This document shows positions 1 through 64,000 of a stretch of DNA of 64,000 nt, piece after piece. The stretch is from Asterias rubens (lineage: Eukaryota), in assembly GCF_902459465.1 (NCBI RefSeq), contig NC_047065.1, positions 744,001 to 808,000 of the forward strand. Reading direction: 5' to 3'. Position 1 is the stretch's first letter. Every line of letters starts with the position of its first letter. A program made the translations under genes and the position numbers. Under the pieces are notes generated by a model. It had not been told where the DNA came from. It searched no databases and saw nothing but the letters and a program-made list of their open reading frames with translations.

Positions 1-12067: not shown

Positions 12068-12640
12068 TCAAAACGGTGTAAGTTTAATGTAAATCTGTGG
12101 ACATTGTGTTTTGTGTTACAAAAATTACCCAAAACCTTTAGTCCTACACAAACGTAGATGAATACAATAAAACTAACAAATACGAGTTTCATTTCAAAAG
12201 GAGCGAATAATTATGTCCTCACATGAAGAATATGAATTTAAATCTGAGAAGCATTATACTAACAGTAACGCTTGTGGAATCAAATTAAAATTTTGGGGCA
12301 GAACAACTAAAATCTTTTCGCATATAACCACATTAAATTGGAATAAAAAATTATCAAATTGCTTTATACTATCGAAAGCTGCTGTATGCTTCTAATCGAA
12401 TTTTTTTTAATGGCATCAATTTTATGAGTTATACCCAAAGTATATCTGTTTGGTTGCCTCGCCTATTTATTCCTTCAATCAATAGTGTTTGGTGACAATA
12501 TTTACCTGTCGTTTATTTCTATCAATATGCAAATTTATATATCTAGTCTTTGAGTATTGTGTGAAAATCACATTGTATTTGATGTCATACCTTGTTCCCC
12601 AAAGCATCTCCCTGTTGGGTGTGTTTAAGATGATGTTTAA

Positions 12641-13018
12641 AGGCAGTGGACACTATTGGTAATTACTCAAAATAATTATTGGCATAAAACCTTACTTGGT
12701 GACGAGTAATGGGGAGAAGTTGATGGTATAAAACATTGAGAGAAACAGCTCCCTCTGAAGTGCCATAGTTTTAGAGAAAGACGTAATTTTCCACGAATTT
12801 GATTTTGAGACCTCGGGTTTAGAACTTGAGGTCTCGAAATCAACCATCTAAACGCACACAACTTCGTGTGACAAGGTTTTTTTTTCTTTCATTATTATCT
12901 CGCAAGTTTGATGACCGATTGAGCTCAAATTTTCACAGGTTTGTTATTTTATGCTTATGTTGAGATACACCAACTGTGAAGGCTAGTCTTTGACAATTAC
13001 CAATAGTGTTCACTGCCT
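12641..13018 (+). mobile_element. TTAA-target MITE with AGG termini (Kolobok/T2-like)
   Basis: TTAA|AGGCAGTGGACACTATTGGTAATT ... AATTACCAATAGTGTTCACTGCCT|TTAA; inverted near-identical copy at 59906-60284. Confidence 0.9.
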
Positions 13019-14602
13019 TTAAAAAGAAGAAGAAAAAAAACCGAAGTAATAAAACAAATTGGCAACGTTTCTATTTGTATAGTTTATTTTATTAGATGTA
13101 AAACCAAACCAATGTTTCCGAAAATCTACTCTGCGTCGGTATTAGAGAATTCTTCCGAGTTCCGAAAAAAATAACTCCGCGGTAGTAGAGTATACAGCAA
13201 GAACATTCGAACATAACAATTAGATGGGATTTGAGACATTGCATGGTGAGGGTACCAATATGTATTTGGTTTGCGGTAACACCGTGTTTCTTAGAGAACT
13301 GTCTTACTTTATACCGCCGAGTAGATTTTTGGAAATCGGGAGACTTCTCAGTGAAACTTCTCAGTGATACCTTATGGAAAAACAATGGTTTGTTTTTACT
13401 GTGAGACAACATTTTCTGCATTTCATAAAAACAAAAAGGGGGTTAAAGAACAACCACCAGACGTAGTTAATATCGCATTTGATTTTTGTAACTATTAGGG
13501 TCGTCTTTTTCTACTACTTGTTATAGTGGTAAGTCAATTTGTATCCTAGCGATGACCTGTATATATTATTGATCAGATCATTGTACTCAACTATCGACCG
13601 ATTGTGCCCACTCTCCTTGCAAGACGTTCCCTTTGTGTGCCGAATGTCTTTTGAAGCACGGCCAGAACTATTCAATTGTTTGCCGATGAGCTTCGATCTC
13701 CTTGGACAATCCATAAAACTGTCGTAAAGGTGCGTGTAGGCAAGGGGTTGCTATTGTTCAACCGGTTGTAGCGATAAGTGTACTCATTGGTGTTAGCTGT
13801 CCCCACCAGCAGTAGACAACATGCTAAGAATACTTCAGACGGATCTTGCGTACAAATCTTGTTACTTGAAGGACTTGAGAATCTTGTAGACGTGTCCACT
13901 TAGAAGAAACTTGGCTATAATATTATTGGAATATGCAGAAACAGTTCGACTTCTGTATATAACATAAAACGATAATGTTCTTTTGCTGTGAAGCCATGGA
14001 TGATTGAAATTTGGGAATTTTATCTTAAACTTTTTTTGGTTACCATGGAAGTAGATCTCATCGTGTTGTTTGAGTAGGAAGAGCTTTTTCGACGATATTC
14101 AGTTGAGACCTAAAGAAGCAAATTGGTAAGCCTTAAATGAAATAGTTCATTTTAACAAGTAATGGTTTGCAATCAAAGATAATCCTGGTTACCTGTCAAT
14201 AGTATCAATTATTTCATTGAGAGTTCGTTTTATGAGCATTATTAGTAATTCATGTTTCTTTTGCAAACTGCCATCGATTACATTCCTATGTTTGGAGTTG
14301 TAGAAACTTTTCATGAATCTCCATTTTCATTCCGTGGCATGGTGTTGTTAATAAATCGGGCCATCCCAACCATTTTCTGCATTTTTACCATGGGTCCTTT
14401 TGGTTGGTAAGTTGTTTGCAGCAGCTGCTCCTATTTTCTCGTTATAAATACTAGATGTTAAATATTATTTCACAGGAGGTTCAGGAACTATAACCGTGAT
14501 ATCTGGAGTGGTATTCTGATGGAATGGTAGACAACATTTTAAGAGTTTTTGGCGCACACTTTCTAGTCAAAATGCACGCTTCCCTCACCGTCGGCAAGCA
14601 CG

Positions 14603-17600
14603 ATGCCATGGGGCACTGAAGTCAGCAAACCATTGGATTTACCACCGAGCCAAGCCAGGCTTCTTCGGCGGAGGTCCTCCTGTAGAAGACGGGGTTTGGA
14701 CGGCCCTCAGAGCACGGGTGAAATCGTGTCCGTGACCCATGGAAGGGTCCGACTTCATGCACTCCGAGTTTCGGACTTAGTAGTTGCAGTTTTATGTCTC
14801 TGGACTTCTGTTGCTGGTCTCACACAAGCTGGTAAGTTGGATCAACTTTAGGAAATCTTTTCGTAACCTGCCACCGCTCATTTTTACAAAAAGGAATTTT
14901 TCATTTGAGTATAAAACAGTTTTTTTATTTCAATTTCAAATTGAAATGAAGTGATGGCAGAATATGGAACATTTAATTTATAACCCATTCGTCTGAGAAT
15001 AATACCATCTGGCAGTAAAACTTGGAGGCCCAATTCTGTTAACAATTATGAACCCATTTTGGAATAACTTGTAACTTTGTTTAACTTGTTACAAGAAAGG
15101 GTATTATTTTGATAATTACTCAACAATGTATCGTTGCTGATAAGAAGCATTATTATTTATAATATTTTGAGAAAACTCTTCCCTTTAAAGGAATGTGGTT
15201 TTATAGAGAGAGAGGAATTCAAAAAACATTCCAACCTGAGAAACGTTTCTTTATAAACGTTTCTCAGATTGTGTATTCCAATTAGCGGATTATTCTTCCA
15301 GATTTTCGGCAATATCTAAAAAATGTTACCCCCTTTTGAAATGAAATGTCCACATTGGCTAGTTTTATTGTATGGATATCTATATTTATTGGATTAAAAC
15401 CAACCAACGGCTCAAAAAAAAATGTGTACTTTGCAGTTAGGCACACTCAAGTCGTGCTCAGATATCCAATTCATTTGATTGATTAATGGTTTACTGAAAG
15501 CACGACTGGAAGTTAAAAACTGAATTGCCCATGTGAACAGGAATTAATTAATCCCTAAAAACAACAAAATAAAGCATATAAGAGAATTGAGAAAAGTAAA
15601 ACAAATTAAGAACCAAAATGACAATAATTCAACATGGCATAAGAGAATTAATAACGAATTGTTTGAAATTTAACAATTTGTTGGAGGGCGCTTTTTGGTA
15701 TATAAAAATAAAAGAATTCAGCTTTCTTCATCCGTCTCCTTTTCATGATACCTCCATGCCACATACCTGTAACATAATTGCATCATTGCTTATAGGGCTA
15801 ACCTTCAATCTTGTTCAAGCAAAGTGAGTGCCGCTATTTTGTTTGCTTGTTTGTTGGGGTGTTTGTTGTGGTGTTTGATTGTTGTTTGTTTAGATGATCT
15901 TCCCGTCAAGGGAACCAAGTAAAGTCCCACAGGGATAAGACAATAATTCAAAAATTGTATGAGAGAATTAATTACGAATTATTTAAAAAGTTAACAATTT
16001 GTGGCAGGGCGCTTTTTTGTATAAAAAAGGGAATTCAGCAATCTTCATCCGTTTCCTTTTTCATAAAATAACAAGCAATCTACCCAGAAGAATAACAAAT
16101 ATCGTGAAATAAAACTAAGTTGTCAGTAGGGATTGTTTCCCTGATTGAATAAAAATGCGTTTTTTCTGTTTTGTTACATAACCTTTTTTACTTTCATAAT
16201 AATTAGACAGTTTGTTTGAATGTAGACCTGCTGCCTGCAACATACTTTCGAAATTGATCTCTTTCACTTATTATGCCCTGTATACACGTACATGTATACA
16301 GCTTTGGTTTCACATTCAATATGTGACATTTATTGGTTCTTACACTTTTGAATATTTGGAAAAGATCTCCATAATCTTGTCTAGAACTCCAGATCTCTAA
16401 GTTTGTTTTTCGCAGCATGCTTCCATGGCTTGTTCCTCGGTGTATCCAGATCTTAAACTTAGCAACGGATAATCCCTTCCACACAAACGTCCCCACTGCT
16501 CACAAAACCGAAAATTTGTCCCCAGCTCTAACCCATGCCACGGGCAACTAGGAACTTTGTGTTGCCTGAAAAACTATTCACAGGAAACAACATTGTCGAA
16601 ACTTTGCAAAGTCAGTCGTTTAATTCTTCTCACCTTCGGGGAGGAGGGGGGGGGGGATACTCGACGAATCTCATCTCCAACTAATAACATTTTGCATTTT
16701 GCCAAAAAAAAAAATGACCTGAATTGTGAAAAGCCCTACTCCTTGTAAGGATTATGCACGTCGTGTAACAAATGCATCCCCAAATCTCATGTAATCTGAC
16801 CCTTGTTGTTACTGGTTCACTATTCGTTAGACTTGGGTGTTAACGGTGTTATTGAAACTGAAGTAGCATAGTTACTGATTAAACATTCTGTAGACATCAA
16901 TTTGGGGGGACTTCTGTGAAATGTTCGACTTCATGCCCTACTCTTTTAGAAAAGAAAACAAAAATGTTGAGATTTAAATGATAAAGTCTTCTCGCTAACT
17001 AATGTCCTTCCTAGTGGTTTACGGTGGGTTTACCTCTGATTTAATCCAAAGCCTACACGATCTCGAAGCCTTATAAATCCACTGGTCCAAAAAAGGATGT
17101 CCCAAAACCAGGGCGCCGTAACGGTCACTAGTTTTAGATCAGCACTTAACAAAGTAAAGATCTTTTGTTTGAAAATGTTGAAAAAACATCTCTTTGGCCA
17201 AACGAGGTACTGGGGGTATTGCCGGCTGTATAGGCTTAGGCTGAGGACTGGGCGTTTGTTCTAAATAAGCAACCAGAAGGTCGCCTTCGGGAGCACCATT
17301 GCCGGGTCATTGCAACAAAAAATGTTGTTCCCGACTTTAGCCTACAGTCTCACCAAAAACGACGATTTCCCCTACCCCCTTTTAAGTGTTCGGGTGGGGG
17401 GGCGGCGGTACAAGACGGCTTTGCAAAGACTGACGCATCATTATTATGGTTTTTTTCGTTGTTTGTGTGCTTTTTTGTTTCTAGCTTGTATGTTTGTCTG
17501 GGTTTTTATTAATTAAATTATTACCTGTCTCTGTCACTGTGTATATTTGTTCCCGTCTATCTTTATAAAGTTCTTCTTTAAATTTATCTTGCGTTTTTAT

Positions 17601-19330
17601 TGTAAGACGCACACTGGAGAACAATGTTCCTATTTTTAACGTGATGTTTATGATACATTGAATGAATTGAATGTTTCTTTCAATTTACAGAATCCGTAAC
17701 TAATTCTAGTTGGACATCGATGGCAAACTCCACCACCGCCTCCCCAACAGTCGGCCCAGAATCCGGCCAGGACCAACCGGCAAACAGACCCATGGAGAGT
17801 AGCCTGAACAAAGTCTTCTATAGCATGCTGTTATTCATTCTCGTCCCAATAACCGCGTACCTAACAGCCACTCTGATTAAAATCATCTGCCCTGTCGAGA
17901 AGACCCCTGGAAGCTTCTGCTGCCCAAAGTATCAGATTGGTGACTCTGGAGAAGGGGATACCCATAATGCTGATGCAGAGAAAGCTGGTAGAGATGAGAA
18001 GCGAGTGAAGAACGCCCTCTTGCTTCTCTTCACGATCGATGTGAATGAAGAGAAGGAAGAGGAAGAGGAACTTAAAGAGATTGAGAAGGCGATGAAGAGA
18101 TTGAAGGAGAGGAGATTAAGAAAGATGCGGAATATGATGAGACAACAGCGCTTCCGTATCGGTGCTGATGTTGAAGATCAAGTAATCGCGCCGTTCACCC
18201 CTTCCGGAAAAGAACAACCTACAGCCCAAGATGGTTTATCAGAGAGCATACATGTTACTGAGGAAGATTGCATGCACACTGACTCCAACCCGGTTGAAAA
18301 TAACGAATCCACTCACACTATCCCTAACCAAGAAGAACTCGAAGAAACTACACAAATGCATACGGACCCAATTGTGAATAACCCAAATGACGATGTGAGC
18401 GTCAAGGAAAATAAATCCGCATGTAATACACCGATTGAAAATGTTCCCACCCAAAAACAGACAGTTGATGGCAGTGGTCCAGCCTCAAAGACTGAACCAT
18501 TTGAAAATGGTGGCCCAAGTTGCGCAGTAGACAACCCACCAGACTCTACTTCAAAAGTATCAACAGAATCTAGTTCTATTCCAAACTCGACTGAGGAACC
18601 TGTTGAAACGTCGGCCTCAAGAAACACCACAAATTCTTCAGGTTGCCCAGTGGAAAAAGCAGAAGTTAAAAAACCCTCAAGAAATTCCTCAACAGTTTCT
18701 TCATCGACCGTGACATTAATACAAATCCATAGTGAACGCAATGATAGCACACCAACAAACAAACCACCGATGGAGAAAACTGAACCAAAAGAAGTTGTCT
18801 TAAAAGACATAGCTAAACAAACTGCTTCATTGCCAGTCACAGATGAAACAATACCAAAACAGAAAGATGAGAACACCACGCACATTAACAAATCATCTCC
18901 GGCAAAGAGCAACGAACCACTTAACAAAAACCATCAAGGTTCTTCAAAGAACCGCGCACATGAAATGTTACCAGAAACCAAAGCTAACGCAGAAACCCAA
19001 GCTACCACGAAATCCAAAGCTACCACGAAAACTGGTAACAAAGAGACCCATCAAGAGCGCGAGTCCACGCCTGCGAGTCCAACGAAGCAGACGGTTGTTG
19101 CTGATATTTCAAAAACGGACCACGTGCAAACAACGACAAAGTTGGAGAGGGTAAACATTGACTCTGATGTCTTGTCTTTACGAAGTATCGAGTCCAACAC
19201 CTGTTCAAACTCCAGTGATAGAGTCCCTCGTGGTAAACGAAAGGAAGAAGCGTCTGCTGAGACCGAAAAAGGTCGTCAGAACACGGTACCACTCAAGGCC
19301 ATTCTTGTCCAAACTTTAGACATCGACTGA
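14603..19330 (+). CDS. Unrecognised membrane protein, ~622 aa, two coding exons
   Basis: Exon 14603-14831 (donor GTAAGT, phase 1) joins in frame to acceptor tttacag at 17690 and the 536-aa ORF 17720-19330. It encodes a hydrophobic leader (LVVAVLCLWTSVAGLTQA), a short S/T-rich segment with NSS and NST sequons, a TM helix (VFYSMLLFILVPITAYLTATLIKII), a Cys cluster, a charged helix and a long low-complexity tail. The second exon is secure; the first exon is inferred. Confidence 0.75.
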
Positions 19331-20479
19331 CTGAAGTGTAAGAACAGGAACCAACTTCATAGAGATGCTCAAGCGGAAAATATTGCTTAACACATTTCTG
19401 CTAAGCCGTCATGAGCAGGATAGGGCTACCAGTCACAGATTGTACATGTGACATTATAGTTTAGCTGGTAATTCTGCGAAGAGTAAATTGGTTGTGCTTA
19501 GCTGCTTTTTGTGCTTATGCTGCTCCATGGAATTGGGCCCTAATAATAGGGGAATGCTAGCCCCTTTTTGAAAATACACAGTCAGTCATGCTGCCACCAC
19601 CATGGTCCTGTTCCCTTTATCCAGTAACAATAATGAATGTTATTATTCATTGTTCAAGAAAGGAACTAGACTATTTGCCCGTTCAGCCTCAGTTTGATTA
19701 GGCCTACATTGATTTGAACGTTAGAAAATCAAGATGGCCGCACCCCATGATAAACGTAAAGGTTGCCTTATTGTGTGGAAACTGCTTGGTTAAAAACAAA
19801 GGAGTAAACTTTTCTTTTTAGGTCAAAAGTGAGAGCATTTGTTTTGGGAATGGTTTTTATTTTTTATTTTCTGGCTAAACATGATGTTAGTTTTGGTGGG
19901 CCTTTTTCGTGAAATTTATAACTGTTGGTACAGACTTGATCAGTTTCTACATCAGTGAAAATGAACATGTACAAATGTACATAGCTAAAGACAACATAGA
20001 GAGAATATATTTTATTTGCACAGTTTAGTTTATACATTAATTCTTGACGATTCCTTTTATGTTAAGGGAAAAACAAACTACAAACGGTCCTTTTTATTTG
20101 TTAACACATTCACATTTTGTATTTTCTTCCAAAATATTGTCAATGTATTCATTCTGTATTGTATTTGCATTGTAGTAGATTGCTTTAGATCAGTTCTCAG
20201 TTTAATAATGCTTCATTTTAGTTTACCTGCCCTTTAAGAAGTTAGGCTAGGCCTCTCTTTTCTATTCTACAATGTTGCCATGTAATGTTCGGTAGCTTCA
20301 TCCATGTTTCCACCTCCACCATGCAAAGTTTAAAATTCTACTTAGTATTTTAATTGTAAACTCCTAAGTATCTTTCTTGGGTTAGAAAAATATAATTTTG
20401 GTGACACATGATTTTGATCAAATGTAGGTAAAGAAAATCACCCCTAGCATTTTAAAAACAAGGATGCAGGACTTTATAC

Positions 20480-22545
20480 ATGTATACCCCTTGAGATTTT
20501 TAAAAACTTTTAGCCTAAATTTGATCAAAATGCTGGACTTACCCCTTGTGATTTCTTTCAATTTTTAGCCTAAATTTGATCAAAATGCTGGACTTACCCC
20601 TTGTGATTTTTTTCAATTTTTAGCCTAAGTTTGATCAAAATACTGGACTTACCCCTTGTGTTTTTTTTTCAATTTTTAGCCTAAATTTGATAAAAATGCT
20701 GAACTTACCCCTTGTGATTTTTTTTCAAATTTTTAGCCTTAATTTGATCAAAATGCTGGACTTACCCCTTGTGATTTTGTTCAAATTTTTAGCCTAAATT
20801 TGATCAAAATGCTGAACTTACCCCTTGTGATTTTTGTCAAATTTTTACCCTAAATTTTATCAAAATGTTGCACTAACCCCTTGTGACTTAAAATTGTTTA
20901 GCCTAAGTTTGATCAAAATGCTGGACTTACCCCTAGTGATTTTGTTTCAATTTGTAACCTTAATTTGATTCAAATGCTGGACTTACCCCTTGTGATTTTT
21001 TTTTATTTTTAGCCTAAATTTGATTCAACTGCTGGACTTACCCCTTGTGATTTTTTTCAATTTTTTGCCTAAATTTGATCAAAATGCTGGACTTACCCCT
21101 TGTGATTTTGTTTCAATTTGTAACCTTAATTTGATTCAAATGCTGGACTTACCCCTTGTGATTTTTTTTGATTTTTAGCCTAAATTTGATCAAAATGCTG
21201 GACTTACCCCTTGTGAATTTTTTTCAAAATTTTAGCCTAAATTTTATCAAAATGCTGGACTTACCCCTTGTGATTTTTTTCAAATTTTTAGCCTAAATTC
21301 TATCAAAATGCTGGACTTACCCCTTGTGATTTTTTTCAATTTTTAGCCTCAATTTGATCAAAATGCTGGACTTACCCCTTGTGATTTTTTTCAATTTTTA
21401 GCCTCAATTTGATCAAAATGCTGGACTAACCCCTTGTGATTTTTTCAATTTTTTGCCTAAATTTGATCAAATGCTGGACTTACCCCTTGTGATATTTTTA
21501 AATTTTTAGCCTAAATTTTATCAAAATGCTGGACTAACCCCTTGTGATTTTTTCAATTTTTTGCCTAAATTTGATCAAAATGCTGGACTTACCCCTTGTG
21601 ATTTTGTTTCAATTTGTAACCTTAATTTGATTCAAATGCTGGACTTACCCCTTGTGATTTTGTTTCAATTTGTAACCTTAATTTGATTCAAATGCTGGAC
21701 TTACCCCTTGTGATTTTGTTTCAATTTGTAACCTTAATTTGATTCAAATGCTGGACTTACCCCTTGTGATTTTTTTTGATTTTTAGCCTAAATTTGATCA
21801 AAATGCTGGACTTACCCCTTGTGATTTTTTTCAATTTTTAGCCTAAATTTGATCAAAATGCTGGACTTTCCCCTTGTGATTTTTTTCAATTTTTAGCCTA
21901 AATTTGATCAAAATGCTGGACTAACCCCTTGTGATTTTTTCAATTTTTTGCCTAAATTTGATCAAAATGCTGGACTTACCCCTTGTGATATTTTTAAATT
22001 TTTAGCCTAAATTTGATCAAAATGCTGGACTAACCCCTTGTGATTTTTTTCAAATTTTTAGCCTAAATTTAATCAAAATGCTGGACTAACCCCTTGTGAT
22101 TTTTTCAATTTTTTGCCTAAATTTGATCAAAATGCTGGACTTACCCCTTGTGATTTTGTTTCAATTTGTAACCTTAATTTGATTCAATTGCTGGACTTAC
22201 CCCTTGTGATTTTTTTTTATTTTTAGCCTAAATTTGATTCAAATGCTGGACTTACCCCTTGTGATTTTTTTCAATTTTTAGCCTAAATTTGATCAAAATG
22301 CTGGACTTACCCCTTGTGATTTTTTTCAATTTTTAGCCTAAATTTTATCAAAATGCTGGACTTACGCCTTGTGATTTTTTTAAATTTTTAGCCTAAATTT
22401 GATCAAAATGCTGGACTTACCCCTTGTGATTTTTTTCAATTTTTAGCCTAAATTTGATAAAAATGCTGGACTTACCCCTTGCGATTTGTTTTCAATTTTT
22501 AGCCTTTGTTTGATCAAAATGCTGGACTTACCCCTTGTGATTTCC
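20480..22545. repeat. ~55-57-bp minisatellite, ~37 copies
   Basis: Unit atgctggacttaccccttgtgatttttttcaatttttagcctaaatttgatcaaa with an interspersed variant (..tttgtttcaatttgtaaccttaatttgattcaa). Confidence 0.95.
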
Positions 22546-23041
22546 CCCAGATTATATAGGGTTTTATAGTTGAGCTTTTCGACTTATAAAATAAAAATAA
22601 AATATCTGAAACACATTAAAGTTTGTCCTAAATTTATTACAACATATATCATCTAACTCTCAATAATAATTTACAACAAGTAGGAAAACTGTACAAGTGT
22701 ACACAAATGTACAACCCTATCATCAATGTTTTAGTTTTAGCCCCAAATTTACTAAAATTGCATTACTACCCTATGGTCCAGTGCTGTAACTAAATGGGGG
22801 GGGGGAAGACCCCAGTTGATGTCAGTGCACCCCCCCCCCCATTTGAAGTCTGAACCTGATAGAAATTACTAAAATGTAAAGTTTTTAACAGTCAGTAAAA
22901 CTGCATGAAATACCCACAAGTTCCCAACATGTTTTTTACTTGAAGTGCAGTAGGGTTGCTGAGGGGTCACTTGCCAGTGCACCGTGGGTTAAATTGGTTG
23001 ATTTCAAGGGCCCATTTGTAAGCTCTAGGCTCTACCTCTAG

Positions 23042-26000
23042 CTATGATTTCTGAACTCTAGTTCTTTCAAACTGAACGGCAAAGTCCACATTTGCTTCAG
23101 CAATCTTCTTCATCTCCTCATCCAGACCCTTAGACGTCTTCAGATCCTGATGATTGAAAAAAGAAAAACATGCAATTTAAAAAGAGGACGACATGTACCT
23201 ACGGAAGCCCAATCAAAACAAGCACAAAATCCATGCACAAATGTTTCACCAATAGACCCAATTCACCCAACGTCATCATCAGAATTATCTTAGATGCGCC
23301 ATACAGGTGGACAATGTCATTGTGCGTTATTCAGTGAAGTGCGCATTTTAGGCGACGCATAAACCTATTGCCCACCAACATGGTGAACGGGCACAGTCGC
23401 CGCGTGTGACGTGCGCACAAAGGGTCAATAATTGGCCTTTTATCAACATGCTGCCACGCCCAAGATTCAAGGTCTAGTTCCAGCTGACACACCCAGATTT
23501 TACGATGTTGGTGTTTTGGTCTCTTACTCAGCTTGCGATCGACATGGGCAGGTGCATCCATCAAGAGCCATCTTATACATTTGTTTTTCCAGCTTAGTAG
23601 TTCTTTAGTGTTTCCATAAATTTGGACACTAAAATAACTTTTGAACTGAGAAGTCTCCTGAATTCCGAAAAATCTACTCAGCGGTATCAGCATACAAAGC
23701 AAGAAAAGTTTTTAAAAGAACATAATGCACTCGGCAAGTACACATCAGAGCTTTCAACATTTGCATCTTGCAATCAGGGAGATTTTGTATACCAATCAGG
23801 GGGATGTTTAGAACTACATCCAACATAATCAGGGAGACTTTTAAATTAGGGAGAGTACGCAGCTCTGGCACATGGTGTTACCGAAAAACCAATAACAGGG
23901 TGCCCTCGAGTAGCTTCTCTGGGTTGACCCCGCGGTGCTCACTCTGACGAGCCCCTGACAAGAGCTAATTGAACGATCACTCACCCTCTCATGGTGATTT
24001 CATGCACCTCCGGCCAGCCCCAAGTGACCCACTCCACAAGCAGGGCACTTCGGGCTGTACCGGGGCAGATCAGGTTAGACCCGGGGAAGCTAATCGAACG
24101 CACCCATACAAATCAAACATTTGTACACATACCTTGACATAAAGCTCAGCCATTTTATAGAGTCTCTCAATACAAGCTTTGTAGCATTCACTCCCTTTCT
24201 TGATCCCTCGCCCGACAACCGTCTCTTTCACAATTGCCCTCAGTTTCTGTAAAAAAAAAGATACCATGACAAAAATCAAACAGTGGCTCTTGCAAACTGC
24301 TAAGAACCCTCCTTGGACGGATTACACAGATGCGCTGTGATCAAGCAAAATGAGTGGTTTGTCGACCCATGTCATTTTGTTGTTGTTGATACATTTGAAA
24401 CAGCATACACTATGTTAATACATAGTTTTACCTTCTTTGGTCCAAAGTTAAAGTTTATTTATCAAGAGATACGAGAGAACGATACTAATAAAAAGGAGTT
24501 TGAAGTTGAGTTGTTCATTGAGCATACATCGTCATGTTTTGTTTTCAATGCTTATTTTAACCCCTTTTTGATGTTGCAAATTTACACATATTTCTTGTAT
24601 TTGTAAAAAAACAGGAAACTGCCTTACATACAAAACTTTTGTACAGTATTACTAGCTTACTATGGCACTAAATAATAAAAAATCATAAACCTGCTTGAAA
24701 ACTGTAAGCCCACTTACCATCCTTGTCCTCTCTGAGCGTGAAACCTTTCTGACGTTACCGCTTGAAGACGATGTGAAGGTCTCCTGGATCTTCTTCTCTG
24801 TTAAGGGCTGGTCTTCTGACGTCTCCTGCGCAGTAAGCTTCTTCCGCGGCGACACCCTCGTTGGCAACATCTCTGTAGGCTTCTTACGGGGTGACGTTCT
24901 TGTTGGCATAATTCTACACAAATTAAAAGCGATACAAAGACATCTTTAAAAAACAAGATCCAATTTCCAGAGCACCCAATGTTTGAATTTGTTACGCTCT
25001 GACGCTCATCATAGTACAAAAATGTAATAATCATAGACGACAAATTTTAGGTACACGAAGAAAAATTCACTTCAGTGAAACTTTTCCCTAAGAGCTTCAG
25101 GTTTATGTTGCAGTAAAATATTCCTTCCGTAAAATATTGCTCGAGTATAGTTTGTATTGCCATGACAAATTGCTACTGCTTGTTATCCGAGTGGGAATGT
25201 ATAAATAAATGAATGAATAACAGAAAGCTGAATCATATGCACCTTCTCTTAGCTGCTAGGACAGACGTCATGTCTGGTCTCTGCCTCTTTACACCTCGGC
25301 CATGTAGACGTCCTGGGCTTATCTTACTCCCCTTATCTAGCACCAGTCTACGTTGCTTCTCAGCTGACCTCTGACCCTTCTCAGCCGACCTCTGACCTCT
25401 TGAGTTAAGCCTCAGATGAACCTTCCCCTTTTTGGTAGCAGAAGAGGGATCTGGAGGGATGGTGAGCGTTGCTGGAGATGCTGCCTGCTCGGAGGAACAC
25501 GTTGATGCCGTCTCAAAGCGGATGTAGCGCTGCTGCATCTTGGAGAAATGACGATCGACCTGCATAGACTTGCGAGAGTCTAAACAATACCTGAGGAACA
25601 AAACGAAAACAAACAAATCTGATGTTTGAATTGAACTCTAATGGAAATGTGATAATCTTACCCTACTCAGCTTGCTTTGTGTCTAAGGCTGTTTTAATTC
25701 CCATCACAAGAAGGGGATAATGCAGCCCTTTCAAAAGAAAACAAACTCTTAAGTTCTTCATTTTTGTTGTTAAAAACAAAACAAACAAAATAGTCATGAC
25801 ATATCCACAAAATGTCCCAAAATCTTGAACTTTTCTGGCAAATGGCAGAGTGCAACCATCTGATGTTAGTTCAGATGTTAGTTTCATTTTGAACATCTAC
25901 GTACATTTTTATAGAATAAAATAACAAAACACTCACAAAACCAAAGATATGTTTGCCTTTCTTTGGAAGACTTTCCACTTACAGGATTCCTGGTGAGCTG

Positions 26001-26202
26001 ATGAACTTCTGAGCCTCCTCGAATGTAGCCTTCTTGAGTTGATCCCAGTCCATGTCCGATGAGCAAACATGTCTCGACGCCGCTGACCCACTGGGTCTAT
26101 TTGCTGCTCCTACACCCACTGGGCACAGGTCCTCTGTATTGGGAAGTCCACTGGCTAGGAAGTGCTTCAGGAACTCTTCAGCGCTGAGCTTAATCGCTGG
26201 TG

Positions 26203-26257
<55 letters not shown>

Positions 26258-29200
26258 TAATAATAATAATCAAAGGTAAGGCTGAAGGCAGAATACATCA
26301 GGCGTGTAAAGAAATGTTTGAAGTCTAAACTAAACGGGGGGGAACATGATTAAGGCGATTAACACATGGGCCGTGTCTTTGATGAGGTACAGTGCGGGTA
26401 TTGTCGAGTGGACTAAGGAAGATCTAGATGTCACTGACAGGAGGACAAGAAAACTAATGACCATGCATGGCATGCTACACCCGCGCTCAAATGTTAGTAG
26501 ACTCTACCTTCCGAGGTCAGAGGGCGGAAGGGGGTTGCTTAGCGTGGCGGACAGTGTTAACATCGAGCGCAGAAGCTTGCATTGTCATGGCAGGAGGACC
26601 GAGGAGAGCTTGTTGAAAGTTGCACAAAGGTACACGAGGGCAGACGAAGTTGGGCCGAAAGAGTACAAGAGGGAAAGGAAGGAGGAAAGACATCAAGATT
26701 GGAGGAACAAACCACTTCATGGCCGGTTCTTGAGGTGTACTGAGGAAGTGGCCAGCAGCAAGTCATGGAATTGGTTAAAGAGTGGAGAACTAAAGAAGGA
26801 AACAGAGGGCTTGATTACTGCGGCGCAAGACCAGTCTCTAAGGACAAATGTAATGAAGGCAAGGATAGAGAAAGCAAACGTCTCTCCTATGTGTAGAATG
26901 TGCAATAAAGCAGAGGAGACTGTATTTCATATTGTTAGCGAATGCAGTAAGATGGCCCAGACGGAGCACAAAGGAAGACATGACAAGCTGGCCAAGGTGA
27001 TTCACTGGGATCTGTGTAAGAAGTATGGTGTCAAAGTACTTGCGAAATGGTACGACCATGTTCCGGAGAAAGTTGTAGAGAACGACCAGGTCAAGATCCT
27101 ATGGGACTTTAACATTCAGACCGATCATGTTATACAACATAGGCGTCCGGATGTTGTGCTATTAGATAAGACGAAGAAGATGTGTCATCTCATTGACATA
27201 GCGGTGCCAGGTGATATAAGGGTAGCTTCGAAGGAGATGGAAAAGATCGAGAAGTACCAGGACCTGGCCAGGGAACTTCGTAAGATTTGGCAGGTAAAGG
27301 TAAAAGTAGTCCCCGTGGTGGTTGGAGCACTTGGCACCATTCCCAAAGCACTGGGGAAACATCTAGATGAAATAGGGACAAATGTGAGGGTAGATCTATT
27401 ACAGAAGGCAGCGCTTTTGGGAACAGCGAGGATCCTGAGAAAGATCCTTGAGATCTAAGGCTACGGGACGTAGCCCGGCTCGAGGAGTTACCGGCACAAA
27501 GGAAAATATGATCTTTCTTTTNNNNNNNNNNNNNNNNNNNNNNNNNNNNNNNNNNNNNNNNNNNNNNNNNNNNNNNNNNNNNNNNNNNNNNNNNNNNNNN
27601 NNNNNNNNNNNNNNNNNNNNNNNNNNNNNNNNNNNNNNNNNNNNNNNNNNNNNNNNNNNNNNNNNNNNNNNNNNNNNNNNNNNNNNNNNNNNNNNNNNNN
27701 NNNNNNNNNNNNNNNNNNNNNNNNNNNNNNNNNNNNNNNNNNNNNNNNNNNNNNNNNNNNNNNNNNNNNNNNNNNNNNNNNNNNNNNNNNNNNNNNNNNN
27801 NNNNNNNNNNNNNNNNNNNNNNNNNNNNNNNGCGATTTTCACACCTGAAGGGCGTCTTAAAGCAGTTTTAACATTAGTACCCCTGGTCACTGTGCCATTT
27901 AATTCATTCCTTAAACCATCTAAGCTCCCTGTGGAGTATACAGCCGGTGCTACCAAATATGTACACACTAAGCAAAATTAATGACAAGACCATCTCTGCT
28001 CTCACAGGTTTCCATTTACCCATAGGTGGAGAGAGGCAATTACAGTTAAATATCTTGCTGAGGGACACATGTGTCACAACCGGGATTCGAACCCACACTC
28101 TGCTGAACAGAAACATCAGAGCTTGAGTTTGGTGCTCTTATACGCGCGGCCACGACACCCAATTTAGGTATTTGAAACTCACTATTGTCAGCGGGAGCTG
28201 GTACAGGCAACCCAGCCAGCATCATTTCTCCAGACTTGAAGCGTTTAATCTTCTTCTCAATTGCTTCATGGTTATTGAGAGCGAGGCGTACCATCCAGCT
28301 AGACGGGGGAACATCAAGCTCTGTAAAACACAACGGAGGGGATCAAAACATTTCATTTCAAGAGTTGTAGGATTTGAAACTTTGCATTGTGAAATAACAA
28401 TTATAGTAAGGTTTGCGGTAACACTATGTAATGATAATCTCTAAACTCCTCAGTTGAAACCTACAGTTCTTTTCAGAACCACCCAATTTCACTTAGAGAT
28501 TATCATTTATGGTGTAACCCTGGTTACCGCAAACCTGACTATTACAAGAGTGATCAAATCGCAACATTTATAGGGTACCATTCCAACTCTCGCAAGAGCA
28601 AGACAACTTTTGTTTGGACTGGTAAGGGCCACTCTTTCAGAGAGTTATACATTTCTACTTGAGCATTCTAAGGGACACCAAGACAATGTGTCCAAACACG
28701 AAATACATCACAGATCTCGTCAGCTGCTGAAAAAAACGTCTTTCTTGTCGCCACTAAACTTTGGAATCAAGGCTCTCCATCTCTGCGCTCTGCTGATTCA
28801 CAGGTCACATCCGAGGTCACACCCTGTTCCCACAATGATTTTAATTTGCAATTTTGATTTATCGTTACAATGTTTCTTTTTCTGTGTATCATCACAAACT
28901 GCTGTTATCTTGGAAAAAATGGCGGTATAAAAAACAATTTTTTTTGTATGTATGTATGACTCTTGATATATGCATTCACCTGAAAATAGATTTTCATTTC
29001 TCAAGTAGTCCGAGTCAACATCATCCTGATCTTCTTTTATTGCAGCAAACTCTTCCCTGGTTGCCATGTAGGTAGAGTAAACAGTTCCCATCAACAATCG
29101 CAGTTCGGCAAATGTGGTGACTGGTTCCCTGCCCTCAGACTTCTTGTCCTCTGTTAGGGTAAAAATAATGTGAAATTTTATAATTTTAGATTTAAAGGCA

Positions 29201-32200
29201 ATGATTTGTTTCTTTTCAGGGATCTTCCTGTAGAATCAGGGAGAGTTTTGCAGCTCTGCAACACAATTCACTACGGGTAATACTGACAACTCAACTTAAG
29301 ATGAATCTTAGTGCTTTGTGAAATCAAGCCACTGCTCACCTATGAACTTCTTTAATGCTTCAGCTTGGATGAGTTCTACTTCCTCCAGTAAAGATTGTAG
29401 TTTTGCTCCGTCTAAACTTGGAATTTTACTGAGTGTTGCTCTTGCATTTTCACAGTCTGAAAAATACAACAAATACAATTAAATATCAACAATTTGAGTA
29501 ATTATAATAATAGTAAAACATTCCTATATGCACATGCATATTACCTTGAGGTCCTTATGCGCTGTCGGTATTTTCCTACAAGGTATGTGTGGAGCTACAT
29601 GTTGAAGTATGAAACCTATTCCTTTACATTGTGCCATGGCTTACAAGATGCTGTGGCGTAATATGCTGCCAATCAAACCAGGAATACCGGGGCGAACCCC
29701 TTCTCTTAACGATCAGTGCACAGGCTTTTTATTCTGCATTCACAACACTCGGGTTGCTATACGTCCCATCCGAAAGGAAGGACGAAGTAATAATGGTTAA
29801 GTGTCCCATCATTCTAATACACATTTAAATTGACTGGTAATCAAGAACACATACCATCAAATGGCAGCACATCCTGGTACTCTGCTAGCTTAGCATGTAT
29901 AGCTCCTCTCAGGTCATGCGGTGAGTTCATTACTTGAGCAGTAACTACATCGTTACCAAGGTTGCCCCCGAGGTCGCCCCCGCCCACGAGGAGGTAGAAG
30001 AATTCCTGAGTTTCCTGCATGCTCAGGTCTGGTACTAAAATGAGATAAGACCGAGAATGGAAGTTAGAGAAACATTTGCTCAAACCAAATAAATCTCATC
30101 CAAAACTGATGGGGTGCGTCTTGGCGGTCGTGACCAAGGACTGTTTGGGTTAAATTGGTTAATCACTGGCCAATGACCGAAACGGTTGTTGGTTCTGACC
30201 GGCAAAACGCACCCCTGGCATGGGATGATGAGCTTGTACAAGTTCTTCTTCAGGATGTAGTGATGCATGATGGGACTGATTGCACTGCTGGTTGGAGCCC
30301 AATTTCATGGCTCTACTACTGTAAGCAAAGAATCAGCGCTTCAGAAGCAGGACATTCCACGCTTATGTCAAGCGTATTTCAGGGTTAGCAGGGAGTTTGT
30401 GCTTGTGAGTGTGTGTTATACTCAACATTACCAGACATTTTTCGCCGTCGTCAAAGACCAGTTAGAAGTTTTCTTGATTGTCTTATCTGCGCAACTACAG
30501 TTCCATCTAAACTTGGGGTCACATGGCATTCATTAAAATCAGTAAGTAACAAATTTAAAAAACACGTAAAATTCAAAAACACGTCAAATAAAGAAAATCT
30601 TCTTTAAAATCACCTGATAAGTCACCCGAATTATTTTTGACGTGTTCTTTCCATTCTTTGGTGCTGAGCAGCTTGGCATGTTGAGTTGAGGCTCTTGGGG
30701 TCAACGTCCTACAGGGTAGTCTCATAATAACAGCCATGTCGTTGGATCGACCTATCGACGACAGCCACTCAAGATAATGTTGAGATCTAGGAAGTCTGCT
30801 TCCTGGTAAAAGACGGCTGCATTCAAGATTAAGGAAATACAATCAGGCCTGATATGGGCTCTGGCTTGGGCTTTGGCTTGGGGCTCCGTCATCCATTTTG
30901 GAGCAGTGTACATTGGCTCGGTGTTCCCAACAACACATGGAGCCCGGAGAGACGGAGCCTGAGCCTAGGTTGGAAAAAGCCTGTAGTAGACTAATGACCT
31001 CACTTAATTACGAGAGGCCAGCTTAAATCTTTAACTTTACTGAACTGTAATAAGTGTGTCGGGTGGGTGGTGTAAAAAAGATGACGGTTTTCGTCCTACT
31101 ACCATTCAGCGCAGGACAACAAACGCAAACTTGTATTTGTTTACCCTATTATAATGAATTTTGACATCATGACCTCCATAGAGAACTTATAAAGGATACA
31201 GTGACAGAGTGGTTGGCGAGAGGTACATGCAGGGAACATCAGCTCTCTGGACTGAACATACAACCTGTAGCTGTTTGGAGAATGCCACAATCTGTGGATG
31301 AATAAAAGGTATGAGAAATGGATCCAAACTTTCACATTAAAGTAAACATTCTTTGTCCAGCAACATAAAAACATGAATTTGTATTCTTTTTTTGAACAAG
31401 GTCTGGAAGGGCACATCTTTTTTTTATGACAGTTTTTTTTTATTTTTGCCTTCCCTTGACGGCCTCTGCTTGCTATAAAGAATTATTGTCTTGTTAGAAG
31501 AATTAAAATAAATAAAATCACTAAAGTTGCCTTTCCTGTGCGGATTTTGTTTTTTCACAGTTTGTGCCATCAAAGAAACTCCTGAGTGTCTCATAAAAGT
31601 TTTGCACGTTGTGTTCTCCAAAGTGAACATAAACAAAAATAATATACTTTCCCCTTAAAGTTTGAATAATATATTTAGTACAAAGTACAAAGTTTGAGAA
31701 TCGTTTTTTCGATCAGTTACCTTCTTTGTCTGATGAGGTTTTGTTGACTTGGGTTTTGGCGATTTAGAACCTGCACTCTCCTCCACATACTCAACATTAA
31801 CCTTTGACCTCTCGCTGAGGAGAGGACTCAAAGAAAATCCAGGAAGACAGACCGACTTCTGCCCCTAAAGAGAAAATAAAAACAAAGATCTCACTGAGTA
31901 AGAACATGAAAATCAGTCGTCCATATTTGCTGTTAAATTCTTAACCAAGTGAGGCTTGTTCATAAGAAATTGTGAACTGTTATCAATATTTGCTGAAAGT
32001 TTCTCACAATTTTTTACAACAGCTCTCCATTGCTCATACCAAGTAATTTTTTATGCCAACAATTAACTTGAGAAATTACCAATAGTGTCCAGTGCCTTTG
32101 AGATGTTCAATTTAGACAGTCCAATTTGAGACTTTTTAATACTTTTTAAGGATCCCCAGAAACCCTAGATAATTACCTTTCCATCAGCTACCAAAACCTC

Positions 32201-34635
32201 TCCCTTCCATGCCATGTCACCCAGCACCACCTCATCCACTGAATCCAGCCCAACCACTCTCCCATGAAGATGGTTCACCCATGTATTCAGGGTACTGTCT
32301 TGGGGTCTGTCCACCGTTGCGTCATCAAGCACCACTGTCAGAACACCATCATGCCATGAGCAGAGGCGTTGTAAGGCTCCATAGAGTGTGATATGATCAT
32401 TTATTGATACATCAGTGTTAGGTGACGCTAGCCAGAGGATGTCCAGGTAGTGTCCGGTACTAGGAAGCTTGTCAGCGAGGGCATGGATGAACTCAGCCAT
32501 TGCTGCGTCCAACTCACTATGAAGGATAATAAACAAATCATGGTTTATTTATTTCATCAGTATTGATTAAAAAGACATTTGCAGTAAACAAGATTGACTT
32601 ATACTCTCTAATGTACAAATGTAGTTAATACGATAAAAAGCAGACAACATTAAAATGAACATTTGGAACAAACTCCCAAGATCCAAGATAAAAGGGCAAA
32701 TGACCCAGAATTACACAAAAAGACAAACTTATCACAGTTCTGTCCCTAACCAGATCAGGAAAACATGGCACAATTAAAACAACAATGGAAGGGCACTAAC
32801 GCATTTTCTTCTTGATAAAGGGAATGAAGGGAACCTCTATCTAAGGAAGAAGTAAATTTTCAGCAGCATCCAGGCAGTGAACAGGAGCAAACGTGAAGTA
32901 TCAGGCATGACTACTCGATCCATGCAAACTGCTTCTGGCAACTTTGTTTATTATTTTAAAAAATAAATCATGAATAATAGTATTTACTTGGCGTTAACTT
33001 CTTGGTTTTCAAAGACTTCATCATCTCCAATAGAAGTGTCTCCACGGCTAGTCGAACTCCTGCTACCCTTCTTATTGGTCGATCCCCTATCCAGTTGATT
33101 CAGCAACAGCCAATCAGCATCCACGCTTTGATCTCTGTGTTTCAGACATGATGATTGGTCGACAACAGCAACATAATACTTCCTCTGTGGGATGAAGCTA
33201 TGCTCTGCTGTATTTTGAGAGAAGAAAATTGCATTAATCATCTTTTGAGAAGTTTGTAAAAAAATGTTCCATAAAAAGAAATGTGAATAATACCGGAGTC
33301 TTATTAATCACACGTAGCTACAAACAAACTACTTAAGGCACTTGAACAAACAGGAACATTTTTAAGACAAGTTCTTGAAATCTTTTTGAATAATGACACA
33401 GATTCATGCAACACATTTGAAGGATTAAGGACTTACTACAAGGTGCTGCGGAGCATTCAGCAGCCAGTGCCAGAACCAGAGGGACCTCTTAGGATTCTTA
33501 ATGATAAGTGTAACTGGGTTATTCTTTATGCATACAACGCACAGGGCCTATTAAAAGGACGAAGCAATATTGATGAAGTGTCTTGCTCAAGGACACAACT
33601 CACAAGTGTCTAGTCTTCAGAACTCCAATCCACACTCTGCCGATCAGAAACACCAGAGCTTGAGACCTGTGCCCTGACCACTCAGCTTTTTGTTACTGAA
33701 CAAAAATACGGACCTAGAAATAAAACTAATGTTACATTTACAATGTCATTTTTATGAATGACTCCAAAATAAAGGCATTCTCTTATATAACATTTTATTT
33801 CAAGTAGTAACTTCTCAGTAAACTTTTAGTAATTTTACCTTTGTTACTTTGTGAGGTGATATTTGCGGCAATCTTTCGCTGAAAAGTTTTTAAATCTTCT
33901 TTGTCGGTGTCTGAAGGAGAAAAAATTACACAACAAACTTTTATTATAATAATTAATATGATAATGGAGGTATATCAGTTCGAAATACACTATGTAATTT
34001 GATTTTGATGAAACTGACCCATAATTTTGGATCCTGATTTATTGAGGAACTGATGAATGATGTACATTGACCCACTGGATGCGTTCGTTTAGCTTCCCCG
34101 GGTCGACCCCGGTGTGTGGCGTGTTTTTTTCCAGGACGAACGTGTTTAGATAATTACCCACGTTTGTCCTGGGAAAAAAACCGCCACAACCGGGGTCGAC
34201 TGGGGAAGCTAAACGAACGCACCCATTGAAGATTGTAATGTAATGTATGTCGATCAACAATGACACTGACTGTATTCCACAAGCAAAAAACAACCTCCTT
34301 ACCTCTCGGTCGGGAAAGCACATTTTTATCATAAATTGATTGTTTACACTTACATTACAAAATACAGAAAAAGTTACTAAAAACAATAAAGTCAATAAAT
34401 ATAGAATACATTTTTACAAAATTACAACACTCTTTCATTCAGTGTTTCATTATTTTTTATAGTTACGATTTCTACATATATTGGCAGTTTGATTTTACTC
34501 TAAATCTCTGATAACAAAAAAAAGCATCTATTACATACCATGATTCTTTCCAAGAGAAATTAAGAGAAGAAATCTCTCAGAATGTGAACAAACATCTCCA
34601 AATTTCGAATAACAGCGGGCCTTTTCAGCAGTCAT
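23042..34635 (-). CDS. MTBP: MDM2-binding protein (MTBP, Sld7-like replication initiation factor), ~870 aa
   Basis: Phase-consistent exons 34635-34539, 33910-33839, 33207-32988, 32516-32177, 31864-31721, 31291-31200, 30816-30614, 30034-29855, 29456-29340, 29150-28980, 26196-25983, 25590-25243, 24913-24718, 24246-24133, 23146-23042 (2613 nt). Motifs match human MTBP as recalled: ERFLLLI, LADKLPS.GH..LDIL, EWKEHV..SVPD, PGILYCLD..RYIRFET.STC, C.ERLY...YVKDLKTSKGL.EEMKK.A..N. Confidence 0.92.
26205..26270. repeat. (AAT)n microsatellite, ~22 units
   Basis: Seen directly; one AAC interruption; lies between an MTBP splice acceptor and the retrotransposon. Confidence 0.95.
26271..27521 (+). mobile_element. 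5'-truncated R4-clade (Dong/Rex6-like) non-LTR retrotransposon with restriction-like endonuclease
   Basis: ORF 26346-27458 has the end of the RT region (IKAINTWAVSLMRYSAG), a CCHC knuckle (CRMC..ETVFHIVSEC) and an RLE domain (RHD..ILWDF.IQTD..RRPDVV..LIDIAVP..EK.EKYQDL). Upstream EYIRRVKKCLKSKLNGG is offset by +1 in a G7 run. Short 3' UTR with a GGCTAC/GTAGCC hairpin. Confidence 0.9.
27522..27831. other. Assembly gap (310 N)
   Basis: Run of N. Confidence 1.
27832..28160 (-). mobile_element. tRNA-derived SINE with CORE-like segment
   Basis: Reverse B box gggattcgaaccc near 28082; minus strand gtgtccctcagcaagatatttaac; homologous to 38452-38720. Confidence 0.75.
30817..31199 (-). other. U12-type (minor spliceosome) GT-AG intron in MTBP
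   Basis: 5' splice site GTATCCTTT (31199-31191); branch site TTTCCTTAAT (30837-30828) about 12 nt before the CAG. Needed to avoid an in-frame TAA, and phases match. Confidence 0.85.
34076..34224. mobile_element. Palindromic MITE (GG.TGCGTTCG termini)
   Basis: Arms ggatgcgttcgtttagcttcccc / ggggaagctaaacgaacgcaccc; related pieces near 24070-24105 and 30108-30215. Confidence 0.8.
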
Positions 34636-34736
34636 TCTGCTGGAGCGCGCCACTGAAGTTGTATACCGCCCTCTTTTGATATATAAATGTCAATCCTGTG
34701 ACGTCATTTCGGTCTCTTTTCACGCCGACCCCGAAA
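34636..34736. promoter_or_regulatory. Bidirectional core promoter MTBP/RPL14
   Basis: Central ATATATAAAT (34679-34688); TGACGTCA (34699-34706); TCT/5'TOP tract TCTCTTTTC (34713-34721) on +; Inr-like TCAGT on - with A at 34654. Confidence 0.75.
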
Positions 34737-37481
34737 ATGGTAAAGCATGGCGGACGAATTGTCCTTAAATTCATAAGATTATGAGTTTTATAACTGCCAA
34801 AATTCACCAATTCCATAAAGAATAACCACTTACGCAACTATGACACTTACTGTGTGCTTAGATTTGTGTGTTGAGTTGATTACGTGTTATGTTTTGACAA
34901 CTTTAAATGGTACAATCAATTTTGCAATTTCTTGCGTGGCAATGCTATTCAATTTTTCTGCCCAGTTTCCGGACGTGTGTTTGCATTGCATTAACTGGAA
35001 TTGTACTTAAAACTTGCCCATCAAGTTTTTCTTTTTAAATTAAATTTCACTTCAGTATTTTGGAAAAGTTTCCGTATGGCGCCACCACTTTTTCATTCGA
35101 TATGAAATAATATAGTATCTAATTTACCTCAATGATATATCCCTTTTTGTAAAAATGAGTGACAGGTATCTTAACTTCAAAATAGAAAAAATACTGGATA
35201 ACTTTCCGTATGGTGAGGTGGTGGCGCCATACGGAAAGTTATCCAGTATTTTTTCTATTTTGAAGTTAAGATAGAGTGTAAATGATCTGGGCCAAAAATC
35301 TGGGCTCTGCTTGGAGCAGGGAATTCCGCGCTCGCGGCTCTGCGCTTGCGAATTGCACGGTCAGCAGAGAATAGTGATCGTAAAGACGTAAGTGCTTGCT
35401 TAGCCTAACCTTAGCGCAGACCATGAAATTGGGCCCAGATGAAACAAGGAAGTGTCTTAAAAAAAGTGTTGTTTATCAATATTAATCATAATAATTCAAG
35501 ATCAAGAATGATGTTGAAAATTAAATGTATCACTTTAGTATTTTATTTTAATTAAATTGAATTGTTTGGTTTGACCAGTTAAATTCTTAAAATCCGAATA
35601 GGAATACCACTTGATTTTGGCATAAGGGATATTGTAATTTGCTGATTCTGTTTTGTTTCTCAGGTATTCGAACGCTTTGTTGAGATCGGCCGTGTGGCCT
35701 TTATGGCCGTCGGTAAAAACAGGGGAAAGCTATGCGCCATCGTTGATGTCATCGATCAGAAGAGGGTATGTTGTTTAGGAAGGTTCCTTCGATCAACGAT
35801 CCAACTATTAACCACCACTTTTAAAGAGATTTATTTTATGTTTTTAACTTAGTTGGACTGTATATTTCCCTTATAAAATATTCCTCTTGAGGAATTGGTT
35901 GCTGAAACGCAAAATTTGGAAAAGGAAGCTCATACTACATCCCACGGACGGAACTCTCTCTTGCACTCATGCCAAAAAGAACTATAAATGAAGTGTAGCG
36001 AGCAACAATGTAAGACCCACATATAAATGTAGACCCGAAAATCAGTTTCTATTTAAAGAAAGAGTGATGTTTAATTTCTTCTCTCTTTCATATGAATCAT
36101 TGGCTCAAACATTTAACTGCTTTAAATTTAGAATTCAAACAAAAATCTTCTGCAGTATTTGGAAAATATCTTTGCCGCGGGGAACAAAAGAAAGAAGTTT
36201 CACGTTTTCATTTGTTTTCTTTTTGTTCTGAAACCAGGCTCTTGTCGACGGCCCATGCAGTGACTTCCCTCGTCAGCAGATCAGACTGAAGAAGCTTCAT
36301 CTGACCACCTTCAAGATCCGTATCCCTCACTCCGCTCGCACTGCTACCGTCCGCAAGGCATGGGAGAAGGCAGACATCCAGAAGAAGTGGCTGGGGACAA
36401 CATGGGCCAAGAAGTTGGCTGCCAAGAAGAGGGTGAGTAAGCTGTTGGGTTTAGGTCGCCCCTCAATCCTGATAATTCACGTAGGGCGATTCTTGTCATT
36501 GCCTTGGTGCCCTTGAAATCCTCAAGTACAATTAACAATTTCCTCAAAGGGTGCCATTTACCAAGGAGAAAATGCCTTGGTGCCCTACTGCCCTTGCAAA
36601 AATGAAGCATACAGGTCTGCCACCTTCTTAGAAACTTGGTGAATTTGATTTGCATCCGACATACAAAGACATGCAGACAAATCAAATTCAACCTCAAGTC
36701 AATCTTTAAATTCAAACATAACTGCATTTTAAAGTCAACCTGAAAAATGACACGAATTGAGATAAATATTGTTGTTGATTTTACATCAATGCATTGGTTG
36801 AACACAATTGATTTTTAGTTCTTCACAGCTCCAATGCTTGCATAAATTTGAATGTTTTATGAAAAGACTAAACTGTAGAGCGTCTTTCAACCCAAATGTT
36901 CTGTTGTTAATTTTCAGAGAGCCGACATGAACGACTTTGATCGCTACAAGCTCATGAGAGCCAAGCAAAAGGTATGCAGTTTATTCTTATTCCTACAAAA
37001 AAGATTTCTACCTTTTCTTTAAGTAAGATTTGTAAAATTTGAATAGTGAAATACCTCAATTTTATTAAAAGTTTTTTTAGCTGTACATGTTGGGTAATCG
37101 TTCCAACCAACTTCTACAAAAAAAGTTGGTATTTTCCACTGGTCCAACTAAAAAAGTTGTTTTTCCGGAGTCCATTTTTCAGTCTTGGTGCAATCTCACA
37201 TCATCATTTGCTAGGCTTTGATATTCGCTACCCGTTTCTGTCGTCGTTGCCTAATCAGTCCAGTCTTTAAAATCCAGTGTACATTATTTGCTTATAAACA
37301 TGCTCCCTACTCAAAATGTTTGAACACTAGCTCCTTGTTCACTAGAGTAGCAGAAAAAAAAAAAAAAAATCCTATTGTTAACATCCCGCTCCAATTTTTT
37401 TTCTTGCAGAGGACAAGAATCATCAACACCGAGGTGAACAAGATGAAGAAGGCGAAGAGAGCGGCAGCAAAAGCCGAATAA
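34737..37481 (+). CDS. RPL14: 60S ribosomal protein L14 (eL14), 141 aa
   Basis: Exons 34737-34739 (ATG only), 35664-35765, 36238-36432, 36918-36971, 37410-37481: [36 protein letters not shown]....[23 protein letters not shown] at 37717. Confidence 0.97.
35062..35244. mobile_element. MITE (GGAWAA.TTTCCGTATGGCGCCACCAC termini) with an internal inverted duplication
   Basis: TIRs ggaaaagtttccgtatggcgccaccac / gtggtggcgccatacggaaagttatcc; AGTATTTT on both sides (8-bp TSD-like); in RPL14 intron 1. Confidence 0.8.
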
Positions 37482-37571
37482 ACTTCCTCCTGTCCTCTTA
37501 AGACGTCTTAGTGACCAAGATGGGTCTCCACAGTCTCGTAAAACTGTCTAATTGGCATTGACACAACCATA

Positions 37572-37662
37572 AAAACTGCTTTGTAATATGATCACATATT
37601 AAAACTGCTTTGTAATATGATCACATATTAAAACTGCTTTGTAATATGATCACATATTAAAA
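37572..37662. repeat. ~28-bp tandem repeat x3 in the RPL14 3' UTR
   Basis: aaaactgctttgtaatatgatcacatatt repeated. Confidence 0.9.
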
Positions 37663-38451
37663 CCTCATACTTGTAAAATTGCCTGGCCCCTTTACTGGCC
37701 GTTTGGTTAGAGAAGGAATAAAATGAACATGGTGAAGAAATCAATTGTTTGTAGTACAAATATGTGGTCTCTTGTATTTAATGGTTTATTTATGTTTAAG
37801 TAGGATCTGGTTTTCTTTAAAGTTCTCACATCCCGTAGTTTTGAAGTTAACAAATCTCTTGGGAACTGTTGCTAAAATTATGGGGAAACTTTTTCCTTAG
37901 AAACAATAAGTTCCAATTTAAATTGACTTGGGGAACAGTTCTGGTTGGACAAATCAAATGGACTGAATACAAATGAACTTGCATTGTTTGGGGGTGGGGA
38001 GGATGGCATTGGGTATTTCAGAGGATAGAATAAGCTTTTCTTTAAGACGATACTACAATGAGGAACTAAAGTACTTCACTGAGGAACTTAAGGACGCCAG
38101 GCACAGTGACAACCAGACATTTTGATTTGGGGGATAAGCCGGGGCAACGACATATTTTGGAATTGGGGCTATTTAATTTAACAAGTCAATTTATGTACGT
38201 TTTGTTCAATTTTTTAATTATCCTATATAAGGCGTCGGGTGCATGACAAGAGTTAGTAGACTCATACTTCTCATATTGGAAGAAATTACATGCAATTGGC
38301 TATGACACAACTTGGGAGAATATATAGTAAACGGAACCTTTCTTTTGTGCAAGTTATCTATCTCATTTGGGGCTTTTAATGTATAGCGAATTACAGTACA
38401 TCTCAAAAGATGCCGGATGAGTTGGTTTAACTGTTGTACAAATAAGGTGTC

Positions 38452-38720
38452 ACGGCCGAGTGGTTAAGAGCACTGAATTCAATTTTCTGGCGGTTTAGTT
38501 ATTTGAGTGTGGGTTTGAATCCTGGTCATGGCACTGGTGTCCTTGAGCAAGATGCTTTACTACAATTGCTTCTCTTCACCCAGGGGTATACTGCGAGGGT
38601 AGAGGTTGATATTGTGTATGAAAAAGCCACTAGCGCCATACAGCAGCTCAGGGCTGTATACTCCACAGGGAGCTGAAAAACATTAAAGGAATGTTATCGG
38701 CCCAATGACCAGGACACTAA
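38452..38720 (+). mobile_element. tRNA-derived SINE with CORE-like segment
   Basis: A box gccgagtggttaag, B box ggtttgaatcc, gtgtccttgagcaagatgctttac; related pieces near 33600-33690 and 40500-40560. Confidence 0.75.
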
Positions 38721-38792
38721 TTACTATTATTTATACACAACCGACTGGGAAAGAAATTACAACACAGTACCAAACCATGAAATTATTATGAA

Positions 38793-41549
38793 TTAGCTTA
38801 CTACATCAACCACACAGTCACTGTCTATGCATTCAGAGTCTGGATCCACACTTGGTATCGTCAGCCCTGCATCCTCAGTCCTCTTCAAGACAAACACAAC
38901 ATCTTGCAAGACGTAGAAAGGGTTCTCTGTGTCGCCCTCGCAAAGGTAAGGCAACTTGGTAAATGTCTGTACAGTAAATCCAGCGGGTAAGAAGAAATCC
39001 TTGGTAGCGCTCAGGACCTGTTCCTCCCATGTCTTGCCTTGGATGTGAAGAATTTCTTCTGGGTCATTCTGATTGCTACCTATGTGAACACACATTGGAG
39101 AGAAGCTCCGTTAAAGAAAAAGGCTAGCATAAAAACATCCTTTTCCTCTGGCAACTCACACCTGTTATCTCAATTTAAATTCCTTTTTGAAACAGTGGAT
39201 TAAACTGGATCATGCACGAATCAGTTGGGCTGCTGACAAGTAATTCAATGTACCACACCCACTTGTTGAAAGGATGTAAACTCTCAGAGTTCATGTGGCC
39301 AAATTAATTTGGAAATTCTTTACAGGGTTGGGGAACTTTTTGAAGACAGGGAAAGAAGCCACTGAGCCATTCGATCCCAAATGATACTTCCTCTATAATA
39401 AACTTCAAAATCTGATGAACAACATCTTTTCTTTTGAAAATATTTGTCTCAGCAAACCTTTACCTGTTTCTACAAATGGTTTGAATGGAAGAACGAGCGC
39501 CACAATAGTCACTCCGCCGGGTACCAGTGACCTATGGATATCGTGCATGATGGAAGCTGGTTTCTCACACCTATCCAATAGATTCAAGCAACTGATGGCA
39601 TCATATTTGGGACCAGCCCATTCCTCAATGCCAAGAACTCTGATAAAATAAATCAAGAGGAAAGGAAATTGTCGTTTGACATAAGCAAAAAGTGCATAGC
39701 TTTTTAGAAATACATCCCAGAGGATGCAACTGGCACCCCATTCACTTTTCGCTAAGCAAAGAAATTTGCTAAGCAGTATTTTCTGCTAAACAGCTTTATG
39801 AAATTGGGCCAGGGAGAAACCAAATCAATAATCCAAGATTAACTTAGGCACCCCCCCCCCCAAAAAAAAAGGTTTAGCGTCCCCGCCCGCTTCCTTTTTT
39901 TCTTCTTCTTTAAAAAAGAAAAGAAAAAGAGATTCAAATTGTGAAAAAAAATCCAAGCCGGTTGTCTTTAAAAATGTGTCAGGCGACCATTATAATTCAT
40001 TTTTTAAAGGCCCTCTTCCTTCCTTTTTTCAAAATGGCAGGATGCTAAACATGTTGGTTTTTGTTTTGGCCTTAAATAGAAAAGATTACCGTACGTGTAT
40101 CCACGCTGCCTCAATCTCCTCTGCATCATATAAGACACTTCTGTTGCCGAAACCTTCATGAAGTGACCGGCCATCATCTCCGTCACTCGGCCATCTCCGG
40201 CTCCAAGGTCAAGAAGATGGTCAGCCTTGAAGTCCTCTTTGATCTGAAGGAGTGAGTTGAACTGCTTAGTGGAGAAGACAAACATACTGCCTCTCTGAAG
40301 AAGTCTTTGTGGATAAAAATAAAACTCTTAAAAGTTTGCTGCTTTGAATAAGTCTTTATCCTTTAATCAGCACATAAATATACACTTAAATAAAACTAAC
40401 CTGTGAACATTTGTGGAGTCAAAAACATGGTCTACAATGAAGCAGACCGTGTTCTGTAATGAAGTTAAACAAAAACCAACACAAATTTCAAGGGATGTTT
40501 AAGTTTGGGTTAAATCCCGGTCATGACACTTGTGTCCTTGAGCCAACAATTAAAGGCACTTAACCATTATTGTTTCGTAAAACACCGGAGAGGAAGAGCA
40601 TTTTGCTGTATCAGCCAGGATCCTAGTGGATAACACCCATGACTCCCCCTACTTTAGTCTGTGAAAGGAGTGACCCTGTTTCAGCCACAGTAGGTGGCAG
40701 CGTGCCCCTGGTGGCAGTTGATTTGGGTCTAGAGCCCAAATCAGTTCAGTTTAGCCTTCACTAACAGCCTGTTTGCTTCAAGTTTGAAAGGGGCAAGGGC
40801 ACCAAGGCATGTTCTCCTTGGTAAAGGGCACCCTATGAGGAAGTTGTAAATTTCTACTGTAGCATTTTAAGGGCACCAAGGGAATGACCGGGGGCACAGA
40901 GGCAATTGCCATTTAAAAAAACAATCCTATCCGATTCCTGTCTTCTTGAGCTTCTTACCCATTGATTGAAGTAGCCGACATTAAGATCCCCAGGAAGGTT
41001 TTGACTAAGCTGTGCAAGGCTTGAGTGATTATCCAATCAGATTTCTCATAGCTTAGATCCAAGAATTGTTCCGTAGCTTCATCCATGTTGCACTGACAGA
41101 ACAAAGCTCTTGACTCTTCAGGAAAGCTCTGCAAGTTACAGTTGTACCACTTTGCAAAAACAGATAAATGCAAAGAAAAATATTTCACTCTGAAGTTGAT
41201 CGCAGAAGAAATGGTTAACTAAGGATTAACACTGGACCACCAACGATAACTTTTTTCTGCTTGACCACAAACCTCATTCACTTGATTTCCCAAACCTCAC
41301 CCGACCCCCTCCCCCACAAAAAAAGTAAAATTTTGTGTAGCTATCACCTCAAATCAAAACCTCGCCTTCTAATTATCCTAAGGACCTTCTGAGGAGAAAT
41401 TAAAAAAACAAGACAATAAAGTCATAAAAACTTGAACTTACTTTATCTACGTCATAATGTCGTCGGATCGCTTGCCTGTTGAACTTGGTGTTAGTCTGAT
41501 GCTCATAGGCTAGCCGCATCATGCTGTTACGTATACGTGGGCGAGACAT
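38793..41549 (-). CDS. METTL9: METTL9 (DREV1) protein-histidine N-methyltransferase, ~323 aa
   Basis: Exons 41549-41442, 41149-40959, 40304-40095, 39639-39464, 39079-38793 (972 nt): WYNC..TSINGLLQRGSMFVFS..LLDLGAGDG.VT..YDAISCLNLLDRC..LVLPF.PFVE..WEEQV..FTKLPYLCEGD..FYVL.D.VFVLK. Probable non-coding exon 1 ends at donor 42174. Confidence 0.95.
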
Positions 41550-41991
41550 GACAGTGTGACTTTGAGTGATGTGATGAGCGCATAACTTATTCTTCTCATC
41601 CAGGGAACCTGATACTAATACTAGCAAAGTATAAAAAGAACAAGTCTAAGGAAAAGATTGTCTTGTTTCATAAAAGTATCACAACAGTTTAAAAGTTAAA
41701 GCGACTTTGTGGGGGTGGGGATGACTTTGCCGGGGGGGGGGGGGGGGGGCAAGATGACTGGCAATCCACCCTTGCAGTTTGTGTACTGTAGTGTTAGATA
41801 ACGTTTCTCTTTTAAAAAAGAATCTGAATTTTTTTTTATATTTAATAGTTTTCACGTTTCCGGTAGAAATTAAAGCAATTCTATTATTTTGGCTGTAAAA
41901 ACCAGTAAAATACCAGTAAAACAAATGAAATATATAGCGGACTTCGACTTTAAATTTCCTTGATACAAATGATACACTGATGATTATAGAC

Positions 41992-42151
41992 GGATAACTT
42001 TCCGTATGGCGCCACCACCTTTTCACTGGCATTTTTACAAAAAAGGGATATCTCATTCATTGAGCTTTTTTGAGGTGAAAAAAAAAAAAAATACTAACTA
42101 TATTATTTCATATCGAATGACAAAGTGGTGGCGCCATACTGAAACTTTTCC
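41992..42151. mobile_element. MITE, same family as 35062-35244
   Basis: ggataactttccgtatggcgccaccac ... gtggtggcgccatactgaaacttttcc; in the probable METTL9 intron 1. Confidence 0.8.
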
Positions 42152-42173
42152 CAACATTCAATGATATACTTAC

Positions 42174-42327
42174 GAAGACCACAAATCGCCAATATCAATG
42201 TTAGATTTGTTATAGAGATTCACGCCGCAGTTCCTTCACTTTGTTTTGTTTTTGAGGTTAAAAGCTGGCAATCTCGGTCGTTGGTGGCGCTGTCCATTGA
42301 CAACACGAACATCATTTTTTAGAAACG
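42174..42327. promoter_or_regulatory. Probable bidirectional promoter / 5' UTR region METTL9/ZC3H3
   Basis: Only ~154 bp separate the METTL9 exon-1 donor (GTAAGT on -) from the ZC3H3 ATG; CpG-richer than the flanks; contains GGTGGCGCTG. Confidence 0.6.
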
Positions 42328-45300
42328 ATGTCTGCTTTCAGCGACAGGGAAGCCACGCTTTCGCGGCTCTCGAAGTTACAAAGGGAGATCGAACAGTTAA
42401 CTGGTAAGCATAAGAACCCAAACTTTATTATTTTCAAATGTTTGTAGGGAAATTGTTCTCCTTTCGGGTGAAATCTTAGAATTTGTACACCTGCCCAGTT
42501 TCCGGACAAGGGAAACCCCCCAAGATCTGTACGCAAGTTGGATTGGGATGGATGGACCATCATACATGGGTAATTTGCAATTGGTATTTTTAGCTCTCCA
42601 TGAGTCGACATGTAATTATTTGTTCCCGAATGATATTTGAAAATATCCAGCTTGATCATTCTATGGAAAGCTGGACCAGGGTTCAAGAAAGAACAGCAAT
42701 TTCTACATTTTAAAACAGAATACTTTTTGAATTGCCACAATATTATTACTGATTCTTCAAAGACAAAAAATCAAAGAAAATAAAGTCATTCATAAATGAT
42801 TAAAAGTTGAAAATTTATTGGAGTTGTGCACCTCACTTGAGAAAAAGAAAAACCATGAAGTTACACTTTGTTGTGCCTACCCTTAAGATGAATGTGAAAA
42901 TGACATCGTTCTGGGAACAGTTTACTTCCTGAAAAATTGCACCAGTTATAAAAACCTAGACCCAGTAACTGGGGAGCTAGATTCCCCTTTTCAAAATGTT
43001 GGCGCTAGATTCCTTTTTATCGGTCATCATGACCGATAATGTCAAAATTTCGAAAAAAAGGAATCTAGTGCCCCAGTTACTGGGTCTAGGGCTTTGTTTG
43101 AATCATAATTTTGTTTCAAATGGTACTTTTATTCTTGTAAAAATTTTCTTTTGACAGATACTCTCAATCGTAAACCAAATTCAAAGGCAAAGTCTTCAAG
43201 TTATGACGACAGCAATAGATCCTCATCGAGGGCAAGCAGTCGCAGAGTTGTCCTTCCAGGAAGAAGTTCTAACTTGGTGACAGAGCCCAAGGGTTTTTCA
43301 GCTCGGACACCCTTACAACCTAGTCCTAGCTATGCAAGTAGGCTGCAAGAAATAGAGGCTAGGTATGCCACATCGGGTTTGGAGCATAATATCAAACCTG
43401 TTTTTGCTACAGCTCAAATTGTTAGTTCCCTTATTCCATCAGGACAACCTATCGGTGGAAAGAGTTGGACGAGTGCTCACCCAACCACGAACACTGGACA
43501 ATTCCTTAATGTGGCTGGTAGCAGCAAGTCCTCGTTTTCATTCCAACCTGTCAGTTCCCTCCTTCCATCGGGACAACCTATCAAGTCAAGTCGAGGGAGT
43601 CATGTCTGGAAAAGTCATCATCGGTCTGCAAACACTACACAACTCCTGAATGTTGCCGGTAGCCATAGCTCTTCCTTTTTGTTGGAACCAGCGAGACATT
43701 CTACAAAGAGAGATAGGAACACAAGCCAGCAGCATACATCTAAATCATCTCACCGTTCTCAGGTTGTAACTAGCTACAGCCGCGATTTGAGCAAGAAATC
43801 CAAACTGCTCTTGAACAATCAGGTTAAAAAGGTTGAAGAGAAGTACCTGGTCCGTCCCAACTTGCCGATCATGCAGGAACAGCGAAAGCATGTTCTTCAT
43901 TCCAGCTCTACACTGCCCAACGACCCATCAAGAGTAAAGTTATCGTCTAGGAAGGTGATCTCACCCTCGGCCTCTACATCAAAACAGCTTAGTAAGGATT
44001 CCAGTCGTGTACAGTCAACCTCGTCTCTCCCTAGCTCCGGCTCAGACAGGAAATCCAGCAAGTACTCGTGGCGACAACCGTCTCACACAAAACATTCCCA
44101 AGATGAATCCCGTAAGCTTCCGTCCAGTGGTGTCAAAAAATCACCCTTCAAGTATGAGAAATCACAATCTTCAGGAAGCCGAGATTCTTCCCGGACCTCT
44201 ACTGGCAGTCGAAGTTCAAGCCGAGATGCCAATCGTTCCAAGTATCATTACGATTCTCGTAGTACCTCGGAATCATCAGCCCATCGTAAACGCAGACACA
44301 GTGGGGATCATCACACACATAGTTCTCCATACAGTACATCTAAATACAAACTGACAGCCAGACCATCAAGTAGCAGATCAAATACTTCTTCCTCGGGCAG
44401 CGTACAAAAGCATTATTCTACAGACAAAAGGCATGACACTTCTCCAGTTCATCGCAGCTCGAGCAACAGTCGGGTTACAAGCAAAAGTAGTCATGTATAT
44501 ATTCGGGGCAGAGGTCAGAACTATCTTTCGAGTAGAAATCATAGCCTTCAAACTAGAAGAGGTCATGGGTTTGTGACCTTTAGAGGTCATGGATCAAGAG
44601 GTCGTGGGTATGCAAGAGGAGCTGGAGTCTACAGAGGTCAAAGTGCACCAGGTTATAGTCCAAGAACAAAACAAGTATGGGGATCATCATATAGCCCAAG
44701 ATATCGAGGGAAAGGTAAACACATTTCACTTCCTTTCAAACGTCAGTTTTGTTTTTGAACCATCTTCATCAATTCATTCTACAGGTTCATGTTTATGTTA
44801 TTTGCCACAATCTATCATTTTTTCTTCAAACACAGGAAGATCTTCAAGGCACAACTTCACGCGTCCATCACCAAAGAAACATTCTCCGGGAGAAGGCTTC
44901 CGCTCAAAGTATGCACTGATGAAGACCTCTCTGGCACAGAATACACTGAAGAAGCCGCTTTCCTTCATGGAGAAGTAAGAAGTCCTTAAATGTAGAAACT
45001 GGTGGGGAACAATCTTGTAAGGTTTGCAGTAACACTGCAGAATGATCCATGTCTGAGTTACGATGGTTCTGGAAAGAACTGATAATGTCAGAAGTGTATG
45101 TCAGGTTCCTATTTCCAAATGAAACGATGAAAAATGTAATTTCCAACTTCCTGAAAAGTTTTCCCTCAAGCCTACATTTTGTCACATTGAGCTGATTAGA
45201 ATGACATGTTGTCCTGAACGTAATCTTATCTTCTGGGTATTTCCTGTGATGAAATATACCATGATGAGTATCACATTTCAAAGATGACAAAATGGTGTTT

Positions 45301-48300
45301 AGTTGTCTTGGTTTTTTGTCGTGGCCTGTCGTGCGCCAACTTTGCCTCAGCTTTTCTCGTTTTTGTCTTTTGCCCTTCTTGGTTTCATACCGTCTTATTG
45401 TGCTGTGCTTGTCTCGTGCACTTCGTTGTGTGTTAGCCTGTTTTGTACCATCTTGTGTTGCCATTGCCTGGCTCATGCTGTCATGCTGTGCCATCCCCTG
45501 CCTCGTGCCGTCTTGTGTCGTCCTCTGTCTTGTGCCGTCATGTGCTGTTGCTATTCTTGTGCCATGGTCTGTTTACCAATCACTTGTATACAATGTTGGT
45601 TCATTTGATCATAACATTGTCGGGTTACAAGTTATATTTTACCCTTTAATATTGAAACTAAATTGAGTTTACTTGCTCGATAACAAAGCTTGATGTTTTC
45701 ACTTTATAGGAGAAGATTGACTGTTCTTAATGACACACCCGTCTTGCTGAGGTCAAGGTACAGACTGGTCAAAGGTCATAGGAGTGTCCTTCGACCTGCA
45801 TTCTCCAGCGCATCATTGGTAACACCACTGCGGAAACTCCCCACGGTTAAGAGGCTTGTCACGGTGAAAATTACCAAGACCAAACTCATCCGCAGAGTCG
45901 CAGGTGACTAATAACCCTAGTGAAACAGATCCTAACCCTCCCACTGTTGACCATTTCATATTGTCCACTGTGGTACATTGAATGATAGATAAACTTTGCT
46001 TGCCTGCCTGCAATATGGTTTCATGTGGTGAATGCACAATACATATCACAGGCTAACTTTACAACAAACTTAAGCATAACGCCTGAATTCTGTCTTAGCT
46101 GAGCTGATAATTTGTCCACAATATCATGTATGAATCATGTTGCTCAGTAATAATAATAATTTATTGAGTTTAAAGTGCGCTCTCTCCAGGCTCAGCCTGT
46201 TCGAAGGCGCATAACAGTGAAAAATACCATAAGAAATTACACAGAAAAAAGTTTAAGAAAAAGTACACCAGTAACTCACTATGTATTTAACTCTCACAAT
46301 TTTCTTTTGCCGTCACTTAGGAGAGAAGATGTCATCAGGCTCAATGGTCAACCTACGAGGAGCACAGTTCAAACTGCGCATTAATCGGTTCAGTAAAGCA
46401 CTGTATCGACTCCCATCTAATGCCTCCCAAGTGTCCCCCTCCAATGTACGTAGACTGGTACTGAAATCTGCCACACCCTCGGTTACAAGAAAAGTTGCAA
46501 GGTTGGTGAATCCCTTCTCTGGTTATCTATCAGGACACTATCCTAACAATCTGTAAAAATGTCATCAAATTTGATAATTACGTTGTCACAGCTATGAAAA
46601 CAGCTAAAAAACAGTTCATGTTTTTGTCAGGGATGTTATGTATATTCACATTAGGCTAATTTGGGTTGCAGCAATCAAAGATAAGCAACAGTGGTTGTGA
46701 AGGTCTATGAATGCTATTTCCTCAACTTCGACAGTGTGAAATATTTCCCTTCATATTCAGTAAGGTTTCAGATTTGAAACTGATAAAAGAAATGTTGGTA
46801 ATTTAACAATAAAAATAAATTAGTTAATTGCCTGACGTTTCGACCCTAGCAGATAGCAGAGTCTTCTCGAAGGAAGACTTTGCTAGGGTTGAAATGGCGG
46901 GCCATTAACTAATTTTTTATGGTATATACCATAGGTCCTTTTGGTTGGTAAGCAGTTTGCAATAGCTATTTATATTTTCTAAATTTAACAATCTTGTACT
47001 TTGCCTTTACCTTCAGCCATGTTTTACAACGTAGCATCAACATTAGCCTAGCGGCCAAACACCGTAGTAAGAAGCAGTCTAACACTAAGCAATACTGTAT
47101 GTTCTACAACCTGTATGGGCGTTGTAAGAGAGGAAATGATTGTCCATATATACATGACCCGGAGAAAGTTGCTGTGTGTACAAGGTAAAAAAGTTGAACT
47201 TTCATTTTAAGAGACAAAAATTATCTTTCTGGAGATGTTTTAAAGGTCGCTCGAAAGCTTTACACGGTGTGCTAAAGAAATATCATCTTACTTTTTTTAA
47301 ACATTATTTAAAATCACACTTGATAAATAATAACCTTCAAAGAAGAGTCAAAATTATTTTGTTTAAATCTTGACAGATTTCTACGAGGAACGTGTCCCAA
47401 AACGGACGGGTCATGTCTTTTCTCACACAAAGTCTCAAAAGAAAAGGTAAGCTTACAAAAACAAAAGAATAACTTAGAATTACAAAATTCAAAATTGATT
47501 GGACGATTGGAAGAATGAATCAACAACTACTTAAGTTCTTAAGTTAGTTGTACGTGGGTAAACCTGCCTAAGATTGTTACCCTTTTTTCTATTTTATGCA
47601 TAAACTTCCGCTTCCCAGGTTGTGTTGTAAACATGGGTGTGATCCCTGGCTACATGGTAGTTGACAGTTACATGGCTTTTGACTGGCAGCGCCGAACGAC
47701 GATATTGGCAAAACAGGGAGACTGCCAGCATTGGGCTAGATGGCTAAGTTGGTAGAGCGCCAGCATTGGGCTAGATGGCTAAGTTGGTAGAGCGCCAGCA
47801 TTGGGCTAGATGGCTAAGTTGGTAGAGCGCTAGGACATTATACTAGAGGTCATTGGTTGAAATCCTTACAAACTTGACTGTTTAGAAGGGTAACCCTGTT
47901 TCAGCCTGGGAGTATGTGCCCCTGGTCAAAGTTGACTTGGGTTGTCAGCCCAAATCAGTTAAGTGTAGCCCTCTGTTAAGTGCCCATCTGGCCTTGTTAT
48001 GTTAGGCGATTTCTCATAAATGTTCTTTTGTTAAATTAAAATAGTATGATCATATTCAATTAGATGCCGGTGTGTTCCTACTTTCTGCGTGGTGTGTGTA
48101 ACCGTGACGACTGCCCTTACTCGCACGTCAAGGTCAGCAATAAAGCAACACCTTGCCCAGACTTCATCAAAGGTTACTGCCCACTGGGAGAAAAGGTAAT
48201 ATTTAGTCTCAAAAGTTTGGGTTGCAAAGGCGGTTGCCTCCATGCCCACTGGTCATTGTCTTTGTGCCCTTGAAATGCCCCTGTAGAAATTTACAATTTC

Positions 48301-51300
48301 CTTATATAGGGTGCCCTTTACCATGAAGAAAAGGCCTTCGGGCCAGCAATATCAAACAAATTAACACATAAAAGGAATAATGGTATTTTTACATTTTTAG
48401 TTGAGAGTATCAAGTTTGGAGTGTGAGTCGGAGTACTTAATAAGTTGAGTAGCGAGTACAGACTTTGGGTATGAATACTTTGCTAACCGAGTATAAGAAT
48501 AAGTTTCAGACTTTGGGTATGAATACTTTGCTAACCAAGTATAAGTATAAGTTGAGTAGCGAGTACAGACTTTGGGTATGAATACTTTGCTAACCGAGTA
48601 TAAGTATAAGTTGAGTAACGAGTACAGACTTTGGGTATGAATACTTTGCTAACCGAGTATAAGTATAAGTTGAGTAGCGAGTACAGACTTTGGGTATGAA
48701 TACTTTGCTAACCGAGTATAAGTATAAGTTGAGTATCGAGTACAGACTTTGGGTATGAATACTTTGCTAACCGAGTATAAGTATAAGTTGAGTATCGAGT
48801 ACAGACTTTGGGTATGAATACTTTGCTAACTAAGTATAAGAATAAGTTTCTTCAAAACAGCACTTGACTTTGAGTACCAAGTACAAGTTCTACAGCACTT
48901 TCATCATGTAATAAATTCAAAAAATTTTACTTGCAGTTTCATAAATGTTGTCAACATCCCCATACTAAACTTTTTCTTGTGTTTTTCTAAAGTGTAAGAA
49001 GAAACATATTGTGAGGTGTCCTGACTTCACACTGACAGGAAAGTGTGCAAACGGTGCAAAGTGTCCGCTCTTGCACAAGAGGGATCCAACCAAAAGCAAC
49101 AACGTCAAAACCAAGACGAGAAAAAGTTCCACACAGGATTCTGAGACGGAGAAAGTAAGAACCTCTGACAGGTAAGCCATCAGGAAAAGGTGCTACCCCA
49201 AAACTTGCTTACAAAAAATTCATCCACTTAGCGCAACTCAGCAGGGAAGCAGTTAACATTTTGGCCGGAAACCTTCTGTTTGATTTTATTTGTGTTTCTC
49301 TAAAGTGGATTTTTTTTACTTTTGGTGCAAACATTTGTTTTGACTTGAAAAATTTACTGTTAGTCAGCTCTGAAAAAGATCAAACAGCAGCCATTTTTGT
49401 ATTGTCCCCTGTATCTACACAAGTGTATTGTTAGCTCCAATTCTCAATACCTAAATTGGCCAGACTATTGGCAAATGATTCTAGTTTGAAAAATAGTTTG
49501 AAATTTCCTGTCAACTTGTTTTCTATTAGCTACTTTTATCCTTTTTTTTCACACTAAAACAGAACTCCTACAGCAAAACACAAAAAGAGAGAAACTTCTT
49601 TTATAAAACTATCCTCCGATACGCCATCAAACAAGACAGCGCCCTCAACGCCTGATACAAGTGAGAAAGGAAACAGTTTCCAGCGAAACACTAGTGAGCG
49701 TCAACAAATAACAAGTAGTGGTGAGGGAGCCAGTATCATTCCTTCATTTGTCAAGTTGTTGAATGCCGATAGAAACAAAAGTATAGCGCCCTCAGTAGCC
49801 AAGACAGCAGTTAGTGACAGGGAGCCTGCGATTATCCCTCGCCTTCGGACAAAGAGTAACACATCTCTGCCCCCTCAGGAAAATGGTATGATCCAATCAA
49901 CATCCAGAAAGCTACGAAGTGATACACTGCCCTGTGGAGGTGAAAGCTCCAAATCCTCAAAAGGTTTGGCATCAGTCGTACCAAAGGCATCTGCTGACCA
50001 TCACCATCTGGTTGAAACAGCTCCCTCTTTGCCCAAAGATGAAGATTCTTCTTTCATCGACCTCAACGTAACACCACCCTCACTGTCGGCGGCTGGAGAG
50101 GGTAGTGAGGAATTGCCTTCATTCATTGAGCTGTATCCTGGTTCCCCCTTCAGTCCAATGGAAGAGTCCACCAATACTGCACAACAAGGTGAGCATCCTG
50201 CTTAAGATTCAACATCCATTAGCGGTTTAAAGGGAAGGTAGACGTTTGGTAATTACTCAGAACAAATATTAACTTAAAAACTAACTTGGTGACGACCATT
50301 GGAGAGCTGCTGATAGTATAAAACATTGTGGGAAACGACTCCCTCTGAAGTAACGTAGATTTTGAGAAAGAGGTAATTTCTCACTAAAATAATAAAAGAC
50401 TTCTAGCCAGAAGTCTTTTTTTCCTATCTGAAAGCACACAAATTCGTCCAACAAGGGTGTTTTTTCTCTCATCATTTTCTCGCAACTTGGACGACCGATT
50501 GAGCTCAAATTTTCACAGGCTTGTTATTTTATGCATATGTTGAAATACACCAAATGAGAAGACTTGTCTTTGACAGTTACCAAACGTGTACCTTCCCTTT
50601 AAGGGATGTTTTTATTGTAGAGCAAGTTGGTTTTGATGGCTTAAATATTCAAAATGATGCAATGATTAAGTTTAGTTACATTCACTGCAGCAATGCACTC
50701 TAAGTAGTAACACTGTGCTTAAAGTATTGGGCAAGCATTGAAGTGAAACTTTTCCGACTACACATTGAGACATGAGAGACCTTGAAACTAATTTTTATAT
50801 TAGTTATGTAGAAAGACATTTGTTGAAATACGCTTACAAAGTAACCAAAAGTCTACTTGGGAAGATGTTGAATTTATTTGCAACCAGCATTGTATATAAA
50901 TTATTCACCAGTTTCCATTCATCACAGACATGACAATTATTAGTGCTGAGTTATTCCCTCTGGAGTCACAGTAGGTCCAATTATCCATCACCTTTGGACA
51001 AATTTTAGACATAAAAATCACTCGTCAATCTACAACTGAAATTGAATCCCCAAATGGTATCAATCCTTGAAGCTATGTTTGTGATTTCAACAGGGATGAG
51101 ATAATTCAGACTTTCTTGGTAGCTACATTTAGCCTTATTTTCACATTAAGAAAGTTGGTTAACACCTCAACAGTTGTGTTGATTCTTTTTTTTATTTATC
51201 AAAGCTGGGTACTTTAATAAAATGGACTGAATTTTCTTACCTTAATTTTCTTTTTGGGGGTATGGTTGTAAAAACTTTGTAAACAACAAAGCAATAACAA

Positions 51301-54300
51301 AAACAACATCAACACACACTTATTGTCTGACAACATTTTGGGGAAAAACATGACATTTCCACTGACAAATTCTCCGATCATAGAAAATTAATAAAATCAA
51401 GATTCAGATGTTCTCTATCCATTGAAAACAATCAAAAACAATCAACCACAATAAATAAAAAACAAAACTCACAACTAAATTAATCCTTGCAAACACCCCC
51501 CCCCCCTACAAGGCTTGCCAAATTGCAGGGTGCTGTGGTGTGGGGCATGCGGTGCAATCCTGCCACTGTTCTTTATTACAAAAATGTTTTTCTGACCTTG
51601 TTTTTCCTCGCACTTGTTTTCGGGGTAGACCAAGGACAAGAAGTATATTAACTGCCTGCTTGTTGACAGAACACAAATGTGCACCACACCCATTTCATCT
51701 GGTCCACTGTGGTTAACTTTTGTGTATGCTGTTAACATTTATACCTTTTTTAAGTTTTAATGTTTTCCAATGGGGGAGTGAATATGTTATAAAGACACCA
51801 AATCAGAAACATATTTTAAAAAAACTAATTACAACCTCAACTGTTCTTGATTTGGGTTTTTTTATTTAAAAGCTGAATTCCTAAATAAAAAGGACTGATT
51901 TGGCTTACCTTAGACTCGGAACAGGAAACGTACGTCTGAGGTTTTGATTCTACGGTTTTGTTAACCAGATCTGTGCAATCTGAAAGATACAAAAGATTGG
52001 AAACAACAATTAAATTTTTTCAATAAACCAGGCCATGCTCTAACTTTGTTTGACTAACCTTCTTGGTTAGTCAGCCATGAATTTGACTAGCCTGCATCTT
52101 GACAAGTCAATGAGATGACATTACCTTTCAATTCAGCCATGCAACATTTTAGCTGAACAGCCGATTTTCTCTTCTTATGAATATGATAAAGAGAATAGTG
52201 TTGTAGAAGTTAAAAACGATACAAAGTTTGTTGTGACTTTTGTTCTCTTGCAAATACAAAATGGCATATTTGTACCTTGAAAATCATACATTAAATCATA
52301 TTGTTAAAAGAGGTAGGTTGCTTGTTTGATAAACCAGCTGGGCTATCTAAGAGACAAGTTTAACAAGCCAACGAGGCTACCCAAGAGCCAAGTTTAACAG
52401 CCAACGAGGCTACCCAAGAGCCAAGTTTGACTGCCCAGCCAGGATACCTAAAAAGTTTGACTGGCCAGCCACTGCCAGGCTACACAGTAGAGCCAAGTTT
52501 TCTTTACTATTTTTGTTCACATTGAGCTAAGATGACTAAATAAACCACCGTTTATAACCAGTATGTTAATTAACAGGCTGGTCTACGAGTTTTAACAATT
52601 ATTTTTAGCTACATCATAAGGCGTTTGTATACCTCAATATTTATGCAGCTAGCTCAAAGAGCGGGTCGTACAGGTAGGATACATAAATCTGTACACCAAA
52701 CTGTTTAGTACAACAAGATAGTCTGCCAGGTTTTTTTTTTCTTCCCCAAAAAGGTGTAACTTACTCTAAAATCCAGACATACATTGAGATATGTTTACGA
52801 TTAAACTTATAAAGGGGGACACCGTTCTGACCCCAAAATCATGTTTTTGGTTATTGATCTGTCATAGTAAACTGGCCCTTTCTTCTGTAAGGATATTAAA
52901 GGTAAGCTACAGCTTTGAAAAAGACTGGAAAAACAACTTATGTTTTTTTATTTTTATTTTTGTGAGAAAGCTTAGTACCGACTGTTATACAGTTGATATG
53001 ACATCCATACTCTAATTAATAGATGGAAATTTGCATCAGTAGGACCTCACTGTGGGTCAGTAGGCCCTCACTGTGGGTCAGTAGGACCTCACTGTGGGTC
53101 AGTAGGACCTCACTGTGGGTCAGTAGGACCTCACTGTGGGTCAGTAGGACCTCACTGTGGGTCAGTAGGACCTCACTGTGTAATATCTTTAAAAAAAACA
53201 AGACGTATTCAAATGATCGTATGCCATAGTTCCTGCTCGAATAAAAACAAAAATGCATGTTAAACTGGTCTGGTCTGGTTAAAGCAATTCTGTGCCAGTA
53301 AACATTTTGAGCAACAAGCCCCTTTGGTCTTTGTGAAATTTCCCTCCAAGTTCTAGCCCTGGTCTTTAGCGAACACCCTTGCGCCATCCCAGTTGCCAAG
53401 GGTGCTGTGTCTAAAACAGTCTCCCTACAGATCTCCCTAAAGATCTCAAACTATGGGTTCTGATATAAAACAGGTAATTCCCGCTTGACGGTCAGTTTAA
53501 ATCCTGAAAAACTTTGAAATAATCCCCCCCCCCAAAAAAAAAAAAAACGTGATAAAATCGGACACATCACAGGCCAGGGTGGTATTAATACCTTTAAGGG
53601 GGCCACCACATTTTGTTCGTAACCCACAAACTTCTCTCCCCCATTGGTGCGCTCCAGGAAGCCAAAATACCTAGGGTGAGACTGGGTTACTGACATATGT
53701 ATGCATTAGTGAAATAGTATTCACTCCACACTGATCCCTGTCCTTAGCTACACACTTAATAATATACAAGCAATCAGTGAGTGAGGTTTGAGATCGACCC
53801 CAAAAAAAAAAATCTACTTATAAAATAGAAAAGCTGTGGAGCCTAACTACATTACAGTCAGGGTTTGGTCTGGGCTGACAGCTGCTAGGCTTGTACTGAT
53901 AACCCCATGGGGATTCAGGGTTCGAACCCAGGGGTAACTCCACTACCATTCACAATGCAGCAGGTGGATACAATGTTAGGCCAAATTAAAAACAAAAACA
54001 TGTTTGGTCTCCCTGCCAAGCTCCCTTTTTTATAGAGTGCCTCCTTTTTTCACTCACTTCCCCCCCCCTTTTTTTTTAAGAAAAAAAATTAAGTTTTAAT
54101 GATCCAAGACAAAGATGAATTAATTTTGAAAAAAAGCCAAGCCGGTTGTTTGTAAAATAAGTCGACCGGCCGGCCAAGTTGTGAAGGAAAAAAAGAAAAG
54201 GGCCCTCCTCCCATTTTTCAAAAAAGCAGGGTGCTAACCGTGTTTTGTATTTTATATGGCCGAAGCTGTTACTAGCAGACCCAGAGAATTCTGTAGCCAG

Positions 54301-56862
54301 GCCTAGATTTATGGCAGGATTTGCTTTCGAGTTATTAATATGAGATGTGGTTTTGTGGTGTACTGTATGGTGTTAGCCAAAAGATTGTCTACTTCAGTTG
54401 TTTACTTTTATTTGTATTTAAAGACTTTTTGTTAGGTAGGTTTTTATAATGTTAGCCAACATACTGTCTTTTGGTGTTAGCCAAAAGACTGTCTTGTGGT
54501 GTTAGCCAAAAGACTGTCTTGTGGTGTTAGCCAAAAGACCATCTTGTGGTCTTAGCCAAACGACCGTCTTGTGGTGTTAGCCAAACGACCGTCTTGTGGT
54601 GTTAGCCAAAAGACCGTCTTGTGGTGTTAGCCAAAAGACCGTCTTGTGGTGTTAGCCAAACGACCGTCTTGTGGTGTTAGCCAAAAGACCATCTTGTGGT
54701 GTTAGCCAAAAGATCGTCTTGTGGTGTCAGCCAAACGACAGCTTGTGGTGTTAGCCAAAAGACCGTCTTGTGGTATTAGACAAACGACTGTCTTGTTGTG
54801 TTAGCCAAAAGACCGTCTTGTGGTGTTAGCCAAACGACCGTCTTGTGGTGTTAGCCAAAAGACCGTCTTGTGGTATTAGACAAACGACCGTCTTGTGGTG
54901 TTAGCCAAAAGACCGTCTTGTGGTATTAGACAAACGACTGTCTTGTGGTGTTAGCCAAACGACCGCCTTGTGGTGTTAGCCAAAAGACCGTCTTGTGGTA
55001 TTAGACAAGAGATCGTCTTGTGATGTTAGCCAAAAGATCGTCTTGTGGTCTTAGCACCCAGGTGCTGTATTATGCTTACTTATCGTAAAAATGTTCCTAA
55101 AGTTAAAGTTATGTGGTAAAACTTACCCTGTGTGCTAACCTTGCAAATGGCGATATATTTGGGGTTGTTGGTTGTCAAACTCTTGTATCAGGAAACATTG
55201 TGTCCAAACTGTTTCATTATTCTGAAATGAGAACATGATAGTGAGAAATGGTTAACTAACTTTTGGCCCAATAGATGACTGGATTTTTGTCTACAGATGT
55301 TTCAATAGATCAGGGCCCAAACATAAAGCTGTTAGGCAGAAAATACTGCTGGACAAATTTCTTTGCTTAGCAAAAATTGAGAGGGGCACCGGTCACCACA
55401 TTGAAACTAATGTAATTTTGGCTGTGAACGGCCGGTAACTTTTCTTTGCTTACACAGGCTTAATGACATTTGTCCCAGTTGATATATTTTTTTCGAAGGG
55501 GGGGGGGGGGGGAGGCTAGGAGGAGGGGGTGGGGGTGATGTTTCCCTTCCCTCAGGCAACATACATGTTTTGACCTTGCAAAGAGGGTTTTGTTTGTAGA
55601 TCTATTAAACCTGTTGATACAGAGGCAGTACAGATAGATGACTGACTGTTTAATGACAGAGCTGTCAAGTGTGTTTATTCACAGCAATCCTGTCAGAACC
55701 AGTCAACAACTAGGGGCCTACCAACTGTTATGACAGGAGCCTGTTAAGTCCCCCTTTGGTCACCTAACCCACTGTCATAAAGCATGTAAGCACAACAACC
55801 TGCTAAGCACAGGAAAATCTTGCTTAGCAAAAACAGGTTTCCAGGAAACACTCCGTAAAGTTCACACTGCAACTTGCGACTTGTGCCACTCTCAGTTTGT
55901 GCTTAGCAGAGAATGTTGTCAAGCAGTATTAGAGGGGGGCGTGGCAGGGAAGGGCGCATCTCCTCCCCAATTCAAAGGTTCGCTGTACTTTCTAACAAAT
56001 CAATGGAAATCTCCCCGTTGAGTACAACATTAGTGACAAGCGCTGTTCCCATTTCCACTTCCCATATACCCCCAAAAAACACCCGCACAGGAAGCGTGCT
56101 GTTAACACTTATTACGAAAACAAGAACATACCTAAATGTACGAATGTGTCAATTTAGAGAGGAATGCAATGGAAGTGTGTCTGAGAATGTAGCAGGGCCA
56201 CAGGTTAACAGAATTCAAACAAAAAGATTCAAGAACAACACCCATTGATCTGGGTCATTATCTTGGCTATCCCATTTCATTTTAGACAGCTCTACGGTAC
56301 CTCTGGGAAATTGTTTCTAAATTAAATTATCTCAATAAAGGCTACAAATCTTTGCAGGCCTGTCATCCTTCACTCTGCCTTCAAGATTTATACAATACTC
56401 TCTCATTGAATTCCACAAACACCATAGAGGCCATGACAACTGTTGCCCTTGTCTTGGCCTCAGTGCTACTCCAATGTTAAAAGTATCTTGGTTTGTTAGT
56501 TCAAGTAGTATGAACTGAATGTTAATATTAACATAGACAGTTGTTATATAGCGCATACCACCAAAAGGTCCTTTGCTCTTTAAAGAGAGAAAGAAACATG
56601 TTGAAAAAGGAAGAAAAGAATGAAATTAATTGTGAAAACATTGATTGAACAAATTTGTTTTAACCGAGGTTTTAAATTAGATCCTGGAGATAAGCAGGGG
56701 GCTATACCAATAATTGTTATTGTGTTTTCTTAAATGTCATATTTTCATTTTTCAGAAGCTGCTGTCACAAGAACACTTCAGATTCGACCTCAATTCAAAA
56801 GGCTCTTCAAATCAGAGAAAACAGACAGTACAAAGAAAACAGACACAACAGACAACAGATAG
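42328..56862 (+). CDS. ZC3H3: ZC3H3 CCCH zinc-finger protein (PAXT-associated), ~1142 aa
   Basis: Phase-consistent exons 42328-42403, 43158-44714, 44836-44974, 45710-45903, 46321-46501, 47017-47184, 47377-47446, 48064-48195, 48993-49171, 49563-50188, 56756-56862 (3429 nt). Five CCCH fingers (YCMFYNLYGRC..CPYIHDPEKVAVCTRFLRGTC..SKEKMPVCSYFLRGVC..CPDFIKGYCPLGEKCKKKH..CPDF). Terminal LQIRPQF resembles the recalled human LHIKPRL. The zinc-finger exons are secure; the last exon is less so. Confidence 0.92.
46830..46873 (-). ncRNA. Minimal type I hammerhead-ribozyme-like motif in a dispersed repeat
   Basis: Minus strand CCU-UCGAGAA-GACUCU(loop)AGGGUC-GAAACGUC-AGG: stem I, variant core, stem II, GAAA, palindromic ACGU stem III, GUC site. 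Confidence 0.5.
47726..47868 (+). repeat. 35-bp SINE-head unit x3 followed by the rest of the SINE
   Basis: cagcattgggctagatggctaagttggtagagcgc at 47726, 47761, 47796; B-box-like ggttgaaatcc near 47855. Confidence 0.85.
48440..48850. repeat. 59-bp minisatellite, ~7 copies
   Basis: cagactttgggtatgaatactttgctaaccgagtataagtataagttgagtagcgagta at 59-bp period (48566, 48625, 48684, 48743, 48802). Confidence 0.92.
50231..50598 (+). mobile_element. TTAA-target MITE (Kolobok/T2-like)
   Basis: TTAA|AGGGAAGGTAGACGTTTGGTAA ... TTACCAAACGTGTACCTTCCCT|TTAA; interior homologous to 12641-13018. Confidence 0.88.
53037..53178. repeat. 21-bp tandem repeat, ~7 copies
   Basis: cagtaggacctcactgtgggt repeated. 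Confidence 0.92.
54455..55035. repeat. 25-bp minisatellite, ~23 copies
   Basis: ttagccaaaagaccgtcttgtggtg with point variants. Confidence 0.93.
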
Positions 56863-57060
56863 GCACGCTTGCCGTAAGCACAGAATTCCCTGCTTCCGTA
56901 AGCGCTGATTCTGTGCTTACGGTAATGAGCCATGAAATTGGGCCCAGGTCTGGTACTTTATGCTGTAAGAGTAGGCTCGACCTTGGAGTAAAATACCACA
57001 GTACTGCAGGGCGTGTAGCTCAACATTTTAGCAGGACCAGAATTTATTTTTCAAGACCAG

Positions 57061-57192
57061 GGGTGGATTTCACAAAGAGGTAAGACTAGTCTTACCTTGA
57101 GCTAGGAAGAGTTACTTGTCTTAACTTAGGATTTGCCTTGAATTGTTAATATCTCCTAAGACTAGTCCTAAGTTCTCGGTGAAATCGACCCC
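57061..57192. mobile_element. MITE of the GG..ATTTCACAAA family
   Basis: gggtggatttcacaaag ... gtgaaatcgacccc; interior similar to 4377-4543. Confidence 0.65.
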
Positions 57193-59905
57193 ATTATGGA
57201 CCCCATTAGCGACCACATTATCGAAAGGAGAGAGAACTTTCTACAGTTGTTACAATATAATATATGTTAAATTTGCATCGGGGATAAAGATTATAAACTT
57301 TGGTTGTTACCCCTTACACCGATGTGTGTTAACACTGTATCCTCAGTAATTTCCAAAATCCTGTGAACAAATATCACAGGCATATTACTCGGGTGGGTCG
57401 TGGGTTCGAGTCCCTACCGAGTAATATCACAGGTATCGGGGAAGTATCGAGTGTTATTTAAACAATCACTGAGAGAGAGAAGATTGATCTCATTTGTATT
57501 TGGGTTAGTTTGGTGCTCTTTACAGGAAGATTCAAGACACAAACAAAGTCAATATTTGAACATCATTTCTGCACAGTGAGGTATGAGAACAACACAAGAC
57601 AGCTGGACTTGTTTTGGTCCTCAGTTTACTGGCCCGATGTTAAAATCACTGGCCTCAGGCCAGCAGTTCAGTGGCCCTGAAGCAATGTTTACCTTATAGT
57701 AAATGGCACATCTTTGAGAAGAAAGGGCACCAAGGCAATTATTAAGGAAAAAAGAAGCTAGTCACAAAGAGGATGAGGGTGGTGTAGGTGTTTCTACATC
57801 ACATTTAGGGAGAAAAAATGGATGAACAAGACTGGTCGTTCATTATGTGAAATCTATTTTTCAAGTTTTGACAAGATCACCTAATATATCTTTCTTAAAA
57901 ACGTGCTTTATTGTTGCACAAGAGCGTTTATTTGTTGTGTATTTAAAAACCAACCTGAATTAGAAATGTATCTTCATATTTTCCTTAAGACAGGACAGGA
58001 AATGCCAAAAGGTAATTGATTGTGTGAATTAAAGTCTGAGAAGAAATTAATCTTAAATTAAAAATAAATTGTTTGAAAATGTAAGAATGATCTAAACTAT
58101 CAAAAGCTGATGTAGGCTCACTAACCAAAAGTGTTTTACTGCCATTAATTAAGAGTGATTACCAAATGTGTACATTCCCTTTAAGTTTCTTGTAATTAAT
58201 TTTAACATTTTGTAAACGGTTTGATTTAGTGTACTATTTAAATGGAGGTTTAAAATGCCTGTTGTTATTGTTGTTGTTATTTATTTAATTTCAATGTGTT
58301 TTGTTTTCATACTCTGTCAAGGACAACTAAACATTGCTAAAAAAAGGAGTCATATTAAATTAGTGAATAATTAGACTTCAGGGCCATTTAAAATAATCAA
58401 TGTTTAAAGGGCTTTTGTTTCTACTTAGAAATTGTCTTGCCCGACCTACTCAACCAAAATTGAGTTTTTTAATTATTGACTGATTGTTTAATGTACCCAT
58501 TTACACAGGAGACAAACGATATGGCCCAAGCGAAGCAGATGTTTGAGGTAAAAATTCTCCAATCTCAGGAGTTTTCAATTGCCACTATGCATATTTTATG
58601 AAGGGAAACCAAATCGCAATTCATAAAAATTTGGAAGTCAATGATTATTCAAAATTGCCCCTCGGTGCAGTCAATTGTTAAGAAAGGTGATGCCAGTTTT
58701 TGCCAAAAAGAAGAAGACGATTTGATTTTTTGATGTTATTCCGTATTTTAATATTAAGATTAATAAAGATAAAGAATTTTCTCAACATTTGTTGATTGGA
58801 CAACTTACCATCGTTTTGTTAGAGTCAGGATCCCTCCTCAAATGACACTGTAAAGAAAGAAAGAAAAACCTAATATTTATGGTCAGTCGCTAAAAATGAG
58901 TGAGCCCTTTGCTTTGATCAACTAGTTTTCAGAAATTCCTTTATAACAAAGTATTAATTTTGTACAAATTATATTGTTTAAAATGTAAATTTTAATTACT
59001 AAATGACTAATGTTTACTGAGTTTCTTTAATTTGGCTTGTTGTTCATTTTAGCTGTTGTTAAAAAGGGGAAATAAAAGCTTCCTTTAATTTGATTTTTTG
59101 CTTGAACAGTTATTTAATAATATGGTAATTCAAATCCAACTGGGTATATGATCACAATCATCCATTGTAGCTAACTGTTTACAAAATGTGTTAAACCCCA
59201 AACAAAAGGTACAATTCGTATAGATACAATGCTAGAATGCTTGATCCCAAAACAAATCATACAAATTGTGCCGCCATATTTCGGCTGTGATAAGAAGCCA
59301 TTAAGTTTTTGCAAAACAAAGGAGTTGGATGTTGCATAACATGGGGGTAAAACAATGGTATGCCTGATCCCATTCGAAGCAAAATCCTAACGAGGTTAGT
59401 CCATTTTGTCGACATATTTTCTCTTCGAAAATATGAAGCCATCAAACTCTTGCAATAAAGGGGTTGGATTTTGCAGAACTTGTGGTATGACGGTGTGAAA
59501 AATAGGGATATGGTGGATGTAAAAACAAGGTGAGTGAGGATTGAGGATGGCAATGTTACATGTAAAGAAGATGCAATAATTGAGTGAACAACGAAAACGT
59601 GACTAAACGGGCATTGAACCTGCGACATCACAGTCAGTTTCCCTTATGGTTTATCACTTGGTAAGAAGTGATTACAGATTGACCAATACAGATAACAGAT
59701 TGACCGGAAATCGTCAATACTTCAAGAAATACCAAACATTTCAGAACTTAAATTGAGTGAAAAGGCTTGTTTTGTTCAGTGAGTTTTTCAAACTTTGTAA
59801 AGTCAGATTGATGCAGATTTTTCAGTTTCGTATGACAAAGCAAAACTTTGTTTAATTGGGAAAATATTTTGGTTGCGAAAAGGAAATTGCACAGCAAAAC
59901 TTTAA

Positions 59906-60284
59906 AGGCAGTGGACACTAATGGTAATTGTCAAAGATAGCCTTCACAGTTGGTGTACCTCAACATATGCATAAAATAACAAACCTGTGAAAATTTGAGC
60001 TCAATCTGTCATCGAAGTTGCGAGATAATAATGAAGGAAAAAAAACACCCTTATCACACGAAGTTGTGTGCGTTTAGATGGTTGATTTCGAGACCTCAAA
60101 TTCTGAATCTGAGGTCTCGAAATCAAATTCGTGGAAAATTACTTCTTTCTCGAAAATTATGGCACTTCAGAGGGAGCCGTTTCTCACAATGTTTTATACC
60201 ATCAACCTTTCCCCATTACTAGTCACCAAGAAAGGTTTTATGCCAATAATTATTTTGAGTAATTACCAATAGTGTCCACTGCCT
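59906..60284 (-). mobile_element. TTAA-target MITE (Kolobok/T2-like), inverted copy of 12641-13018
   Basis: TTAA|AGGCAGTGGACAC ... GTGTCCACTGCCT|TTAA. Confidence 0.9.
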
Positions 60285-62099
60285 TTAAAGAGAATATAGG
60301 GTGATAGACTCTCGGATGAGTACATTGGACTAGAACCAGACGGTGACTAGACCCGGTCCTGATTGGTCAGAACGTTTCCAAACGCACTGCTCCTAGGCCA
60401 ATGACAGAGCTCCACGAGTGAACATAGTGGTGTTAGTTTAATACGAGACTATTAATTGGTTCACCACATTCTCAAAACGGAGACACACAGTGACAGGTTA
60501 AAAACAGGACATCAAGTCTCAACAGGTTTGAAACACAATGATGGATCCGTTAACTCATAGACAGGTCTCTGCGTAACTCATAATATTATCATAAGGGAGT
60601 TCACTAACTATAGAAAATGTTGCTGCGTGTAACTGCTAGATCTGAAGTCCAGACGTCTAACCATTACCACATGGGCACCCCTCGTGGCATTACAACCTTG
60701 CATCTTCACCACATGAACCCCAAGGGGCCATGCTTATCGCCTGGTGGCTCCCATGGGGGTCCTGAAGTCACATTGTATTGTCATTTATCTCTCGGCCAAA
60801 ATACGAGCCCATCTCAAGGGTGCGTCACATCACTGAATGGTTCCTCTTATTTCCAAGATTGTCATACATCTTTCTCACTCTTCTAAACAATTCTTAAGAC
60901 ATTTAAACAGTTTCATAATTCCTGTACGCAGAGTATTTTCTGCAAAACACCTTTTATGAAGTTGGGCCATGGTTCTAGACAAACAAAAACGTTCATTGCA
61001 AATAGGCCATAAAAAAACCAAAACGAAAAGAATTGTTGAAAATGACAAGTTTGTCGTAAAACGAGGACCTCTAAAAGGCACTGGACACTGGACACTATTT
61101 CACTGTGCGTCTTAAAAAGCTTGAAAAAAAAAATTGTGAACTTAGAGGACTTCCTTGTACAACTAAGCACGCATTTCCCCCATTAAGATACACTACATCC
61201 ATATTTTCAAGGAGAAAAAACAATAGGTACCACTGTGTCCATGATGCAGATGCACAAACCAAACACATTGACAACTCATCATGCAATGCCTCAAATCCCA
61301 TATTGAACAGAAAACATAGGACCAAATAACAACGAGATTCTGCAAGACAAATGACGACCTCGAAATGTCTCACATCTGTAGCTGCTATGATTTCGCCCCC
61401 TTCGCCCCCCCCAAAAAGAAATAAACACTGCACTTTTATTAACGGACTTCTGAAGAATACAGCCCCCCCCCCTGTTTCCTGTTGGGGGGCGGTACCACCC
61501 CCTTGAGACGAGTGGTCTCCAAGGGGGACGAACCCCCTTTACCTACAATTCAGGTCAGGGACATAACTCCGATCATTGAGCGCTAAACGGGGTCAAGGAC
61601 ACTGAAAGAGGGACGGGCCATTTGAACTCGGGATTACAAAGACAACAAATACTGAGTTCTGACAGTTTTTATAGAATACTAGATTAGTTTTGGTTGTATA
61701 CCCATATAATACACCGATGTGTGTTAGCACTGTATACTAAGAACGATCCTGAGCTCTGTGGACAAAAAAGAGAGGCATTTTTATTACTCGGTGGGATTCG
61801 AACAAACAAATATTGGTTGATTTTAAAAATGAATTGTATACGTTACCATAAAACTAACCTGTGAAAATTTCATTTAAAAATCTGGAGCGGTTATGTCCAC
61901 ACAGGAAGAGTAATCTGCAATTGAAATACACAATCTGGGAAACCTTACTGTCAGTAACGCTTCTCAGATTAAAATATTTCGGGGTGAGAAGTGATTTCTT
62001 TTTACATAACAGCAGTACTTTAAACAAACTTTCAACATGTTTTACTATCCAAAGCTGCTGAACTTCTTACAACAATTTGTATTGCCATTAATTTTCAGA

Positions 62100-62222
62100 T
62101 TCATTACCAAACATATAAAGGCTCCAAGTTGTGAAGCATTTCATTACCAAACATATAAAGGCTCCAAGTTGTGAAGCATTTCATTACCAAACATATAAAG
62201 GCTCCAAGTTGTGAAGCATTCA
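62100..62222. repeat. 40-bp tandem repeat x3
   Basis: ttcattaccaaacatataaaggctccaagttgtgaagcat. Confidence 0.9.
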
Positions 62223-63339
62223 CAATTATGTGATGGGAACAAACATTGCCGGTATCACGTTTTCCCCTTAGTAATTTGTGTACAATTGGAGCAGATACTG
62301 ACCAGTTCCTGTTTTGAATAGTTATTACCTAATCCTGTGTTGCCGAACTATAGGTGACATGTCAAATTGTGTTATATCAATATTTGCGGTATGGGCGTTG
62401 CATGCATGAGACTATATTAGAATCATGTCAACATCACTGCCAATATTCATATCACATAACCTGCTTTCAATAACACTAAAGACTACTGGTTTTAATTATA
62501 CTGAAAAGGGGTCCAGGCTGTCCTCAAGCGTCGGCTTGGGGAGATGGCAGAAAACAAAATGGCTATTTACACTCTGCTCAAGATTTATTTCTACTTTATT
62601 CGATTTTAGATAAAACTTACAGCATAAACAAAGTTCGGAGGAAAGATTTCAAATTAAACCACAACCTTCAAAACATGGTTATTAACTTATCGACCTAACT
62701 CCATTAGTAGCTCCAATATTTAGTTACAACAATAAGAACTCCCATTAGTCTGTTTTAGTTTCAAACTATATCACAGCAACATGATTTTCCTCTTTGGGCG
62801 AAATCCTATCGCAGTGATCCGCGACGTTATGAAATGACCCCTTAGATCTTAATGCACTTGGCCCGACGGAAAAGTAATAATGTATTGATGGAAATGTTTC
62901 CAACGATGAATTGTGATCACAAGCTTTAAACTTATACAAGCTCACCCCCCCCCCCTTAAATCCAGGGTAGTCTTCCGAGATGTGGCCCCTGACCTACGGT
63001 TCTTATTTCGGCAAGGGTTCCGGCCTGGGTAGACAGGTTCAATCAAGACACCTGTTTTTGATAATACGTTGTTTTGAACTGATTAATTAAAAAAACAAGA
63101 AATCGCGATTGCCATCTTGCTGTATTTGTTTTGGCACTTTTACAAGTGTCACAATTTACAGGCAACCAGTTCCAGGCAATCTCAAAGAAGAGAATCCATT
63201 CACATTTGAATCTTCACAAGATTTTCTCGGGAATCGTAAGACATTGTTGGATTTTTTTCATTTGCTACCAAAGTGGTCCTGTAGCATGCACTGCAGTTGG
63301 TTGCCTCCAAGTTGCCTGTAAAAGTTGGCTCGTGTGAAC

Positions 63340-63672
63340 AAGACCCTTAGTTCTCAATGTAAAATACACTCTTGGGAATGATCTAAGAACCACTCAAGAT
63401 TATGACTCTAGTTTCAAACGATTAGAGTGAATTTTATTAAGAAAGTCCCTTCGAAGAAATCATGGGGTATTCCAAGAAGGCGTTTCTTGACAATGATTGA
63501 GTTCTAAGACCAAATTAAGTAGGATTTGAAACTTTGCATGGTGGAAATACGATATGGAAAGGTCTGCGGTAACACCACGATGACTATCTCTACATGAGTT
63601 GGGTGGTTCTGAAAAGAACCGTTGGTTTCAACTCGAAGTTTCGATCAGTTTGCTCTGATCGTCTTCTGGATA
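63340..63672. mobile_element. Dispersed repeat ending in a degenerate hammerhead-like motif
   Basis: Shares gtaggatttgaaactttgcat..gcggtaacac and the gaaccaccc/gttgaaacc segment with 28360-28490; hammerhead-like motif on - at 63632-63671. Confidence 0.6.
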
Positions 63673-64000
63673 AATTACTTTGAAATGTTTGCCTAGACAG
63701 GGTAAGAGCCTTTTAAATCAATGGGGAGGGGATTCGGAGTTTTAATTTGGGCTAATCTCCGTCTAATCTAAAACACATGCCATCTTATTCTTAGAGAGAG
63801 CCATAATTAACTGTCTGAGGTCTTCAAATACTTTTTTTATGAAGCATAGGATCGCGTGAAGTCTAGAGGGTTTCCATTAATATAAAAAATAGAAACATCG
63901 TATTGTTTTTGTCCCCAACCAGTTCGGATCTCACAACTGAACGTATAGTTCCCATGTTGACACTACTACCTCCGTTGTCCTCGCAAGTTGTGTTTTATGT

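What the first reader, a model, noticed from the sequence alone, without database searches (positions are those of the whole stretch)
34633..34741. Ultra-compact bidirectional promoter: one TATA element apparently serving RPL14 and MTBP
The ATGs are about 100 bp apart (34635 on -, 34737 on +). The central ATATATAAAT reads TATATAAA on +, about 32-34 nt before a TCT/5'TOP start (34714-34716). It reads TATATAT on -, 31 nt before an Inr-like TCA+1GT (34654). A palindromic CRE (TGACGTCA) lies between TATA and TCT. A very highly expressed ribosomal-protein gene and a normally low, cell-cycle-linked replication factor would thus share one core with two initiator types. Footprints of the two pre-initiation complexes would overlap, suggesting mutually exclusive firing.
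Basis: partly seen in the sequence, partly recalled or inferred. Interest (0 to 1): 0.7.

Follow-up and report, generated by a model that had tools for sequence, protein, structure and literature searches.

The report
Compact RPL14–MTBP two-way promoter, sea star
In the starfish Asterias rubens a ribosomal-protein gene (RPL14) and a DNA-replication gene (MTBP) point away from each other and share about 65-100 bases of promoter; the pairing is conserved in four starfish, but the central TATA box is found only in Asterias, so it is an ordinary compact two-way promoter and not a proven case of one TATA serving both genes.

Summary
The window is Asterias rubens. RPL14 runs on + (ATG 34737) and MTBP on - (ATG 34635), with 101 bp between the ATGs.

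Spliced RNA contigs carry the MTBP mRNA up to 34657 and the RPL14 mRNA back to 34723. No contig covers the 65 bp between them, so the promoter really is very compact and no upstream MTBP start was seen.

The head-to-head pair is kept in A. amurensis, Patiria miniata and Acanthaster planci. In all four species the conserved parts are:
- a GC box,
- a spacer of 27-29 bp,
- the CRE,
- the TCT start motif with the RPL14 leader.

The TATA box is present only in the two Asterias species. Patiria and Acanthaster have a non-TATA sequence at that spot. The Inr proposed for MTBP is already altered in A. amurensis and has a 9% chance expectation.

My reading is a conserved bidirectional promoter to which a lineage-specific TATA was added, most plausibly helping RPL14. 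TATA plus TOP is known in about 35% of mammalian RP genes. A TATA shared by both directions fits the geometry but has no positive support (about 0.2). No start site is mapped to the nucleotide. Interest is modest.

The parts
34539..34657 (-). MTBP exon 1 as seen in RNA: a 5' UTR of at least 22 nt, ATG at 34635-34633, donor after 34539
   Evidence: X25 contig record 15 lies on 34539-34657 with 0 mismatches and ends there. The translation equals P0024.
34652..34657 (-). Inr-like TTCAGT (A at 34654)
   Evidence: Perfect BBCABW. It reads TTAAGT in A. amurensis. Chance of a match at 28-34 nt is 9%.
34646..34652 (-). E2F-like TGGCGCG in the MTBP leader
   Evidence: One of only 2 matches to the relaxed pattern in 64 kb. 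The matching place in Acanthaster holds a perfect TTTCGCGC and in Patiria TTTTGCGC. The E2F reading is a consensus match only.
34663..34677 (.). Conserved block ATACCGCCCTCT holding the GC box (GGGCGG on -, 34666-34671). It lies at -50/-45 from C34716 and -14/-9 from 34657.
   Evidence: Invariant core in four starfish. GGGCGG occurs only 6 times in the window. Positions.
34679..34689 (.). TATA element: TATATAAA and TATAAATG on +, TATATAT on -
   Evidence: Present in both Asterias species and absent in Patiria and Acanthaster.
34699..34706 (.). Palindromic CRE TGACGTCA. It lies at -17/-10 from C34716 and -49/-42 from 34657.
   Evidence: 2 in the window against 0.48 expected. Invariant in four species.
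34713..34721 (+). TCT / 5'TOP initiator of RPL14 (candidate C+1 at 34714 or 34716)
   Evidence: Consensus matches. CGGTCTC(T)TTTC is conserved in four species. The start itself is not mapped.
34723..34739 (+). Part of RPL14 exon 1 present in RNA contigs, ending in ATG 34737-34739
   Evidence: Contigs from X3 and X25 carry 16 letters matching 34723-34738 spliced onto exon 2 (table 7).
35664..35765 (+). RPL14 exon 2
   Evidence: Contig pieces and the GT..AG joint 35764>36237. Translation.
36238..36432 (+). RPL14 exon 3 (L14e domain)
   Evidence: Pfam PF01929, 73 bits. Joints.
33839..33910 (-). MTBP exon 2 (72 nt)
   Evidence: A 72-nt gap in the record coordinates of the X25 contig, plus depth in bins 33683-34056. 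Exact match to P0024.
32988..33207 (-). MTBP exon 3
   Evidence: Contig pieces and translation.
32177..32516 (-). MTBP exon 4 (MTBP_N domain)
   Evidence: PF14918, 46.8 bits. 100% identical to P0024.

Best explanation
This is a compact, evolutionarily conserved bidirectional promoter of Asterias rubens. It drives RPL14 to the right and MTBP to the left from a spacer of no more than about 65 bp that is absent from the RNA.

The working parts are the ones conserved across starfish. They are arranged almost symmetrically.
- A GC box sits about 45-50 nt upstream of the RPL14 start, and only about 10-14 nt upstream of the MTBP RNA 5' end.
- A 27-29 bp A/T-rich spacer follows.
- A palindromic CRE sits about 42-49 nt upstream of the MTBP RNA 5' end, and only 10-17 nt upstream of the RPL14 TCT.
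- The TCT/TOP initiator and the conserved RPL14 leader follow.
Each gene's proximal activator site therefore lies inside the other gene's core region.

MTBP most likely starts from a TATA-independent, GC-box plus E2F-like core of the kind common in proliferation genes.

The TATA box is a change specific to the Asterias lineage in the central spacer. If it is functional, it most plausibly strengthens or focuses RPL14 initiation, because the + strand reads as two perfect TATAWAWR matches and the upstream T of TATAAA is 32 nt before C34714.

Shown here: the gene models, the RNA 5' bounds, the conservation pattern and the motif positions. Inferred: which factors bind, which direction the TATA serves, and the exact start sites.
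For: - Gene models and species.
- RNA: spliced contigs end at 34657 (MTBP, X25, 0 mismatches) and at 34723 (RPL14, X3 and X25). The depth of bin 34618-34804 in X25 (5.0) is fully accounted for by the pieces 34618-34657 and 34751-34804, so nothing spans 34658-34750.
- Synteny: METTL9/DREV, then RPL14, then MTBP head to head in A. amurensis, Patiria and Acanthaster. Spacers between ATGs are 98, 143 and 113 bp.
- Alignment A1: the GC-box block, CRE, TCT and leader are invariant. The GC-box-to-CRE spacer is 27/27/27/29 nt. The TATA is present only in Asterias.
- BLASTN of the window against Patiria: block 34663-34764 is the strongest alignable non-coding stretch between exons (E 5e-14). Besides it there is only a borderline 28-nt intron-1 block and a misplaced repeat match.
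- E2F-like sites next to the GC box on the MTBP side. MTBP expression rises with MYC or E2F1 in mammals (PMC9219613).
- TATA plus a polypyrimidine initiator is known: 35% of mammalian RP promoters have a good TATA, with upstream Sp1 sites common (PMC554972).
- Divergent gene pairs are usually TATA-less (PMC2670823). In yeast bidirectional promoters a TATA is mostly on one side only (PMC12159744).
Against: - No start site is mapped to the nucleotide. All RNA evidence is from assembled contigs, which give only bounds.
- The geometry also fits TATA use toward MTBP. The upstream T at 34685 is 28 nt from the contig end 34657 and 31 nt from the Inr A at 34654, within the -32 to -28 window (PMC5580651).
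- TBP can bind a TATA in both orientations (PMC1885649), and no BRE that would set orientation was found on either side of the TATA (my own reading of the sequence, not a tool result).
- Whether the TATA was gained in Asterias or lost in Valvatida is unknown, because both TATA-less species belong to one order.
- In Drosophila, TCT promoters use TRF2, not TBP (PMC4102762; PMC5580651). The TATA may therefore do nothing for RPL14 either.
- The E2F and Sp/KLF assignments rest on consensus matches only.
Confidence: 0.6

Rival explanations
1. One reading: in Asterias the single quasi-palindromic TATA nucleates pre-initiation complexes in both orientations. One uses the TCT (RPL14) and the other the Inr (MTBP). 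Because their footprints overlap, the two genes fire in alternation.
For: - TATATAT on - has its upstream T 31 nt from a perfect BBCABW Inr and 28 nt from the MTBP RNA contig end. TATAAA on + is 32 nt before C34714.
- The RNA 5' bounds are only 65 bp apart.
- TBP binds a TATA in both orientations (PMC1885649).
- No BRE biases the orientation (my own reading of the sequence, not a tool result).
Against: - Patiria and Acanthaster keep the same two-way promoter without any TATA.
- The Inr CA is lost in A. amurensis although the TATA is kept.
- An Inr at 28-34 nt is expected by chance 9% of the time.
- The - strand reading TATATATC is only 7/8 of TATAWAWR, whereas + has two perfect matches.
- The MTBP contig begins 3 nt upstream of the proposed A+1.
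- Nothing here bears on mutual exclusivity.
Confidence: 0.2
2. The TATA is functionally neutral. It is a chance product of drift in an A/T-rich, length-constrained spacer. Both genes use TATA-independent cores: TCT with a TRF2-type system for RPL14, and GC box with an E2F-like site for MTBP.
For: - The spacer sequence is free to vary among starfish while its length is kept at 27-29 nt.
- Ciona RP promoters lack typical TATA boxes (PMC4691747).
- Drosophila TCT promoters use TRF2, which does not bind a TATA (PMC5580651).
- The two Asterias species are so close that they count as one observation.
Against: - A TATAWAWR on the correct strand at the correct distance from the TCT is expected only about 0.2% of the time from window background. 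My own rough estimate for a 70% A/T spacer is under 2%.
- Two overlapping perfect matches are present.
- Mammalian RP promoters often have conserved TATA boxes (PMC554972).
Confidence: 0.13
3. The main MTBP promoter lies elsewhere, for example inside RPL14 intron 1 near the conserved ETS plus octamer block at 34959-34986. The 34657 contig end would then be an assembly truncation.
For: - A conserved non-coding block exists in RPL14 intron 1.
- The MTBP contigs have low depth, and contig ends are only bounds.
- X25 has a low-depth contig at 34751-34915.
Against: - The X25 MTBP contig ends at 34657 with no unaligned leader, and no contig covers 34658-34750.
- The low-depth intronic contig is equally expected from abundant RPL14 pre-mRNA.
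- The annotated ATG and N-terminus are conserved in Patiria and Acanthaster directly next to the shared spacer.
Confidence: 0.05

Closest known systems
Mammalian ribosomal-protein promoters with a TATA box plus polypyrimidine (TOP/TCT) initiator (Perry 2005, PMC554972)
   Same: An RP gene with a short first exon ending at the ATG. The initiator is of the (Y)2C+1TY(T)2(Y)3 type, with a TATA about 25-32 nt upstream and a GC/Sp1-type site about 50 nt upstream. CREB/ATF sites are listed for some RP genes.
   Different: Here the whole promoter is shared with a divergent gene within about 65 bp. The TATA is not conserved among starfish orders, whereas mammalian TATA quality is 82% conserved between human and mouse. 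The CRE sits between the TATA and the start.
TATA-less bidirectional promoters of housekeeping or proliferation genes, such as Surf1/Surf2 and DHFR/Rep-1 (reviewed in PMC2670823)
   Same: Head-to-head genes under 1 kb apart with shared GC-box-type elements and conserved pairing. In Patiria and Acanthaster the promoter is TATA-less, as is usual for this class.
   Different: There is no CpG island (CpG o/e 0.53-0.61). One partner is a TCT/TOP gene. The Asterias version carries a canonical TATA in the centre.
Bidirectional initiation from symmetric A/T-rich elements, based on TBP binding a TATA in either orientation (discussed for Giardia in PMC1885649)
   Same: A near-palindromic TATATA element lies about 30 nt from plausible starts on both strands.
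   Different: Function in both directions is not shown here. Metazoan core promoters are described as acting unidirectionally with strict rules (PMC5580651).
Dual-initiation promoters with intertwined YR and TCT/TOP starts (Nepal et al. 2020, PMC6954239; abstract only was read)
   Same: Canonical and polypyrimidine initiators occur in one promoter region.
   Different: Those are on the same strand and serve one gene. Here the two initiator types are on opposite strands and serve two genes.

Membership tests
Bidirectional (head-to-head) promoter | Two genes on opposite strands, transcribed away from each other | tested here: met
   RPL14 on + and MTBP on -.
Bidirectional (head-to-head) promoter | Start sites less than 1 kb apart and both genes transcribed | tested here: met
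   Spliced RNA contigs of both genes have 5' ends at 34657 and 34723, 65 bp apart, with nothing between. These are bounds, not mapped starts.
Bidirectional (head-to-head) promoter | Pairing conserved in relatives | tested here: met
   A. amurensis, Patiria miniata and Acanthaster planci keep it. Two non-asteroid MTBP loci have no RPL14 neighbour.
TCT / 5'TOP ribosomal-protein core promoter | YYC+1TTTYY or YC+1TYTYY motif in an RP gene promoter | tested here: met
   CTCTTTTC at 34714-34721 and TCTCTTT at 34713-34719, conserved in four species. Consensus from PMC5580651.
TCT / 5'TOP ribosomal-protein core promoter | Transcription starts at the C of the motif | tested here: inconclusive
   RPL14 contigs in two runs begin at 34723, 7-9 nt downstream of the candidate C. 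Contigs cannot show a true 5' end.
TCT / 5'TOP ribosomal-protein core promoter | TRF2-dependent, TBP-independent initiation (as in Drosophila) | not testable with these tools
   Needs ChIP or depletion experiments.
TATA-box core promoter | TATAWAWR with the upstream T at -32 to -28 from the start | tested here: inconclusive
   Toward RPL14: T34682 is -32 from C34714 and -34 from C34716. Toward MTBP: T34685 is -28 from 34657 and -31 from 34654, but the - strand is only 7/8 of the consensus. The starts themselves are unmapped.
TATA-box core promoter | Element conserved in orthologous promoters | tested here: not met
   Present in A. rubens and A. amurensis only. Patiria and Acanthaster have GGTCAAAAGTT at the aligned place.
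Initiator (Inr) | BBCA+1BW at the start site | tested here: inconclusive
   TTCAGT is perfect in A. rubens and TTAAGT in A. amurensis. The RNA contig extends 3 nt further upstream. Chance level is 9%.
cAMP-response element (CRE) | Full palindrome TGACGTCA near the promoter | tested here: met
   34699-34706; 2 in 64 kb against 0.48 expected; invariant in four species. CREB/ATF binding is not testable here.
E2F-regulated cell-cycle promoter | TTTSSCGC close to the start site | tested here: inconclusive
   Perfect in Acanthaster (TTTCGCGC), 7/8 in Patiria and about 6/8 in Asterias (TGGCGCGC). No binding or expression data.

The most novel reading that the evidence does not exclude
In the Asterias lineage, a few point changes turned the central spacer of an old TATA-less bidirectional promoter into a near-palindromic TATA. 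TBP can load on it in either orientation. The orientation of a single TBP-DNA complex would then decide, molecule by molecule, whether the TCT (RPL14) or the Inr (MTBP) fires. That would be a natural, recently evolved case of one TATA feeding two initiator types.
Probability: 0.18. Interest if true: 0.6.

Novelty: new member of a known kind. Interest (0 to 1): 0.3.

Why it matters
Compact bidirectional promoters and TATA-plus-TOP ribosomal promoters are both well known, so the locus itself is not surprising.

What it offers is a tidy natural comparison. The same roughly 100-bp two-way promoter has identical flanking elements (GC box, CRE, TCT) and the same spacer length in four starfish. It exists with a canonical TATA in Asterias and without one in Patiria and Acanthaster.

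Patiria embryos are, to my knowledge, an established reporter system. Swapping about 12 bp between the two versions would therefore test directly what a centrally placed TATA does to each direction of a shared core promoter.

Tried and rejected
- Nucleotide-level start sites were not obtainable. Both run searches returned only runs kept as assembled contigs, so one search gives 5' bounds only. I do not use contig depth to rank expression.
- Search for more starfish promoters:
  - A scan of metagenome contigs with the conserved CRE-TCT pattern found nothing.
  - The protein databases hold MTBP from only four starfish.
  - A. rubens and one A. amurensis isoform were not retrievable as loci; isoform X1 was.
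- Wider synteny:
  - P0004 has a gene range too long to fetch.
  - P0010 is not on record.
  - P0008 and P0016 are transcript-like contigs without context.
- Rfam found nothing in 30000-40000.
- The scan's own notes held nothing further.
- A survey of TATA use in other A. rubens ribosomal-protein promoters was considered and dropped. First exons are too short to locate without annotation or reads.
- I looked for BRE elements flanking the TATA by eye and saw none on either side. A YY1-like site after the RPL14 ATG is imperfect and only partly conserved, so I make no claim for it.
- I did not type the 141-aa RPL14 protein into a search, because there is no reference for a spliced product. RPL14-based homologue searches were therefore not run.

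Full report
**What is there**

- ATG on the - strand at 34635.
- ATG on the + strand at 34737, followed directly by a GTAAAG donor.
- TATATAAA at 34680-34687, overlapping TATAAATG at 34682-34689. It reads TATATAT on - from 34685.
- The full palindromic CRE TGACGTCA at 34699-34706.
- CTCTTTTC at 34714-34721.
- TTCAGT on - with its A at 34654.

**Genes and organism**

The genome is 417.6 Mb.

RPL14:
- Pfam L14e hits 36268-36444 on +.
- With the splice joints seen in RNA contigs, RPL14 has these exons: 34737-34739 (coding part of exon 1), 35664-35765, 36238-36432, 36918-36971, and 37410 onward.
- This model encodes 141 aa.

MTBP:
- MTBP_N hits 32174-32518 and MTBP_C hits 25419-25595, both on -.
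- The first four MTBP exons are 34635-34539 (coding part), 33910-33839, 33207-32988 and 32516-32177.
- They translate to exactly the first 243 residues of the RefSeq "mdm2-binding protein-like [Asterias rubens]" protein P0024.

So the window is Asterias rubens, and ATG 34635 is the annotated start. The N-terminal extension before the conserved SER(F/Y) motif is shared with Patiria and Acanthaster MTBP, which supports that start codon.

**RNA evidence (assembled contigs only)**

MTBP:
- Run X25 is from the same species label as the DNA holders and shows 0 mismatches. Its spliced contigs show that it contains cDNA.
- It holds a 2987-nt MTBP contig whose last piece lies on 34539-34657 and ends the record there, with no unaligned leader.
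- Contigs of a close relative (X2, X3) end a little further in.

RPL14:
- Contigs in X3 and X25 carry 16 letters matching 34723-34738 joined to exon 2.

The spacer:
- The X25 depth of bin 34618-34804 (5.0) is fully explained by the pieces 34618-34657 and 34751-34804.
- No contig therefore crosses 34658-34750.

The two mRNAs thus begin at or outside 34657 and 34723, at most 65 bp apart.

Contigs cannot give true ends. The RPL14 contigs stop 7-9 nt short of the candidate TCT cytosines. The MTBP contig reaches 3 nt beyond the proposed Inr A. Both observations fit the proposed starts loosely and prove neither.

**Chance**

- TATATAAA occurs 4 times in the window against 3.2 expected. A TATAWAWR falls in 5.8% of 101-bp stretches.
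- One on the correct strand 28-34 nt before the TCT is expected about 0.2% of the time.
- The CRE is rare: 2 against 0.48 expected, or 0.3% of 101-bp stretches.
- GGGCGG occurs 6 times in the window.
- A BBCABW Inr lies 28-34 nt from any arbitrary point 9% of the time.

**Comparison with relatives**

MTBP exon 4 found Patiria miniata MTBP (68% identity). Through it I reached Acanthaster planci and Asterias amurensis.

Their loci all show METTL9/DREV, then RPL14, then MTBP head to head. The spacers between ATGs are:

| Species | Spacer between ATGs |
|---|---|
| A. rubens | 101 bp |
| A. amurensis | 98 bp |
| Acanthaster planci | 113 bp |
| Patiria miniata | 143 bp |

Asterias belongs to Forcipulatida. 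The other two genera belong to Valvatida. By my own knowledge this split is on the order of 200 million years old.

Two non-asteroid MTBP loci (assemblies GCA_029531755.1 and GCA_927797965.1) have no RPL14 neighbour. The pairing is therefore not general to animals.

The four-species alignment shows three invariant blocks:
- ATACCGCCCTCT, which holds the GC box.
- GTGACGTCA-YY-TCGGTCTC(T)TTTC followed by GCCGACCC, which is the CRE, the TCT and the RPL14 leader.
- ATGGTAAAGC.

The distance from the GC box to the CRE is 27, 27, 27 and 29 nt. By BLASTN, 34663-34764 is the strongest alignable non-coding block between A. rubens and Patiria in this region. The other non-coding matches are a borderline 28-nt block in RPL14 intron 1 and a repeat that aligns to a non-matching place.

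The TATA is not part of the conserved set. Where Asterias has GATATATAAATG, both valvatidans have GGTCAAAAGTTG or a close variant. The MTBP leader also varies.

In A. amurensis the Inr reads TTAAGT, and 3 nt are missing from the leader.

Next to the GC box on the MTBP side there are E2F-like sequences:
- A perfect TTTCGCGC in Acanthaster.
- TTTTGCGC in Patiria.
- TGGCGCGC in Asterias.

They fit MTBP's known induction by MYC and E2F1 in mammals (PMC9219613).

**How it most likely works**

The conserved architecture is nearly symmetric (positions).
- The GC box lies at -50/-45 from the TCT and -14/-9 from the MTBP RNA end.
- The CRE lies at -49/-42 from the MTBP RNA end and -17/-10 from the TCT.

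Each gene's proximal activator site therefore sits inside the other gene's core region, around an A/T-rich spacer of fixed length. This promoter works in Patiria and Acanthaster without a TATA, as is usual for divergent pairs (PMC2670823).

The Asterias TATA is therefore an addition or a lineage difference, not the basis of bidirectionality. If it is functional, I think it mainly serves RPL14, for three reasons.
- The + strand carries two perfect consensus matches.
- The TATAAA upstream T is 32 nt before C34714.
- TATA plus a polypyrimidine initiator with an upstream Sp1-type site is the known architecture of about a third of mammalian RP genes (PMC554972).

Against this, Ciona RP promoters lack a TATA (PMC4691747), and fly TCT promoters use TRF2 (PMC5580651). 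A neutral TATA is thus a real rival.

The idea is not excluded for Asterias.
- The geometry fits both directions within the accepted -32 to -28 window.
- TBP can bind in either orientation (PMC1885649).
- I saw no BRE on either side when reading the sequence by eye.

Its only positive evidence is geometry that is 9% likely by chance on the MTBP side. The comparative data show that the TATA is dispensable for the arrangement. Steric overlap of two pre-initiation complexes on 65 bp or less is a fair inference. Mutual exclusivity was not testable.

**Verdict**

This is a new member of a known kind. Its main value is as a natural TATA-plus versus TATA-minus pair of otherwise matching two-way promoters that could be swapped in starfish embryo reporters.

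Noticed in passing
window 34959-34986 (RPL14 intron 1); L004 9607-9634: A 28-nt block is conserved between Asterias and Patiria. It holds an ETS-type core (TTCCGG) followed by an octamer-like ATTTGCAT (GTTTGCAT in Asterias). It lies about 245 nt into RPL14 intron 1 and about 300 nt upstream of MTBP, and may be a shared intronic regulatory element.
   Followed up: partly
window 35167-35273 and 34073-34228: There are two hairpin-shaped inverted repeats: 47-nt arms at 100% in RPL14 intron 1, and 55-nt arms at 73% in MTBP intron 1. The neighbouring stretches (34057-34243, 35062-35162) and three others (32000-32186, 33496-33682, 36488-36674) show very high summed contig depth and many repeat-to-repeat joints in the RNA runs. 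These look like MITE or SINE-like interspersed repeats.
   Followed up: partly
window 34740-34756: The first 17 nt of RPL14 intron 1 (GTAAAGCATGGCGGACG) are largely conserved in four starfish and contain a YY1-like ATGGCGG core. Downstream YY1 sites are typical of mammalian RP genes, but the match here is imperfect and weaker in Valvatida.
   Followed up: no
window 39405-39656 (-); L004 1-3799, L005 1-3033, L006 1724-5101: A DREV/METTL9-type methyltransferase gene lies just beyond RPL14 in all four starfish, so the three-gene order METTL9, RPL14, MTBP is conserved.
   Followed up: partly
window 34639-34641 and 34655; L006 9985-10000: Between A. rubens and A. amurensis the MTBP leader differs by a 3-nt indel and by the G-to-T change (+ strand) that removes the Inr CA. 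The TATA, CRE and TCT are identical.
   Followed up: yes
(run tables): RPL14-sized fractions of this stretch turn up in seawater and marine plankton metatranscriptomes. This fits starfish larvae or shed cells in plankton samples.
   Followed up: no
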